DNA of 64,000 nucleotides from Candidatus Cloacimonadales bacterium (lineage in GTDB: Bacteria > Cloacimonadota > Cloacimonadia > Cloacimonadales > JAIOQZ01), in contig OY762463.1 in the NCBI GenBank assembly GCA_963665815.1, forward strand, positions 320,001 through 384,000, read 5' to 3'. Positions 1 through 64,000 of the stretch are shown piece by piece. The notes under the pieces are model-generated. The model was not told the DNA's origin, did no database searches, and saw only the letters and a program-made list of their open reading frames with translations. The translations under genes and the position numbers were made by a program. How positions within the stretch are numbered: position 1 is the first letter of the stretch; each line of letters begins with the position of its first letter.

Positions 1-201
1 ACCAACTACGTTAACTTTAAGGTCAAATTTTTCTGACATATTAACGAGTTTGAAAGGGTGTTCAACAATCATTTCAAGGATTTCTCTACTGAGATATTCT
101 TTCATGTTTTTCTTGTTGATGATGCGTTTTCCTGTTCCAGGTGTAAGTCTTACTCTGGCTACAGCATTTTTTCTTCTTCCAACTGCATCAAAATATTGCA
201 T
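1..201 (-). CDS. rpsI: 30S ribosomal protein S9 (5' part; runs off window start)
   Basis: Manual translation of the minus strand from ATG at 201: MQYFDAVGRRKNAVARVRLTPGTGKRIINKK...; GRRK.AVARV motif; directly downstream of rplM. Confidence 0.97.
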   Translation of the reverse strand, partial: MQYFDAVGRRKNAVARVRLTPGTGKRIINKKNMKEYLSREILEMIVEHPFKLVNMSEKFDLKVNVVG

Positions 202-214
202 TAATTTCCTCCGT

Positions 215-640
215 TTAACTCAATGTTTTAGGAGCTTGAGCAATGTGTGGATGCTCTTCGCCGCAATAAACTTTAAGTTTCTTTAACATCTGTCTGCCTA
301 AAGCATTCTTTGGCAGCATGCCTTTTACAGCATTCTCAATAATTCTTTCCGGATGTTCAGACATCATTCTTTTGTAAGAAATCTGCTTTAATCCGCCAGG
401 ATATCCACTATATCGGTCGTATGTCTTCTGAAGCTCTTTATTTCTTGTAAGCTTCACATGCTCAGCGTTGATAACTACTACATAGTCACCAAGGTCAAGG
501 TTTGGGCTGAATTGCGGATTGTGCTTTCCTCTGAGGATAGCAGCAATCTTAGTAGAGATTCTACCCAGTACTTGATCTTTTGCATCAATAACATACCAGT
601 CGTGTGTAATATCCTTACCGCGTTTAGTAAGTGTTTTCAT
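215..640 (-). CDS. rplM: 50S ribosomal protein L13
   Basis: WYVIDAKDQVLGR, GDYVVVINA, YSGYPGGLK, AVKGMLPKN motifs. Confidence 0.99.
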   Translation of the reverse strand: MKTLTKRGKDITHDWYVIDAKDQVLGRISTKIAAILRGKHNPQFSPNLDLGDYVVVINAEHVKLTRNKELQKTYDRYSGYPGGLKQISYKRMMSEHPERIIENAVKGMLPKNALGRQMLKKLKVYCGEEHPHIAQAPKTLS

Positions 641-817
641 TACAACTCCTTTTGTATTTTTGCGAATAAATCAGGTCAAAATATTGACATAGCTGATTTT
701 GTGTCAAGTAAATTGACGTTTATGGACTTTAATTATCTGCAATTCATTTAAATATAAAAAAATAGAACATATTGTTCAAGCAAGTCAGAATATGGATTTG
801 ACATGCTAAATCATTTG

Positions 818-1348
818 TCAGCTGTTCTTTATAAACTTCATTTTGAATTGATATTTTGTTTTCTCTTTGACAGGTATTCTCCAGTTTGTCATAATAATGT
901 CTTCAATCTTGCTTAAGAACCTGTCTGAAAAGTAACTTCCCTGACCAGAAACGATATCTACTCCATCAACTCTGTCATTTTCATTTATATATAGAGTAAT
1001 CTCCAAAACCCCGTACATTTCTTCCAGTGATTTCTGAAACTCTCGCTTAATCTGTGACTGATATGTATTAACATAATTGCTGATGTTTACGGATTCTATT
1101 TCGCTTTGTTCCGGTTTCTCAATGTTCACTTGTTCCTCAGGCATCTTTTTGAACTTGTATGCCTGTGGATTTGCAACTTTGGAAGAACCTTTCTCACGAA
1201 TCACTTCTCTTCTGGATTTCACTGTTTTAGAGTTTGAAGCTACACTTTCGGTTCTGGCTTCCTTGTCTTTTCCACCAGAACATGATATTATAGTAAGCAG
1301 TGTACAAAGTGCAAGAGCTGATATGGTTATTACTTTTATCTTATTCAT
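818..1348 (-). CDS. Putative lipoprotein with TonB C-terminal-like domain
   Basis: Lipobox-like IISC after a hydrophobic stretch; C-terminal GVLEITLYIN...VDGVDIV...NWRIP...FKMKF resembles the TonB_C fold. Confidence 0.55.
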   Translation of the reverse strand: MNKIKVITISALALCTLLTIISCSGGKDKEARTESVASNSKTVKSRREVIREKGSSKVANPQAYKFKKMPEEQVNIEKPEQSEIESVNISNYVNTYQSQIKREFQKSLEEMYGVLEITLYINENDRVDGVDIVSGQGSYFSDRFLSKIEDIIMTNWRIPVKEKTKYQFKMKFIKNS

Positions 1349-1636
1349 TCATAATCTCCTTTTGTAGTAAAAAAACAGTACCTTCAAAATGAGTCAAACA
1401 AATTATTGTAAAAACATTGTAAATATAGGGGAATAATTATAGTAAGCTTAAACATGTCAATTAACATTTGCTTCGGATTCATCTCTGAATGATGTCTGCA
1501 GCTTCTTGTAGTAATCTAAGAGAAGTGGATATAGAGTATCAAACGGAGTACAATGGAAAGTGTTTAATTGCGCACAAAAATCAATTAAATAGCCTATTTA
1601 TTATATAAGTCCATTTTTTTTTTGAATTATATAAAC

Positions 1637-2746
1637 CTAATCACACCTACAAACAGACCTGTAAGTTTCCAGCAATTTCTGCATTCTTACTTGGTTGCTC
1701 ATATTCTCAACAATGAAATTTCGGATGTTCTTGCGATATTTTGCTGCAGCTTCAGGATTTTCCCTGATATCACACATAGCTTTATAAATAGCTTCTTCAT
1801 CCTTACATCCGACTAATAAACCAGTTTTGTGGTTCATTACAAGTTCTCTGTTACCTGCTACATCAGTACTTATGACAGGCAATCCAGATGCTCCTGCTTC
1901 TCTGATTGTTCCGGTAAGACCTTCCTGTGCGATTCCTGAGAAAACAAAGCCATCTAAACCAGCCATGCAATTCGACATATCTTTTCTGAATCCGAGAGGG
2001 ATGACTGTGCTATCGGGCAGAGACTGTACCATTTCCATAATCTTGGCAGTTTCATTAACTCCTATAAGAATCAGTTTGTCATCAGGATATTTCTTATGGT
2101 ATTCTTTAAATGCACCCAGCAGATATTTAAGACCTTTTCTCTTACCACCATTGCCTGCAAATCCCCAAACAAAAGAATCAACAATTTTCAGTTCCTGCCT
2201 GAGCGTGCTTTCCTTGTCAGGTGTGAAATCATCAGTATCAACACTACCGAAAACAACTTCAATTTTATCTGGATTGATTTTACCTGATTGTACCATTACA
2301 TCTTTTACAGATTGTGATACAGCAACAACTTTTGCTATTTTTGAAGTATGGTACTTGAGTGATTGAAATATATCAAGCTTATCTGTCACACCGCGATTTA
2401 CAATGAATTTGATCCCAAGCCCAAGTGAAGCCAGGAATACGAGGTCAGCTGTAGCGCTTTTATGAGCATGAATAATATCAAATTTCTCTTCTTTTAGGTA
2501 CTTTCTGAGTTTCAGGATAGATTTAATATCAATATTGTTAAACTTAAGCCTGGGCAGTTTCATGCGTCTAAAGTCTATATTGTTATTGTAGAACTCAGAA
2601 AAATGAGAATCATCTATTTGGGGATCATAGCCCATGACAGCTTTAATTGTGTGGTTAGTTTCGTTAAGTGATTTGGACAAACGAAAAAGCTGGATAGCTC
2701 CACCGCTTTTAAGTCTGGTCTGATAGGATATTTGCAGTATCTTCAT
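1637..2746 (-). CDS. Glycosyltransferase family 4 (GT-B)
   Basis: N-terminal GGA, FDIIHAH, KGL, EG....IREAGASGLPVISTDVAGNRELV motif. Confidence 0.92.
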   Translation of the reverse strand: MKILQISYQTRLKSGGAIQLFRLSKSLNETNHTIKAVMGYDPQIDDSHFSEFYNNNIDFRRMKLPRLKFNNIDIKSILKLRKYLKEEKFDIIHAHKSATADLVFLASLGLGIKFIVNRGVTDKLDIFQSLKYHTSKIAKVVAVSQSVKDVMVQSGKINPDKIEVVFGSVDTDDFTPDKESTLRQELKIVDSFVWGFAGNGGKRKGLKYLLGAFKEYHKKYPDDKLILIGVNETAKIMEMVQSLPDSTVIPLGFRKDMSNCMAGLDGFVFSGIAQEGLTGTIREAGASGLPVISTDVAGNRELVMNHKTGLLVGCKDEEAIYKAMCDIRENPEAAAKYRKNIRNFIVENMSNQVRMQKLLETYRSVCRCD

Positions 2747-2957
2747 ATAGTTTTATATCTCCGATATGTTAAAGGATTGATATTTGACAATCTGTCAAGC
2801 CATATTCATTATCTCCTGATAAAATACTGATGAGTATACTGGATCCTTAACAATTCCTGAACAATACATTGACAGACTTAAAGATTATTTCTTCATTATA
2901 ATTAATCGAAACAATTATGAAGAAGAACGTTTTAGTTTTAAATAAACTGGAGAATGA

Positions 2958-3689
2958 ATGAAATATATATTAATTTTTATGCTGCTTCTATCAACTTCGA
3001 TAAGTATCAGCGCAATAGATGAAAGGTTATCGGCAGATGTTTATCCGGTAGATGATAACAGGATTTCAGACTACATATCATGGATAGTTCCTATATCATT
3101 TATCACTTATGGGGTAATAGGTATTGAAAGTGATGATCTCAAACTTTTCAATAGTGAAATTAAAGAAGAGGTTAACGAACATATTGATGAAAAGTTCACA
3201 ATTGATGATGTTTCCCAGTATGTTCCATTTTCTGCAGTTTATGTATTGAACAGCCTGGGAATAGATGGGAAGCACAGCTTAAGAGACAGAACTTTGATTC
3301 TCGGTACAGCTTATGGCATAATGGGGACTTCTGTTTTAACACTTAAGCATTCAATTACATTGAAGCGTCCTGATGGTTCTACAAATAATTCTTTTCCATC
3401 CGGACATACGGCTACTGCATTCATGGGGGCAGAGTTTTTGTATCAGGAATTTAAGCACGAGTCTATCTGGTTTGGAATTGCAGGATATACTATAGCTGCG
3501 GGAACTGGGGCTTTCAGAATGTATAATGACAGACACTGGTTTACTGATGTAGTTGCCGGAGCAGGATTTGGAATCCTGAGTACAAAGCTTTCCTATCTGC
3601 TGTACGAGAAAAAGCTCAGACATATTACATCTTTCAGTATAAGTCCTTATGCTAATGATAATAAATACGGACTGTCAGTTACGTTTTAG
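2958..3689 (+). CDS. PAP2 family phosphatase with signal peptide
   Basis: K......RP, SFPSGHT and R.YNDRHWFTDV.AG motifs. Confidence 0.92.
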   Translation: MKYILIFMLLLSTSISISAIDERLSADVYPVDDNRISDYISWIVPISFITYGVIGIESDDLKLFNSEIKEEVNEHIDEKFTIDDVSQYVPFSAVYVLNSLGIDGKHSLRDRTLILGTAYGIMGTSVLTLKHSITLKRPDGSTNNSFPSGHTATAFMGAEFLYQEFKHESIWFGIAGYTIAAGTGAFRMYNDRHWFTDVVAGAGFGILSTKLSYLLYEKKLRHITSFSISPYANDNKYGLSVTF

Positions 3690-3970
3690 CCTTTTTTCGA
3701 TGAGTTGGCTATATGAAACATATAATTGGAAGGAGCTCCTGCTGACTATGAAAGACTGGGCTTCAGTGCTGAGATTCGAAATAATGTACATCGCATAGTG
3801 TTTTGCCTTATTGAACGAATTTAAATCACTTACAAAAGTGATTTGTCGAACGTATAATCTTGCATCTTCCAGTCTCCATAAAATCTAATACCTTGTAAGT
3901 CATATCAAACAATGGGAACAATATTATAAAGGAATCCCCATAAAAATCCAACAAATCTTATACTTTTTTA

Positions 3971-3998
3971 TTGACATCCTGAAACAAAGAGCTAACTT
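3971..3998 (+). promoter_or_regulatory. Candidate sigma70-type promoter upstream of the flagellin gene
   Basis: TTGACA (3971-3976), 16 nt spacer, TAACTT (3993-3998). Confidence 0.45.
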
Positions 3999-4110
3999 AT
4001 TGTCAGGTTAGATAAGCACAATCTCCACAGAACAGGTTACCAAGGTCCCAATACCCTCTGACAATTATTATATTGATAAATCATGCAGCAGCTATATATT
4101 GGAGATATAT

Positions 4111-4998
4111 ATGGCTTTAAGTATTGATACTTCGTACTTGTCAAACATGATTTCAGGCAATCTGAACAATATTATTGATAATCTGACAACTTCCCTGGAA
4201 AGATTATCATCCGGGCTGCGTATAAACTCTTCTTCGGACGATCCGGCCGGACTTGCCAAAAGTGAATTAATGCGTGCTTCTATTGCAACCTACGATCAGG
4301 CCAAAGCAAATGCAAACGATGCTGTTTCTCTTATTCAGACTGCAGAAGGATCGCTGGATATCATTGATGAGAAACTCACCCGTATGAAAGAACTTGCTGA
4401 GCAATCATCTACCGGAACATATACAACATCTCAACGCTCAATTATGCAGTCAGAGTTTACACTTATGGGAGCAGAAATTGACAGGATTGCAGGTTCTACA
4501 ACGTATAATGGCATAAAACTCCTCGATGGCTCTCAGGATTCTTCTTCTACCTGGACATCAAGTGGGGGATGGACTGAACCTGATGGTGGTATTCGCATTC
4601 AGGTTGATGATGGTTCTTCAAGAGCTGAGGACTACTACTATATAACAATTCCTGATACAACTTCCAGTAGTCTGTTCAATAATCAGACAGTTGCAATCTC
4701 AACTCAGACAGCAGCTACTAATGCTCTGGATGTTATCAACACAGCAATAATCAATAAAGAGAATGCCAGAAGCTGGCTGGGAGCTCTGGAAAACAGACTT
4801 GAGGGCACAATAAACAATCTTGAAGCCAAAACTCTTGCACTTGAAAGTGCTGAATCAAACATAATGGATATGGATATTGCCACAGAAATGACCGAGTATG
4901 TCAAGAATACAGTTTTACTGCAGGCGGCAACTGCTATTCTCGCTCAGGCGAATGTATTTCCTTCTCTCGCTTTGGATCTTATAGAAGGACTTAATTAG
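4111..4998 (+). CDS. fliC: Flagellin (minimal D0/D1 type), isolated from other flagellar genes
   Basis: SLERLSSGLRINSSSDDPAGLA, SLIQTAEGSL, LGALENRLE, AESNIMDMDIATEMT, ILAQAN; ATG at 4111 follows GGAG. Confidence 0.93.
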   Translation: MALSIDTSYLSNMISGNLNNIIDNLTTSLERLSSGLRINSSSDDPAGLAKSELMRASIATYDQAKANANDAVSLIQTAEGSLDIIDEKLTRMKELAEQSSTGTYTTSQRSIMQSEFTLMGAEIDRIAGSTTYNGIKLLDGSQDSSSTWTSSGGWTEPDGGIRIQVDDGSSRAEDYYYITIPDTTSSSLFNNQTVAISTQTAATNALDVINTAIINKENARSWLGALENRLEGTINNLEAKTLALESAESNIMDMDIATEMTEYVKNTVLLQAATAILAQANVFPSLALDLIEGLN

Positions 4999-5563
4999 TT
5001 TTTCTATGGATAATGAAGTATGCAAGTGTATAGGTGTCGTTAAATAACCAGATTAATCTCTCTTTCATCATGTTACGGATTTCAGTCTTAAGTGAATCTA
5101 CTCTAACAGAATCTGGTTCAGCTAAAGTTATCTCTGCTTTAAGCATATTCTGAAGCTTTTCTGTTTTATCGATCTTCTCCTGATCAAACTTCTCTCGTTT
5201 CATGTACATGTGTTGATCAACAAGTTTATCAATGTTTCTGGAGGCATATTCAACAGCAGCCTGAAGAGAATCCGGGAAAGCAATAATCAGCTTAACCGAA
5301 TCTTCCGTTTCACTTCTGTAGTATGTTTTAATTTCTTTGAAGTAGAGAAGAGTGTTAAACTGAGCGATAGCAGTTTCAAGTGAATCCACTTCGAACTCTC
5401 TTTTCAGCTTAAGAAAAATCTTATTCGTCTCAAAAACCTCATCAGGATTTAAATTCGCATAGATATTCTTTTTCTCTACTATTTGTTTGTTACACCCTGT
5501 TAATTGATATAATACCGTAAATGATACAATGAACACCAAAAGTGTTATAAAATTTTTTTTCAT
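4991..5563 (-). CDS. Hypothetical lipoprotein
   Basis: Signal peptide with LTGC lipobox; helical body; convergent 8-bp overlap with the flagellin gene. Confidence 0.7.
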   Translation of the reverse strand: MKKNFITLLVFIVSFTVLYQLTGCNKQIVEKKNIYANLNPDEVFETNKIFLKLKREFEVDSLETAIAQFNTLLYFKEIKTYYRSETEDSVKLIIAFPDSLQAAVEYASRNIDKLVDQHMYMKREKFDQEKIDKTEKLQNMLKAEITLAEPDSVRVDSLKTEIRNMMKERLIWLFNDTYTLAYFIIHRKTN

Positions 5564-5581
5564 TAAGTAAGTTCCATTCTG

Positions 5582-6415
5582 CTATTTATTTCTAATGATA
5601 TGATATAACCTTTGTCCCATACTAGAAACATTTTTATTAGAATCGCTTTTCCAATCTTGAATTGTTCTTTGAGTAAGCATAATGAATTCCTGAGTTTTGT
5701 CTCTTTTACTCTTCTGGATTACAATATTTGCTAGTTTTTTCATTGAAACCCAGAGTGTTTTTAGTCTTCTTTCATTGGCGTTTGTCAACCATTCATGAAT
5801 AAACGGATAACAGTCTGCAGGACGGCTTCTTGCGACCTGAGTAAGAATATGAGTGATTTTCTTCTGTACTTCCATGCTTTCGTCATCAATAGCTTTGTTA
5901 ATGAAATCCATAATGTAAAGAGGATCTCGGTGAGCTATATTTTCCATACCGTGAAATGATAATGCTCTTTGTTTTTCACTTTCGGATTCAAGCCAGACAA
6001 GCATTCTTTCTTTCATTACTTTAGGGAATCTTTTCCACATGTCGTTGATAATGCTTTCTACTTCCCATGGAACGCTCTCAAAGGTTTTGCCTACAATATC
6101 AAGAATTTTTACAGGATCATTTGAATACAGATTGTAATAATAGAACAACCCTGTAGCTCTGATTCCGTAGAATTTATGTTTAAGCATGTCATCGCATATT
6201 TCGCTCATTAATTCAATATTTTTATATTTCACCATGGCTTTTCCCATATACTCTCTAATGAAGTAGTTAGGGGATTTAGCATAGCCATTCAGTAACTTTA
6301 CAGCTTTTGCTTTTGATTGTTTAGTCCCTTTATCCAGTAAATCGAAAATTTCCTCTAAATTGGCGTCAATTTCCTTTAAAGTAGATGTTTCCAGTCTGCC
6401 AATATCTTTCAGCAT
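5582..6415 (-). CDS. HEAT-repeat protein (DNA alkylation repair AlkD-like family possible)
   Basis: Repeated helical units (SPNYFIRE, WLESESEKQR, DDESMEVQK, WKSDSNKNV) typical of HEAT repeats. Confidence 0.55.
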   Translation of the reverse strand: MLKDIGRLETSTLKEIDANLEEIFDLLDKGTKQSKAKAVKLLNGYAKSPNYFIREYMGKAMVKYKNIELMSEICDDMLKHKFYGIRATGLFYYYNLYSNDPVKILDIVGKTFESVPWEVESIINDMWKRFPKVMKERMLVWLESESEKQRALSFHGMENIAHRDPLYIMDFINKAIDDESMEVQKKITHILTQVARSRPADCYPFIHEWLTNANERRLKTLWVSMKKLANIVIQKSKRDKTQEFIMLTQRTIQDWKSDSNKNVSSMGQRLYHIIRNK

Positions 6416-6707
6416 TGTTTCCTCTCTTTTGTTATACTAAGCGTACAATTAATAAGTGACAATAATGTGTTTATTACACAGGTTGTTATTAATAGATACG
6501 TGATTTCTTATTCTTAATGCAAAATCTATTCCAAATAGTGTCGGTTTTGCATGAGATTTTTTTTAATAATCGTAATCAGAGATAAATTAAGATAATTGTT
6601 TTAAATGTCAATAACAATTTTGCATAAATTATTGAAAAATATCGACATTGAAATGTTGAATGTAATGTTTGCCAGTTCGTTGCGAAAGATTTTCAAGCAT
6701 TTTAAGT

Positions 6708-6740
6708 AAAAAAAGAGATCACTCAAATGAATGATCTCTC
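6708..6740 (-). terminator. Rho-independent terminator of the nucleotidase operon
   Basis: GAGATCA..TGATCTC stem with an A-run on + (U-run on -) just after the stop at 6765. Confidence 0.7.
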
Positions 6741-6764
6741 AGGTATATATTACATAATATTATG

Positions 6765-8420
6765 CTATTTATTAAGTTCCTTAATTAACTGAGGATCCAT
6801 TTCAGAATTATCATCTTTTTTCCATCGATCATCAATTCTTGCTTTTACAGGTGAATTTTTACGAATATAATCAGCAATTACATCACGCATATTGTTCTCC
6901 AGACGTGTTATGTCTTCTTCAGGAACCTGCGTAAGGAGTGTAAGTCCTGCATTTCCCTGCATGAGAAAGTCAGTTGTGACAATAGTATAAATCTTGTCTT
7001 TATCCCAAGGCTCTCCACCGATAAGCAGTTTTGTCACCCTGTCAAAGTTTTTTCGTTTACGATTATACACAACGTTTACACCTGATACCCTCAAACCATG
7101 TCTTGAGCCTTCAACCCTTTTCTCGATGATTCTCTTGAGAAACTCACCGGAAGCTTTGAAGACAACAAGCTGGTTATCGAATGGCTGAACATTGAACACT
7201 TCTCTATAGGTTATAGGACCCAGATCGATTTCATCTCTGATTCCTCCAAGGTTAAGGAATGAGAAATCTGCATTGGTTGCTTCACGCATTACATCAACAA
7301 TAAAATTACCAATTACACTTTGAGCACCTGTACCGGATTTAGAAAGAAATACAGATGTTTCACCAATGACTTCATCCATACCTTTTTCGGCCTTTTTTCT
7401 TCTTTCTTCAATAAATCCATACATATCTTTATCAGGAATTATCTGGTCTTCAAACAAGGTTACAAGAATGCCCTTTTCAGTCGGAGCTTCCCAACCGGAA
7501 AGCTGTTTGGTTTCTTTATCTATTTTGATAAGAATATGTCCGAGACTGCTTCCATAAGCATATCCCTGAATACATAGAGTATGAGTTACAGGATCTTCCC
7601 AGGGCTCATCAAAACCTTTATGCATGTGTCCACCGATAATCAGGTCAATACCATCAACCTCATGAGCGAGTTCCTGAGAATCAAGTCCCCAACGGTACTC
7701 TCTTTCACGCTTTTTGTCACCATATCTGTAGTCATATGTAGGCTGCGGTGTGTAGGGGAGACCCATGTGACCGGCAACAATAACAATATCGGCACCTTCA
7801 TCTTTTACGATCTTGATATATTTTTCCACAGCAGGTTTTACCGGAGTGAAGTCTATATTCTTTATATGTTCAGGGAAACTCATCATTTCTGTATCTGTTG
7901 TTGTAACACCGATAATACCAATTTTAACTCCCATTTTTTCAACCATTAAATATGGTTGAACATAGTCTACGAGTTTTCCTGTTTTCTTATTTATAATGTT
8001 GCAGGCAAGAATAGGAATTTTGGAATGTTCATATGTTTTTATCAGCTCATCTTCACCAATATCATATTCGTGATTACCAACAACAGTCAGATCATAACCA
8101 ATCTTATTCATGTATTCCATAACAGATACACCTTTAGAAACAGTTCCAATAGGGTGTCCCTGAAAGAAATCTCCAACATCAATAAGCAGGTTATCTCTTT
8201 GTTCTCCTGATTTCTCTCTGACTTCTTTGATATATGTTGCAGCTACTGCACCTCCACCAAGCATAGGAGGAAATTCCGGATTCATGAATGTTGCAGGATA
8301 TCTGTCAATACCACCATGGATATCGTTTGAGAACATTATATCAAGTATTAAATCTTCAGCTGTCAGATATGACAGAAGGAAGAGAATTGCTGTAATTAAA
8401 AGTATTTTCTTTGAGATCAT
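6765..8420 (-). CDS. Secreted bifunctional metallophosphatase / 5'-nucleotidase
   Basis: Signal peptide; NDIHG, GDFFQG, GNHEYD, GGHMH motifs; C-terminal NLGGIR...QPFDN 5'-nucleotidase domain. Confidence 0.93.
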   Translation of the reverse strand: MISKKILLITAILFLLSYLTAEDLILDIMFSNDIHGGIDRYPATFMNPEFPPMLGGGAVAATYIKEVREKSGEQRDNLLIDVGDFFQGHPIGTVSKGVSVMEYMNKIGYDLTVVGNHEYDIGEDELIKTYEHSKIPILACNIINKKTGKLVDYVQPYLMVEKMGVKIGIIGVTTTDTEMMSFPEHIKNIDFTPVKPAVEKYIKIVKDEGADIVIVAGHMGLPYTPQPTYDYRYGDKKREREYRWGLDSQELAHEVDGIDLIIGGHMHKGFDEPWEDPVTHTLCIQGYAYGSSLGHILIKIDKETKQLSGWEAPTEKGILVTLFEDQIIPDKDMYGFIEERRKKAEKGMDEVIGETSVFLSKSGTGAQSVIGNFIVDVMREATNADFSFLNLGGIRDEIDLGPITYREVFNVQPFDNQLVVFKASGEFLKRIIEKRVEGSRHGLRVSGVNVVYNRKRKNFDRVTKLLIGGEPWDKDKIYTIVTTDFLMQGNAGLTLLTQVPEEDITRLENNMRDVIADYIRKNSPVKARIDDRWKKDDNSEMDPQLIKELNK

Positions 8421-8429
8421 ATTACCTCA

Positions 8430-9761
8430 TTACCAATGGAAGGATAAACCTGAGTATAACAGCAGAGTTGACTCTTCCACTTCTTCGTTTTCATTATGAT
8501 TAACTTTTGCTGTTCTCCAGAATTTAGATTCTTCATAAGCGTTTGTATACTGAAGATCATCATAATATCTGTCTTCAAACAAGTCTTCCTGTTTGTAGAG
8601 TCTGTTTGTATAAATCGCCGAAATATCCATTGTAAGGTTATCAATAATTTCGAAACCTGTTCCAACGGTGATTGTCTGGTGAATAAGTGATTTGTCTTTT
8701 GGAGAATGTTCATACCTGAAACCGCATCTTAAAGGAATACGGTTTTCAATTTTATGCTCCATACCAACGTAATAGCTTAATACATCTTCGTAACTGTCAT
8801 ATACATCAGACCAGTTTGTCAGTTCCATTTCAAAGTTGAAGAAAGTTCTGAACTCGTTCCTTGGCATGAATGTTGTACCAAATCTGATACTGGAAGGAAG
8901 TGTGAAATCTGTTGTGGTTTCTTCAAGACCAGCTATTGTAACATCGCAATCTACATCTGTCTCAGGCTTAAAACTGAAACCAAGATTGATTCTTTCATTC
9001 ACATCAATTACTGCTCCGAAGTTTAATTGTGTACCTGAGAACTCACGTTTTTCAGTTTGATAATAATCCGGAAGCTGGAAGTAAGCAGCTACGGAATCTC
9101 TTGCTCTTTGTGTCCATGTTATAGATTTTGTATATTCATGTTCCCCGGTAAGGAATGATACTGTTACCCCAATAGAAGCTTTATCAATAAAATCCATACC
9201 ATATATGTTGTTGAACTTCGTGGCAAATGTTATGTCAAAAGCATTAAGAGCACCTTCATTTTCAATCTTGTTTTTTGCAACAACAAAAGGATACATTTCA
9301 AAATCTGAGTCACCATCAGTTCTGACATCTTCTGAGTAGTCAGAATTGAAGTCTATTGCAGGTCTGTAAGCGATACCGACAGAGTATTGGTTTTCGCCTG
9401 CTTTATATGAATAACCGGCAGCTGCAGCAAAGTTAGAATAGAAGTTTTGCTCCTGATTATAAACAGCATCTCCTACTTTTGAATCAAAATAGTTATAAGC
9501 AGGTATTTTCCTGTCTTCTTTATGATAAGAAGAAAGATTTACCAGTTGAAAGCTGAATTTATTGTCAGGCAGTGAGAGGGTTGCAGGGTTTATGGTTGCA
9601 TCGAGTCCGTTTACGGAATACGCAACCCCTGTTGATCCCATACCTGCGGATCTTGGGTTTACAGTATCAATTCTATTTCCGATGTTATCGCTGTCATAGA
9701 GCGAAAACGAGAATAGAGATGTACAGATTATCAGAAAAAGCATTATATTAATATATTTCAT
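8430..9761 (-). CDS. Outer-membrane beta-barrel, FadL/PorV-like
   Basis: Signal peptide; RSAGMG...A....NPATL N-terminal motif; amphipathic strands; terminal aromatic residue (SFHW). Confidence 0.7.
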   Translation of the reverse strand: MKYINIMLFLIICTSLFSFSLYDSDNIGNRIDTVNPRSAGMGSTGVAYSVNGLDATINPATLSLPDNKFSFQLVNLSSYHKEDRKIPAYNYFDSKVGDAVYNQEQNFYSNFAAAAGYSYKAGENQYSVGIAYRPAIDFNSDYSEDVRTDGDSDFEMYPFVVAKNKIENEGALNAFDITFATKFNNIYGMDFIDKASIGVTVSFLTGEHEYTKSITWTQRARDSVAAYFQLPDYYQTEKREFSGTQLNFGAVIDVNERINLGFSFKPETDVDCDVTIAGLEETTTDFTLPSSIRFGTTFMPRNEFRTFFNFEMELTNWSDVYDSYEDVLSYYVGMEHKIENRIPLRCGFRYEHSPKDKSLIHQTITVGTGFEIIDNLTMDISAIYTNRLYKQEDLFEDRYYDDLQYTNAYEESKFWRTAKVNHNENEEVEESTLLLYSGLSFHW

Positions 9762-9771
9762 TCATCCTCCG

Positions 9772-12333
9772 TTAAAATTTCCAGTCTAACTGAACGAATA
9801 CTGATCTTTCAGTTACTTTTAATTCACCACCGTTAGCTGAAGATTCAAGCTCTTCGTTGGTCCAGGTTCTTAAGTCAAGTACCTGTGTTTTATATGATTT
9901 TATTTTATATTTAAGTTTTACATAAAGATTGTTGGATATTCTGTCATGGAGAGTAATCCAGTACTTTGTACCACCTTCACCCATGAAGTCAATTTCCATA
10001 TCTTCATAATCCCAGTGACTGATACCGTTTCCATCCCACATTACGAATGAACCCTGAACTTTCAGGTCATCGTTGAAGTTGTGAATGTAATCTACAAGAA
10101 CATAGTCACCGCGCATCAGAACATTACCGGATACTCTTGTGTTTTGTCCATCAGGGTCAGCATTATTGAAAAGGTAGTTATATGGAGGCATGTGAACCTG
10201 ATTGTATCTGTATTCTACAGAAAGTTGATCGTATCTGGAAAGATTAGCTGTGACTTTCATTGTAATTTCGTCTGTTGTAGATTTGGATCTGTCAGCATCA
10301 TTATTGTGACGGTTAACCTGATGCTTGTACTTCAATCTGTACCTGAGTGGGTGAGAAGGTCTATATTCAAGTTCTCCCTGGAATCTCATGGATTTTCTTA
10401 AATCAGATTTTCTTTCCCATACATCAATATAAGCATGATTAAGAGTCAGTGATTTGGTGAATTTATATCTTGTCTGGAAGAAGAAACCTCTTTCCGCCTG
10501 AGGTTGTACAGAGTTCTCATACAGATCCTGAAGCTCAGGATTTGTCAGAATGTGTGAGTATTTATCAAACACTGTGTCATCGAATTTCTGGTGCTCGGAA
10601 AAACCTCTGTTATAAGGATTATCGTAACCCAGATCGTAGTCTCTGTACATCATGAGGAAATTAAGGTTTTCATACTGAGTATAAATTGATGAAACAATAG
10701 CTTTAGGATCATCAGCAATTTTTAAGAATTTACCGTCTTTCTCCATTTCAGCATATTCACCCTGAAATGCTACATTATTAATAACAGTTCTCCAGTCGAA
10801 TCCGTAAACTCTTCTGTAGTTTCTGCTGTAGTCATCTGTTTTTGTTGAATAAAGTGACTGAATCTCTGCATCGGTAGACTTAATTTTTTCCTTGTCTGCT
10901 TCAGATATAATAATACTGTTAAAAAGGATGTCAGGATCTTCTGCCACATAGAAATGTCTGTCATACAGCATTTCGTAACCGGATAATCCGATAGAAGAAC
11001 CAACCATAGGCTCAAACTCTACATGATAACCAAGTACTTTTTCTTCGAGGGCATCTTTAACAGGAGCAAGTTTATATCCGCTTGAATTTGATTCTGTATC
11101 ATAGTCAGATCTGACTGTTGATGATATGTATGTAAGAACCATATCTTTATTGTTCTTGGAATTTCCGTCATCACCACCGAAGAGACTGTCTGCATTGCTG
11201 TCATAGAGTACAGCGTCTTTTTTATCGATGGAACCGAAAATAACAACATTTGTGTTTTTACGTTTCCATTCAACAGCAGCACCGCGAAGAGCATATTCCT
11301 GATTCTTGGAAATATCACCAATAACACCTTTAACACGATTGCTGAATCCCATACCTGTGTTTCTGGAACGGTATTCATCTGTGTTATCCATTACAAGTCC
11401 CTGACCGAATGCAACATGATAATTACCTGCATATATATTAACAAAATTAACATCGTTATTGATCTTATATTTTGCCTGATTACTAACAAAGAATTTGATG
11501 TCATTCCAGTGTTCGTCGGAGTCTTTATCAAAAATAGATTCTTCCATTTTCTTTTTCCAGACTGCAATTCCACCATTCCAGCTTTTTCCGTATCTGAATC
11601 TCATTTTGTTAGCGACTTCAGGGGAATAGTCAGCGACTCTTTTAGAAACAGAGACAATTGTTTCACCAGAATCTTCAGAGCTGTTATCTTCCTCTTCTTC
11701 ACTGTCAAAAGGTTTATCCGCATACTGGAATTGATAGTCGAACGAGAATTTCTTATCAATTGTTGAAGGTTTGTAACGTACATAGTCTCTCATGTTCCTG
11801 GCTCCAAAATAGGAAATTCCGTCAGATTTTCTGAGATCTCTGTAGTCTTTCACATAATCCTCATTTCTCGTTCTCTTGATTACAGCATATGCATCAATTG
11901 GAGTTACTCCGGGAAGATTCATAATGTCCTGCATGAACAATTCATTGATATTTCTCTGATTCATAAGGTAATCCAGATAGAAGTCAGACATTGAACTTTC
12001 TTCGGAGTTAAGCCTTTCAAGCTTGTAAGCAAGATCTTCTCTTCTCTGCTCAGTGTCAGACAGTCCCTTGAAATGGGAAATTATAACGTAGTCTTTCAGT
12101 TTCAGCATTGTTTTCTGATCAATTGATTCGATCTTTCTCAAATCAAAGATGCTTTCAAAAAATGCTATGTAAGTTCTGTAATCGTAAATATCTTTTGCCT
12201 GTTGTTCCGTTATGGGCAGATGTTTTATCTGCTCAAAGCTTGCTATGTTTAAATCAATTTTTTCTATTGATTCAGCGGCAAACAGAGGTAACAGAAGACA
12301 AAAGAACATCGTTGCTAAAAAAAGTTTCTTCAT
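9772..12333 (-). CDS. ComEA-like helix-hairpin-helix protein with probable C-terminal beta-barrel
   Basis: Likely start MKKLFL (12333) with signal peptide; IDLNIAS..QIKHLP...IYDYR...SIFDLRKI and NINEL...LPGVTPIDA..VIKR HhH repeats; ends QLDWKF. Confidence 0.75.
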   Translation of the reverse strand: MKKLFLATMFFCLLLPLFAAESIEKIDLNIASFEQIKHLPITEQQAKDIYDYRTYIAFFESIFDLRKIESIDQKTMLKLKDYVIISHFKGLSDTEQRREDLAYKLERLNSEESSMSDFYLDYLMNQRNINELFMQDIMNLPGVTPIDAYAVIKRTRNEDYVKDYRDLRKSDGISYFGARNMRDYVRYKPSTIDKKFSFDYQFQYADKPFDSEEEEDNSSEDSGETIVSVSKRVADYSPEVANKMRFRYGKSWNGGIAVWKKKMEESIFDKDSDEHWNDIKFFVSNQAKYKINNDVNFVNIYAGNYHVAFGQGLVMDNTDEYRSRNTGMGFSNRVKGVIGDISKNQEYALRGAAVEWKRKNTNVVIFGSIDKKDAVLYDSNADSLFGGDDGNSKNNKDMVLTYISSTVRSDYDTESNSSGYKLAPVKDALEEKVLGYHVEFEPMVGSSIGLSGYEMLYDRHFYVAEDPDILFNSIIISEADKEKIKSTDAEIQSLYSTKTDDYSRNYRRVYGFDWRTVINNVAFQGEYAEMEKDGKFLKIADDPKAIVSSIYTQYENLNFLMMYRDYDLGYDNPYNRGFSEHQKFDDTVFDKYSHILTNPELQDLYENSVQPQAERGFFFQTRYKFTKSLTLNHAYIDVWERKSDLRKSMRFQGELEYRPSHPLRYRLKYKHQVNRHNNDADRSKSTTDEITMKVTANLSRYDQLSVEYRYNQVHMPPYNYLFNNADPDGQNTRVSGNVLMRGDYVLVDYIHNFNDDLKVQGSFVMWDGNGISHWDYEDMEIDFMGEGGTKYWITLHDRISNNLYVKLKYKIKSYKTQVLDLRTWTNEELESSANGGELKVTERSVFVQLDWKF

Positions 12334-12684
12334 ATAACCTTTCCAATATTTTTTCAACTCAAACAATGATAATAAGAATTTACTTGTAAAGATATTCTTA
12401 AAAAAAATAGTACTCCGGTAAATATCTGAGAGCTTTGCATAATAGTAAATCAAGCTGCTTTAGTATTATGAATCAAAATAAAATACATTAGGTGATATTT
12501 TTGAGTTCATCAGGAATACTTCTTTGGAAAGCTTATTTTGAGTCGGGATTTGATTTAAAAAAGGAGGATTCCAATTTGACACAACAATTTTCTTGACCAT
12601 TTACCGCGAATGAGCTCAATTTTGCCATATTAATGGAGTAAGGAGGAAGGATTGTTCGTAGGCACTAACTCTTTGAATTTTCAG

Positions 12685-12831
12685 GGAGACCATTATTATC
12701 CGTTCAGTATGGGGATACCGGGACTTTGCTACCAGTATATGAATTGTAAGTTTATTGGTGAAAACAGAGAAATTATTGACGAAATGGATCTTGACTGGAT
12801 ATATTGGGGAAAACGGTTCCTTGAAAAGTAA
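12685..12831 (+). pseudogene. Rhs core C-terminal remnant (cassette 1)
   Basis: Manual translation GDHYYPFSMG...CKFIGENREIIDEMDLDWIYWGKRFL matches the Rhs YYPFG..YKF.GKE...GWY.YGARF core; truncated by an inserted hairpin element. Confidence 0.85.
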
Positions 12832-12908
12832 TGTGCCTCCTATGATTCTCGGATTACATCCTACGAATTTCGGAGGTGAGACTCTCGGGCTTAGTCCTAC
12901 GAGCTCAT
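12825..12908. mobile_element. 84-nt double-hairpin element interrupting the Rhs core (copy A)
   Basis: Absent from the intact core at 20354-20520; folds GCCTCC/GGAGGT, GATTC/GAATT, GGAT/ATCC and GAG-CTC/GAG-CTC, GGGC/GTCC; homologous to 15343-15427. Confidence 0.6.
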
Positions 12909-12943
12909 AGCTTGACGGAGCAGAGTCCGCATATAACTACTAT

Positions 12944-13873
12944 GTGCAGATGATACGCATAAAAGCTCAGTTAGTTAAACGGAGAATGGAATATGAGATT
13001 AGACTTGCAGAAGATCTTGCTAAATCACATATACCCATGTACTGTTGTCAAACCGGTCCTATGTTGGGTTGGTTTGAGGACATGGATGATGCAAGTGAGA
13101 AAGCGGAACAGGTAGCAGATGAGGATAGAACTACAGTAGATGGCTCAACAAGTGTTGATGGTCCGGCAACTCCGCCAACTGAACCTGCTGTTCCAGCTCA
13201 GGAAGATCCACCAGGAGAACCATATAATACAAGAGATACAGAGGGCAAATCTGAACTTGTAAGAAGTGAGATGATAATTGACCAGGAAGCAACTGAAGGA
13301 AGTGATAAAAATTATAAAGCACTATGTAAAGCCTCTAACGCTACCTATAAGTTCTTAAATGAAACTAGATTTATTTCATTGGGATATCATCCATCTGATA
13401 AATTATTTGGGCTAGTGAATGGAACAAAGTATGATATAAATAATGGTTTTATATCAAGGAATATTTATGTTAGAGGAAAAAGAACTAATGTAGTTTTGTG
13501 GGATCATAATTCTACATATGGAAAAGAAGAGAAAGTTAGTATATTTGGCAATATACCTCTTATCGGCAGATTATTCAGTAAAACTCATACTGCTTATTTT
13601 ACGCCATATCATACGTTTCAGCATGAAACATATCACGTGAAGCAGAAAGCTTCACTGGGTGCGTTTTACCATTTTAGAGGAAGAACACTAAACGAATTTT
13701 TCTGTATGAAAGCAGTAAAATATTCTAAACTAACAATGATACTTAACTTAGACGATTCGAAGTTTGAAAATATAATGCAGAACAATGACAATGCAATTTA
13801 TCATAATTTTAGGCAATCATACGGGAACACTGATTTCATATATGATAGTGATCTCTATGGAGTCCCTAAATAA
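12944..13873 (+). CDS. Orphan Rhs toxin tip 1, putative zinc metallopeptidase
   Basis: Follows the LDG junction in frame; P/E-rich linker; HETYH (HExxH) with downstream NE; no clear RBS. Confidence 0.7.
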   Translation: MQMIRIKAQLVKRRMEYEIRLAEDLAKSHIPMYCCQTGPMLGWFEDMDDASEKAEQVADEDRTTVDGSTSVDGPATPPTEPAVPAQEDPPGEPYNTRDTEGKSELVRSEMIIDQEATEGSDKNYKALCKASNATYKFLNETRFISLGYHPSDKLFGLVNGTKYDINNGFISRNIYVRGKRTNVVLWDHNSTYGKEEKVSIFGNIPLIGRLFSKTHTAYFTPYHTFQHETYHVKQKASLGAFYHFRGRTLNEFFCMKAVKYSKLTMILNLDDSKFENIMQNNDNAIYHNFRQSYGNTDFIYDSDLYGVPK

Positions 13874-13884
13874 GGTAGGTTATT

Positions 13885-15114
13885 ATGAAAGTATATTTGA
13901 TTTTTTACCTAGTTCTATTTTCTACAATACTCTTCTCAATTGAAGAAAGCACTACATGCAAAAATACTGTTAATATAATGAAATCGAAGAATTTCCCCGA
14001 TGAAATTTACGTTAGAACCTTTACAATTGATAGATTTGGCAACATAATTTTGATCACATCAAATAGAAACCAGAAAACAAAAATTAATATGTTCAATATG
14101 ATAAAGCTGAATAGTAAACTTGAGAAAATATGGGAAGTTCAACTCAATATCAATGGCGTTGTTCAGAAAATAACCACTGATAAAATGAATGATATTGTAA
14201 TTGTAAGTGAATACTTCTCATTTGAAAAAAGTATTTCATCTATCAGTAAGTACAATCAGGATGGTGAATTAATATGGACAACTACACCGAGGACAAAAAA
14301 CGAGTTTGCGATTAGGGATATTGATTTTGATGAATCAAATAATATTTATATTGTTGGATATCATAGTGGATATGTGCGGATTGGATTAGAAATTATGAAT
14401 ACGTTTTTACCTTCCTTCAGAGATGGTATTATTGCGAAATTAACATCTGATGGTGATTGGGTTAAATGTAAAGATACTGATTTTTCGTACAGTGATTATA
14501 TCAGTAACATAGAAATCATTGGTGAGACAATATATACATGGGGAGGGTTTGAGAGTTGGAGTGGAATTCTCAAATCTTTTTTCAGTGAAATAGAAGCTGA
14601 ATATAATCAAAAGTATTATATTGCAAAATATAGCACTAACTTGAAGAAACAGCTTGAGTTTCGGTTAAATGATGAAAGCAGTGCAATCTTAGGCCCTGAA
14701 TTTCCCATTGGATCTTATGTGTTAACTTCAAAGTATAACAAAAACTTTATTGCTCTAGATTATATTGACTACTCATCTACACGTTATAATGCAAATTCCC
14801 AATTAAATGTTGATGTAATGATTATAGATTCCAACCTGAAAGTATTATACTCCGTTTTTGAAATTAAGTCTTTTAAAAACCAGTCGATAGAATCTTTTCA
14901 GAGCTGCATATACAGGTCTGTTAATAGATCAAAGTCTTGTATATATGATTTTTCTAATCAAACAATGTATATTATCAAGCCAGAAGAAAATGAATGGATT
15001 GAACACGGTTTAATTGATAATGATCTGTTATATCTTCTTAAAGGAAAAAAAAATGAAAACTCAAAAAATAACTTTTACACTTTGGATATTCTCAAAATAG
15101 ATAAATCTGAATAA
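13885..15114 (+). CDS. Putative immunity protein 1, secreted beta-propeller
   Basis: Immediately after the toxin tip; signal peptide; SBBP-like DIDFDESNNIYIVG and IAKLTSDGDW repeats. Confidence 0.7.
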   Translation: MKVYLIFYLVLFSTILFSIEESTTCKNTVNIMKSKNFPDEIYVRTFTIDRFGNIILITSNRNQKTKINMFNMIKLNSKLEKIWEVQLNINGVVQKITTDKMNDIVIVSEYFSFEKSISSISKYNQDGELIWTTTPRTKNEFAIRDIDFDESNNIYIVGYHSGYVRIGLEIMNTFLPSFRDGIIAKLTSDGDWVKCKDTDFSYSDYISNIEIIGETIYTWGGFESWSGILKSFFSEIEAEYNQKYYIAKYSTNLKKQLEFRLNDESSAILGPEFPIGSYVLTSKYNKNFIALDYIDYSSTRYNANSQLNVDVMIIDSNLKVLYSVFEIKSFKNQSIESFQSCIYRSVNRSKSCIYDFSNQTMYIIKPEENEWIEHGLIDNDLLYLLKGKKNENSKNNFYTLDILKIDKSE

Positions 15115-15122
15115 GAATTTAC

Positions 15123-15148
15123 AGCCTGCCTCGTGCAGGCTTTTCTTT
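15123..15148 (+). terminator. Rho-independent terminator, cassette-boundary copy 1
   Basis: AGCCTGC-CTCGT-GCAGGCT followed by TTTCTTT. Confidence 0.8.
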
Positions 15149-15237
15149 CTCATAACTCAAAAGACAGAGAAGAAATTGACGAAATGGATCTTGACTGGAT
15201 ATATTGGCAAAAACGGTTCCTTGACCCGTAAATAGGT

Positions 15238-15274
15238 TTTGGGAGACTCTCGCCTAAGGCTCCGAGCTCTTTGT
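15238..15274. mobile_element. 37-nt single-hairpin insertion in the Rhs core (copy C1)
   Basis: TTTGGGAGACTCTCGCCTAAGGCTCCGAGCTCTTTGT replaces AGG of the intact core (ATAGGT-AGG-TGGCA at ~20425-20440). Confidence 0.6.
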
Positions 15275-15342
15275 TGGCATTCTCTTGATCCGGCAGAGCA
15301 GTTTGACAGTCCGTATGTATATTGCGGTAACAATCCTGCAAA

Positions 15343-15427
15343 TAAACAAGGTGTCTCCTATGGTCTTCGAACATAAGTTCTACAGACTTCAGAGACGAGA
15401 CTCTCGGACTTAGTCCTGCGAGCTCAT
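15343..15427. mobile_element. 85-nt double-hairpin element interrupting the Rhs core (copy B)
   Basis: Replaces CTTTGTAG of the intact core; same fold as 12825-12908 with compensatory changes. Confidence 0.6.
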
Positions 15428-15462
15428 AGCTTGACGGAGCAGAGTCCGCATATAACTACTAT

Positions 15463-16647
15463 GTGCAGATGATACGCATAAAAGCTCAGTTGGTTTTACA
15501 GAGAATGGAATATGAGATTAGACTTGCAGAAGATCTTGCTAAATCACATATACCCATGTACTGTTGTCAAACCGGTCCTATGTTGGGTTGGTTTGAGGAC
15601 ATGGATGATGCAAGTGAGAAAGCGGAACAGGTAGCAGATGAGGATGGATCTACAGTATATGGCTCAACAAGTGTTGATGATCCGGCAACTCCGCCAACTG
15701 AACCTGATATGCCAGCTCAAGAAGGACCACCGGGAGAACCATACAACACAAATGAAATTGAAGAAGGTAGTCATAAAATAGATCATAGATCAATCACGGT
15801 TGACTCTGAAGCAACTGAGTACGTTCAGTCACAAGTAAAAGAAAAACTTGATGGTAAGACAAGGTCTGATGGTGAACCTATTGAATTGGGAGCAAATGGT
15901 TTGAATATCGATAATATAGTTGTGTTGAAACATAATGATTTTGATAATCCTGCCGATTTTAATGATACTTTGGTGGAGCAAATAGTTTTAACAGCAACTG
16001 AAGGAAGTGATAAAAATTATAAAGCACTATGTAAAGCCTCTAACGCTACCTATAAGTTCTTAAATGAAACTAGATTTATTTCATTGGGATATCATCCATC
16101 TGATAAATTATTTGGGCTAGTGAATGGAACAAAGTATGATATAAACAATGGTTTTATATCAAGGAATACTTATGTTAGAGGAAAAAGAACTAATGTAGTT
16201 TTGTGGGATCATAATACTACATATGGAAAAGAAGAGAAAGTTAGTATATTTGGCAATATACCTCTTATCGGCAGATTATTCAGTAAAACTCATACTGCTT
16301 ATTTTACGCCATATCATACGTTTCAGCATGAAACATATCACGTGAAGCAGAAAGCTTCACTGGGTGCGTTTTACCATTTTAGAGGAAGAACACTAAACGA
16401 ATTTTTCTGTATGAAAGCAGTAAAATATTCTAAACTAACAATGATACTTAACTTAGACGATTCGAAGTTTGAAAATATAATGCAGAACAATGACAATGCA
16501 ATTTATCATAATTTTAGGCATCATACGGGAACACTGATTTCATATATGATAGTGATCTCTATGGAGTCCCTAAATAAGGTAGGTTATTATGAAAGTATAT
16601 CTGATTTTTTACATCGTTTTTATTTCTACGATACTTTTCTCAGTTGA
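15463..16647 (+). CDS. Orphan Rhs toxin tip 2, HExxH metallopeptidase-like; C-terminal frameshift relative to tip 1
   Basis: C-terminal ~190 aa almost identical to tip 1; 1-bp deletion near 16520 (AGGCATC vs AGGCAATC) bypasses the stop at 16575-16577. Confidence 0.7.
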   Translation: MQMIRIKAQLVLQRMEYEIRLAEDLAKSHIPMYCCQTGPMLGWFEDMDDASEKAEQVADEDGSTVYGSTSVDDPATPPTEPDMPAQEGPPGEPYNTNEIEEGSHKIDHRSITVDSEATEYVQSQVKEKLDGKTRSDGEPIELGANGLNIDNIVVLKHNDFDNPADFNDTLVEQIVLTATEGSDKNYKALCKASNATYKFLNETRFISLGYHPSDKLFGLVNGTKYDINNGFISRNTYVRGKRTNVVLWDHNTTYGKEEKVSIFGNIPLIGRLFSKTHTAYFTPYHTFQHETYHVKQKASLGAFYHFRGRTLNEFFCMKAVKYSKLTMILNLDDSKFENIMQNNDNAIYHNFRHHTGTLISYMIVISMESLNKVGYYESISDFLHRFYFYDTFLS

Positions 16648-17815
16648 AGAATACAACACGTGTAGAAGTAGTTTTAATTTAATAAAATCAAAGAACTTCT
16701 CTGATGATGTTTACGTTGAGTCTTTTACTACTGATAGAAATAGTAATATTATTATGATCACATCAAATAGAAAGAAGAAGCCAAAAACTTTTTCCTTCAA
16801 AATGACGAAATTAGATAAAAATCTGGAAAGAGTATGGGAAATTCAACTCAATTCGTTGGGTTTTCCAGTTATCTATACTGATAATAGCAACAACATCATT
16901 ATTGTTTGTCACGAGGGCACACCTATAAAAAATATTTCTTCAATAAGCAAGTTCAGTGAAAATGGAAAACTTCAATGGACAACTAAGCCGAAAGCAAAAA
17001 ATGATTTCAGTATTTCAGATATGGAATTTGATGAATCCAATAATATATATATTGTTGGAAATCTTCATGGATATGTGAGAGTTGGATTTAATATAATTAA
17101 TACAATATTACCATCTTTCAGAGATGGATTCATTGCGAAATTAACCCCGAATGGAGACTGGATTAAATGTAAAGATACTAATATTCCGTTCGATGATTAC
17201 ATTAGTGATATTGAAATCATTGATGGATGTATATATACATGGGGAGGTTTTGAGCGTTGGAGTGGATTATTAAGATCTTTGTTTAGAGATTTTGAAGCTA
17301 ATTATGAAGCCAAATGTTATGTTTCAAAATATAATACTGACTTAAAGAAACAGCTTGAATTCAAATTAAATATTGATAGTAATGCTTTTTTGGGTGAAAA
17401 TTTTCCACTATCACCATATATTTCTACAACTGTGCACAATAACAATTTTGTTGCTATAGACACTGGGTATTCTTTTGATGAAGAGAGCAATGGAGAACAT
17501 CAATGGAATGCTGATATAATGATTTTAGATTCTATGTTAAATATCCTGTTCTCTGAGTATGAAAAAAAACTATTCTCTGAGAAATTACCCGTATCATTTC
17601 ATGATTGTATATTTTATATTGACTCAAAATTCAAATCAATTCTATACGATTTCTCAGATCAAGCATTATATTTATTAAAGCCAGAAGAAAATGAATCATT
17701 TGAAAAAGGTTTTATTGATCATGATATGTTATATATTCTTAGTAGTAAGAAAGATATAAACTCTAAAAATTATTCATTCATTTTAAATGTTTTCAAAACA
17801 GATCCCTTTGAATAA
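16589..17815 (+). CDS. Putative immunity protein 2, secreted beta-propeller (paralog of 13885-15114)
   Basis: Colinear with immunity 1 (FDESNNIYIVG, LPSFRDG.IAKLT..GDW.KCKDT, IYTWGGFE.WSG) but clearly diverged. Confidence 0.7.
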   Translation: MKVYLIFYIVFISTILFSVEEYNTCRSSFNLIKSKNFSDDVYVESFTTDRNSNIIMITSNRKKKPKTFSFKMTKLDKNLERVWEIQLNSLGFPVIYTDNSNNIIIVCHEGTPIKNISSISKFSENGKLQWTTKPKAKNDFSISDMEFDESNNIYIVGNLHGYVRVGFNIINTILPSFRDGFIAKLTPNGDWIKCKDTNIPFDDYISDIEIIDGCIYTWGGFERWSGLLRSLFRDFEANYEAKCYVSKYNTDLKKQLEFKLNIDSNAFLGENFPLSPYISTTVHNNNFVAIDTGYSFDEESNGEHQWNADIMILDSMLNILFSEYEKKLFSEKLPVSFHDCIFYIDSKFKSILYDFSDQALYLLKPEENESFEKGFIDHDMLYILSSKKDINSKNYSFILNVFKTDPFE

Positions 17816-17823
17816 GGATTTAC

Positions 17824-17849
17824 AGCCTGCCTCGTGCAGGCTTTTCTTT
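17824..17849 (+). terminator. Rho-independent terminator, cassette-boundary copy 2
   Basis: AGCCTGC-CTCGT-GCAGGCT-TTTCTTT. Confidence 0.8.
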
Positions 17850-17938
17850 CTCATAACTCAAAAGACAGAGAAGAAATTGACGAAATGGATCTTGACTGGA
17901 TATACTGGCAAAAACGGTTCCTTGACCCGCAAATAGGT

Positions 17939-17975
17939 TTTGGGAGACTCTCGCCTAAGGCTCCGAGCTCTTTGT
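17939..17975. mobile_element. 37-nt single-hairpin insertion in the Rhs core (copy C2)
   Basis: Identical to 15238-15274; net +34 nt shifts the Rhs core frame. Confidence 0.6.
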
Positions 17976-19085
17976 TGGCATTCTCTTGATCCGGCAGAGC
18001 AGTTTGACAGTCCGTATGTATATTGCGGTAACAATCCTGCAAACTTTGTAGAGCTGGACGGAGCAGAGTCCGCATATAACTACTATGTGCAGATGATACG
18101 CATAAAAGCTCAGTTGGTTTTACAGAAAATGGAATATGAGATTAGACTTGCAGAAGATCTTGCTAAATCACATATACCCATGTACTGTTGTCAAACCGGT
18201 CCTATGTTGGGTTGGTTTGAGGACATGGATGATGCAAGTGAGAAAGCGGAACAGGTAGCTGAGGAGGAGGATTCTGAAAGCATGAATGGAGCAGGCAGTG
18301 CTGAAACTCAAGAAGAACCTGTTGCTCCTCCACAAAGTGAAACACCATCTACAAGTGGTAATTCACCTGATAGTCAGGAAAGACAAGCTGATGAGGAAAT
18401 TAATCAAAAACAAAATGAGGTAATTGAAAATGACTCAGGAAATCTGCAGTTAGAAAACCCTGGGGAACAGGAGAATGGTTACTCCGGTGGTGGCGGAGGA
18501 GGTCCAATTACAATTGATATCTCTGCTTTGACTGAGGGAGATTCTCTGAGTAATGGTGCTATTTTATTTGAGTTAATAAAAGGATATGATGTAACTGAAG
18601 ATATTGACACTCCTGCAGCTCTAGAAGCAGCATTTCACAAGGAGGGGAAGAATAATCGTCATGCATCATACACTGCACCAGAAATTGATCTAAGTCTTGT
18701 AAAAGGATTCATAATTAGTAATTTAAAAGTACAACCAAATAGTGAACAAGATAATTCACATGATGCTATTACCTTCAAGAACTATCTCAATGCAATTGTC
18801 GTAATAGATCTTATACAAGGAAAGCAAATAAATCGAAAAATTTTTGATACTATTTTTGATAATGCGTTTAGTAGTATAGTTGATGGCATTTCGGGTGGTG
18901 CATCATATCTTCCAAGAAAGGCAGCATCTAGTGGAGCTACATTGTTAAAAACATCAAATGACTACAGGCAATTTCGAGAATATATACGTGAGGATATTAG
19001 TAATGGTTTAGATGTTCGTCACGGAAATATAGTTTTTTGGAACAGGCTATATTATGATTTTGATCGACGTAGAGAGAATAACTAG
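17940..19085 (+). CDS. Orphan Rhs toxin tip 3 with core tail, unknown toxin domain
   Basis: WHSLDPAEQFDSPYVYCGNNPANFVELDG Rhs terminus; shares ~65 aa after the junction with tips 1 and 2, then is unrelated; the TTG start lies inside the insertion. Confidence 0.8.
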   Translation: MGDSRLRLRALCWHSLDPAEQFDSPYVYCGNNPANFVELDGAESAYNYYVQMIRIKAQLVLQKMEYEIRLAEDLAKSHIPMYCCQTGPMLGWFEDMDDASEKAEQVAEEEDSESMNGAGSAETQEEPVAPPQSETPSTSGNSPDSQERQADEEINQKQNEVIENDSGNLQLENPGEQENGYSGGGGGGPITIDISALTEGDSLSNGAILFELIKGYDVTEDIDTPAALEAAFHKEGKNNRHASYTAPEIDLSLVKGFIISNLKVQPNSEQDNSHDAITFKNYLNAIVVIDLIQGKQINRKIFDTIFDNAFSSIVDGISGGASYLPRKAASSGATLLKTSNDYRQFREYIREDISNGLDVRHGNIVFWNRLYYDFDRRRENN

Positions 19086-19098
19086 TAAAGGAATAGAA

Positions 19099-20307
19099 AT
19101 GAGAAATATTAGATTAACGGGTATTGTTTTAATATACTTTATATTATGTAGTTTGCTTTCTTATGAAGGAGTAAGTAATGAAATATTAAGAAACAATGAA
19201 GAAAACTATATTGCAACGACCTTTGCTTTAGTAAAAAAACTTAACATCCCTCAAAGAAAAATAAAGTTTGCAATTAGTCACAAAAATAGTAAATTGATAG
19301 AATTTGCAAAGACTTGTAATGATACTCTAAAGGAAATACCTCTTGAAAAAAGTTTTGAACATACTGCTCAAAAGTATATGATGCATAGTATTATGCACAA
19401 TCCTATTGGCTGTATTAAAGACGCTGTCAAAGAGTTTTCTGAAGCTGAAAAAATGTACAATGAATACATAATCGAGTCTGAGTCAATAGCAGATAGCCTT
19501 GGTATTGAATTAACTGATAGTTTATATTTTGAGTACGCATTAGGATTAGTCAGTAGAGTAAAACATCTTGAGATTACCTATAATTACCTTTTCAGAAGCC
19601 TCCTTCTATGTGAACAATACGATATAATACTCGAAGAAATAGAGAAATTCAAAATAATTTTCCTCTCAGCAAGACTTTTAGAACCCGGAATCACACTGTC
19701 ATCAGATATTACTTATGCTGATAATTTCAACTATTATTTTGCATTGAAAGCTTATTGCTACGATAAGATAGGGGAAATTGATAAGTCAGATATGAACCTG
19801 AGAGAAACATATTTATTCTTTGAGCATCCATATATAAACTCAATTTTCTATTCCGAAGTCTTAGCAAGAATATTCATAGAGTGGGAGTTAGATTACATTG
19901 AACCTAAGGTTTTTATAGATAATTTTATTAACCACATTTATATAGTTGCTGGACCGGAATTCATGCTGAGAAGTCATTTTTTAAGGAAAATTCATCCTGA
20001 TAATTACCTGAATATAATTGAAAATGAGTTGGATGCACACTTTATAAGAGTAAATAAAAAAAAGAACAATGCTGAAAGAGAAGGTTACATTAATAACTTT
20101 GAAAGGATATTCATGCATCTGGCATTTCTGCATTACGAAAAAGGAAATAGTAGTGAAGCAATGCATTGGTTCAAGAGATCACTTACTGAGTATTCAACAT
20201 TTGATGGTGACTGGGATTACTGGCTAAGGTATCGATATTATGAGAAAGGTGAAAAAGAAGCTTTGCTGAAACTGAAAGAGCAGTATTTGAAAGAAAAAGG
20301 GAAATAA
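19099..20307 (+). CDS. Putative immunity protein 3, exported helical/TPR-like
   Basis: Start MRNIRLTG with a hydrophobic signal; TPR-like LAFLHYEKGNSSEAMHWFKRSL and KAYCYDKIGEIDKS; directly after tip 3. Confidence 0.6.
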   Translation: MRNIRLTGIVLIYFILCSLLSYEGVSNEILRNNEENYIATTFALVKKLNIPQRKIKFAISHKNSKLIEFAKTCNDTLKEIPLEKSFEHTAQKYMMHSIMHNPIGCIKDAVKEFSEAEKMYNEYIIESESIADSLGIELTDSLYFEYALGLVSRVKHLEITYNYLFRSLLLCEQYDIILEEIEKFKIIFLSARLLEPGITLSSDITYADNFNYYFALKAYCYDKIGEIDKSDMNLRETYLFFEHPYINSIFYSEVLARIFIEWELDYIEPKVFIDNFINHIYIVAGPEFMLRSHFLRKIHPDNYLNIIENELDAHFIRVNKKKNNAEREGYINNFERIFMHLAFLHYEKGNSSEAMHWFKRSLTEYSTFDGDWDYWLRYRYYEKGEKEALLKLKEQYLKEKGK

Positions 20308-20314
20308 ATTGATC

Positions 20315-20336
20315 AGCCTGCTCCGTGCAGGCTTTA
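20315..20336 (+). terminator. Rho-independent terminator, cassette-boundary copy 3
   Basis: AGCCTGC-TCCGT-GCAGGCT-TT. Confidence 0.75.
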
Positions 20337-20353
20337 TCTTCTCTAGGTTTTGA

Positions 20354-21577
20354 AAAAACAGAGAAATTATTGACGAACTCGATTTAGACTGGATATATTG
20401 GGGAAAACGGTTCCTTGACCCGCAAATAGGTAGGTGGCACTCTCTTGACCCGGCAGAGCAGTTTGACAGTCCGTATGTATATTGCGGTAACAATCCTGCA
20501 AACTTTGTAGAGCTGGACGGAGCAATCTCATTATCATATCATCAGGAGCAGTATGCTAAATTACAAAGTTTGTACCGGGGATTCAGGGGAATATACACTG
20601 ATAGTAATGGATGGAATGATGTTGCAGAGTTTGAGCAAATGATGGATAGAGAGATACAAGAGTCTGGGCACTGGTTGCTTTGGGTGACTGCTGGAAGAAG
20701 TGCAATAAAGGATAAGAAAAAGGGGAAAGCTGAGGATCAACAAAAAAAATGGGAAGTAGAAGATGTAAAAAAAGGTTTGGAAATAAAGAAGAAAAAAGAT
20801 GATAGAAAGAAGTTCATTTTAAGTATAGTCAATGCAATTGTAAATAATCCACTAACCAATGTTGCCAGTACTATCCTGCAAGGAGCTATTGATATTGTAG
20901 GCTTAGAAGGTATTCTTGGTGATAATGGAATTGTTTCTAATTTTATAAGTAATATGTTTCAGGATCAGCCTAAAATAGAAATTACTACAGTTAGTGATGG
21001 AATATACTACTCACCAAGAATGCACGACTGGATCAATGTTCCACAAGGATCTAGTATGCAGCACCCTATTCCTTCAATTCAAGCTCAACAGCAATATGGT
21101 AAAGACCATACCGATAGAATAAGTATGGAAATAGTTAATTATAGCGATTATTATGGTATCTGGGGTGAAAACCAGGAGCATTATGAAAGATTTGCTGTTG
21201 GAGTCGATGCAACATCATCAACAGTCAGTGTAGCTGCTTCCAGTATATCAATGCGCATTGCTTATTTGAGAGGAAGCAATAAGGGAATGTTAAGATATGG
21301 GCAATTAACTGCTGCACACCTATCGCTTGCTTTAATGAAATGGACTGCATGTGGAACTGGGCAAAAACCTATTGATATTCCTCACATTACTGAAGCTGAA
21401 TTAGCCTTGACTATTCCAGCTAAACTAAAATGGGATGTTGAAGATTATATCTTTGCAGGAGTAACTTACGGAGGGGTTACAATGACTAAAATTGTTTATA
21501 ACAATACTCACTACTATTACAGATTCAGTCAGGAAATGAGAAGAAAACTTCTTGGTAAAAAGAAAGTAATGAAGTGA
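20354..21577 (+). CDS. Orphan Rhs toxin tip 4 with uninterrupted core tail (no start codon); possibly membrane-active toxin
   Basis: Open frame from 20354: KNREIIDELDLDWIYWGKRFLDPQIGRWHSLDPAEQFDSPYVYCGNNPANFVELDG, continuing into ORF 20570-21577. Confidence 0.8.
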   Translation, partial: KNREIIDELDLDWIYWGKRFLDPQIGRWHSLDPAEQFDSPYVYCGNNPANFVELDGAISLSYHQEQYAKLQSLYRGFRGIYTDSNGWNDVAEFEQMMDREIQESGHWLLWVTAGRSAIKDKKKGKAEDQQKKWEVEDVKKGLEIKKKKDDRKKFILSIVNAIVNNPLTNVASTILQGAIDIVGLEGILGDNGIVSNFISNMFQDQPKIEITTVSDGIYYSPRMHDWINVPQGSSMQHPIPSIQAQQQYGKDHTDRISMEIVNYSDYYGIWGENQEHYERFAVGVDATSSTVSVAASSISMRIAYLRGSNKGMLRYGQLTAAHLSLALMKWTACGTGQKPIDIPHITEAELALTIPAKLKWDVEDYIFAGVTYGGVTMTKIVYNNTHYYYRFSQEMRRKLLGKKKVMK

Positions 21578-21595
21578 TAATTAAGGATAGCAATT

Positions 21596-22066
21596 GTGAC
21601 ATATAAAAAATTTATTGTATCTTTCCTTGCAAATTTGATTGATTATGCTTGCTTTACAATAGTTAAGTACTTAATTATATTTGATGACTTATATACAGTA
21701 ACAAGGCATATTAATGATAGACCATATCTTCAAGTATCATATATGATCTATCCGCTTCTTGTGTTCATTGTATCAATATTATTTAGACGGTTACCTTCCT
21801 TAGGTATTGGAGAATTAATTATGAGGATTAAAACTGAATATTCATATAATTGGAAAGATGTACTTATTTGGATAGCTGCAACATTGTTTATTTGTAATAT
21901 TATTGATATGATAATATTGAGTAAATTATTGTTAAAGATTATACTTTGTATTCCATTACTACGACTCACAAGAACATCTGCACATACAGGAACATCTTTT
22001 GGTACTGCATTGATTATTTTTCTTAAAAAGAAAAAAGGAGTTGGAATTATCCATGAAACTGAATAA
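21596..22066 (+). CDS. Putative membrane immunity protein (RDD-like)
   Basis: 3-4 hydrophobic segments; FLANLIDY and GIGELIMRIK resemble RDD family motifs; follows tip 4. Confidence 0.55.
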   Translation: MTYKKFIVSFLANLIDYACFTIVKYLIIFDDLYTVTRHINDRPYLQVSYMIYPLLVFIVSILFRRLPSLGIGELIMRIKTEYSYNWKDVLIWIAATLFICNIIDMIILSKLLLKIILCIPLLRLTRTSAHTGTSFGTALIIFLKKKKGVGIIHETE

Positions 22067-22784
22067 ACTTATTATGTTAGTATTCATGCTGGTAATGACT
22101 ATTGTTTGTCATTCTATTCCTGAAGAATATTTTGATAAATTAGTAACACTTGATAAGCAGTTAGCAGGAAGATACAGTTGCAAAATAAAATGTAAAGAGG
22201 GAATTGACTTTTTAAGTCAATTCCTTTCTGATGCCGGTATGAATGAAGATCAAGTAAAGAAATTCACAGAGAACATATATTGGCTCGTGACGTATGATAA
22301 TAAGAAACTTGTTGTAATTAACCCTAATCTTTCAAGAAGATTCAAAAAAATTCTTGAAATTAATCCATCTCCGGGATTAGCTGATTATGCTGATAAAGTT
22401 GAAGATATCATTGCTGCAGTAGGGAAAACACTAAACAGCATATTTATTTCAATAGATTATGAAGCTATTCAGAATTTTGGTACATCAGATGAAAAGAAAA
22501 CCGGATTGAATCTTGAGTTTTCCAAATCATTTTATGAGGAGAAAAGATTTATTAAATACAAAATGTCATATACATGTAAAAAGAAGGATGTTTACATTCC
22601 AACAGAAGTTGATTTTAGATCAAAGTTTGATAATACGGAAGCAGATTACAATTACAAGTACACATTCGGTAAACAGTTTGGAAAATATGTAATCAACTCA
22701 ATTATAAGTACACAGAAAGCTACATCAATGGGACAGACAACAACTGTCAATTTTCATTACAGAGTGTTTAACTGGAAATTTTGA
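22053..22784 (+). CDS. Hypothetical exported protein (possible orphan immunity protein)
   Basis: MKLNKLIMLVFML signal peptide after a GGAG; lies within the array. Confidence 0.6.
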   Translation: MKLNKLIMLVFMLVMTIVCHSIPEEYFDKLVTLDKQLAGRYSCKIKCKEGIDFLSQFLSDAGMNEDQVKKFTENIYWLVTYDNKKLVVINPNLSRRFKKILEINPSPGLADYADKVEDIIAAVGKTLNSIFISIDYEAIQNFGTSDEKKTGLNLEFSKSFYEEKRFIKYKMSYTCKKKDVYIPTEVDFRSKFDNTEADYNYKYTFGKQFGKYVINSIISTQKATSMGQTTTVNFHYRVFNWKF

Positions 22785-22860
22785 TTCTCAGCATTTATTA
22801 CTTTACAATCTGTAAAAATACATGTAAACATAAAAATTTTTATACCGAAAGAGAGAAACT

Positions 22861-23185
22861 TATGGATGTTTTTGGATCAATATTTTTGATTTTAACTATC
22901 TTATCTGCTTTGATTTACTGGATATTACTACTTAAAAATATTAAGTACTTCAATACAGTTCTTAAAAATGAAAGAGTTTTTGTCAGAACAAGAAGAATCT
23001 TGTCTGTCAGATGGTATCATTTTCTTACATCTAAAATTGTAAGTCTTGTTGCTGAGAATGTTGATAAGAATGAAAAACCCAAAGTACTTAAAGTGTTGAT
23101 TGCAGCGTCATTACATCAAGGTTTCAGGATTGTCTATTTGCTGTTTTTACTTGAAAAATATTTTCATATTTCTAAGCTACTTTAA
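22861..23185 (+). CDS. Small membrane protein (possible orphan immunity protein)
   Basis: MDVFGSIFLIL... with two hydrophobic segments. Confidence 0.5.
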
Positions 23186-23251
23186 AAACCTACATTATCC
23201 GTAAGTGAATACTATGTAAATAGATATTATGGAACTCAGAGCAGCAGCAGT

Positions 23252-23788
23252 ATGGGATGGACCAAAGGTGCCAGTTCATTTGTAAAATCAAGACTGTTCG
23301 AACCAGATGAACTCTCATATTCAAATACTATTGATAAAGATAATAACGGAGTTGTCATTCAGAAAGACAGAATTGGCAGACTTATATCCAAGACGACCTT
23401 CACCAGCGGAGCAATTCTTGAGAGAAGCTACATCTATGAAGAATATGAGCGTTTATGCGGAGAAATATCCCCTGCATTATCTCAGATTCTCAGTCTATCC
23501 GGTGCAACTGAAATTACACAGGCTCAGCAGGAAATGTATATGACTACATTCCGCTACGATGAGAAAAACAGACAGATAAGCAAAACTCTTCCCGGAAATC
23601 TGAGAATCGACGTTGTTTATGACCGTTACGGCAGAATAGTTCTGAAACAGGATAACAGACTGAGAGAAATGGATTACTGGTCATTCTCCAAGTATGATCA
23701 ATACGGCAGAACAATAACATTAAGGACATCTCAACTCTTGTTAGTAATCCTGAATTACTTTATGTATGGTTGGATAATAATAGAATAA
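23252..23788 (+). pseudogene. Internal Rhs/YD-repeat fragment
   Basis: KDRIGRLI, FRYDEKNRQISKTLPG, VYDRYGRIVLKQD, WSFSKYDQYGR YD-repeat motifs; truncated at both ends. Confidence 0.8.
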
Positions 23789-23967
23789 ATAGTGTTAAAC
23801 CATTGCTGAAATGCAAAAAACTGCTTGAAATTTGGGTAAACAACAATAAAAAATAAATTCGTACTATATACAGTAGTAAGCAATTCAAAATTAAAAGCTT
23901 ATTCTCAAACTGTAGAACATATTAGAAATTTTCTTTTCTATGAGTGGAATATCCAGTGATTTCTAAC

Positions 23968-23993
23968 GCCTGCCACGTGCAGGCTTTTCTTTT
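23968..23993 (+). terminator. Rho-independent terminator, cassette-boundary copy 4
   Basis: GCCTGC-CACGT-GCAGGC-TTTTCTTTT. Confidence 0.75.
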
Positions 23994-24008
23994 AATCAGA
24001 GGCAATGC

Positions 24009-24062
24009 AAAGAAATTATTGACGAAAAGTGGCTTTAACTAGATATATTGGGGAAAACGGTT
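24009..24062 (+). pseudogene. Degenerate fifth Rhs-core tail with no toxin
   Basis: AGAAATTATTGACGAA...GATATATTGGGGAAAACGGTT matches the other core tails. Confidence 0.75.
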
Positions 24063-24206
24063 TCAGGAAATAATTTTCATTTCTTGTCTTGAAATGACGT
24101 TCTATAATTTTCAAGAAAATTCTCATTTAAGTAGAATTATTTTAATTTACAAAAAACTTAAAATGAAATGATTTTAATAGTTTTGTGTTCTTAAAATGGA
24201 GGAACA

Positions 24207-25316
24207 ATGAAAAGAATCAATTATCCATTTTCAGCTATTGCCGGGCAGGATGAATTAATATTAGGTCTACTACTTAATGCTGTTAATCCCGGACTCGGTG
24301 GAATCTTGATTAAAGGAACAAAAGGTACAGGCAAGAGTACTGCCGTATACTCATTTGCAGATATTTTCCCGGAAAACAATGTGAATTCAGGCTGTAAGTT
24401 TCAGTGTAATCCTGATAAACCGGAAGAATGGTGTAATGATTGCAAAACAAGGCATGGATCAACCGAGTTTAGCACAGAATCAAAACCCGTAGAAATCGTT
24501 AACATCCCCATAAGTACTACAGAAGAAAACCTGCTTGGTACTGTAAACATCGAAAAACTTCTTAAAGAAGGGGAAATGGAATTTGTCCCCGGTATACTAT
24601 CTTATGCCCATCGAAACATTCTTTATATTGATGAGGTAAACCTGCTTTCAGACTATATCGTGGATGATATTCTTGATGTTGCAGCAACAGGGTGGAATCG
24701 CATTAAACGTGAAGGTTTCACAGTAGAGCATCCATCAAGATTTATTCTTATCGGTACAATGAATCCGGAAGAAGGCGAATTGAGACCGCAGATTCTGGAT
24801 AGATTCCCGCTTTCTGTAACGGTAAATTCTGTAAAAGATGCTGGGAAAAGATCAGAAATCATCCGAAGAAACATCATGTTCGAAAGTGACAGGGAAAAAT
24901 TTACAGCGGATTTTTCTGAGAGGAACAGACAGCTTCAGGCAACAATAAAGGTTGCACGGGGAATGCTGAATAAAGTCTGTACTGACCAGAAATATATAGA
25001 GCTGATTGTTAACTTATGCAGTAGTTTTGACGTTGATGGCCACAGAGCAGACATCGCTATATTGAAAACGGCACAATCACATGCTGCTCTCGAATTGAGG
25101 GTAAAAGTGGATGAAAGACATGTTCGTCAGGCTGCATTACTTGTACTGAGACATAGAACAAGGCAGGGTGGACTCAAAAAGCCTCTGACTGATGTTGAAA
25201 TAAATGAATTCTTTGATAATAATCTGATACAGGAAAGTGGCAATACATCCATCATTATAAACAAAGATATGGAAACTCCGGGAGGTGAGCTGCTTCAGCT
25301 TGAAAAAAAGTCTTAG
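24207..25316 (+). CDS. Mg/Co-chelatase ChlI-like AAA+ ATPase (N-terminal part of a frameshifted chlD-like gene)
   Basis: YPFSAIAGQ, GTKGTGKST Walker A, LYIDEVNLL, GTMNPEEGELRPQILDRF, VDGHRAD. Confidence 0.9.
   Translation: MKRINYPFSAIAGQDELILGLLLNAVNPGLGGILIKGTKGTGKSTAVYSFADIFPENNVNSGCKFQCNPDKPEEWCNDCKTRHGSTEFSTESKPVEIVNIPISTTEENLLGTVNIEKLLKEGEMEFVPGILSYAHRNILYIDEVNLLSDYIVDDILDVAATGWNRIKREGFTVEHPSRFILIGTMNPEEGELRPQILDRFPLSVTVNSVKDAGKRSEIIRRNIMFESDREKFTADFSERNRQLQATIKVARGMLNKVCTDQKYIELIVNLCSSFDVDGHRADIAILKTAQSHAALELRVKVDERHVRQAALLVLRHRTRQGGLKKPLTDVEINEFFDNNLIQESGNTSIIINKDMETPGGELLQLEKKS
25304..25310 (+). other. A_AAA_AAG -1 ribosomal frameshift site (candidate)
   Basis: In-frame GAA AAA AAG TCT TAG; the -1 frame is open into the vWA ORF. 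Confidence 0.75.
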
Positions 25317-25342
25317 AATATCTCAAACATCTTGTTTCCGAA

Positions 25343-26656
25343 TTGGATATTGGAATAGATTATGACGAGAATGTTGATGTTAAACGGAGAATTATCGATC
25401 TGCGTGAAAAACTCATCAAAGAGAGAGGACTGCCAAAGAACGAGAAACTTTTGTTACAACAAGCCGAGAGTATGTATAAACGGTATGTTGATAATAAAGC
25501 AGATGGAGAATATCTGAGGTTAATGCTGAGTCTTTTCAGTAATCCGGAGACAATGCTAAGTTTTGAAGAACCTGTTATTGGTGATGATGGTAGAAATCGA
25601 TCTGTCTTTGGTATGTTCAGAAAAATAACTCTCAACCATGCTCTTAGACAAATAATGGGACTTGTGAAAAATAGACAAGTAGATGATATCGACAGCAATT
25701 TACCTAAGTATAAAGGTGTTTTAGATAAAATCAATAAGGTTGCTGAGAAAAAGGGTTTTAACATCGAGCCGGGAGATTTATCACAAATCCGAATGAATCT
25801 GGCAAAAAGGAAATCAAGCAAATTCAGTAGCTCTAAAGATTTTTATGATTGCAGATCCAGAGTAATCAGATCACAATCCGGCATTAAGAACTCTAGAAAT
25901 CCGATAGTGTTCAAAGATACGATTCTTAAGAGTATTAAAACCGGAGATTACAACTTTGACAACCGGCAATTTTCAATAAAGTCGGACAATATAATGAGAA
26001 CAGTTTATGAGAGCCGGATAACCTATAATATTATGATTGTGCTTGATGTCAGTAATTCAATAAAGTGGGTGATACCTGTTCTTGAGAGAATAATTCCGAT
26101 GATGAGCAGTAAAGTGGCAAGTATTAAGGACAGAATCGGCCTTATAGGCTTCCAGAATGACATGGCAAGAGTTTATCACTATCCTACTCATAACTCCAGA
26201 TTGATTATTGGGTCAATTAACAGCATGAAGATAGAAGGAATGACTCCGATTGCTGATGGACTGAATCTAGCAGGACAGATTTTCGCTGAACCAGGATATA
26301 AGACTCAGGGATTTAAGAATATGATTGTTCTTATCTCAGACTGTTATCCTGAGCCAATTACCGGAAAGTATGAAAATATGTTGGACGAACCATCTTACAA
26401 GGCTGTGGAACAGTCTGTTAAACTTCTTGACACTAATAAGATCAGCCTTATGATTATTAATCCTGTTAAACCTGTTGGTAAAATCCAATGGGGGAAAAAA
26501 CTTGTTGAAAAGCTTCAGTTATATAAGAATGTAAAATACATAGAACTTGATACCAGATTTTCAAATTCAGTATTTGGTGAAGAAAAGGCATTGATAAAGG
26601 AATCAGAACTGCAGAAAGTTTGTGATTCCATGCTTGAAATTAAAATATCTCTTTGA
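25343..26656 (+). CDS. vWA-domain protein (C-terminal part of a ChlD-like fusion)
   Basis: VLDVSNSI MIDAS, DRIGLIGF, GMTPIADGL, IVLISD; in the -1 frame relative to the AAA ORF; TTG start with no RBS. Confidence 0.85.
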   Translation: MDIGIDYDENVDVKRRIIDLREKLIKERGLPKNEKLLLQQAESMYKRYVDNKADGEYLRLMLSLFSNPETMLSFEEPVIGDDGRNRSVFGMFRKITLNHALRQIMGLVKNRQVDDIDSNLPKYKGVLDKINKVAEKKGFNIEPGDLSQIRMNLAKRKSSKFSSSKDFYDCRSRVIRSQSGIKNSRNPIVFKDTILKSIKTGDYNFDNRQFSIKSDNIMRTVYESRITYNIMIVLDVSNSIKWVIPVLERIIPMMSSKVASIKDRIGLIGFQNDMARVYHYPTHNSRLIIGSINSMKIEGMTPIADGLNLAGQIFAEPGYKTQGFKNMIVLISDCYPEPITGKYENMLDEPSYKAVEQSVKLLDTNKISLMIINPVKPVGKIQWGKKLVEKLQLYKNVKYIELDTRFSNSVFGEEKALIKESELQKVCDSMLEIKISL

Positions 26657-26713
26657 GTGCCTATACTTAATTTCTTTAACTTTATACTGATAGCGCATGA
26701 ATAAGGAGTGAAA

Positions 26714-27016
26714 ATGACAGAGTTTACTGAAAACGTTATTGATATAATCAAGTCTATACCATCGGGTAAAGTTGCAACATATGGTCAAATCGCTTCAATA
26801 GCAGGCAGTTCAATGGCAGCCCGGCAAGTTGTCCGAATTCTGAGATCCTGTTCTGAGAAGCACAAACTTCCCTGGCATAGAGTAATAAACAGTAAGGGTG
26901 AAGTAGCAATAAAGGATCCGGAAGGAAATTTTATTCAGCAGAACTTACTGAGAGATGAAGGAGTTGATGTTATTAATGGTAAAGTGGATCTTAAGATTTT
27001 CAGGTGGAACGGTTGA
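26714..27016 (+). CDS. Alkyltransferase-like (MGMT/ATL, YbaZ-like) protein
   Basis: IPSGKVATYGQIA...AARQV; LPWHRVINSKG has W in place of the catalytic C. Confidence 0.9.
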   Translation: MTEFTENVIDIIKSIPSGKVATYGQIASIAGSSMAARQVVRILRSCSEKHKLPWHRVINSKGEVAIKDPEGNFIQQNLLRDEGVDVINGKVDLKIFRWNG

Positions 27017-27030
27017 TCGTATTATTCTTA

Positions 27031-27243
27031 TCATAACATTTTATTTTTCATTAACCTCATAATTTCGTCAAGTGCTTGGGTCGCTTCGGTAAACATTGGT
27101 GAGCATATAGGATAACAGTGTATCATTCTTTCTCCGATGATTAGGGTAGTATCTACACTTGCAGCTTTTACTTTTTCAGCATATCTTACTGCATCATCTC
27201 GTAATGTTTCATGGTTTCTGGTTGTAATTACTATTGGAAGTAA
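27031..27243 (-). pseudogene. C-terminal remnant of an HSL-family alpha/beta hydrolase (esterase)
   Basis: Manual translation LLPIVITTRNHETLRDDAVRYAEKVKAASVDTTLIIGERMIHCYP...MFTEATQALDEI; no start or N-terminal part. Confidence 0.7.
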
Positions 27244-27640
27244 TCTTGATATAGATATCTCCTGCTATACAATTTCTTATTATCAAGTAACAAATGTTGT
27301 AATAATAAAAAATAGCATGATAGTTGCTGCTTCTATTTCAAAAGACTCTAAAGTTACTATTTTGGGATGCAGTTTAGGTTATACTTATACAGATGGGTTT
27401 GAAGATGAGTTCAAGAAAATTGCTAAAAAAAGATAAACAACTATATCGAAACTTCGTTCCTAAGAAGCGAATTCTCTCCTTAAAGCTCCTGCTAATTTGC
27501 AAAACTGATGTTAGAATCTTACATGAACAGACTTAAATTTGCAATTTTGAATAAAGGTCTTCTTTTCCTATTTTTAATATCAAAGACAAAAATCCTCTCC
27601 ATTCTTTTGAAGTAAGAGTTGATCTCTATGCTTTTTTTAC

Positions 27641-27669
27641 TTGACACTATTATACAAGTATAATAGTGT
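27641..27669 (+). promoter_or_regulatory. Promoter with a perfect 12-bp inverted repeat (probable PadR operator)
   Basis: ACACTATTATAC-AA-GTATAATAGTGT overlapping TTGACA (27641) and TAGTGT 17 nt later. Confidence 0.7.
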
Positions 27670-27700
27670 ACATGTTAAATAGATAAAAAGGAGAATAATT

Positions 27701-28261
27701 ATGTCGTTGCCTATGGGTTTACTCGGTCTGTTAAATTATCTACCTATGAGTGGTTATGATTTAAAGAAAATGTTTGATGATTCCATTCACTTCTTTTGGG
27801 CTGCCCAAACCAGTCAGATTTATCGGGAACTAAAAAAACTCGAAAATAATGGAGACATTGGATCTGAAATGGAAGCAAGTTCAAAAGGTCCCTATAGAAA
27901 AGTTTACTCAATTACTGATCAGGGTCGTGAGACGCTAACAAATTGGTTAACCAGTCCTCCAGACCAAATAAAAGAAGATGTCCGCAATGAACTCAATTTA
28001 CGAATTCTGTTTTCATCAGAGTTGGGATTTACCAAACCTATTGAACAGTTAAAACAACAACTAGCTTTGTATGAACAAGAACTGGCAGATTTATCGGAAG
28101 TTGAAGAAAAACTCCAACATTATTTGCAACTTACAGGACGTAACGATTGTGGTCCATATTGGAGAGTTGCTCTGAGTAAAGGTAAATATATTACCGAAGC
28201 CAATGTCAAGTGGGCTAAAGATTCAATTGAATATCTTAGAGATATCTCAAAAAAAGTGTAA
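27701..28261 (+). CDS. PadR family transcriptional regulator
   Basis: LLGLL...PMSGYDL...FFW.AQTSQIYREL..LE...RKVYSITDQG; AphA-like C-terminal domain; AGGAG RBS. Confidence 0.93.
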   Translation: MSLPMGLLGLLNYLPMSGYDLKKMFDDSIHFFWAAQTSQIYRELKKLENNGDIGSEMEASSKGPYRKVYSITDQGRETLTNWLTSPPDQIKEDVRNELNLRILFSSELGFTKPIEQLKQQLALYEQELADLSEVEEKLQHYLQLTGRNDCGPYWRVALSKGKYITEANVKWAKDSIEYLRDISKKV

Positions 28262-28393
28262 ATCAGAGAAAGTAACTTACAATTATTGATAAAGTTAAAT
28301 ATAATTATCATAAATATCACTGACTGTTTAATTTAATGTTGCTTCATAAGTTTAAAATTTCAGTATGTTCAAAAAAAAATTAATGGAGATTCT

Positions 28394-30007
28394 ATGTCTA
28401 AAATTAACAAAAAAACAAAGTTTCTGATTCTTATAGGAATTCTAATAGTTGTTTCCCCTTTTGTGTATAATGTATATACTTTTTCATACATTCCTAAGCT
28501 TTTCAAACTGAATAAAAAGTGTCAGGAAGAAGGATATTATATGGCTCTTTTTGAGTTTAAGATGCTGGGGCTTTCCTATTATCTGGATAAAGGGGAATAT
28601 CTTGAAGCCAGTAAAAGAATTCGAGAATTATACAATCAGATGAGAACCCGCAAAGGACTGATAAAGGTACCAAACTTCACCAGTAAGGAAGAAGAATATA
28701 ACTTCTATAGGAATTTACAAAATCCTGAAACAGGCTCTTTCATGGATAGTGAGTATCCTTTATGTACACATCACGAGCCAACAAAAAATGTAGTTGCTCA
28801 TCTTGAGAGACTTTCTCTTGAAATAGGTGTCCCATTATCCCTAAAGTATCCTCTAAGATACTTAGAACAGGTTGATACTCCTGAAGAAATGATCAACTAC
28901 TTAAATGATATATCAACTATAAGTTGGCCAGCTTATAAGCTTACTCAAACAACATTTCATCATGCCCGGGATATACTAAGCTTGGCTAATGAAAATGATG
29001 TAATTACACGTAACAAGTTATTTACACCTACGTCTGAGTTAAAGCAAATTTTATTACAATGGTTCTATGATGCTCAGGATCCAGAGACCGGATTATGGGG
29101 ACCTAAATCCAAAAAAGGTAAATTGCTAAAAATGGATCTGAGCAATACTTCATCGATTTTAAAAGCGTTCATCAACGCAAAGGGCGAATACATTCATCCT
29201 CAGTTTCCGGTACATTATCAGGATAAAATCTTCGCATCTGTTTTCAAAGTTGTTTCAGAAGGAACCCCTCAAAGCGATGATCTTGATTTATGGCACGAGT
29301 GGAGACTGAGAACATCCAAAGGATTAAGAGTTTTACCACGCTATCTCTGGAAGAAAGCTTCCATAGAAAATAAGGAAAAGACTGTAGATTTTTATAAACA
29401 ATACGTAGTTAATATTTTTAAACTATATTATGTAAAAAAGGATGGTGCATTTAGTTATTATCCAAAGTCCCAAAAAGCAACTCTTGATGGTACAGGTGTA
29501 TATTCTGTTCTAGTGGAAATGGGTGGTTTATCAAATGAGAATTACCAAAAACTTTGGGGAGATTTTGATCAATCTATCAAAAACAGAAAAAGTATAGAAA
29601 GAAAACACTTCACACAAGAACAATTGGATGGATTGAATAATCATTCGGAAGTAAATTCTATCCGCTTCTATACAACTGAACCGAATTTAGACACATATTG
29701 TTCTGGTGCGGAGTTTGTTTATTATCCCAAAGACACAGATATTCTTGATGCTGTAGAGTTGATTAGCAATATAAAATCATGGCTATCAATAACAGATCAA
29801 TCTATGGGTAATTGGGTAGCAAAAAGTCAAATTGAAAATTCACTAAAAGTTTTTAATTGGTCATCAACTAATTCATTTAAGGAATTACCTGAAAACTATA
29901 TCAACACAGCTTTAAAAGAAAACGGAGAAGTATACTTTATAGCATACAACACGTTATCTCTACCTGTGTACAAACTTAAAATTACATCAAATGAGAAGAA
30001 AAAATAA
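28394..30007 (+). CDS. Hypothetical membrane-anchored protein
   Basis: Long ORF with GGAG RBS and N-terminal TM helix; QNPETGSF and QDPETGLWG repeats. Confidence 0.7.
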   Translation: MSKINKKTKFLILIGILIVVSPFVYNVYTFSYIPKLFKLNKKCQEEGYYMALFEFKMLGLSYYLDKGEYLEASKRIRELYNQMRTRKGLIKVPNFTSKEEEYNFYRNLQNPETGSFMDSEYPLCTHHEPTKNVVAHLERLSLEIGVPLSLKYPLRYLEQVDTPEEMINYLNDISTISWPAYKLTQTTFHHARDILSLANENDVITRNKLFTPTSELKQILLQWFYDAQDPETGLWGPKSKKGKLLKMDLSNTSSILKAFINAKGEYIHPQFPVHYQDKIFASVFKVVSEGTPQSDDLDLWHEWRLRTSKGLRVLPRYLWKKASIENKEKTVDFYKQYVVNIFKLYYVKKDGAFSYYPKSQKATLDGTGVYSVLVEMGGLSNENYQKLWGDFDQSIKNRKSIERKHFTQEQLDGLNNHSEVNSIRFYTTEPNLDTYCSGAEFVYYPKDTDILDAVELISNIKSWLSITDQSMGNWVAKSQIENSLKVFNWSSTNSFKELPENYINTALKENGEVYFIAYNTLSLPVYKLKITSNEKKK

Positions 30008-30213
30008 TGAAAAGAATACTCATACTATTATTCACTCTATCACTATTTACAAATGAAGCCAATGACAAGTTTTCGTTACAAGGAACAATCGTATATGAAG
30101 ATGCCCGGAAGATTCATTTATCTAATAGTACCGAAGCTAAGTTTAAAGGTAATGATGTTGGTAACTATGATAAACTGGTAACGAACCCAACTTATGTTGG
30201 ATTGAAAGGTTAA
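30007..30213 (+). CDS. Short exported protein or gene fragment
   Basis: Signal-peptide-like start; overlaps the upstream stop codon. Confidence 0.35.
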   Translation: MKRILILLFTLSLFTNEANDKFSLQGTIVYEDARKIHLSNSTEAKFKGNDVGNYDKLVTNPTYVGLKG

Positions 30214-30214
30214 T

Positions 30215-31282
30215 ATGTTTTTTTCAGCAAGTAAATATAGATACATAATAGTGGTATTTGCAATGGTCTTAAACTTTAATTTGATGGCCCAAGTTACAAA
30301 ACCGGAAAAGAATAAATTCCCCAAAGAGTCTTGGGGAGTAGGAGTACACCCAATAATAGGGGTTAGTGATACTGATGGTTTAACTTTGGGTGCTGCTATG
30401 GCTTTTTATTTTGAGCCAGAGGATAGAAATCAGGATACAGATGAACTGGGATCCTCAATAAGTTTTAATTTCTCCAGACAGTATGATATTTTGTTGGACT
30501 ATAGCAAGTATTTTAAAGATAACTGGCTGAGTTTAGACTTGAAGTCTGGTTATCAGAACTATCCGGATGATTATAATGATATGGATTATAATGCAGAGTA
30601 TATTCCATTTAGAATTGCAGCGAACTTTGTCGTTTCCGAAAATACTTATATTGGGGTGTCCTATAGCTTCAAATTTTCTAAAACTTCTTTTGTGAATAAT
30701 GAGACTGCTAACAGTACCATAATTGGAGTTGGTAAAAAGTGCCTTTCTGGTTTAGGAGGACAGTTAGTGTATAAGAATATTCCTAAAGGACAAATATATA
30801 GAAGAGAAGGTAATTTGTTTAAAGTTTCATTCACACATTTTAACCCGGCTTTAGGAAGTTCACTCAAGTTTACAGAATCTGAAATTGATTATAGGCATTA
30901 CTTTCCAGTATGGGAAAAATGTGTCCTGGCATTTCAAATTGTGGGGAAATCCTCCTTCGGAGATGTACCATTTTACGATATCTTGGAGCTTAAAGGGAAA
31001 ATGATTCTGCGAGGAGCTAGTAGTATGTCAGGAAATTATTTTTTAGCTGGGCAAACAGAGTTAAGGTTTCCTGTCTGGTGGAGGTTCGGTGCAACAGTGT
31101 TTGCTGGAATGGGTGAAGTAGAAGAAAACCTTAGTGATTTTTGTACAAGAAAAAGCGTTGCTGGTGGAATCGGTTTACGTATAGTTCTAAATAAGAAAAA
31201 GAATATAAATTTAAGATTTGATTTTGCTTTCAATGAAGAAGGAAGTAAGAGTGTAGTAATGAAAATTAAAGAAGCTTTCTAG
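30215..31282 (+). CDS. BamA/TamA (Omp85) family barrel-only outer-membrane protein
   Basis: DYRHYFP, GDVPFY...LRG, ELRFPVWWRFG..VF.G.G, GGIGLR, NLRFDFA; ends KEAF. Confidence 0.8.
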   Translation: MFFSASKYRYIIVVFAMVLNFNLMAQVTKPEKNKFPKESWGVGVHPIIGVSDTDGLTLGAAMAFYFEPEDRNQDTDELGSSISFNFSRQYDILLDYSKYFKDNWLSLDLKSGYQNYPDDYNDMDYNAEYIPFRIAANFVVSENTYIGVSYSFKFSKTSFVNNETANSTIIGVGKKCLSGLGGQLVYKNIPKGQIYRREGNLFKVSFTHFNPALGSSLKFTESEIDYRHYFPVWEKCVLAFQIVGKSSFGDVPFYDILELKGKMILRGASSMSGNYFLAGQTELRFPVWWRFGATVFAGMGEVEENLSDFCTRKSVAGGIGLRIVLNKKKNINLRFDFAFNEEGSKSVVMKIKEAF

Positions 31283-31531
31283 TACCTTCCAGCAACTTGT
31301 GATTTTCCAGTTATGGACTATTAATTTATTTTTTATAAAAGAACTATACAAAGAGTTCAGAAATCAATATATTTATATATCAGAATAAAGTGGAATATTA
31401 ACATGATTGATTTTACATTTATTATGTCTTGTAAACTTTAACTTAATCTCTCGCTTCATGTAAGTAATCACTTAGTCAATTGACTTGCTGATTCTATATT
31501 TTACAAAATAGTCCTTGTACATTGAGTGAGT

Positions 31532-31692
31532 ATGAATAAAATAATCAACATATCTACTGGAGAAGTTAAAAAGGTAATAAAAAGAGTACACTGATATCAA
31601 ATGGTATCGGCTCCTGTATTGTAGTTGCAGCTATCAATTTTAAAGGAAAGTATATTCTTCTCAGAATTTTTCCCATAATTGCCTTTCATTGA
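31532..31692 (+). pseudogene. cheD: Truncated, frameshifted cheD (chemoreceptor glutamine deamidase) remnant
   Basis: MNKIINISTGEVK, then a frameshift to GNKKSTLISNGIGSCIVVAAIN, matching the CheD N-terminus with catalytic GSC. Confidence 0.6.
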
Positions 31693-31869
31693 ATAAAAAT
31701 GGATTTAATATTGTCAAGGGAATCATAAAAATATTATCTTTTTCCTGTGCAAAAGAAATTTCGAAAAGAATTTATTTACAATATGAAATTATTTTCTTGT
31801 TTTCGAAATTATATTGGCTAAATTTTATTATAAACCTCATTAAGAACTGAGTATACAAGGAAACTCTAT

Positions 31870-34800
31870 ATGCTAAATTCTTTAAAATCCAGAATAATTT
31901 TTACAATAAGCGGCATAATTATAATCTCTTTTATAATTAAAACTGTAATTATAGGTTACATCGCTGAATCCAAAATGGAAGAGGCTTTTGAAAACAATGC
32001 CATGAACCTTCTTAATGCTACAACGAATCTGGTGAAAGTCGAATACAATAGTATACAATATAGTAATAATTCTATGCTGGAGAATAGAAAAACAGATCTG
32101 AAGACAAATGTGAAATTTTTGATAAAGTTTATGGATAGCGTTTATAGAGGATACAGGAACAGAAGAATTTCGGAAGATTTAGCTAAGGAATATGTAATAA
32201 ATTACATTAAAAATCTGCGTTATAATGAAGGAGTTGGTTATTTCTGGATAAATGATATTGGACGACCTTACCCCAAAATGATAATGCATCCTACAATCCC
32301 CGAGTTAGACAACTCGATTCTTGATAATCCTGAATTCAATTGTGCTTTAGGAAAAAACGAAAATCTGTTTAAAGCTTTTGTCGATTCCTGTCTTCATGAT
32401 GGTAGTGGTTTCATAGATTATTATTGGCCTAAACCTACGAAGGAAGGATTAACGGAATTACAACCTAAATTATCGTATGTTGAACTTTATGATAAATGGA
32501 ACTGGATTATTGGTACCGGTATTTACATGGATGATCTCGAAATTGAGAAAGTGAATAGAATTGATGCTGTAGTTGAGAATCTTAACGAGGCACTTAAACA
32601 ACAAAAGGTAGGAGAACATGGTTATCTGTTTATTTTCACTGATGCAAATCAAATATTAGTTCATCCTACAATGAAAAAGTCCGATCTTATTACATTTGTC
32701 AATCTGGAGACAGGCAATTTTCTGATGGATGATTTGCGACAGACTGTTAAATCTGGAAAACATACACTTGAATATTCATATGGTAGACCGGGATTTGATG
32801 AACAGAAATACATAAAAGATCCACGCAGTAACGAAGACATACTTGTTCGTAAAAAGGCATATATCAACTATTTTGAGCCACTTGGATGGTATATTTGCAG
32901 TTCTGTTTATATAGATGATATGAAAAAGAATGTAAATCATCTATTGCATGCGATTATATTATTTTCATCAATTTTCTTAGTAATCGCTGTTATTGTATCG
33001 TATTTACTTTCCAAAAGTATAGTGAATCCAATTAACAAACTTATAGAATCTTTGCATAATTCAGATTCTGAAGGGTTCCCCTTAAGTTCTGTACCGGTAG
33101 TTGGTACGGCAGAGATAAAAATATTCGCCTCAACTTTGAACAAAATGCTGAATTCTGTAATTGAATCAAGAAGCAGGCTGAAACAGAGTGAAGGACGTTT
33201 CAGGGGGCTTATTGAGTCATCCTGTGACCTTATCTGGGAGCTTAACGGGAAAGGTGAATTCACTTATATCAGTCCTCAGGCATTTGAAATCCTTGGGTAT
33301 GAAGAAGATGAACTGTATGGTAAGAAATTTCATGACATTCTTGTTCCGGGAGATAAGGATATTAATCCTATAATGTATGGGAAAATCTCTGAATTTAAAG
33401 ATCCTATTGTCCAGAAGGAGTATATCGGAGTACATAAGTCAGGTAAGAAGATTATTCTTGAGACAAGTGGTCTGCCTGTTTACAATGACGAAAATGAGAT
33501 GATTGGATTCAGAGGTGTTACTCGCGATATAACTGAGAGAAAAGAAACTGAACAGTTCATGCGACTTGTTCAGTACGGAGTAAATAAGGCAAGGGATAGT
33601 GTAATCTGGTTTAATAGTGAGACTCAAATTGTATATGTAAATGATGCTGCTTCGGATATGCTTGGTTATTCCAAAGATGAATTGCTTAAAATGAAAATTC
33701 CTCAAATAGACTCTCAGTTCCCTTTGACAAATTGGGAAAAGCATATGACTGCCTTGAGACATGCAGGTTTCAAGAAGTATGAATCAGTATTTCTCAGTCG
33801 TGATAATATGGAAATCCCTGTTGAGATTACAAGTAATTATCTGGAATTTGAGGGAGAAGAAGGAGCATTTCTTTTCGTAAGGGATATTACACTAAGGAAA
33901 GCAACTGAGAATGCATTAAGAGAAAGTGAATCAAAATACAGAGGGTTGATTGAATCATCAAGTGATTTGATTTGGGAAGTCAACAAAAAGGGTCTGTATA
34001 CTTATGTAAGCCCTCAGATTGAATCTATTCTGGGCTATTCTCCTGAAGAAGTGATAGGAAAAACACCTTTTGACTTCATGTCTGAATCTGAGAGCGAAAA
34101 AATCGAAAATGATTTTACCGTAAGGTTCAGGAATAAGGAAGTTCTTAGAATGCTTGAAAATATAAACATTCATAAGAATGGTAATGAGGTTGTGCTTGAA
34201 ACAAGTGGAGTCCCGATATTCAGTGAAGAAGGGGAATTTGTGGGCTACAGAGGAGTAGATAGAGACATAACTCAGAAAAAACTTCAGCAGAAAAAAATTC
34301 AGGAAAGAACAGAACAGCTATCTAAGGCTAATCAAGAACTTTTAAAGCATAAAGAACATTTGGAAGAGCTTGTAAATGAAAGAACAGAAGAGTTAAGGGA
34401 TTCTTTGATAAATCTCAAAAAAGCACAGGATTTCCTTATTCAGTCAGAAAAGATGGCAGCTCTGGGTGGATTAGTTGCCGGTGTAGCTCACGAAATAAAT
34501 ACACCTGTAGGTATTGGGGTTACTGCAGCATCCTTCCTTGAGGTGAAAACAACTGAAATTGAGGAAAAATTTAACACAAACGGTCTTAAGAAGAGTAACC
34601 TTAAGGAATACTTCTCTATTGCGCGTGATAGCTCCAGAATGTTGCTGTCAAACATGAAGAGAGCTGCTGATCTGATTCAGAGTTTTAAACAGGTTGCTGT
34701 TGATCAGGCAAGTAAAGAAAGAAGAAAATTCATGATGAAGGAATACATGACAGAGATTCTTGCTAGTCTGAGTTCAAAGTTTAAGAGATCAAAACATACA

Positions 34801-35202
34801 ATCAGTATCCAATGTGAAGAAGATATTGAGGTAAATAGTTTTCCGGGTGCTTTTTCTCAAATAATGACAAATCTTATCATGAATAGTCTTAAACATGGTT
34901 TTGAAGATTTAGAAGCAGGTCATATAAACATTAGAATTGAAAGAAGTGGGGAAAATGTTAAACTTGTTTATACTGATAATGGTAAAGGAATTCCACAGAA
35001 AAACCTGATAAAAGTGTTTGATCCTTTCTTCACAACTAAGAGAGGTCAGGGTGGAAGCGGATTAGGTATGCATATTGTATATAATCTGGTCACTCAATCT
35101 CTCGGTGGAAGCATAACCTGTGACAGCGTGGAAAGTGAAAGTACTGAATTTGTTATTGACTTTCCTGTAGATTATAAAATAACTGATGAAATAAATGAAT
35201 AA
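31870..35202 (+). CDS. Sensor histidine kinase: two Cache domains, HAMP, three PAS domains, HisKA, HATPase
   Basis: GYFWIND...MHP and WIIGTGIY Cache motifs; three PAS repeats ending RDITE; LVAGVAHEINTP H-box; DNGKG, FFTTK, GSGLG. Confidence 0.95.
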   Translation: MLNSLKSRIIFTISGIIIISFIIKTVIIGYIAESKMEEAFENNAMNLLNATTNLVKVEYNSIQYSNNSMLENRKTDLKTNVKFLIKFMDSVYRGYRNRRISEDLAKEYVINYIKNLRYNEGVGYFWINDIGRPYPKMIMHPTIPELDNSILDNPEFNCALGKNENLFKAFVDSCLHDGSGFIDYYWPKPTKEGLTELQPKLSYVELYDKWNWIIGTGIYMDDLEIEKVNRIDAVVENLNEALKQQKVGEHGYLFIFTDANQILVHPTMKKSDLITFVNLETGNFLMDDLRQTVKSGKHTLEYSYGRPGFDEQKYIKDPRSNEDILVRKKAYINYFEPLGWYICSSVYIDDMKKNVNHLLHAIILFSSIFLVIAVIVSYLLSKSIVNPINKLIESLHNSDSEGFPLSSVPVVGTAEIKIFASTLNKMLNSVIESRSRLKQSEGRFRGLIESSCDLIWELNGKGEFTYISPQAFEILGYEEDELYGKKFHDILVPGDKDINPIMYGKISEFKDPIVQKEYIGVHKSGKKIILETSGLPVYNDENEMIGFRGVTRDITERKETEQFMRLVQYGVNKARDSVIWFNSETQIVYVNDAASDMLGYSKDELLKMKIPQIDSQFPLTNWEKHMTALRHAGFKKYESVFLSRDNMEIPVEITSNYLEFEGEEGAFLFVRDITLRKATENALRESESKYRGLIESSSDLIWEVNKKGLYTYVSPQIESILGYSPEEVIGKTPFDFMSESESEKIENDFTVRFRNKEVLRMLENINIHKNGNEVVLETSGVPIFSEEGEFVGYRGVDRDITQKKLQQKKIQERTEQLSKANQELLKHKEHLEELVNERTEELRDSLINLKKAQDFLIQSEKMAALGGLVAGVAHEINTPVGIGVTAASFLEVKTTEIEEKFNTNGLKKSNLKEYFSIARDSSRMLLSNMKRAADLIQSFKQVAVDQASKERRKFMMKEYMTEILASLSSKFKRSKHTISIQCEEDIEVNSFPGAFSQIMTNLIMNSLKHGFEDLEAGHINIRIERSGENVKLVYTDNGKGIPQKNLIKVFDPFFTTKRGQGGSGLGMHIVYNLVTQSLGGSITCDSVESESTEFVIDFPVDYKITDEINE

Positions 35203-35221
35203 TATTAGCATGGGATGATTT

Positions 35222-36511
35222 ATGGAAACACTAAACGATAAAGATACTGATTTTCTGACATTTCTTGATGATGACGACAGTTCAGAATCAGATATGAGTA
35301 ATCCATGGAAATTACTGATTGTCGACGATGATGAAGAAATTCATAACATTACTTCAATTGTTCTGAGTGGATTTTCATATGATAGTCGATCATTATTGTT
35401 TCTTCACGCTTATTCCGGGGATGAAGCTGAGATGATTGTAAAAGATAATCCTGATATAGCTGTTATTCTTCTGGATGTTGTTATGGAAACAGAAGATTCA
35501 GGCTTAAAAGTTGTAAAACATATCAGAAATAAGCTGATGAACAAATATGTGAGGATAATCCTGAGAACAGGACAACCAGGGCAGGCCCCCGAACAGCATG
35601 TTATTGAAAATTACGATATTAATGATTACAAGGAGAAAACAGAACTAACTGCTCAGAAACTTGTTACTTCAATTGTTGCTTCTCTCAGAACATATGAAAG
35701 CATGCAGACCATTGTCAGGCTTAATGCAGAGCTTGAACAGAAAGTTCTTATACGAACTGCCGAACTTCAGGAATCACTGGAAGTTATTAAACGAGATGAG
35801 GAAGCAGGAAGGAAGATACAGTTCAAACTCCTGCCTGATAAATCAAAAAAGATTGCTCAATACAAGTTTTCGCATAGAATTATTCCATCTCTATATCTCA
35901 GTGGAGACTTTCTTGATTACTTTGAAATCAATAAAAATACGATTGGATTCTATATTGCAGATGTTTCAGGGCATGGTGCCTCGTCTGCATTTGTAACTGT
36001 TCTTCTTAAGGGATATGTTAACAATATGGTTGAGAAATACAGAGCTGATAAAGATGACATTATCTGTAGACCGGATAAACTTGTTAAAGCTGTTAATAAA
36101 CTTCTGTTATCTGAAGATATTGAGAAACACCTTACATTGTTCTATGGAGTTATCGATACAGCAAAAAACACATTGAAATTCTCAAATGGTGGACAATACC
36201 CCTTCCCATATCTATACAATCAGGATGAGATAGAAATACTTGATTATAAAGGATTCCCAGTTGGATTACTTGAGTTTGCAGAATTTGACCTGCATGAAGT
36301 AATGCTTCCGGGGGTATTTAATTTAACATTCTTTTCAGATGGGATACTCGAAATCTTAGATGATCAGAATATGAATATGTCAGAAGAACTGAAAAATCTT
36401 GTGACAAAAACTAAGGGAGATATTAACTCAATGGTCAGGAATACAAGAGCTGATAAACTTAAGAATATTCCTGATGATTTGACTTTTTTTACAATCAGTA
36501 AAGGAATTTAA
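35222..36511 (+). CDS. Response regulator with PP2C/SpoIIE phosphatase output
   Basis: REC (LIVDDD, LLDVVME, RTGQPG); SGDFLDY, IADVSGHG, FSDG, DDLT. Confidence 0.93.
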   Translation: METLNDKDTDFLTFLDDDDSSESDMSNPWKLLIVDDDEEIHNITSIVLSGFSYDSRSLLFLHAYSGDEAEMIVKDNPDIAVILLDVVMETEDSGLKVVKHIRNKLMNKYVRIILRTGQPGQAPEQHVIENYDINDYKEKTELTAQKLVTSIVASLRTYESMQTIVRLNAELEQKVLIRTAELQESLEVIKRDEEAGRKIQFKLLPDKSKKIAQYKFSHRIIPSLYLSGDFLDYFEINKNTIGFYIADVSGHGASSAFVTVLLKGYVNNMVEKYRADKDDIICRPDKLVKAVNKLLLSEDIEKHLTLFYGVIDTAKNTLKFSNGGQYPFPYLYNQDEIEILDYKGFPVGLLEFAEFDLHEVMLPGVFNLTFFSDGILEILDDQNMNMSEELKNLVTKTKGDINSMVRNTRADKLKNIPDDLTFFTISKGI

Positions 36512-36525
36512 CGAGGTAAAATATA

Positions 36526-37014
36526 ATGAATGATGCTGAATATCTTATTGCAGAAAGAAGCGGTAGAATATTTATCAAGATAGTAGGAAACGCTCGCTAT
36601 ACAAACTCAGCAGAGTTTGGCAATTTTGTATTAAATGATCTCTTAAAGAAATCACATTCTGAAGAGGTATTGCTTGATCTTTCGGAAACTAAATTCATGG
36701 ACAGTACGGTAATGGGATTGATAGCCAGACTTGCTGGATATTCTATCTCGAAGTTTCAGGCAAAACTTAAAGTGAAATCTCAGAATAAGGTAATTAATGA
36801 CTTGTTATACAACACCGGTTTCAACGATTACATTCTGATTATTGATGATATAGATGAGCAGAATTATAAAGGTCTAAATTGTAGTGATAATCATGATAAC
36901 TCGCTGGAAAAACTGATACTTGAAGCTCATAAAGCCCTGTCAGAAATGAATGAAATTAATAGAAAAGAATTTAAAACTGTTATTGAAATGCTGTCTAAGT
37001 CTCAGGAGGACTAA
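36526..37014 (+). CDS. STAS-domain anti-sigma-factor antagonist
   Basis: LLDLSETKFMDSTVMGLI motif; C-terminal ILEAHKALSEMNE.N..EFK. Confidence 0.88.
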   Translation: MNDAEYLIAERSGRIFIKIVGNARYTNSAEFGNFVLNDLLKKSHSEEVLLDLSETKFMDSTVMGLIARLAGYSISKFQAKLKVKSQNKVINDLLYNTGFNDYILIIDDIDEQNYKGLNCSDNHDNSLEKLILEAHKALSEMNEINRKEFKTVIEMLSKSQED

Positions 37015-37461
37015 ATGGGAAGATGTAACACAAATAAATTTGAAAAAAATAACAGAACATGGAAAATCCTGATTGTTGATGATGAGCAGGATATTCATAA
37101 AATAATTAAAATGATTTTCGATAATCATAAAATAGATGACATGAATCTGGAGATTTTCAGTGCATGCAATTCAGATGAAGCTATCTTTTTACTGAAGGAG
37201 AACAGTGATATTGCTGTTGCCCTGGTTGATATTGTCATGGAAACAGAGGATGCCGGTATAAACTGTGTAAGGAGAATAAGAAACGAGCTTAAAAATGATA
37301 AAATCAGATTGATTCTTAAAACAGGCTATCCAAGTCAAATACCAGGACCAGAAATTCTGGAGGCATTCGATATAAGTATGTTTAAGCAGGAAACGGATCT
37401 TACAACACAGATTATTATTGAGATGATATGTACTTCTATTAAGGAGTTTCAGACAAAATAA
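37015..37461 (+). CDS. Stand-alone receiver-domain protein
   Basis: WKILIVDDE, LVDIVMETEDAG; paralogous to the REC domain of 35222-36511. Confidence 0.85.
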   Translation: MGRCNTNKFEKNNRTWKILIVDDEQDIHKIIKMIFDNHKIDDMNLEIFSACNSDEAIFLLKENSDIAVALVDIVMETEDAGINCVRRIRNELKNDKIRLILKTGYPSQIPGPEILEAFDISMFKQETDLTTQIIIEMICTSIKEFQTK

Positions 37462-37549
37462 AACGAAAAATCAATTTTAGACAATTTTCACTGTATAGAT
37501 CAGGAAATGGATTGATTTTGATTACATATAACATAAAAGGAGACAATAA

Positions 37550-37921
37550 ATGGAGTTATCCAATATAGAAGGAATTGAATGTATTACAACTGATTCTGGA
37601 CTTAAATATTACATTACACATAAATCAGAGAGTTCAGATAAACCAAGAAGAGGATCTAAAGTTGATGTTCATTACAGTGGTTTTCTCACAAACGGGAAAA
37701 TGTTTGATTCTTCACACAGCAGAAATAAGAAATTCACTTTCACTCTTGGAGTCGGACAAGTAATCAAAGGTTGGGACGAAGGTGTTCAGCTGATGAATGT
37801 AGGGGACAAATTTCAGTTTCACATTCCTTACAAACTTGCTTATGGTGAAAGAGGGTATCCGGGAGTAATTCCTGCAAGAGCAACATTGATTTTTGATGTT
37901 GAACTTCTTGGATATAAGTAA
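37550..37921 (+). CDS. FKBP-type peptidyl-prolyl cis-trans isomerase
   Basis: VHYSG.L.NGKMFDSS, GQVIKGWDEG, LAYGERG, IP..ATLIFDVELL. Confidence 0.97.
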   Translation: MELSNIEGIECITTDSGLKYYITHKSESSDKPRRGSKVDVHYSGFLTNGKMFDSSHSRNKKFTFTLGVGQVIKGWDEGVQLMNVGDKFQFHIPYKLAYGERGYPGVIPARATLIFDVELLGYK

Positions 37922-37936
37922 ACATTTTTTAAATAT

Positions 37937-37982
37937 AAGCGCCCTTAAGTCCGGATAGATTTTTTAAGGGTGCTTTTTTTTT
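37937..37982 (+). terminator. Rho-independent terminator
   Basis: AAGCGCCCTTAA...TTAAGGGTGCTT followed by a T-run. Confidence 0.75.
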
Positions 37983-38154
37983 ACTTTTTTTCAGAACAAT
38001 TAGAATATATCATCCCCTTAGTATGGAAAAGGTTATATATGTTCAGTGAATCACATTCATCAATATATGTGATAAATAAATTGACATTGTTCATACACTT
38101 TTATCTTATAAAATTTGCTATTTTTTGCAAAAAATAATACTTGGGAGTATTTTA

Positions 38155-41100
38155 ATGATAAAAAAGTTATCTTTAATTATTAGTTTTGTCTTAACAACAA
38201 TTCTGTTTGCAGTCCCTGTTTCAGGAACAAGGACAATTGGACAGACAGGATATTATCAAACATTAGAAGAAGCCTGTGACTCGATTATGGCTTATGGAAT
38301 AGATGGCGATATTGTTTTACTGCTTTCTGCCGGAACATATGATGGACGTGTAGACTTAGGTTATACAGATCCTGCATACGATATTACTATCACAACGAAT
38401 GAACCGGAAGGCAGCGTTATTCTGACAAACAGTCAATCCACAAGTTCCATAAACTGGATCATGAGACTTTACGCAGCAAATAATGTAGCGATCAGCAATT
38501 TGACTTTCCAATCTGATGCAACTTATGGTTGTGCAATATTAATGAATGGTGACTGCGATGATATTCTGATTGACAATAATGTATTTAATGGTGTTGTAAG
38601 TACTAATACTTCAAACCACAGCTTGATCAGACTTAATGCAGATTCTGAAGCTCCTGACAATGTGCAGATTTCTCATAACAAGTTTTATGATGGAGCGTAT
38701 CAGATTTTTAACAGCTCTAATACATATACTGAAGAATTAAACACGCAAAATTTAACTATCACTGATAATGAATTTTACAGAAGCTATAAACACATGTATC
38801 TTTCCAGAGCAATGGGTGCGTATATTTCAGATAACATTTTTGATGGTTCAAAATATGGATTTGAGTTAAGAGGATGTAAATGGGTAGACGTTTTAGGAAA
38901 CTCACTTAAAGCTAAATTGTTCGGTATAACACTTTCTTATTGCGGTGATGGTGATGACTACTGCTATATATACAACAATAAAGTCAGAGTGACCGGTGCA
39001 AATGATACTTATACTACCTTTACAGGAGAAGCACATGGGATAACTGTTTCAAACGGAACAGGGAATAGCGTAAGACACAATACTGTCGTCAATACATCCG
39101 ATCATTCATGGTCTAATGCAATGAGTATTTCAGGTACGCAAAACTATGTTAAAAGCAATCTTATTGTTAATTATGGTAAAGGATATGGAGCTTATTTTAA
39201 CAATCTCATTGGTGATAATGATGTTGTGAATATTGAAGATTATAATAATATCTTCTCAAAGTCAGTCTACTCTGTAAAAGTAAGTAATACATATTATAAG
39301 ACACTATTTGATTTCCATGCTGCAATATATATTGATCCTTCCCAGAGAAATGATAAGAATTATGATCCTGTACTGGATACAACTATGACAATGATTCCTC
39401 AGAGTTGTGCAATGGAAGATCAGGCATATTATACGGGATACCAGAGCTTTGATTTCTACGGCAATCCAAGAAGCAACTCTCCTGACTTTGGAGCAGTAGA
39501 ATATTCTTCTACAGGACTGGCACCTCTTAGCGGAGTCTTTACTATCGGATCTGCAGGAAATTACACGTCAATTCAAGCTGCATCAGACGATTTAACTCTT
39601 AGAGGTGTTAATGGGCCAACTCAGTTCATACTCGACGGAACAGACTTTAATGAGAAGATAGATATTGGTTTCATATCAGGAACATCTAGTATCAACAGAA
39701 TTCTATTTAGTGGTTCTCAGTTTACAGATACAAGAATTATAGCAGCTGGTACATCAGACAAGCCTTATGTTATGAACTTAATGAGAACTCAGCATGTTAT
39801 TTTTGAAGATATTGAGTTCAGAAACGTGCATAACTCTTATGGAGTTTGCTTCTATATTACATCCTTTACTGATGATATAACAGTCAGAAACTGTGAATTT
39901 TATCAGGACACGGGAGCAGTTAATGAATATTACAGTAACAATATCTTTGTAGATCAGCCTGGAGAAGCAAATGATTTTACTGTTACTAACTGTACATTTG
40001 AGAATGGGAACAGAGCTTTTTACGATCACAGCTACACGAACAGTAGTGAAGTTGAGTTTCTTAACTGTACAACAAACAATCACCGTATAGCAGTTAATGT
40101 AGCGAATGTTAAAGGATTGAAAATTAAAGAGAATACAATAAACAATGTAACTTACGGTGGAATTATTGCTAATTATTGCGACTATTTCGAAGTTGAGAAA
40201 AACAAAATAACAGGTAGTTCCAGAGGTATAGATGTAAGTTCAGCAAGTGGAATCATTCCACAGTCTCCTTATCAGAATCTGGTTGCCAACAATATAATAA
40301 ACTTAAGTGGAGGAATGGGGATTAATATTGCTGGGAACTACATAGATATTCTTAACAACAGTATATCCATTACAGGTACAAATCTGTATGGAATTTACCA
40401 GTATAATCAGTCCTCAGATTTAAATATTTTTGCAAATGCAATCAGAGTTGAAAATGGATATGTTATTTGGTTAACTAATTCAACAACAACCAGTAACTAT
40501 AATATAGACGGAAACTCATATTACTCAGAAAATGCAAAATTTGTTAAGCTGGATAATATAAGCTATAATGATTTACAAGAGTGGTGCGCAGCCGATCCCA
40601 CTCAAAACATCCATTCCGTAGAAGCAGACCCACATTTCGATTCCTTTGGAATGGCTACATCTCCATGGTTGGTTAACAGAGGCTTTGGAGCATCAAGAGT
40701 TACTGAAGATTTTAATGGAACAAGTAGAGATGTTTTTAATGATATTGGTGCCAACGAACAGGTCGGTGCTGTGTTCCTATTCCCGGAAAGAAATGATAAT
40801 GTGCTTACTGTGGGGCCGGGGTATGAGTATTCGACAATTCAGGAATGTTTTGATGATATTGCCTTTCATGGACTAAAAAGATTATCTCCAACTGACGAAA
40901 CACATAAAGACACTCTGTTTGTCAGAATTGCTGATGGGTTATATGGTGAACTGTCACAGCTTAATCACATGCCAAGAGAGATTCATGAGTTAACATCTGA
41001 TGATGAAGCTGTTCTTGTAATCGAATCTATGAATGATAATTGTTTCCTTGGCTATCCTGATGATTCCGATAATCAGGATCCAATATTCCTGCTCAATGGT

Positions 41101-43689
41101 ATCGATAACGTTATTATCAGGGATCTAAATTTCTTATCAGATGGTTCACAATTATCAAGTTTTATAAAGAGTATGTCCTACATCAAAAATTGTGAAATAA
41201 GTGGTTGTAACTTCACTGTTACAGAGAATACAAATGGTGTTATTGCTGTAAACTTCACAGATTCACCTTCAGAGAACACTGTTTTCAAACACAATGTTTT
41301 CAACAACGGACAATACGGCTATAACGTATCTAAAGAATATTATAGTTCTTTGTATCACAAAAATATGATTCTTCACTCAAACGTTTTCTACAATACCGAT
41401 TATCCGATTCATATTCAGAATGTTACAGGATTGAATGTACATAGATCAGACATCTATGATGCATCACAAGGATTATGGATAACCTATTGTAACGGTTTAA
41501 CAGAAGTATATAACAATAAAGTGGAAATGAGCGGTTTCTCCGGTTCTTATACAAGAGTTACTGCAAATTATATGGGAAATATTCAATCTGATATTGACGG
41601 GGAAGAGCTGAGATTCTACAATAATATTATCAGAGTATTTGATAACACATGTCAAGCTATGACAGGTATTCAGTTCCAGTATTGCGATGATGCCTTGATA
41701 GCAAACAACAACGTTGAAGTTGAACATGATTACTCTTATGGCTGGTCCTATGCTGCAAGCTTTTCATCCTGTCCGGATGTTATCTTCAAGAACAATATTC
41801 TTTCAGGTATGAAAAAGACTTATGCTTTAACCTATGACTCTAACAACACTGTAGATTTCCTTAACAATTGCTTCTACTCAGAGAATCAATATTTCGGTCG
41901 TACAGGAAGTACAGATTATAGAACATTCGAAGATTTTGAATCTGATCATTTCACTAATGATTCTAACTTCCAGGCATACCCATTTTTTGATAACAATGGT
42001 TTTGCTCAATCTCAGTTCTTGAAAGACAGAGGTATAACACCTGTTGCGTCCTTTGACTTTTTGACTGATGCAAGAAGTCATCCGTTTGATGTTGGTGCTA
42101 CGATTATCAGCAATAATGATTTCTTTAGCACAATATATCAGGATATTTATGTTGGTAATGGCTATGCAACACTTGACGATGCTTACGAAGCTCTTATGAA
42201 AAGAGGTGTTTCCGCACACATAAATATTTATCTACCGGAAGGAGATTTCTCGGGGAATCATATCTTCAGATATATACCTTATAGTTCAGATCAAAGCACA
42301 GTAACAATCAGACCTGTTGATGGAGCAGATGTCACACTTCGCTATACTGCAAGTTCTGAAGATGATAACTATGTTGTAAAAATGATTGGAACGAAAAATC
42401 TTATCCTGGATGGACTGACACTTGTAGCAGAAGGAAATACATACAGCAGATGTATTGATATCTCAGGTGTCACTGATAAAATAAAAATCAGAAATTGTGA
42501 TATTACCGGACCGGTAATTACTTCTTCTGATATATATGACAGACGTCCTTTGATTTTTGCTGATTATGATAATTCGTTCCTTACAACATTAGAAAACAAT
42601 GCCCTTAACAATGGTTGTTATGGTTTCTCCAGGGGAAGCAATTCAATTGCTGCAAATGACAGAATCGAGAATAACACTTTCTATGCTAACTATCAGGCAA
42701 TCAACTTGCTTGCAGGTGAAGGTCCCTGGATAAGAAATAATACTATGGATGATAATTATTTCTATAGTATTTACATGCATGATGTTACTGGTTCATACAT
42801 CATCTCAGAAAACGAGATTGAAGCCCTGAGTGGAACAGTTGTGAACATTTATGATTGCAGAAGTGATGTTCCCAAATATATCTTCAACAACTATATATAT
42901 GGAGGTTCAGACGGTCATACACTGAATGGAGCTCTTAAAGTAAGTGATACAAACAATCTTGAGATTGTGAACAATACATTGAAGGGGAATTGCTCATCTA
43001 ACAACCATGTATTTAAGAAAGATGGTGATGTTGACAGCCTTAAGTTCATCAACAATATTGTTTACTGCAGCGAACAGGGAAGAGCTGCCGGTTTCTCATC
43101 AACAGATGAAATTTCCGAATGCAAAAACAACATCTTCTATTCTGAAGGACCGGAAGCGATGATCTGGGGAAGTACTATTGTACATAACAACGCTGAAATG
43201 GTTACAGACAGTAATGTCCAGAACTGTTTCGTTACTGACCCAAGATTTGACGGGGATTCCGGTCAGGTTCTCTCAGCTTCAACTGCTGTGGATAACGGAT
43301 GGGATGTTTCATACATTACGGAAGATATTCTTGGAAACGCAAGAGATGAAAACACAGATATGGGAGCTTATGAGTATATCGTTATCTCTCATTTGGATTC
43401 ACCTCAAAATGTTGTAATATCTGCTGATAATGCGTCAGGTGAAGTTACGATAAACTGGGATTCAGTAGATAATGCGGATTCATATAAAATTGAGATTTCG
43501 GATAATCCTGAAAACGGCTTTTCTGTACAGGCAACGGTTACTGAAACAAGTTATACTTTCACACCTACAACTAACGCAGGATTCTTTAAGGTTACTGCTC
43601 AAAGAAATGAGAATACAGTACTCAGAGCAGCTCAACCACAATTCAGGGCAGATAAATCTGACAATAGAATCAGACGAGTTAACAAATAA
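38155..43689 (+). CDS. Large secreted parallel beta-helix repeat protein (4 modules) with C-terminal FN3-like domain
   Basis: Signal peptide from ATG 38155; Asn-rich I.NN.F ladders; four modules ending D..G..R....D.GA.E; INWDSV.NA.SY.I FN3 motif. Confidence 0.8.
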   Translation: MIKKLSLIISFVLTTILFAVPVSGTRTIGQTGYYQTLEEACDSIMAYGIDGDIVLLLSAGTYDGRVDLGYTDPAYDITITTNEPEGSVILTNSQSTSSINWIMRLYAANNVAISNLTFQSDATYGCAILMNGDCDDILIDNNVFNGVVSTNTSNHSLIRLNADSEAPDNVQISHNKFYDGAYQIFNSSNTYTEELNTQNLTITDNEFYRSYKHMYLSRAMGAYISDNIFDGSKYGFELRGCKWVDVLGNSLKAKLFGITLSYCGDGDDYCYIYNNKVRVTGANDTYTTFTGEAHGITVSNGTGNSVRHNTVVNTSDHSWSNAMSISGTQNYVKSNLIVNYGKGYGAYFNNLIGDNDVVNIEDYNNIFSKSVYSVKVSNTYYKTLFDFHAAIYIDPSQRNDKNYDPVLDTTMTMIPQSCAMEDQAYYTGYQSFDFYGNPRSNSPDFGAVEYSSTGLAPLSGVFTIGSAGNYTSIQAASDDLTLRGVNGPTQFILDGTDFNEKIDIGFISGTSSINRILFSGSQFTDTRIIAAGTSDKPYVMNLMRTQHVIFEDIEFRNVHNSYGVCFYITSFTDDITVRNCEFYQDTGAVNEYYSNNIFVDQPGEANDFTVTNCTFENGNRAFYDHSYTNSSEVEFLNCTTNNHRIAVNVANVKGLKIKENTINNVTYGGIIANYCDYFEVEKNKITGSSRGIDVSSASGIIPQSPYQNLVANNIINLSGGMGINIAGNYIDILNNSISITGTNLYGIYQYNQSSDLNIFANAIRVENGYVIWLTNSTTTSNYNIDGNSYYSENAKFVKLDNISYNDLQEWCAADPTQNIHSVEADPHFDSFGMATSPWLVNRGFGASRVTEDFNGTSRDVFNDIGANEQVGAVFLFPERNDNVLTVGPGYEYSTIQECFDDIAFHGLKRLSPTDETHKDTLFVRIADGLYGELSQLNHMPREIHELTSDDEAVLVIESMNDNCFLGYPDDSDNQDPIFLLNGIDNVIIRDLNFLSDGSQLSSFIKSMSYIKNCEISGCNFTVTENTNGVIAVNFTDSPSENTVFKHNVFNNGQYGYNVSKEYYSSLYHKNMILHSNVFYNTDYPIHIQNVTGLNVHRSDIYDASQGLWITYCNGLTEVYNNKVEMSGFSGSYTRVTANYMGNIQSDIDGEELRFYNNIIRVFDNTCQAMTGIQFQYCDDALIANNNVEVEHDYSYGWSYAASFSSCPDVIFKNNILSGMKKTYALTYDSNNTVDFLNNCFYSENQYFGRTGSTDYRTFEDFESDHFTNDSNFQAYPFFDNNGFAQSQFLKDRGITPVASFDFLTDARSHPFDVGATIISNNDFFSTIYQDIYVGNGYATLDDAYEALMKRGVSAHINIYLPEGDFSGNHIFRYIPYSSDQSTVTIRPVDGADVTLRYTASSEDDNYVVKMIGTKNLILDGLTLVAEGNTYSRCIDISGVTDKIKIRNCDITGPVITSSDIYDRRPLIFADYDNSFLTTLENNALNNGCYGFSRGSNSIAANDRIENNTFYANYQAINLLAGEGPWIRNNTMDDNYFYSIYMHDVTGSYIISENEIEALSGTVVNIYDCRSDVPKYIFNNYIYGGSDGHTLNGALKVSDTNNLEIVNNTLKGNCSSNNHVFKKDGDVDSLKFINNIVYCSEQGRAAGFSSTDEISECKNNIFYSEGPEAMIWGSTIVHNNAEMVTDSNVQNCFVTDPRFDGDSGQVLSASTAVDNGWDVSYITEDILGNARDENTDMGAYEYIVISHLDSPQNVVISADNASGEVTINWDSVDNADSYKIEISDNPENGFSVQATVTETSYTFTPTTNAGFFKVTAQRNENTVLRAAQPQFRADKSDNRIRRVNK

Positions 43690-43711
43690 CACATTAACTG
43701 ACAATAAATTG

Positions 43712-43739
43712 AAAGGCTGTCCGTAAAGGCAGCCTTTTT
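43712..43739 (+). terminator. Rho-independent terminator
   Basis: AAAGGCTGTC-CGTAAA-GGCAGCCTTTTT. Confidence 0.8.
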
Positions 43740-43902
43740 GTATATTGAGATTATAACATATTAACCCATAAAGCAAACTGACGTTTGACTCAGTCTTTAA
43801 AGTGGTATTAAAACATTAAGTAACAGAGCGAGATTATTTCTTAACCCTGGAAAGAAGAATCTACTATAGGTAGTCTGTCTAACATAGAGATATATTCATG
43901 CT

Positions 43903-44823
43903 CTAATATCCCTTCTTAATATCAACTTCGAGTTCTTTTGCCTTATTGTTAAGGATTCTATTAAATGACTCAGTTACATCAGTCAATTCTGTCAAGGCCG
44001 CCTGGTGGGGAGTGATGGTTACATCGGGTCTGTCCCAGAGTGTGGATGATGCAGGTAGTGGTTCTATTTCTACAACATCAAGAGTTGCATGTCGTAGGTA
44101 GCCTCTGTCCAAAGCTTCTATTACAGTATTGTCTCTCGCTGTTTTACCTCTGCCAATGTTAATGTAGTGGATTCCTTTAAACTGTGAGAAAAATTCGATA
44201 TTAAGTAGATTGTCTGTTGTTCCTGACCATGGCAGAGCATTTATCAAAAAATCAGCCTTACATGTTGCTTCCTCAACTTTGTTCATAGGTATAACAAGAT
44301 CAAAGCTTTTTGACGTACTACCTGATCTGTTAACACCAACAGTTTTGATATTCAGAGTTCTGAGCAAAATGGATATAGCTGTTCCAATCGTACCGGTTCC
44401 CAGGATAATGACAGTTGTGTCTTGTAGATAACGTTGGCTGGTGCGTCTCCATTCATGCCTGATCTGATTAGTTTTCAGCTCAATTCGATTCAGGTTATCA
44501 CTGAGGATATGGTTCAGGCAGTATTCCGCTATTTTGCGTCCCATAGAACCTGATGAACGGGTCAAGCGTGTAGCATGTGAAAGGTCTTTGCGTGAAGTAT
44601 AGCCATCTACACCTGCACCAAAGCAATGTATCCATTCAAGTTTGGAGATATCGGCTGGGGGAGGATTGAATCCGGCATATGCATTATATTCTGAAAGGTC
44701 TGTTAAATCTGGTTTTTCTATATAAAAAGCATGTATTTTTTCTGGTTTAAAATTGCTGTCTATATATTCGGCAAACTCTTTTCCTAAACGCCCACTTGTA
44801 GCAATTTTCCATTTATTTGACAT
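43903..44823 (-). CDS. D-isomer-specific 2-hydroxyacid dehydrogenase family protein
   Basis: GAGVD, ILGTGTIG, INIGRG, LDV...EPLP..S.LW....V.ITPH. Confidence 0.9.
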   Translation of the reverse strand: MSNKWKIATSGRLGKEFAEYIDSNFKPEKIHAFYIEKPDLTDLSEYNAYAGFNPPPADISKLEWIHCFGAGVDGYTSRKDLSHATRLTRSSGSMGRKIAEYCLNHILSDNLNRIELKTNQIRHEWRRTSQRYLQDTTVIILGTGTIGTAISILLRTLNIKTVGVNRSGSTSKSFDLVIPMNKVEEATCKADFLINALPWSGTTDNLLNIEFFSQFKGIHYINIGRGKTARDNTVIEALDRGYLRHATLDVVEIEPLPASSTLWDRPDVTITPHQAALTELTDVTESFNRILNNKAKELEVDIKKGY

Positions 44824-44940
44824 TTGTGTTCCCCTCAATTAAATTATTTGTGTGTTACAGAATATGAGCAAACAAAACTGTTGCAAAAATATGTTAAGTA
44901 ATTTGAATTGACAAGACATAAATTATCAGGATTGCGAACT

Positions 44941-46407
44941 ATGAAAGAAACAGAGAAAAAATATAAAGATATGGATAGCGATTATATTAAAGCTCAGATT
45001 GATAGCACTGAGTCAGTTGAGGATAAAATTGATTTTCTATATAGATTGGCTGCACATTATTATGAAAATGGCAACTATAAGGAATCAATAATCTATGGAG
45101 AGCAAAGTTATGATTTAATGGATGAGGATCATAAAAATCGAGGTAATCTTGTTCAGTTAATTGGAACCGTGAGATTCAATCTGTGCAATTACAGAAAAGC
45201 AATAGAGTATTTCAAAGAACATATAGAATATGCTTTTAAGGGAATGAGTAATTTAAGCGTCGAAATGACATTGAATTATATTGGACTAAGTTATCGAGAA
45301 CTTGGTGAATTAGAACAGGCAATAAATTATTACAAAAAAGCAAATGAAATTTTTGAAAAAAACGGAAACATTGAAGGTGTAGGGGGAACACTTCTTAATA
45401 TTGGTCATTTATATATTTCTATAAATGATCTCGAAACGGCTCAAAAGTACTTTACTCAATCTCTTGTGTATATGAAAAAAGTAGGTAAACCTGCTAATAT
45501 TGCAATGGTTTATGGATCTTTAGGAAATGTATGCAGACGAAAAAAAGATTATGAGAATGCCGAAAAGTACTTTCTGAAAGCAATGGAGCAAAGCAAAATT
45601 TGCAATAATCAAGTTAAAATTCTGTTTGCGCTGAATAATCTGGGATTGTTGAATATTAATAATAAGCAATACGTTAAGGCAAAAGAGTATTACATCGAAG
45701 GACTGAAAATAGCTGAAAATGGTAATGACTCTAAGATAAAGGCAATCTTGTATTCAAACATTGGAAATGCATGCATTTATTTGAAAGAGTTTGATAAAGC
45801 TGAAGAGTACCTCAAAAAAGGTATGTTATTGGCAGAGGAAATCAAGTCACAGGAGATTATTGCCAAGAACTACAAAATGCAATCAGAACTATACAAGGAA
45901 ACAGATAATTCTCAGAAAGTTTATGAAACTCTTATGAATTATATTAGGATCACTGAAGAGATTGATAACAATAAAGAATCAGAAAAAATTCGTGAATTGG
46001 AAGTCAGGCTTGAAACCAAACAGAAAGAGCATGAAGCAGAAATCTATAAGTTGAAGAATACAGAGTTAAAAAATGCCCTTATGGAGCTTCAGGAAGCTTA
46101 TGTAAGACAGGAAGAGGCTCATCAGGAAATTCTCGATCTTGAACGAAAAAACTCTATTCTTGCTATGGCAGTGACAGCTAATCATGAGATTACACAACCA
46201 TTGATGGTTCTCTCAGGCAATATTGAAATGCTGCATATGAAACTGGAGATGGAAGATTCAAAATACTTGAATGATAAAGCATGGGGAAGAATAACTGAGT
46301 CTATTGGCAATATAAAGAAAATTCTCTCTGCTTATAAAGAATCGACTCATTTTGAATTTGATAAATACACTGATAACATTAACATGGTAAACCTGAAAGA
46401 TTCCTGA
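44941..46407 (+). CDS. TPR-repeat protein with C-terminal HisKA-like H-box, no ATPase domain
   Basis: Multiple TPRs (LNYIGLSY, LNNLGLL, YSNIGNA); coiled coil; AVTANHEITQPL; stops ~70 aa later. Confidence 0.8.
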   Translation: MKETEKKYKDMDSDYIKAQIDSTESVEDKIDFLYRLAAHYYENGNYKESIIYGEQSYDLMDEDHKNRGNLVQLIGTVRFNLCNYRKAIEYFKEHIEYAFKGMSNLSVEMTLNYIGLSYRELGELEQAINYYKKANEIFEKNGNIEGVGGTLLNIGHLYISINDLETAQKYFTQSLVYMKKVGKPANIAMVYGSLGNVCRRKKDYENAEKYFLKAMEQSKICNNQVKILFALNNLGLLNINNKQYVKAKEYYIEGLKIAENGNDSKIKAILYSNIGNACIYLKEFDKAEEYLKKGMLLAEEIKSQEIIAKNYKMQSELYKETDNSQKVYETLMNYIRITEEIDNNKESEKIRELEVRLETKQKEHEAEIYKLKNTELKNALMELQEAYVRQEEAHQEILDLERKNSILAMAVTANHEITQPLMVLSGNIEMLHMKLEMEDSKYLNDKAWGRITESIGNIKKILSAYKESTHFEFDKYTDNINMVNLKDS

Positions 46408-47673
46408 TTATTCAGAATTCAATGACTCAGCAGCATGTTTTCCTGCAACCCATCCGGTTGAGAAAGCAATCTGCAGGTTGTATCCGCCTGTATCAGCATC
46501 AAGATTGATAACTTCTCCTGTAAAATACAAGCCCGGGCATACCTTAGATTCCATAGTCTTTGGATTTATTTCTTTAAGATTAACTCCACCTGCAGTGATA
46601 ATAGCCTCATCAATAGGACGATGATTTTTCACGGTAAATCTGAAATCTTTCAATATATTCTTTAATTTTTTGCGTTCATCAGAGGTTACTTTGTGACATA
46701 GTTTCTCCCCATTCAAAGAGGTTTCTTCAATAAGCACAGGAATCATCCTGTTAGGAACCAGTTTTTTCATTAGTGTTTTCAGTTTGGTTTTGCTGTTTTG
46801 CTCAAATTCTCGTATCAGTCTTGCATCAAGAGTTTTATGGTCCAGGGCAGGCTTAAGATCAATTGATAGTTCAACTTGTTTCTTCTCTCTCAGAGCCTGA
46901 ACACATTTACGGGACAGACTAAGAATTATTGGACCTGATACTCCATAATGTGTAAACAGCATTTCTCCGAAAAGGGAATCATTTTTTTTCCCATTAACAA
47001 ACACTGTTGTACTAACATTCTTCAGGCTTATTCCCTGCATTTTCGACGCTTTATCGGTGATGGTTTCCAGTGGAATCAGTGCCGGAAAAATATCGGTAAC
47101 TGTATGTCCGGTCTGAATAGCAAGTCTGTATCCATCTCCTGTTGATCCTGTAAGTGGATAGCTTGTTCCTCCTGTAGCTACAATGACTTTTTCTGCATAA
47201 AATTCCTTATCCATGTCATTGCAGATTGCTCCTAATACAAATCCATTATCAGATTTCTTTATCTTAATGACATTGGCGTTGTTAATGATCTCGACATTGT
47301 TCTTCTTACAGGAATTGATCAGTACAGAAACAACATCAGAGGCTTTGTCTGATTCAGGAAATATTCTTCCTCCGCGTTCTGTTTTAACTTTAAGATTATT
47401 GGATTCCAGAAAATCAATAATATCCTGACTGAAAAACTGTGAAAAGGAATTGTACATAAATTTTGGTTGTGGATATATATGTGTAAGAAATTCTTTCAGA
47501 TTATCTGTATTGGTTATATTGCATCTGCCTTTACCTGTTATTCTCAGTTTTTTGGCAGACTTACTCATTTTTTCCAGAATCAAAATTTTTGATTCTTTTT
47601 TTTCTCCGGCCTTGACTGCTGCAAGAAGCCCTGCTGCACCGGCTCCTATAATTATAATGTCATATGTTTTCAT
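46408..47673 (-). CDS. HI0933/YhiN (BaiN) family flavoprotein
   Basis: IIGAGAAG, ITGKGRCNITN, ATGG.SYP.TGSTGDG, GE.LFTH.G.SGP, TGGYNLQ.AFSTG. Confidence 0.95.
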   Translation of the reverse strand: MKTYDIIIIGAGAAGLLAAVKAGEKKESKILILEKMSKSAKKLRITGKGRCNITNTDNLKEFLTHIYPQPKFMYNSFSQFFSQDIIDFLESNNLKVKTERGGRIFPESDKASDVVSVLINSCKKNNVEIINNANVIKIKKSDNGFVLGAICNDMDKEFYAEKVIVATGGTSYPLTGSTGDGYRLAIQTGHTVTDIFPALIPLETITDKASKMQGISLKNVSTTVFVNGKKNDSLFGEMLFTHYGVSGPIILSLSRKCVQALREKKQVELSIDLKPALDHKTLDARLIREFEQNSKTKLKTLMKKLVPNRMIPVLIEETSLNGEKLCHKVTSDERKKLKNILKDFRFTVKNHRPIDEAIITAGGVNLKEINPKTMESKVCPGLYFTGEVINLDADTGGYNLQIAFSTGWVAGKHAAESLNSE

Positions 47674-47992
47674 TAAACCTCAATATCGATGTTATTTTGT
47701 GTGTCAGTGTTTTGGCTTTACTTCATGTAATTTTCATTCTGATTCGGTTGATTGTTATTGTACGGAGATCTTACTTTCTCTTTCTTTTTCGGTATACTTT
47801 TTTATTCCCCTGAAGAATTTCCAGAAACTCAGTTATAAATCGGAAACCGGCATATATTATAATGATTCGGAAAACCAGTCCGGACAAGCTATATAATAGT
47901 CTAAGCATGTTTTACCTTTTTTCGATAATGTAATACAAAAGTAGTCTTTTCGCTAATGATAACATTACATTTTACATGTTCAAAGTAATATT

Positions 47993-48256
47993 CTATCTCT
48001 TCTTAGCCTGGCTGAGTCTTACAAGATGTCTTTTTACTGCTATATTTCCCAGAAACTGGAGTATACCAAATAAGATTACTCCTCCAATAAAGCAGATCAA
48101 GCTCTTGAAAAACCAGTTTTCATCAGGTACAAACAGAAAGTGTTTTACCCCAAAGAAAATTGTTGATACAGGTCCAATGAGGAGACAATAAAATGAAGAA
48201 ATCATAATTGTAGCATTTCTTTTTCTCTTTTTTGTATGACTAATTCTTTGTTTCAT
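47993..48256 (-). CDS. Small two-TM membrane protein
   Basis: Two hydrophobic segments; overlaps the upstream stop codon (coupled). Confidence 0.55.
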   Translation of the reverse strand: MKQRISHTKKRKRNATIMISSFYCLLIGPVSTIFFGVKHFLFVPDENWFFKSLICFIGGVILFGILQFLGNIAVKRHLVRLSQAKKR

Positions 48257-48711
48257 TTTTTTCCACCCTTCAATTTTAAAATTATATAATTTACTGAAAA
48301 TGCTTTGTAGTCAGATCCAATACTCAATTTCTTCTCTAATAAAAGTATGTTTTTCTCCTGCTCATTCACTCTGACAAAATCAGCGAAACTCACTTGAAGT
48401 TCTGCGGCTTTTTTCAACTCAGATGTTAAAAACTCAATGTTTATTCTGTAATTTTCAACTCCGGATGGGAATAAAGTATCCCAGTCAAAATCAGAGTCGG
48501 TCTGGAGAAAAATATGGTATGAGTTGTCAATCAGCTTCATATGTGCTTTAAGTCCTGAATCTTTTGCTCCTAATTGCTCTTTTACAAACACTGGCTTAGG
48601 ACGAGACTTCAGATCGAAACTTTTTACCTTGACATCATTTTTACTGTAACATGATAATCCGACCATAAGCATTAAAACAAGTAGTGTACTTTTTTTAATA
48701 AATTTGTTCAT
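48253..48711 (-). CDS. Hypothetical exported protein / lipoprotein
   Basis: MNKFIKK..LLVLMLMVGLSC signal sequence. Confidence 0.6.
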   Translation of the reverse strand: MNKFIKKSTLLVLMLMVGLSCYSKNDVKVKSFDLKSRPKPVFVKEQLGAKDSGLKAHMKLIDNSYHIFLQTDSDFDWDTLFPSGVENYRINIEFLTSELKKAAELQVSFADFVRVNEQEKNILLLEKKLSIGSDYKAFSVNYIILKLKGGKK

Positions 48712-48773
48712 CTTTTTCTCCGAAAACATTAAATTATAATAAGCGAATTTTGTAAATATATTTTGGAGGTTTT

Positions 48774-51700
48774 ATGAAAAGAAATTTCATACTATTTTTG
48801 ATTTTTATAATATCACTCACTTTACAGGCAAAAGACTATATTAATCTTAACAAAGATTTTAATAAGGTCTCAACTTCAATTGTCAAACTCATAGACAGCA
48901 ATTATTTTAATTCAGATTCCGAACGTGATAAGTACTTAACTTCTTCTATTAAAGCTGGTTTCGTCAAAACAGAAATAACGAGATCCGGTACAGAAGAGCA
49001 ACTTTTTGTATATCTCAAACTAAAAGATGAGGGATCGCTTCAGACTCTTAACAGTTCATTTGCGATGCTGCAGGATTATGACAATAAAAACCATATTGCC
49101 GTAGTCTGGATTAATGAAAGTAATCTGAAAAGCATAATATCTTCTGATGAAGTTCTATCTGTTAAGCCTGTGCTGAAACCTGTTGTTAACACAGGATCAG
49201 CTTTAACTGAAGGTGACGGAATTCATAATGCAGATGATGTCAGATCAATTTATGGTGCAGCTGGACAGAATATAAAGATCGGTATAATATCAGATGGGGT
49301 TACATCCAGAGCTACAGCCCAGGCTTCAGGTGATCTACCAGCTGACGGATCGGGACTTACAGTTCTTGACAACTCAATTGGTGGAGAAGAAGGAACAGCA
49401 ATGCTGGAAATAGTCCATGATATTGTTCCGGATGCTGAACTTTATTTTCATTCATGTGGAAACAATACTGTAGCTTTTAACTCAGCAATTACAGATCTTG
49501 TTAATGCCGGATGCGATATTGTTTGCGATGATATTGGCTGGCTTACCCAGCCTGCTTTCTATGACGGCACTGTTGCCCAACATGTAGAAAGTATTCTGAA
49601 TGACAATAATGTTATTTACGTTTCATCTGCTGGTAATGCCGGAGCTTCACATTATCAGGGACAATTCTATAATGATGGTTCAGATTATCATGACTTCAGT
49701 GAAGGATCTGTTTTTAACAATGATCTTAGAATTGGTATGTCTACTAATACAAGTGTAAGAATTGTACTGCACTGGAACGATGAAGACGGTGCATCTGATA
49801 ATGATTATGACCTTTTTCTATTAAATTCTTCTGACACAGTTGTTGAGTCATCTGAGGATTCACAAAGTGGTTCAGGCACTCCGGTTGAGTTTATATCATT
49901 TGACACAGATGGTACTAATGACGGAACATATAAAATCAGAGTCTTGAATTACAGTGCTACCGGAAATGAGGAAATAGAAGTTTTTATTTACGGAAACTCA
50001 GGAGTTTCAATATATGGTGATAACATATCTCCTGTTGATGCTATTTTTGGTCATCCCGCAGTAGAAAATGCTGTAGCGGTTGGTGCAATCCGGGCAAGTG
50101 ATCCCGGGAACAATGATATTGAATACTTTTCATCTCAGGGCCCTGTAACAATAAGTACAGATCCATCTTCATCGACAATGCGAAGTAAACCTGATATCTG
50201 CGGAATAGATGGTGTTGCAATTACAGGATCAGGTGGATTCCCGAATCCTTTCTACGGCACAAGTGCATCAGCACCGCATATTGCGGCCTTAATGGGACAA
50301 CTTTGGAGTGCTAAACCTGAACTTACAGGTGATGAAGTCAGAGATGAGTTCTTACAGAATGCAGTAGATCTCGGTACAGCAGGATTTGACTATGTTTATG
50401 GAAATGGTAGAGCAGATTCTTATGATACGTTCACTGCAAATAAACCGGATGCTCCTGATTTGGTTACAGCCCTTAGTGTTAATCAAACTGATTTTACATT
50501 ATCATGGAACAGTGCAGTAAATGCTGATTCTTACAGGATAGATATCGCATCAGATGGTAACTTCACTTCTTTTGTTTCATCTTATCAGAATTATTCTGTT
50601 TCAGGAACAAGTCTGCTTGTTAATAACGGATTAACTTCCGGAACAGATTATTACGTAAGAGTAAGATCTGTTGACGGCATGATTTTCGGTGATAATTCGC
50701 ATGTTCTGGTTGTTCATACCAGTGAGAGTGCTGATAATTCATCTGGAGAAGTTACGGTTACTGCAAATCAGTCCGACGGAGGAGATGCTTTGAGTATTAC
50801 GTTTGCAGCAGAATCCGGAACGAGTTCCAATCCAGGACAGGTTTCAATATCTGTCTCTGAAAACGTTATGCCTGACAATATACCGGCAGAGCATACTGCG
50901 AGAGTTGTCAGAAGGGGAGTTGATATTGTTCCTCAGAATGATGCAGATAATGGCAACTTCGACTGTAGTATTGTATTTCATTATACAGATGAAGAGGTAA
51001 CCGGATTGACAGAAGAAGATCTGGTTTTATATAATTATTTTGATGGTGCATGGCATTATATTGGCGGAATAGTAAACACCTCTGCAAACACAATAACAGT
51101 TAATAATGTTAATCATCTCTCTGAATGGGTAGCATTTGACAGTGAAGGTGGAAGTCAGACCCTGCCAGTTGAAATGAGTTCTTATAACGGTGTTTATACA
51201 GGTGGTTCAATTTTATTGACATGGATCACAGAAAGTGAAAGTGATATGCTGGGTTATAACGTTTATAAATCTGAAAACATGGACATCATTAACTCAGAAA
51301 AACTGAACAGTACAATAATTCAGGCACAAAATCTTCCAAGTACTCATGAATACACATTTTATGATGATTTCCCCGGTGAAAAAAGTGAATACTGTTATTG
51401 GATAGAAAGTATTGGACTGGATAACAATTCCAAAATGTATGGACCTGTAAAAGTTTATATACCAAGAGAGAAAGATATTGAAGGATACAGTGTACGAGAA
51501 ACTTTTATTTATAATGTCTGTCCGAATCCATTTAACCCATCAACTGAAATCATGTTTGATTTAGCCGGTGAAAGTACTGATCTTGTAGATGCCAAAGTTA
51601 CGGTATATAATATAAAAGGTCAGAAAATTAAAACACTTCTTGACGAAAAGATAAATCCGGCATATAAATTCACTCTGCATTGGAACGGTGATGATGCTTC

Positions 51701-51788
51701 AGGTAAGCATTGTTCTTCCGGCATATATTTCATTATACTTGAGACTGACAATTTCAAGATGACAAGAAAAGCTGTTTTATTAAAATAA
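48774..51788 (+). CDS. Secreted S8/S53-like subtilase with FN3 and FlgD-Ig/T9SS-like C-terminal sorting domain
   Basis: IGIISDG, EEGTAMLEIVHD, SSAGN, KPDI, FYGTSASAPH; PNPFNPSTEI...VYNIKGQKIKTL...WNGDD.SG...SSGIYF. Confidence 0.9.
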   Translation: MKRNFILFLIFIISLTLQAKDYINLNKDFNKVSTSIVKLIDSNYFNSDSERDKYLTSSIKAGFVKTEITRSGTEEQLFVYLKLKDEGSLQTLNSSFAMLQDYDNKNHIAVVWINESNLKSIISSDEVLSVKPVLKPVVNTGSALTEGDGIHNADDVRSIYGAAGQNIKIGIISDGVTSRATAQASGDLPADGSGLTVLDNSIGGEEGTAMLEIVHDIVPDAELYFHSCGNNTVAFNSAITDLVNAGCDIVCDDIGWLTQPAFYDGTVAQHVESILNDNNVIYVSSAGNAGASHYQGQFYNDGSDYHDFSEGSVFNNDLRIGMSTNTSVRIVLHWNDEDGASDNDYDLFLLNSSDTVVESSEDSQSGSGTPVEFISFDTDGTNDGTYKIRVLNYSATGNEEIEVFIYGNSGVSIYGDNISPVDAIFGHPAVENAVAVGAIRASDPGNNDIEYFSSQGPVTISTDPSSSTMRSKPDICGIDGVAITGSGGFPNPFYGTSASAPHIAALMGQLWSAKPELTGDEVRDEFLQNAVDLGTAGFDYVYGNGRADSYDTFTANKPDAPDLVTALSVNQTDFTLSWNSAVNADSYRIDIASDGNFTSFVSSYQNYSVSGTSLLVNNGLTSGTDYYVRVRSVDGMIFGDNSHVLVVHTSESADNSSGEVTVTANQSDGGDALSITFAAESGTSSNPGQVSISVSENVMPDNIPAEHTARVVRRGVDIVPQNDADNGNFDCSIVFHYTDEEVTGLTEEDLVLYNYFDGAWHYIGGIVNTSANTITVNNVNHLSEWVAFDSEGGSQTLPVEMSSYNGVYTGGSILLTWITESESDMLGYNVYKSENMDIINSEKLNSTIIQAQNLPSTHEYTFYDDFPGEKSEYCYWIESIGLDNNSKMYGPVKVYIPREKDIEGYSVRETFIYNVCPNPFNPSTEIMFDLAGESTDLVDAKVTVYNIKGQKIKTLLDEKINPAYKFTLHWNGDDASGKHCSSGIYFIILETDNFKMTRKAVLLK

Positions 51789-51799
51789 AGGAGGATCAC

Positions 51800-52135
51800 A
51801 TGAATTTAGATCGTGATCTGCTGATTAAAGCACAATTTGTAGATAAGGCTTCAGGAAAACCTATAACTGGAGAAAAGTACTGGGTTAAAGTCATGGATAA
51901 AGACTTTCTTAAAGACGACTTTATTGACGCACCAAAGCTTGACGAAGAAGGAAAAATAGCAGTATTAACAACCAGAAGAGTAGTTAAGGAAGCCAATCCT
52001 GATATTTATTTCATTCTTCATATGGATGATAAAGTTATCTATAAAAGCAAAGTATTCAAGAATTCAAGATTTGATGATGGAGATGACAACTCTACTGCAC
52101 CATTAGAAAAAGATTTTGGTGTATTTAAAGTTTAA
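51800..52135 (+). CDS. Hypothetical protein (transthyretin-like fold possible)
   Basis: GGAGG RBS; VKVMDKDFLKDD and PDIYF pattern. Confidence 0.6.
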   Translation: MNLDRDLLIKAQFVDKASGKPITGEKYWVKVMDKDFLKDDFIDAPKLDEEGKIAVLTTRRVVKEANPDIYFILHMDDKVIYKSKVFKNSRFDDGDDNSTAPLEKDFGVFKV

Positions 52136-52145
52136 TATTCTGTTT

Positions 52146-52184
52146 AGAAAAGCTGATGTTGTTTACGACGTCAGCTTTTCTTTT
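52146..52184 (+). terminator. Rho-independent terminator
   Basis: AGAAAAGCTGATGTTG-TTTA-CGACGTCAGCTTTTCT followed by TTT. Confidence 0.8.
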
Positions 52185-52290
52185 GATAGAATAATAAGTG
52201 TAACATCTAATTTCTGAACTAGTATAAATAGATTGACAGAAAAATTCAATGGCTGATATTGATAATACTAATTGAATTCAAGGAGATAAA

Positions 52291-53649
52291 ATGATAAATC
52301 AACAAATATTCAGGCAATATGATGTGAGAGGAATTGTAGATAAAGACCTTACAGACGAAACAGTATTTTTACTTGGTAAGGGATTTGGAACTTTTGTACG
52401 AAGGAAAAACATGAACACCGTAACGATTGGTGGAGATGCCAGATTAAGTTCACCTCGATTTAAGAAACAGTTTACTGCCGGCCTGATTGAAACAGGTTGT
52501 AAAGTATTTGATGTTGGTATACTTGCTACTCCTGTATTGTATTTTTCAATTGCTGAGTTAAAGTGTGATGCTGGCGTTATGATTACAGGAAGCCATAATC
52601 CTCCGGAATTTAACGGTTTTAAAATGAATATTGGATTAATGAGTATTTTTGGTGATGATATTCAGGAAATATATAAGATTATCAGTGAAGAATCCTTTGA
52701 GAAGGGAGAAGGTACTGTTGAAGTAATAGAAGGGATGATTAAGATCTATCAGGATTATATCGTTAATAACATAAAACTGGAAAGAAAGGTAAAAGTAATT
52801 GTTGATGCCGGTAATGGAGCCGGAGGTCCTATAATTCCTGATATCTTAAGAAGAATCGGTTGCGATGTTATTGAGTTATATTGCGAAATGGACGGAACAT
52901 TCCCTAATCATCATCCGGATCCTACAGTTATTGAGTATATTCAGGATTTAATCAAAAAAGTTAAAGAATCAGACGCTGAAGTTGGTCTTGGTCTTGACGG
53001 AGATGCAGACCGTATCGGTGTAGTTGATGAGAACGGCGATATTCTTTTTGGTGATCAGATTCTCAATGTTTTTGCAAGAGATTTTCTGGCAAACAATCCC
53101 GGTGAAAAAGTCATGGCTGATGTTAAAACATCAAAGGTATTTTATGATGATATTGCCAGACATGGTGGTATTCCAATGATGTACAAAACCGGTCACTCTA
53201 TGATTAAAAAACAGATGGTTAAGGAAAATGTTAAAATGGGTGGTGAAATGAGTGGTCATATCTTCTTCAAGGATCGTTTCTTTGGATTTGATGATGCTAT
53301 TTATGCTTGCTGCCGATTTGTAGAAATTATGTCCAAGACTGATAAAAAAGTCAGTGAGTTTCTGGCTGATCAACCAAAAATGTTTAATACACCTGAGATC
53401 AGAGTGGATTGTCCTGATGAAATCAAGTTTGATATCGTTGATAAAGTAAGAGATTCATTCATTGATGAAGGTGCAAATGTAAACGATATTGATGGTATGA
53501 GAATTACCTTTGATGATGGGTGGGGGCTTGTAAGAGCTTCTAATACACAGCCTGTTCTGGTTACAAGATTTGAAGCTGAGACTGAATCTCGTCTTCTGGA
53601 AATAAGAGAGTTAATTGAAAAAAGAATAGAAAAAATAAAAAACTCATAG
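52291..53649 (+). CDS. Phosphomannomutase/phosphoglucomutase
   Basis: FRQYDVRG, ITGSHNPPEFNG, DGDADR, GEMSGH, RASNTQP. Confidence 0.96.
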   Translation: MINQQIFRQYDVRGIVDKDLTDETVFLLGKGFGTFVRRKNMNTVTIGGDARLSSPRFKKQFTAGLIETGCKVFDVGILATPVLYFSIAELKCDAGVMITGSHNPPEFNGFKMNIGLMSIFGDDIQEIYKIISEESFEKGEGTVEVIEGMIKIYQDYIVNNIKLERKVKVIVDAGNGAGGPIIPDILRRIGCDVIELYCEMDGTFPNHHPDPTVIEYIQDLIKKVKESDAEVGLGLDGDADRIGVVDENGDILFGDQILNVFARDFLANNPGEKVMADVKTSKVFYDDIARHGGIPMMYKTGHSMIKKQMVKENVKMGGEMSGHIFFKDRFFGFDDAIYACCRFVEIMSKTDKKVSEFLADQPKMFNTPEIRVDCPDEIKFDIVDKVRDSFIDEGANVNDIDGMRITFDDGWGLVRASNTQPVLVTRFEAETESRLLEIRELIEKRIEKIKNS

Positions 53650-53661
53650 AAGGAGAAGGTT

Positions 53662-54474
53662 GTGCGGATAACAAAACTTTTACTTGCATTAGTATTCGCA
53701 GTATTGTTTTTTCCATTACTGAGTCAGGTGCCTGACAGTCTCGTATTTGTGAAAGGCGGAGAATTCATGATGGGAAACTCTAAAGGTGGAGCAGATGAAG
53801 ATCCTCCACACAAGGTTAGTGTCAGCAGTTTTTATATTTCTAAGTATGAAGTTACTCAGAAAGAATGGGAAGAACTTATGTCTCATAACAGATCCTATAG
53901 TAAGGATCCGAATAATCCTGTTGAGAAAGTCAGCTGGTACGAAGCTGTGGATTTTTGTAATAGAATGAGTTTGAAGCAAGGACTTCAACCATGTTATATT
54001 ATCAAGGGAATAGACGTTAAATGTGATTTCACTAAAAATGGTTACAGGTTACCAACTGAAGCCGAGTGGGAATATGCCGCCCGTGGTGGTAATTTAATGA
54101 AAGACACATCCTATTCCGGTGAAAATAAAGTAGACAAAGTTGCATGGTACGCTTCGAATGCAAATAAATTGACCAGTGTTCCAGGTAAGAAAATACCTAA
54201 TGAACTTGGTTTGTATGATATGAGTGGAAATGTCTGGGAATGGTGCTGGGACTGGTATCAGGACAACTATTACAGGAAATCTGAATCAAGGAATCCTAAA
54301 GGTGTTCAAAATGGTGCATATGCTCCATCCGGAAGTTCCTATAAAGTAAGAAGAGGCGGAAGCTGGAATTATGGATCTGATGGTTGCAGAGTTTCATTCA
54401 GATACATGGGAGTTCCATCTTTCAGGAGTTATGATATTGGTTTCAGAGTTGTAAGATCTGCAATAGAAGACTGA
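53662..54474 (+). CDS. Formylglycine-generating-enzyme (FGE-sulfatase) domain protein, exported
   Basis: F.MG, YEVTQ, PVE.VSW, YRLPTEAEWEYAARGG, NELGLYDMSGNVWEW, RGGSW, GFRVVR. Confidence 0.92.
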   Translation: MRITKLLLALVFAVLFFPLLSQVPDSLVFVKGGEFMMGNSKGGADEDPPHKVSVSSFYISKYEVTQKEWEELMSHNRSYSKDPNNPVEKVSWYEAVDFCNRMSLKQGLQPCYIIKGIDVKCDFTKNGYRLPTEAEWEYAARGGNLMKDTSYSGENKVDKVAWYASNANKLTSVPGKKIPNELGLYDMSGNVWEWCWDWYQDNYYRKSESRNPKGVQNGAYAPSGSSYKVRRGGSWNYGSDGCRVSFRYMGVPSFRSYDIGFRVVRSAIED

Positions 54475-54533
54475 TGTTTAATAAAAGTGCAATTAATTGT
54501 TGCATAAATATCACAAAAAAATAGATTTTGATT

Positions 54534-54568
54534 GAGGGAGAGAAACGCAAACTCTCCCTCTTTTTTTT
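54534..54568 (+). terminator. Rho-independent terminator
   Basis: GAGGGAGAG...CTCTCCCTC followed by a T-run. Confidence 0.8.
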
Positions 54569-54590
54569 CGGGAGACTAAAGGAAGTTGAA

Positions 54591-57479
54591 GTGAAGAGTT
54601 CAGAGTATAGTAATTTTAAATTGATTAATGAGCGGTATATATCAGAGATTAAATCAGATGTTTATCATTTTATACACAATGTTACTAAAACTCCAATAAT
54701 TTATATTTCCAATGATGACAATGATAAATTTATGAGTATAAGCTTCAACACTCCCCCTGAGGATGACTCCGGCAAATCTCATATACTTGAACATCTTGTG
54801 CTTAAGAAATCAAAAAAATACAGGACGGAAAATCTTATTGCAAAAGTAAGTGAGGAAGCTCTGGTAAATTATGCTCAGGCATTTACAATAAATGATAAAA
54901 CCGTTTTTCCATTTTCAACTTCAAATGAAAAGGAATTTATCAATGTAATGGATTTCTATCTAGATAGTGTTTTTAATCCTGCTTTTTACGATGAACCGGA
55001 ATTATTCAGGAAAGAAGTCTGGAGATACATTTATAACGTAGATGAAGATGAATTGAAATTAAATGGTGTTGTTCTTAATGAAATGCTGGGTTATTTTGCA
55101 AACCCGGAGCAACTATTATACATATTGTCTGCTAATTCTTTATTCCCTGACACAAATCTCAAATACAATTTTGCAGGATTACCACGTGAAATTATTAAGC
55201 TATCTAATCAGGATATCATCAACTATCATAAAAAACATTTTCATCCTTCAAACAGTTGTATTGTGATATATGGAAATGGTGAAATAAGTGAGCATCTTAA
55301 ATTTATTGATGAGAATTACCTTAGTAAGTACGAATATCTTGAACCGGTTAAAACTATTCTACAGAATTGTAGATTTACTGAACCGTGTATAGGACGTTAC
55401 AAATATAATATTGATGAATATGATGAGAGAGAAAACAAGAGCTTTTATAATATAAATTTCCTGCTGAAAAACAGTGATCCTATAGATATTGCCGGATTCA
55501 AAATACTAAAAACAATATTGTGTGATTTACCGGGATCACTTGTTAAAAAACATTTTGAAGAAAAATATCCGGAATGCAGTATTTCTGCTGAATTGGATTA
55601 TTTTTCTGTACAGCCATTTTTCTGTGTATCTGTTTCCGGATTGAACGAAGGCATGCATAGTGAAATTTATAATCTTCTTATAACTATACTTGAAGAAGCT
55701 GTTAGAAATGGTATTAATACTGAACTGATTAATTCCGCTGTTCATATGTTCGAGTTTAAACAGCGTGAAAACCATCATAATTTTTTCTCTAAAGGAACAA
55801 TATATACTCTCAATATTACAAACAGAATTTTCTCAGGTAAATCCCCAATGGATATCCTTCAATACGAAGGAATTATTGATACAGTTAAAGAGAGAATGAT
55901 GTCCGGTTTTTTTGAAGATTTGATCAAAATGCACCTGCTGGATAATCCCCATGCCGGTGTTACATCAACTGAGCCTGATTATGATGTTGATCAGAAACAG
56001 AATACTGAAATGAAGGTTTACCTTGAGCAGACCAAAAATTCTTTCGATAAATCAAAACTCTTACAGTTTTCTTCTGAATATCTGTCAGAAAGTGATAAGA
56101 AAGCAGAGACTCTTTCAAAATTGTATAAAATTGATATTGATGATGTTAAATATGAAGAGGAAATTGTATTTTCAGAATCTTGTATAAACTCAATCAATAT
56201 TAAAGTATCAGAGCATTTTACAAATAAAATTGTTTATGCTGATTTCTCGTTTGATATTTCTGACTTCAGTACTGATGAAATGCAGCGTGCAGTTGTTTTA
56301 ACTGAGATTTTAGGAAAATCTTTTAATGATAACGATCCCAATTGTAACTTAATCTATAAATTGAAGAATTCCACAGGTTATTTTGAGTGTTTGGTTGAGC
56401 CTTACGAAAATGTAAAAAACAACACCGTAAAAGTATTTTTTAATGTTAAGACTAAATTCCTTTATGCTGAGACATCACAAGCTATAAAGGCAATTGCAGA
56501 TGTTTTGTCAGAATTTGAGATAAGTAATACGGAAATGCTTAAAACATCAATTAATAAAACTGAAATGCAGCTCAACAGAATATTTCTTTCGAATACTTAT
56601 TCTACAGCATTAACAAGAGCCGGATCTTATATAAACAAATTTTTTCACAAGAGAGATATAGTTGCGAATATCAGTCTTTACAGGAAACTGGAGCAGTTTT
56701 CAACTGAAATATCCGATTCAAAATTTGTAAATATTTTCAAGACTGTTATGAAGAAAATATTATGCAGAAATAGACTCACGACAATAGTAACTACTGATTC
56801 AGGAACTGGGAAAATCGTTGCTGAGGATATTGCAAAAACTTTCTCAGTCTTTCCAGTAGATGATATCACATCAGTAAAAAATGATGAGTTTGGCAGGTTT
56901 CATAATGAAGCTTTTATCGTTCCCTCTCATGTACAGGATTTATCATATTGTGTTGCATTAAACCTCAAAGACGAAGAAACTCCCGGTTCAATAATGCTTT
57001 TTAACAAAATTATCAGGAAATTGATGTTTGATTATTCAAGAAGCGAAGGTGGGGGATACGGAGCATTTTCAACAATAAATATGAATGGTGATTTCTTTAT
57101 TACTTCTTATAGAGATCCGGATTTTATGAGAACCATAGAGAAAATTGAAGATCTTAAAAAAGTATTCTTTTCACTAGGGCATAATGATGACTCATTGAAA
57201 TCTCAGAAATTGAATGTTCTTGGGAAACTAAACGCTCCTCTAAGTCCTGATCATTTTCATAACAGAAATGTTCGCAGGGTTTATGGTGGATACACTTACC
57301 AGTATCTTACTGAGATTACAGATAGTATTAAGCATGCTGATATTGATTCTATCAGCAGAATCGTGGAGAAGTTTGATTCACTTTCTGAAAAAGGGATGTA
57401 TTGTGTATTCGGTGACGAGAAAGCTTTTTCCGGTAAGACATTCATGTTTCAGTCGATTGAGAGATTAATAAATAGATAA
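54591..57479 (+). CDS. M16C (insulinase/presequence protease-like) zinc peptidase
   Basis: HILEH (HxxEH), GVVLNEM.G, HFHPSN, R.EGGGYGA, SYRDP; GTG start placed after the terminator. Confidence 0.9.
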   Translation: MKSSEYSNFKLINERYISEIKSDVYHFIHNVTKTPIIYISNDDNDKFMSISFNTPPEDDSGKSHILEHLVLKKSKKYRTENLIAKVSEEALVNYAQAFTINDKTVFPFSTSNEKEFINVMDFYLDSVFNPAFYDEPELFRKEVWRYIYNVDEDELKLNGVVLNEMLGYFANPEQLLYILSANSLFPDTNLKYNFAGLPREIIKLSNQDIINYHKKHFHPSNSCIVIYGNGEISEHLKFIDENYLSKYEYLEPVKTILQNCRFTEPCIGRYKYNIDEYDERENKSFYNINFLLKNSDPIDIAGFKILKTILCDLPGSLVKKHFEEKYPECSISAELDYFSVQPFFCVSVSGLNEGMHSEIYNLLITILEEAVRNGINTELINSAVHMFEFKQRENHHNFFSKGTIYTLNITNRIFSGKSPMDILQYEGIIDTVKERMMSGFFEDLIKMHLLDNPHAGVTSTEPDYDVDQKQNTEMKVYLEQTKNSFDKSKLLQFSSEYLSESDKKAETLSKLYKIDIDDVKYEEEIVFSESCINSINIKVSEHFTNKIVYADFSFDISDFSTDEMQRAVVLTEILGKSFNDNDPNCNLIYKLKNSTGYFECLVEPYENVKNNTVKVFFNVKTKFLYAETSQAIKAIADVLSEFEISNTEMLKTSINKTEMQLNRIFLSNTYSTALTRAGSYINKFFHKRDIVANISLYRKLEQFSTEISDSKFVNIFKTVMKKILCRNRLTTIVTTDSGTGKIVAEDIAKTFSVFPVDDITSVKNDEFGRFHNEAFIVPSHVQDLSYCVALNLKDEETPGSIMLFNKIIRKLMFDYSRSEGGGYGAFSTINMNGDFFITSYRDPDFMRTIEKIEDLKKVFFSLGHNDDSLKSQKLNVLGKLNAPLSPDHFHNRNVRRVYGGYTYQYLTEITDSIKHADIDSISRIVEKFDSLSEKGMYCVFGDEKAFSGKTFMFQSIERLINR

Positions 57480-57630
57480 TAATCACAGATTACAATTTTA
57501 TGTTTACACTGTATTAACACTAATTTAAAATAAATTTTGGTTGTATCGGATAAAAAGCTTGACTTTATTCCTTAAACGGTTGTTTTTTTTATTGTAGAAA
57601 AAAATTCAATATAGTGAGAACTAATACATC

Positions 57631-58968
57631 ATGAATAACATTGATAATCCACTGAACGTAATTATTATTGATGACGAACCTGTCGTAAGACACATGATCG
57701 TCAGCATACTGAACAGATATGAATATCAGGTTCAGGAAGCCTCTAATGGTAGAGATGGTATCAGTTACATTCAGAATCATGATGTGGATATCGTTATTGT
57801 TGATTTAATGATGCCGGAAATCTCAGGTTATGATGTTATTAGTTTTGTTACAAATTATGATCCGGATTTACCGATTATTGCTGTTTCAGGACTGGAAGAT
57901 GTGTCTAAAATTATGCAGGCTATAAGAACCGGTGCATGGGATTTTCTGCTCAAACCAATATCTTCAATGGGGATACTTAACTTATGCCTTAAACGTAATT
58001 ATGAAAGATCATTATTGCGTCGGGAAAACAGAAAATACAAGGAAAATCTGGAAATCGAGATCAAGAACAGAACTATTGAATTAGAAAAACGAACAATTGA
58101 GCTTGAAAAAGAGGTTGTTAGCAGAAAGAGTGCCGAGGAAAAACTTAAAGAACTCAATCTGAATCTGGAAGAACTGGTTAATAAGAGAACTCAGGAGTTA
58201 AAGTCAACAAATGAAGAGCTTAAAGAGACTCTTGAAAAACTGAGACAGGATGAGAAATCCGGAAGATCAATTCAGTTTAAACTGCTACCTCCCGAGAAGA
58301 AAGTTATCAATGGTTATGAGTTCAGCAGGTATCTGATTCCATCAACCATTCTGAGCGGTGATTTTCTTGACTATTTTGAGATTGATGATGATAACATCGG
58401 TTTTTACATGGCTGATGTATCTGGTCATGGTGTTTCTTCTGCCTTTGTAACTGTATTACTGAAATCATTTGTTAATCAGATGTTGACTAACTACAAAACA
58501 GATAGAGACAGAACAATCCTTAACCCGGCTGAACTACTCCGAAAACTAAATCTCGAAGTTATATCACAGGATCTGGACAAGTTTCTTACAATGTGTTATT
58601 CAGTAATAAACAAAAAAACAAATATTATGGTCTCATCCAATGGCGGCCAGTTCCCATTTCCAATACTTATCAGTAAGGATAGGAAGTCCTATATCAGAAA
58701 AAAGGGATATCCTGTTGGTGTGTTTGATCATTTTACATATGATGAATATAAGATTGAACTGCCGGAAGAGTTTACATTTATTCATGTTTCAGATGGTATT
58801 TTTGAAGTGATGCCTTATGAAAATCCCGAAGAAATGCATAGTTATCTTCTTGATAAACTCTCGGAACCTGATATTGAGCTTGTCGATCTGATCAAGAAGT
58901 TAGAACTCAGTGAGTTTAACAATCCTGATGACATCACTTTCCTTAAGCTGAAAAAAAGAAAATTCTGA
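57631..58968 (+). CDS. Response regulator with PP2C/SpoIIE phosphatase output (paralog of 35222-36511)
   Basis: IIDDE, IVDLMMP, GAWDFLLKP; coiled coil; SGDFLDYF, ADVSGHG, SDG, DDIT. Confidence 0.93.
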   Translation: MNNIDNPLNVIIIDDEPVVRHMIVSILNRYEYQVQEASNGRDGISYIQNHDVDIVIVDLMMPEISGYDVISFVTNYDPDLPIIAVSGLEDVSKIMQAIRTGAWDFLLKPISSMGILNLCLKRNYERSLLRRENRKYKENLEIEIKNRTIELEKRTIELEKEVVSRKSAEEKLKELNLNLEELVNKRTQELKSTNEELKETLEKLRQDEKSGRSIQFKLLPPEKKVINGYEFSRYLIPSTILSGDFLDYFEIDDDNIGFYMADVSGHGVSSAFVTVLLKSFVNQMLTNYKTDRDRTILNPAELLRKLNLEVISQDLDKFLTMCYSVINKKTNIMVSSNGGQFPFPILISKDRKSYIRKKGYPVGVFDHFTYDEYKIELPEEFTFIHVSDGIFEVMPYENPEEMHSYLLDKLSEPDIELVDLIKKLELSEFNNPDDITFLKLKKRKF

Positions 58969-59075
58969 TTTCTCTATCAACACTTAGCAATTCTTTATCT
59001 ATTCTCTCAAAAAAAAACTTGCATTTAATTACGATATTATGAAATTCTTGGACCAAATAAAAATTTGGAGGATCC

Positions 59076-60155
59076 ATGTCTGGAAGAATCGCGAATTTCA
59101 GTGCAGGACCGGCTGTATTACCGGAATCAGTTATTCTTGAAGCTCAAGAAAATCTGTTTAATTACAAAGGGAAAGGCTTATCAGTAATGGAAATGAGTCA
59201 CCGTTCTCAGAATTTCCAGGAAATTATTGATGGTGCAATGGATTTGGCAAAAGAACTGATGGGACTTAAAGACGATTATGATATTCTGTTTTTAGGTGGA
59301 GGAGCCAGTACTCAATTTTTAACTATTCCTCTTAATCTTTGTCCGGATGATAAAACTGCTAATTATGTTGATACAGGTACCTGGTCAACAAAGGCATTGA
59401 AAGAAGCAAAGAAAATCGGGAAGAAAATGCATGTTGCGGCTTCTTCGGAAGATAAAGCTTTCACTTATATCCCAAGAGAATTCAATCTTACTGATGATGC
59501 AGCTTACCTTCATATCACGACAAACAATACAATTAGAGGAACAGAATATACATTCATTCCTGAAGTAAATGTTCCACTTATTGGGGACATGTCTTCTAAT
59601 TTCCTCAGTAAACCAATGGATTTCACAAAATTTGCTCTTATTTATGCTGGTGCTCAAAAAAATATCGGACCTTCCGGTGTTACATTTGTAGCTATCAGAA
59701 AAGACATTCAGGATAAATTAAACCCGGGACTTCCTACAATGCTTGATTATAAAACTCATATCAGCAAAGGAACCATGTTTAACACTCCTCCAACATTCCC
59801 AATCTACATTGTTGGTCTCGTTCTTAAATGGATAAAAGCAAATGGTGGATTAGAAGGTATCGAAAAAATCAATAAAAAGAAAGCCGGATACATCTATGAT
59901 GTAATCGATTCAACTGATTTCTATAATGGTCCTGTTGTTCCTGCAGACAGATCACTCATGAACATTCCTTTCAGACTTGTTAATGAAGATCTTGAAAAGA
60001 AATTCATAGCTGAAGCTGCTGAAGCTGGTATGATCGGTCTTAAAGGTCACAGATCAGTTGGTGGATGTAGAGCTTCCGTATATAATTCATTACCACTTGA
60101 AGCTGCTAAGAAATTATCAGATTTCATGGTTGAATTCGAAAAGAAAAACGGTTAA
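59076..60155 (+). CDS. serC: Phosphoserine aminotransferase
   Basis: NFSAGPA.LP, EMSHRS, IYAGAQKNIGPSG, NTPP, GLKGHRSVGGCRAS.YN. Confidence 0.98.
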   Translation: MSGRIANFSAGPAVLPESVILEAQENLFNYKGKGLSVMEMSHRSQNFQEIIDGAMDLAKELMGLKDDYDILFLGGGASTQFLTIPLNLCPDDKTANYVDTGTWSTKALKEAKKIGKKMHVAASSEDKAFTYIPREFNLTDDAAYLHITTNNTIRGTEYTFIPEVNVPLIGDMSSNFLSKPMDFTKFALIYAGAQKNIGPSGVTFVAIRKDIQDKLNPGLPTMLDYKTHISKGTMFNTPPTFPIYIVGLVLKWIKANGGLEGIEKINKKKAGYIYDVIDSTDFYNGPVVPADRSLMNIPFRLVNEDLEKKFIAEAAEAGMIGLKGHRSVGGCRASVYNSLPLEAAKKLSDFMVEFEKKNG

Positions 60156-60169
60156 TTAAAAACTATATA

Positions 60170-60202
60170 AACGGCATTGCATTGCAATGCCGTCTTTTTT
60201 TT
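60170..60202 (+). terminator. Rho-independent terminator after serC
   Basis: ACGGCATTGC-ATT-GCAATGCCGT followed by CTTTTTTT. Confidence 0.75.
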
Positions 60203-60205
60203 GAT

Positions 60206-60952
60206 ATGGAAAAATTATCTGTTACAATCATCACTAAAAACGAAGAGAATAATATTGATAGATGCCTTAAATCTGTTGCATGGGCTGATGAGATTATCAT
60301 TGTTGATTCAGGATCTGTTGACAGAACTCTGGATATATGCAAAAATCATAAGTGCAGTATTTTATCAATAGAATGGCTTGGTTTTGGAAAAACAAAGCAG
60401 TTTGCCGTTGATCAGGCCTCGTATGAATGGGTATTTTCAATCGATGCAGACGAGGAAGTAACTCCAGAATTGAAAGCTTCAATATTGAAAGTGCTTAAGG
60501 ACAATCCCGAAACTACAGGATTCAGAATATCAAGAAGATCATTTTATGTTGATAAATGGATAAAGCATTCCGGATGGGATAACGATGCTCCATTGAGACT
60601 TTTCAGGAAATCCGGAGGTGGATTTAACGATAAGGAAGTTCACGAAAGCATAGAGGTAAATGGTAAAGTTGATAAGCTCGCAGGCAAAATGCTGCATTAT
60701 ACTTATCCGACTATCAGTTCACACATAGAGAAACTTGACAGATATTCTGAATTGAATGTGAAGAAACAATATAAATCAGGAAAAACATATTCTGTGGGTA
60801 AAGCTGTATCAAGAGGTTTTGCTAAATTCCTGAAAATGTATTTTATTCAGAAAGGCTTTCTTGATGGACAGACAGGACTTGTGCTTGCATTGAACTCAGC
60901 GTTTGGAGTATATCTGAAATATATCAAATTGTGGGAAAGAACAAAAAAATGA
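60206..60952 (+). CDS. Glycosyltransferase family 2 (WaaE/KdtX-like, LPS core)
   Basis: LSVTIITKNEE, VDSGS.D, IDADE, VHE, HYTY, GFLDG..G. Confidence 0.92.
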   Translation: MEKLSVTIITKNEENNIDRCLKSVAWADEIIIVDSGSVDRTLDICKNHKCSILSIEWLGFGKTKQFAVDQASYEWVFSIDADEEVTPELKASILKVLKDNPETTGFRISRRSFYVDKWIKHSGWDNDAPLRLFRKSGGGFNDKEVHESIEVNGKVDKLAGKMLHYTYPTISSHIEKLDRYSELNVKKQYKSGKTYSVGKAVSRGFAKFLKMYFIQKGFLDGQTGLVLALNSAFGVYLKYIKLWERTKK

Positions 60953-61968
60953 GGATACTTATTACTCAAACGGCTTTTTTGGGAGATGCAGTTATTCTGA
61001 CGGCGTTAATCAGGGAGTGTCATAGAGTTTTTGAGAACAGTAAGATTGATGTATTAGTGTGTCCTCCGGCAGATCAGTTATTGAAAAACAATCCATACAT
61101 AAATGATGTCTTAGTATTTGATAAAAAGAAAGAAAAACTTAAAAGTTTTATAAGCAATCTGAAAACTATTAGAAATAACAAATATGATTTATCACTTAAT
61201 GCACATAGCTCATTCACAACTATCCTGTTCAGTGTTTTAGGAGGAATTCCTGAAAGAACAGGTTTTGACAGGCGATCTTCCAGATTTCTTCTTACAAAGA
61301 GAGTTCCTTTTGTTGAAAGTAAAAAAAGAGTACTTAAGAATCTGGATTTACTCAGTCCATTCAGTAATAAAGAAATGTCATTTCAGACAGAGCTGTTTCC
61401 TTCAAAAGAGGATTTTAACAGAACTGTAAGTTTGATAGTCAGTTTTACGGGAAAGAGGAAAAAGGTTGTAATATTCCCAGGTTCAGTCTGGAATACAAAA
61501 AGATGGTGTGAAGAATATTTTGTGGAGTTGGTTAAACTTCTTTCGGTAGAGGATATTAGTATCATCTTCTCAGGGAGTAATGGTGAATATGCTCTATGTC
61601 ATGAGATTATTAACCAGTCTGGTATAGATTGTCTTAATCTGGCAGGTAAATGTACATTGCTGGAGACGGCTGCAGTTATTGCTGAATCTGATGTTGTTGT
61701 CTGTAATGACAGTGGAGCATTGCATATAGCCAATGCAATGAAGACAGATGCAGTCGTTTTCTTTGGGCCTACCGTAGAAAAATTAGGTTACTTTCCTCTT
61801 GGCAAAAAAGATGTTGTTCTTGAAACTGACCTTGACTGTAGACCTTGTGGACTTCATGGAAGCAAGGAATGTCCTTTGGGGCATCATAACTGCATGAAGA
61901 AGATTAAACCAATTACTGCCTTTAATGAGGTAATGAATTTATTGAATATAGAACAGGAATTAAAGTAA
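60949..61968 (+). CDS. Glycosyltransferase family 9 (heptosyltransferase WaaF-like)
   Basis: QTAFLGDAVI, PGSVWNTKRW, NDSGALHIA, FFGPT, CRPC..HG...CP.GHH.CM. Confidence 0.92.
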   Translation: MRILITQTAFLGDAVILTALIRECHRVFENSKIDVLVCPPADQLLKNNPYINDVLVFDKKKEKLKSFISNLKTIRNNKYDLSLNAHSSFTTILFSVLGGIPERTGFDRRSSRFLLTKRVPFVESKKRVLKNLDLLSPFSNKEMSFQTELFPSKEDFNRTVSLIVSFTGKRKKVVIFPGSVWNTKRWCEEYFVELVKLLSVEDISIIFSGSNGEYALCHEIINQSGIDCLNLAGKCTLLETAAVIAESDVVVCNDSGALHIANAMKTDAVVFFGPTVEKLGYFPLGKKDVVLETDLDCRPCGLHGSKECPLGHHNCMKKIKPITAFNEVMNLLNIEQELK

Positions 61969-63056
61969 TGAGATTACTTGATAAATATATTATAAGAGAA
62001 TATTTACGAACACTTTTCATAATTCTGATGTCTTTCTCTGTTATTTTTATTATTGTTGATATTTTTGATCAGCTTCCGAGATTATTAAGGAATGGTGCTG
62101 AATTCAATCAGGCAATAATATTTTTCATTCTCAGAATTCCATACTTGTTTATAATGACTTCAGCTCTTGGAGTCTTACTATCGGGTTTATTTCTTATGAA
62201 TACATTATCGAGATATAATGAGTCTATTGCGATAAGAGCTGCCGGAATAAGTATTACAAGAATGGTTTTACCATTGTTTGTTTTTGCGTTTTTATACAGT
62301 ATTCTGATAATGATAGTAGGAGAATTTGTTCTACCAAAAACGGAAAGCTATAGAGACTATGTCTATAATGTTGAGATTAAAGGGAAAGAACGGCAGGACA
62401 ATAGAGTTCGATCTAATATTCATTATCCGGGTAAAGACAATTATCTGTTTGCAATAAATTATTTTGATGGTTACAAGAACGAAATAAGGAATCTTGATAT
62501 TTCTCAGTTCGATTATGATACCGGTGAAGTGAAAAGGCAGATTATCAGTGAAAGAGCATTATGGAAAGATAATATCTGGATTGGTCAGAAGTGTTATGTG
62601 CGGGAAAGAAACAAAGATGGTCGTGTATACAATCAATACTATGATAAGCTGAGGATACCTGAACTTGATGTTACTCCTGAAGGCTTCATTAAGAAAATGA
62701 AAGATCCGAATTCTATGAATTTCTTCGAGCTTTACGATTATATTAAGAGACTTAAACATATCGGAGAAATTCATAACAAAGAACTGGTAGATCTGCACTT
62801 CAAAGTTGCATTTCCTTTTGCTAACTTCATAATCATTCTGTTCTGTGTTCCTCTTGCTTCTGCATCAACAAGATCCAAAGGGCGAGGGATCGTTTTCCTT
62901 ATAGGACTATTGATTTGCTTCCTGTACTTGTCAACGCTCAGAATAAGTCAGAGTCTTGGTCATAATGGTGTGCTGGAACCCTGGCTTGCAGCCTGGATGC
63001 CTAATATAATATTCCTGTTAGCCGGTATTGGATTTGTTGTTAAATCTGAGATTTGA
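61968..63056 (+). CDS. LPS export permease, LptF/LptG family
   Basis: MRLLDKYI, NE.IAIRAAGIS..R, K.AFPF, LAAWMPNIIF. Confidence 0.92.
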   Translation: MRLLDKYIIREYLRTLFIILMSFSVIFIIVDIFDQLPRLLRNGAEFNQAIIFFILRIPYLFIMTSALGVLLSGLFLMNTLSRYNESIAIRAAGISITRMVLPLFVFAFLYSILIMIVGEFVLPKTESYRDYVYNVEIKGKERQDNRVRSNIHYPGKDNYLFAINYFDGYKNEIRNLDISQFDYDTGEVKRQIISERALWKDNIWIGQKCYVRERNKDGRVYNQYYDKLRIPELDVTPEGFIKKMKDPNSMNFFELYDYIKRLKHIGEIHNKELVDLHFKVAFPFANFIIILFCVPLASASTRSKGRGIVFLIGLLICFLYLSTLRISQSLGHNGVLEPWLAAWMPNIIFLLAGIGFVVKSEI

Positions 63057-63074
63057 TATGAGATTTCGCAGAAA

Positions 63075-64000
63075 TTAATATGTAAAAACTACTCCACTGT
63101 TAGGGAATACCCACTCATCTGTGGAAGTACTGACAATAATTTCCGTTGCTGCTTCTTTCACTTCCGGAAACTTGTTCTGCCCTGAAAAGATTAGTACAGG
63201 TTCAACTTGATTAAGTACATTCTCGTAAACAAATTTGATATATATACCTTTCGTTAACTCATTAATGAACACACTCATCTGATGCTGTGATTTTGGATAG
63301 TACGTTGCTGTTTTAATCAAAAAAGTTACTTCATTACCTATCATATTTTGCAATGATTCATGTGAACAGTTTATTTCCAGACAACCGGATTTTATTGATG
63401 TTTCAATATTAAGGGAGATATCATTCACCTTTATTTCATTCACCAGGAACGTTTTGGAGCTTAAAGGGAGTTTATCATCCAAAAGCCATCTATATTCGAC
63501 ATTTTTCTTCAGAAAGTAACGTGACAGTTTTTTGGAATCTGTTGCACAAGCGATAATAAAGCTTTTATCATCAAGTAGTTTGTCAAAAGATAAGGAGGTT
63601 TCGACTTTGTAATAATTAGAAAATTCCTGTTCTTGAGGAACACTGAATTTAATCGTGTGACGAAAGTTTCTTCTGTAATGAATATCTCTGTCTTTATCGC
63701 GGAATAATTTCTGTATAATTTCATGCACAATGATTCCGGACACTTCATCATTACCAAGTTTCTGATTTAATGATGCTTTTATTACATCCCTCAGTTTTCG
63801 ATCTGAGAAATCTTTCGGAAAGAAGTTTCTGAGGAGCAGAGGTGAGGAATGTATTAGTTTACCGTTTCTGTAATATTCACGAGGAGCACGTCTTCCAACC
63901 TGACAAAGAAGTTCATATGGAGAACCTTTGAATTGACTTGCAGCTTTCTCAAAACATGCAGTTTCATTTTCGCTGCCAAGTATAACAACTTTTGAGCCGA
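63075..64000 (-). CDS. alr: Alanine racemase C-terminal end fused to a ~250-aa unknown domain (5' part outside window)
   Basis: Frame is open from the window end: GSKVVILG...AASQFKGSPYELLCQVGRRAPREYY, the Alr C-terminal motif, continuing in frame into ORF 63075-63743. Confidence 0.7.
   Translation of the reverse strand, partial: GSKVVILGSENETACFEKAASQFKGSPYELLCQVGRRAPREYYRNGKLIHSSPLLLRNFFPKDFSDRKLRDVIKASLNQKLGNDEVSGIIVHEIIQKLFRDKDRDIHYRRNFRHTIKFSVPQEQEFSNYYKVETSLSFDKLLDDKSFIIACATDSKKLSRYFLKKNVEYRWLLDDKLPLSSKTFLVNEIKVNDISLNIETSIKSGCLEINCSHESLQNMIGNEVTFLIKTATYYPKSQHQMSVFINELTKGIYIKFVYENVLNQVEPVLIFSGQNKFPEVKEAATEIIVSTSTDEWVFPNSGVVFTY

Follow-up and report, generated by a model that had tools for sequence, protein, structure and literature searches.

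A modular hairpin repeat within silent Rhs toxin cassettes of one Cloacimonadota genus

Structured repeats of small size usually lie between genes and are accounted for by a linked transposase. Among them, REP, BIME and REPIN sequences share much with the element described here, i.e., they are short imperfect palindromes, present in many copies and lineage-restricted, with a conserved structure, subfamilies of differing stems and an occurrence in clusters or tandems, and recognition is presumed to act on their folded single strand. REPs are mostly extragenic, however, whereas most copies of our element lie inside the coding homology of toxin cassettes; copies flanking a RAYT gene would be expected of a REP, but the element flanks no RAYT gene, and its hairpins are all in direct orientation. 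The conserved GTAG tetranucleotide found 5' of the REP hairpin is absent here, CTAC/GTAG occurring only inside the loop region of the second hairpin (hp2). Unlike MITEs, with their terminal inverted repeats and target-site duplication, the element has ends that do not form an inverted repeat, and no duplication is visible at pairs of filled and empty sites. PATEs, derived from IS200/IS605, likewise carry a sub-terminal pair of similar hairpins in which some bases are extra-helical, and lack terminal inverted repeats and target duplication. At 75-114 nt, however, the element is much smaller than they are and variable in module number, and neither a TnpA or TnpB partner nor a defined target tetranucleotide was found for it.

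The attC sites of integrons also conserve structure above sequence, separate their stems by unpaired or extra-helical bases, and adjoin promoter-less cassettes in arrays; the architecture of the element (stem, unpaired spacer, stem with extra-helical bases, variable tip) resembles that of a folded attC. The attC hairpin is closed by the R''/R' core sites, RYYYAAC and GTTRRRY. These are absent from the element, whose outer stem is CCTCC/GGAGG, no integron integrase or attI lies beside the arrays, and the element, embedded in homology for ordinary recombination, occupies several positions in a cassette as well as its 5' junction. Lastly, RPEs are described as palindromic inserts within protein-coding genes, often in frame and stop-free (PMC10969869), much as here. 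RPEs occur in many unrelated functional genes, however, whereas our element, about half their size, is confined to a single gene family, to its silent and not its expressed copies.

The window, i.e., the whole 64-kb stretch of DNA analysed, belongs to a 3.96-Mb genome (G000), which was compared with a sister species (G001) and a genome of the sister genus (G006), among others. We give roughly even chances to a reading in which the element is a non-autonomous repeat of the REP/MITE/RPE kind, specific to its lineage and recognised by its structure; it would persist in silent cassettes, spread through cassette duplication and short-patch conversion, and give rise to deletions.

Hairpin modules and the constraint on pairing

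The repeat is built of hairpin modules, each with a stem of 5-6 bp, an internal loop that is asymmetric and invariant (5'-TC/3'-T(A/G)C), a stem of 3-4 bp and a small loop. In hp1, one module is nested within the outer CCTCC/GGAGG stem, while hp2 and hp3 are additional modules, and a copy can have one, two or three hairpins. Counted with its linkers, one single-hairpin module makes up an insertion of 36 nt (in the two places measured), hp1 plus a short hp2 comes to 72 nt, and the three-hairpin form to 114 nt. The 5' tail is (T)AAKGT, and the ends read AAKGT.. and ..AGCTC-NTNGC. Copies A and B of the window are laid out as follows.

12828..12911, + strand: copy A, whole; covariance-model match of 87.2 bits, E 1.4e-17
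12828-12834, + strand: left tail of copy A, GTAATGT
12835-12877, + strand: hp1 of copy A
12878-12906, + strand: hp2 of copy A
12907-12910, + strand: ATAG of the copy A tail, ATAGC
15346..15430, + strand: copy B, whole, at site 2 between NNPANK and LDG; model match of 87.3 bits
15353-15396, + strand: hp1 of copy B, after the left tail ACAAGGT
15397-15425, + strand: hp2 of copy B
15426-15429, + strand: ATAG of the copy B tail, ATAGC

In copy A, hp1 consists of the outer stem GCCTCC/GGAGGT, the loop TAT/TC, the stem GATTC/GAATT, the loop TC/TAC and the stem GGAT/ATCC, and in copy B the stems are GTCTC/GAGAC, GGTCT/AGACT and GAAC/GTTC. These are the stems quoted in an earlier, sequence-only reading of the window, and with two matches to the hp2 pattern in the window against 0 expected (100 shuffles), the double hairpin that it proposed is real. 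Its statement that the flanks of the two copies are nearly identical was right for the 3' flank (243/250) but not for the 5' flank (25/40), identity being 28/44 in hp1 and 27/29 in hp2. The 5' flanks are unlike because copy A arose by a deletion that joined two insertion sites.

That the fold persists while its sequence diverges was borne out well beyond two copies. Among 18 copies of G000, 92.2% of cells were paired and 9 of the 22 pairs had changed on both sides; pairing reached 100% of cells in helix 2 and 98.5% in helix 3, and the observed covariation score was reached by none of 500 shuffles. With 32 copies from the two species, in an alignment fitted to the model, 92.0% of cells were paired (against 21-52% in a control with the partners slid) and 15/22 pairs had changed on both sides; helices 2-4 were paired at 98-99%. 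The bases of the internal loops, TAT/TC and TC/T[A/G]C, were invariant or almost so, as the sequence-only reading had held, and a G-U pair at the foot of helix 2 was present in 27/29 copies.

Could such a pattern arise passively? Template switching has been reported to create and maintain hairpins (PMC8794818), and together with gene conversion it might copy arm onto arm, producing compensatory changes with neither selection nor a protein. The inner hairpins fall into only about four types and move as whole patches, so that many 'compensatory' cells stem from few events. However, arm-to-arm copying would erase asymmetric loops, and the loops TAT/TC and TC/TAC, like the G-T pair, are invariant across hairpin types and species, which counts against a passive origin, as does the recurrence of the same module architecture in hp1, hp2 and hp3 with different stem sequences. 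We regard a passive palindrome as decidedly unlikely. Invariant unpaired bases next to covarying stems suggest instead that a protein recognises the element, and under the preferred reading of a structure-recognised repeat, that protein would read the folded single strand (DNA, possibly RNA) via these bases; a search for the recognising partner found none.

Copy number, range and position in the cassettes

A covariance model (R1) carried over the genome and its relatives, as the sequence-only reading had proposed, gave 24 full copies, four single-hairpin matches and seven weak partial matches in G000 and eight matches in G001, in keeping with the repeated, structure-constrained element of REP/MITE kind that had been suggested. 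A module-pattern search placed 30 of its 31 matches in these element-bearing loci. The range is narrow: two of 61 genomes of the order and two of 151 of the phylum carry the repeat, both of this genus of uncultured Cloacimonadota; a strict hp1 pattern matched only G001 in a collection of species genomes; and neither R1 over genomes G003-G007 nor two pattern scans of metagenome contigs gave any match. A search with the encoded peptide, among proteins of near length, matched only proteins of G000 itself. By analogy, such a range would fit young selfish repeats.

The element also appears to be uncatalogued, as had been claimed. Rfam gave no match at the gathering score over the 64-kb window, only two chance-level matches, both off the element, at E <= 5 over 12700-15500, and none at E <= 1 over an intergenic locus of tandem modules; neither Rfam nor sequence matching indicated homology to RPEs. 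No such element was described in the portion of the literature on orphan Rhs toxins with palindromic repeats, or on Rhs of Cloacimonadota, that a search covered. Separately, a generic search for a second family of TC/T[AG]C modules gave 38 matches against 23 in reversed-sequence controls, but the excess consisted of the known hp1 copies, and there is therefore no second family.

The claimed enrichment at the Rhs core/toxin junction was upheld, as 17 of the 24 full copies lie within 16 of 27 clusters of core-end, a conserved coding homology of about 250 nt in orphan (silent) Rhs toxin cassettes, the clusters amounting to about 0.17% of the genome. The element is also found in inter-cassette and intergenic DNA, and of the 24 full copies only one, in ordinary intergenic DNA, does not belong to a toxin-cassette array. 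Within the core-end there are at least four separate insertion sites, with up to two copies per cassette.

Site 0: ..EDENN/YHYG..
Site 1: ..G/RW..
Site 2: NNPAN/.LDG
Fourth site: FFSP/NDP

Beyond copies A and B, the window also holds two single-hairpin copies and empty sites, in successive cassettes.

12694..12834, + strand: head of cassette A (core-end homology), shortened by deletion between two element copies
12911..15114, + strand: cargo of cassette A: from LDG, the C-terminal region of the toxin (ORF 12944-13873), and a putative immunity gene with a weak SBBP repeat (13885-15114)
15238..15274, + strand: single-hairpin copy (hairpin 15243-15269) at site 1, after RFLDP..IG; model match of 30.4 bits
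15430..17815, + strand: cargo of cassette B, with a toxin of the type found in A at 95-99% identity and an immunity-like gene that has diverged to 72-84% identity
17939..17975, + strand: second single-hairpin copy (hairpin 17944-17970) at site 1 of the third cassette; 30.7 bits
18042..18062, + strand: empty site 2 of the third cassette, AAC TTT GTA GAG CTG GAC GGA = NFVELDG
20429..20521, + strand: fourth cassette with both sites empty, site 1 being GGT AGG TGG (20429-20437) and site 2 20501-20521

The copy at 15238..15274 reads TTTGG + GAGACTCTCGCCTAAGGCTCCGAGCTC + TTTGT where the empty site has AGG; the insertion lengthens the sequence by a net 34 nt and disrupts the frame. The fourth cassette reads ..RFLDPQIGRWHSLDPAEQFDSPYVYCGNNPANFVELDGA.., the same as the full-length gene. 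Filled sites lack 3-16 nt of the empty site, the pairs show no clean target duplication of the sort for which a comparison had been proposed, and the TTTGG..TTTGT that brackets single modules amounts to no more than a weak direct repeat.

The sequence-only reading had offered two functions for the element, silencing of the cassette or marking of its recombination point, and neither was supported. An in-frame TAG before LDG is indeed present in A and B: in copy A, CTTGACGGA begins at 12911, directly after ATAG, and the stops TAA (12829-12831) and TAG (12908-12910) are both in frame with the flanking coding frames. The TAG is not a property of the family, however. Family-1 copies, A and B included, have stops or frame shifts, but most family-2 copies are in frame without stops, eight of nine site-0 copies of G000 run stop-free into the toxin, and copy c1054b and one G001 copy likewise read open into it. 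Moreover, the orphan arrays of the sister genus G006 are without the element (13 of 14 core-end matches uninterrupted), and it is dispensable for Rhs arrays. As for a recombination mark, the element takes at least four positions and is missing from the full-length genes, with which the cassettes would recombine: none of five long Rhs frames (3337, 1354, 624, 579 and 538 aa; two are full-length Rhs genes, the others long open frames) carries it, and the 2951-aa gene of G001 has one uninterrupted core-end match.

The open frames raise the alternative of a translated insert, tolerated or even used as a loop of 12-38 residues in the Rhs protein once a cassette has recombined into an expressed gene. 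Insert lengths of 36, 72 and 114 nt, the open copies named above, and the precedent of RPEs, which are described as in-frame gene inserts (PMC10969869), speak for it. It is nonetheless highly improbable, given that none of the five long or full-length frames has the element, that family-1 copies stop or shift the frame, and that stem changes alter the peptide freely; the constraint is therefore on pairing and not on residues. If the preferred reading of a non-autonomous repeat is correct, insertion into expressed genes would be selected against and silent cassettes would act as safe havens.

All cassette copies are in sense orientation, which, taken with the open frames of eight of nine site-0 copies, may point to selection acting on RNA or protein. 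An orientation bias relative to replication, as in ssDNA transposons, was not seen (four arrays co-oriented, five loci head-on). The orientation is one point in favour of a cis-acting RNA module, in which hairpins transcribed in sense from a promoter-like site at the head of each cassette would bind an RNA-binding protein or nuclease controlling the stability or translation of the orphan toxin/immunity transcript, with the intergenic tandem locus (G000:3456000-3456200; hp1 and five tandem modules, against two in G001) acting as a multi-site small RNA. Such a module would also accord with loop bases that stay invariant while stems covary, the frequent G-U pair at the foot of helix 2, the retention of the tandem locus in both species, and a promoter-like TTGACG-18-TATATT match (10/12) just upstream of the element in three cassette heads, although the promoter type of this phylum may differ. 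That sequence, however, lies within conserved coding sequence and occurs also in the full-length gene, hp1 of the tandem locus is partly deleted in G001, positions and numbers vary, and some copies are clearly degenerate. The element is confined to one genus, and the arrays of the sister genus do without it. Nor is the + strand favoured in folding, as had been argued from G-T wobbles, since the antisense RNA (-25.4 kcal/mol) folds at least as well as the sense (-22.5 kcal/mol). We consider the RNA module unlikely.

Patch exchange, deletion and candidate enzymes

Comparisons of copies showed how the repeat changes and multiplies. Copies c2008 and c2010 have 11 differences within 21 nt of hp1 and none in the 150 nt before or the approximately 120 nt after, and patch exchange between copies reaches over 100 kb. 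The G001 locus L043 retains both element copies that copy A of G000 fuses; further deletion products are c2108, compared with c2012, and c1057, which is fused to another segment. The element multiplies as cassettes duplicate, inner hairpins pass from copy to copy in short patches, and copies within one cassette recombine and delete the intervening DNA, copy A being such a product. Short contigs of three runs (one sample) over 12500-18300 contained only joins between repeated cassettes, e.g., the 'AGG' of an empty site, and, being paralogous, these joins are uninformative as to excision.

A linked HUH or GIY-YIG gene, which the sequence-only reading had suggested looking for, was not found, nor was any enzyme gene or parent IS beside any copy. 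Neither of two Y1 (HUH) gene matches in G000 (products of 162 and 210 aa) is near an R1 match; one, RAYT-like, has a different inverted repeat on its flanks, and the other was not found in G001, which has the element. A search of the genome for TnpB (Cas12f1-like_TNB) had no match, and the model search of the genome gave only short copies and no longer element with the same ends. The moving enzyme may no longer be present. Several points stand against the preferred reading, i.e., the lack of terminal inverted repeats and target duplication, the failure of Y1 genes and recombinase to track the element, and the finding of only one of 24 full copies outside toxin-cassette arrays, which is odd for a plain REP; in addition, G000 and G001 share sites and hairpin types, and there is therefore no proof of recent movement. 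The uniform sense orientation of cassette copies, the open frames at site 0 and the lack of a replication bias count against it as well.

The same exchanges and deletions, centred on an element at the core/toxin junction, could be read as the work of a recombination signal, in which attC-like, structure-specific sites would allow a recombinase or nuclease to cut the core/toxin boundary and drive toxin switching. Full-length genes have no partner site, however, the positions number at least four, with up to two copies in a cassette, and there is no R'/R'' consensus. Of four tyrosine recombinase (Phage_integrase) genes in G000, none is in the window and none tracks the element; one adjoins an array and has an excisionase-like neighbour (an island-type pair), but it was not found in G001. 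We hold this signal to be very unlikely. It is likewise a long shot that the modules are sites for a dedicated, putative structure-specific nuclease or recombinase that cuts this boundary in silent cassettes and drives short-patch conversion and cassette swapping; if true, an attC-like recombination signal for polymorphic toxins would have been invented in one Cloacimonadota genus.

What sets this repeat apart is its modular build, with fixed unpaired bases and free stems, its near confinement to the short conserved junction of silent cassettes and the lack of a visible enzyme. On the preferred reading of a selfish repeat, orphan cassette arrays can serve as reservoirs for such DNA. The repeats in turn reshape the arrays, shortening the homology for recombination into the expressed gene, fusing or deleting parts and exchanging patches. 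Filled and empty sites stand side by side and the sister genus is element-free, thus providing a clean natural case for studying target choice by structure-read repeats and effects on the rate of toxin switching.

Some lesser observations concern individual copies. A small reverse-strand ORF, without a Pfam or NCBIfam match, adjoins five of them. A hammerhead ribozyme was considered for the two-module variant at G000:521823, where CTGATGA-AAG lies between the modules, but neither its three junction strands (3, 7 and 2 nt) nor their order match one, and Rfam gave none. An intron or translational bypass was rejected for A and B, where no matching take-off and landing codons were present and the stop precedes LDG, and no evidence of splicing was found at either. 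A scan for intrinsic terminators picked the inter-cassette hairpins at 15123-15141 and 17824-17842 and not the element, hp2 being followed by TTTTTT in only some of the three-hairpin copies.

Orphan Rhs cassettes and their hairpin insertions

Four tandem orphan Rhs cassettes, i.e., silent spare cassettes, lie on the + strand of the window at ~12.7-21.6 kb. In each, a short head homologous to the Rhs core end is joined to a toxin C-terminal region with LDG as its first codons, and the cassette further has an immunity-like gene and a terminator-like hairpin. The third gave a weak match, below the cut-off, to the NCBIfam Rhs-associated core domain. No full-length Rhs gene adjoins the four (12400-21600); that of their family is 1.7 Mb off, at 2083822-2093832 of the genome of this bacterium (G000, a single contig of 3.96 Mb and 36% G+C, in which the window is 320001-384000), and their upstream neighbour is an 893-aa gene with an HHH_3 domain on the opposite strand. 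Cassettes A (12861-15241) and B (15380-17942) are 95-99% identical in their toxin stretches and only 72-84% identical in their immunity-like genes; divergence within this duplicated toxin-immunity pair is uneven.

The sequence-only reading had singled out two copies of a hairpin element at the core/toxin junction, and the stems it quoted are present exactly as described. The insertions in the window (hp1 and hp2 are the first and second hairpins) are:

12835-12877, hp1 of copy A
12878-12906, hp2 of copy A
15353-15396, hp1 of copy B (site 2 of cassette two, where the copy replaces CTTTGTAGAG of the empty form)
15397-15425, hp2 of copy B
15243-15269, single hairpin at site 1 of cassette two, in place of AGG of the empty form
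17944-17970, single hairpin at site 1 of cassette three, likewise in place of AGG

The empty form is the uninterrupted ..RFLDPQIGRWHSLDPAEQFDSPYVYCGNNPANFVELDGA.. of the fourth cassette, which has the same reading in the 3337-aa full-length Rhs gene elsewhere in the genome, and filled and empty sites thus stand side by side within the window. Copies A and B agree at 28/44 positions in hp1 and 27/29 in hp2; the near-identity claimed for their flanks holds on the 3' side (243/250) but not on the 5' side (25/40). After each copy come ATAG and CTTGACGGA, in that order, the TAG sharing the LDG frame.

The conserved coding heads of three window cassettes also carry a sigma-70-like match, TTGACG-18-TATATT (10/12), ~30 nt upstream of the element or site 1, which could be an internal promoter for the orphan immunity genes or could be due to chance:

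12776-12805
15176-15205
17877-17906, with TATACT

A modular, covarying family

A covariance model built on 18 copies (R1) recovered further copies, with 35 matches in G000 and 8 in G001, a sister species of the same genus. The G000 matches were:

24 full copies, E 2e-20 to 7e-8
4 single-hairpin copies, E about 1e-3
7 weak partial matches

Hairpins of the hp2 type, searched by pattern, gave 31 matches, all but one of them (30/31) within the same loci. In the basic module, a stem of 5-6 bp and another of 3-4 bp are separated by the internal loop TC/T(A/G)C, and a small loop follows the shorter stem. The hairpin hp1 is such a module nested in an outer CCTCC/GGAGG stem that has its own TAT/TC loop. 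The number of hairpins per copy ranges from one to three, some copies have a pair of modules within the outer stem, and at one intergenic locus hp1 is followed by five tandem 30-nt modules. This locus, G000:3455800-3456300 (about 3800-4300 of locus L013), lies in a 905-nt intergenic region in which Rfam and tRNA searches found no match; its G001 counterpart has two modules, not five. The same region contains another repeat, GGTACCCCCGGCG..CGATG(A/G)ATCGGGAAAC(A/G)CACG, two to three times.

The claim of covariation between A and B was borne out across the family. Among the 18 G000 copies, 92.2% of cells were paired (100% and 98.5% in helices 2 and 3), both sides had changed in 9/22 pairs, the covariation score was reached in 0/500 shuffles, and sliding the partners lowered pairing to 20-51%. 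With 32 copies from the two species, in an alignment fitted to the covariance model and hence biased towards structure, both-sided change rose to 15/22 pairs, and helices 2-4 were paired in 98-99% of cells. The internal-loop bases are all invariant or nearly so. These pairing cells are not independent events, since there are only about four inner-hairpin types, common to both species, and this favours a possible alternative in which the palindromes are maintained by purely mechanical means. An RNA role is also possible. On the proposed preference of G-T wobbles for the + strand, the evidence is divided: 27/29 copies have a G-U pair at the base of helix 2, which favours the sense strand, but the computed antisense energies are slightly better (-25.4 vs. 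-22.5 kcal/mol as RNA, -10.6 vs. -8.3 as DNA), and the C-A mismatch in B-type outer stems would be a G-U pair on the opposite strand.

Insertion sites, rearrangement and reading frame

A census of G000 that used core-end peptides from both Rhs families found 27 core-end clusters:

16 with one or two full copies (17 copies in total)
1 with a single hairpin alone
10 empty

Among the empty clusters are those of the two full-length Rhs genes (3337 aa and 1354 aa) and of three further long open frames (624, 579 and 538 aa). Insertions occupy at least four core-end positions:

Site 0, before YHYG
Site 1, before RW
Site 2, before LDG/DPDG
Fourth site, between FFSP and NDP

Comparison of filled and empty sites revealed no target duplication and no terminal inverted repeat; relative to the empty form, filled sites are missing 3-16 nt, and at 3/4 core-end sites the right flank starts TGG. 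As for the remaining seven full copies, two are at the LDG junctions of cassettes that have no head, one is in ordinary intergenic DNA, and four are between cassettes, adjoining a repeated segment. Several cassette heads contain a repeated segment of ~170-250 nt. It has a 55-84 aa open frame on the strand opposite the cassettes (..ITGVIGKTLILEFKGKSMVLSQDEQAEFGLIYSIEPDSVIVQVKD..), with 8 tblastn matches and no match in Pfam or NCBIfam, and its 3' end adjoins five copies of the element. Its occurrences, among others (L064:1521-1775, - strand, in locus coordinates), are:

G000:2823-2990, - strand
G000:1057872-1058036
G000:2104248-2104409
G000:2110570-2110734
G000:3358116-3358277

In G001, one cassette (locus L043) has full copies at both site 1 and site 2. 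Copy A, which has lost the WHSLDP..NNPANK stretch, matches the site-1 copy in left context and hp1 type and the site-2 copy in hp2 type and right context; it is therefore the product of a deletion between two copies. The same deletion pattern recurs in c2108, which lacks the YHYGVRYYDPQLG that c2012 retains between two copies of hp3, and c1057 has the same rearrangement pattern, being fused at hp2 to an unrelated repeated segment. Smaller exchanges also occur. Cassettes c2008 and c2010, which are neighbours, match at every position for 150 nt upstream and for about 120 nt downstream, but their inner hairpins have 11 differences in 21 nt, and that of c2010 is exactly the version of c2110, 100 kb apart; inner hairpins are therefore exchanged between copies as patches.

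Hairpin lengths tend towards keeping the frame: single insertions measured +36 nt net, against 72 nt for hp1 with the short hp2 and 114 nt for three hairpins. Among second-family copies, c1054b and 8/9 of those at site 0 can be read without a stop from the head, across the element, into the toxin, whereas first-family copies, including A and B, have a shifted frame or stop codons (TAA in a loop or the left tail, TAG in the right one); G001 has one open copy and one with a stop. The in-frame TAG reported before LDG, true of A and B, is therefore local and no property of the element.

Distribution, likenesses and candidate enzymes

R1 was positive in 2/61 genomes of the order, namely G000 and G001, and in 2/151 of the phylum (1/53 genera). 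A strict hp1 pattern run against species genomes matched only G001, a Candidatus Cloacimonadales MAG, two patterns had no match in metagenome contigs, and the encoded peptide, compared with the proteins of near length in a protein collection, matched only six, all from G000. Rhs orphan arrays free of insertions occur in the sister genus; in one of its genomes (G006), 13/14 matches to the 82-aa core end are a single uninterrupted stretch of 243-246 nt.

No Rfam family matches the element. It would work most like REP/PATE hairpins, read as folded single strands, but differs from REP/RAYT systems in not being extragenic and in flanking no RAYT gene. Like the Rickettsia palindromic elements, as PMC10969869 presents them, it lies within coding sequence, often in frame, but functional genes are without it. 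It lacks the terminal inverted repeats and target duplication of MITE-type repeats and the core sites of integron attC, and there is no integron integrase; it falls outside the definitions of REP/RAYT systems, Rickettsia palindromic elements, MITEs and attC sites. The observation as a whole was real, and stronger than the sequence-only reading could know, and the element is most likely a young, genus-restricted, structure-read selfish repeat. Such a repeat would survive in silent toxin cassettes, be excluded from expressed genes, and remodel the arrays. Orphan Rhs cassettes recombine into the expressed gene via core homology, according to PMC3967940, and an element that shortens or interrupts this homology should, by prediction, affect that recombination.

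A linked HUH gene, proposed as a partner, was not borne out by either of the two Y1 (HUH) transposase-like genes of G000. One, a RAYT-like gene of 162 aa at G000:2133689-2134177 (L071:1369-1857, - strand), has its own flanking inverted repeats (ACCATTCGCAAGG..), a REP family distinct from the element, and the other (210 aa) was not found in G001, which bears the element. A TnpB-type search had no match. It is possible that the element is a recombination signal. Its orientation had no bias relative to replication (by skew, origin near 2.7 Mb and terminus near 0.52 Mb). There are four tyrosine recombinase genes. One of these, at the far end of the 3337-aa Rhs gene's orphan array, was not found in G001, yet is present in genomes without the element. 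It encodes 362 aa and has a 108-aa excisionase-like neighbour (G000:2057416-2058840; L015:1417-2841), a pair that suggests an island border.
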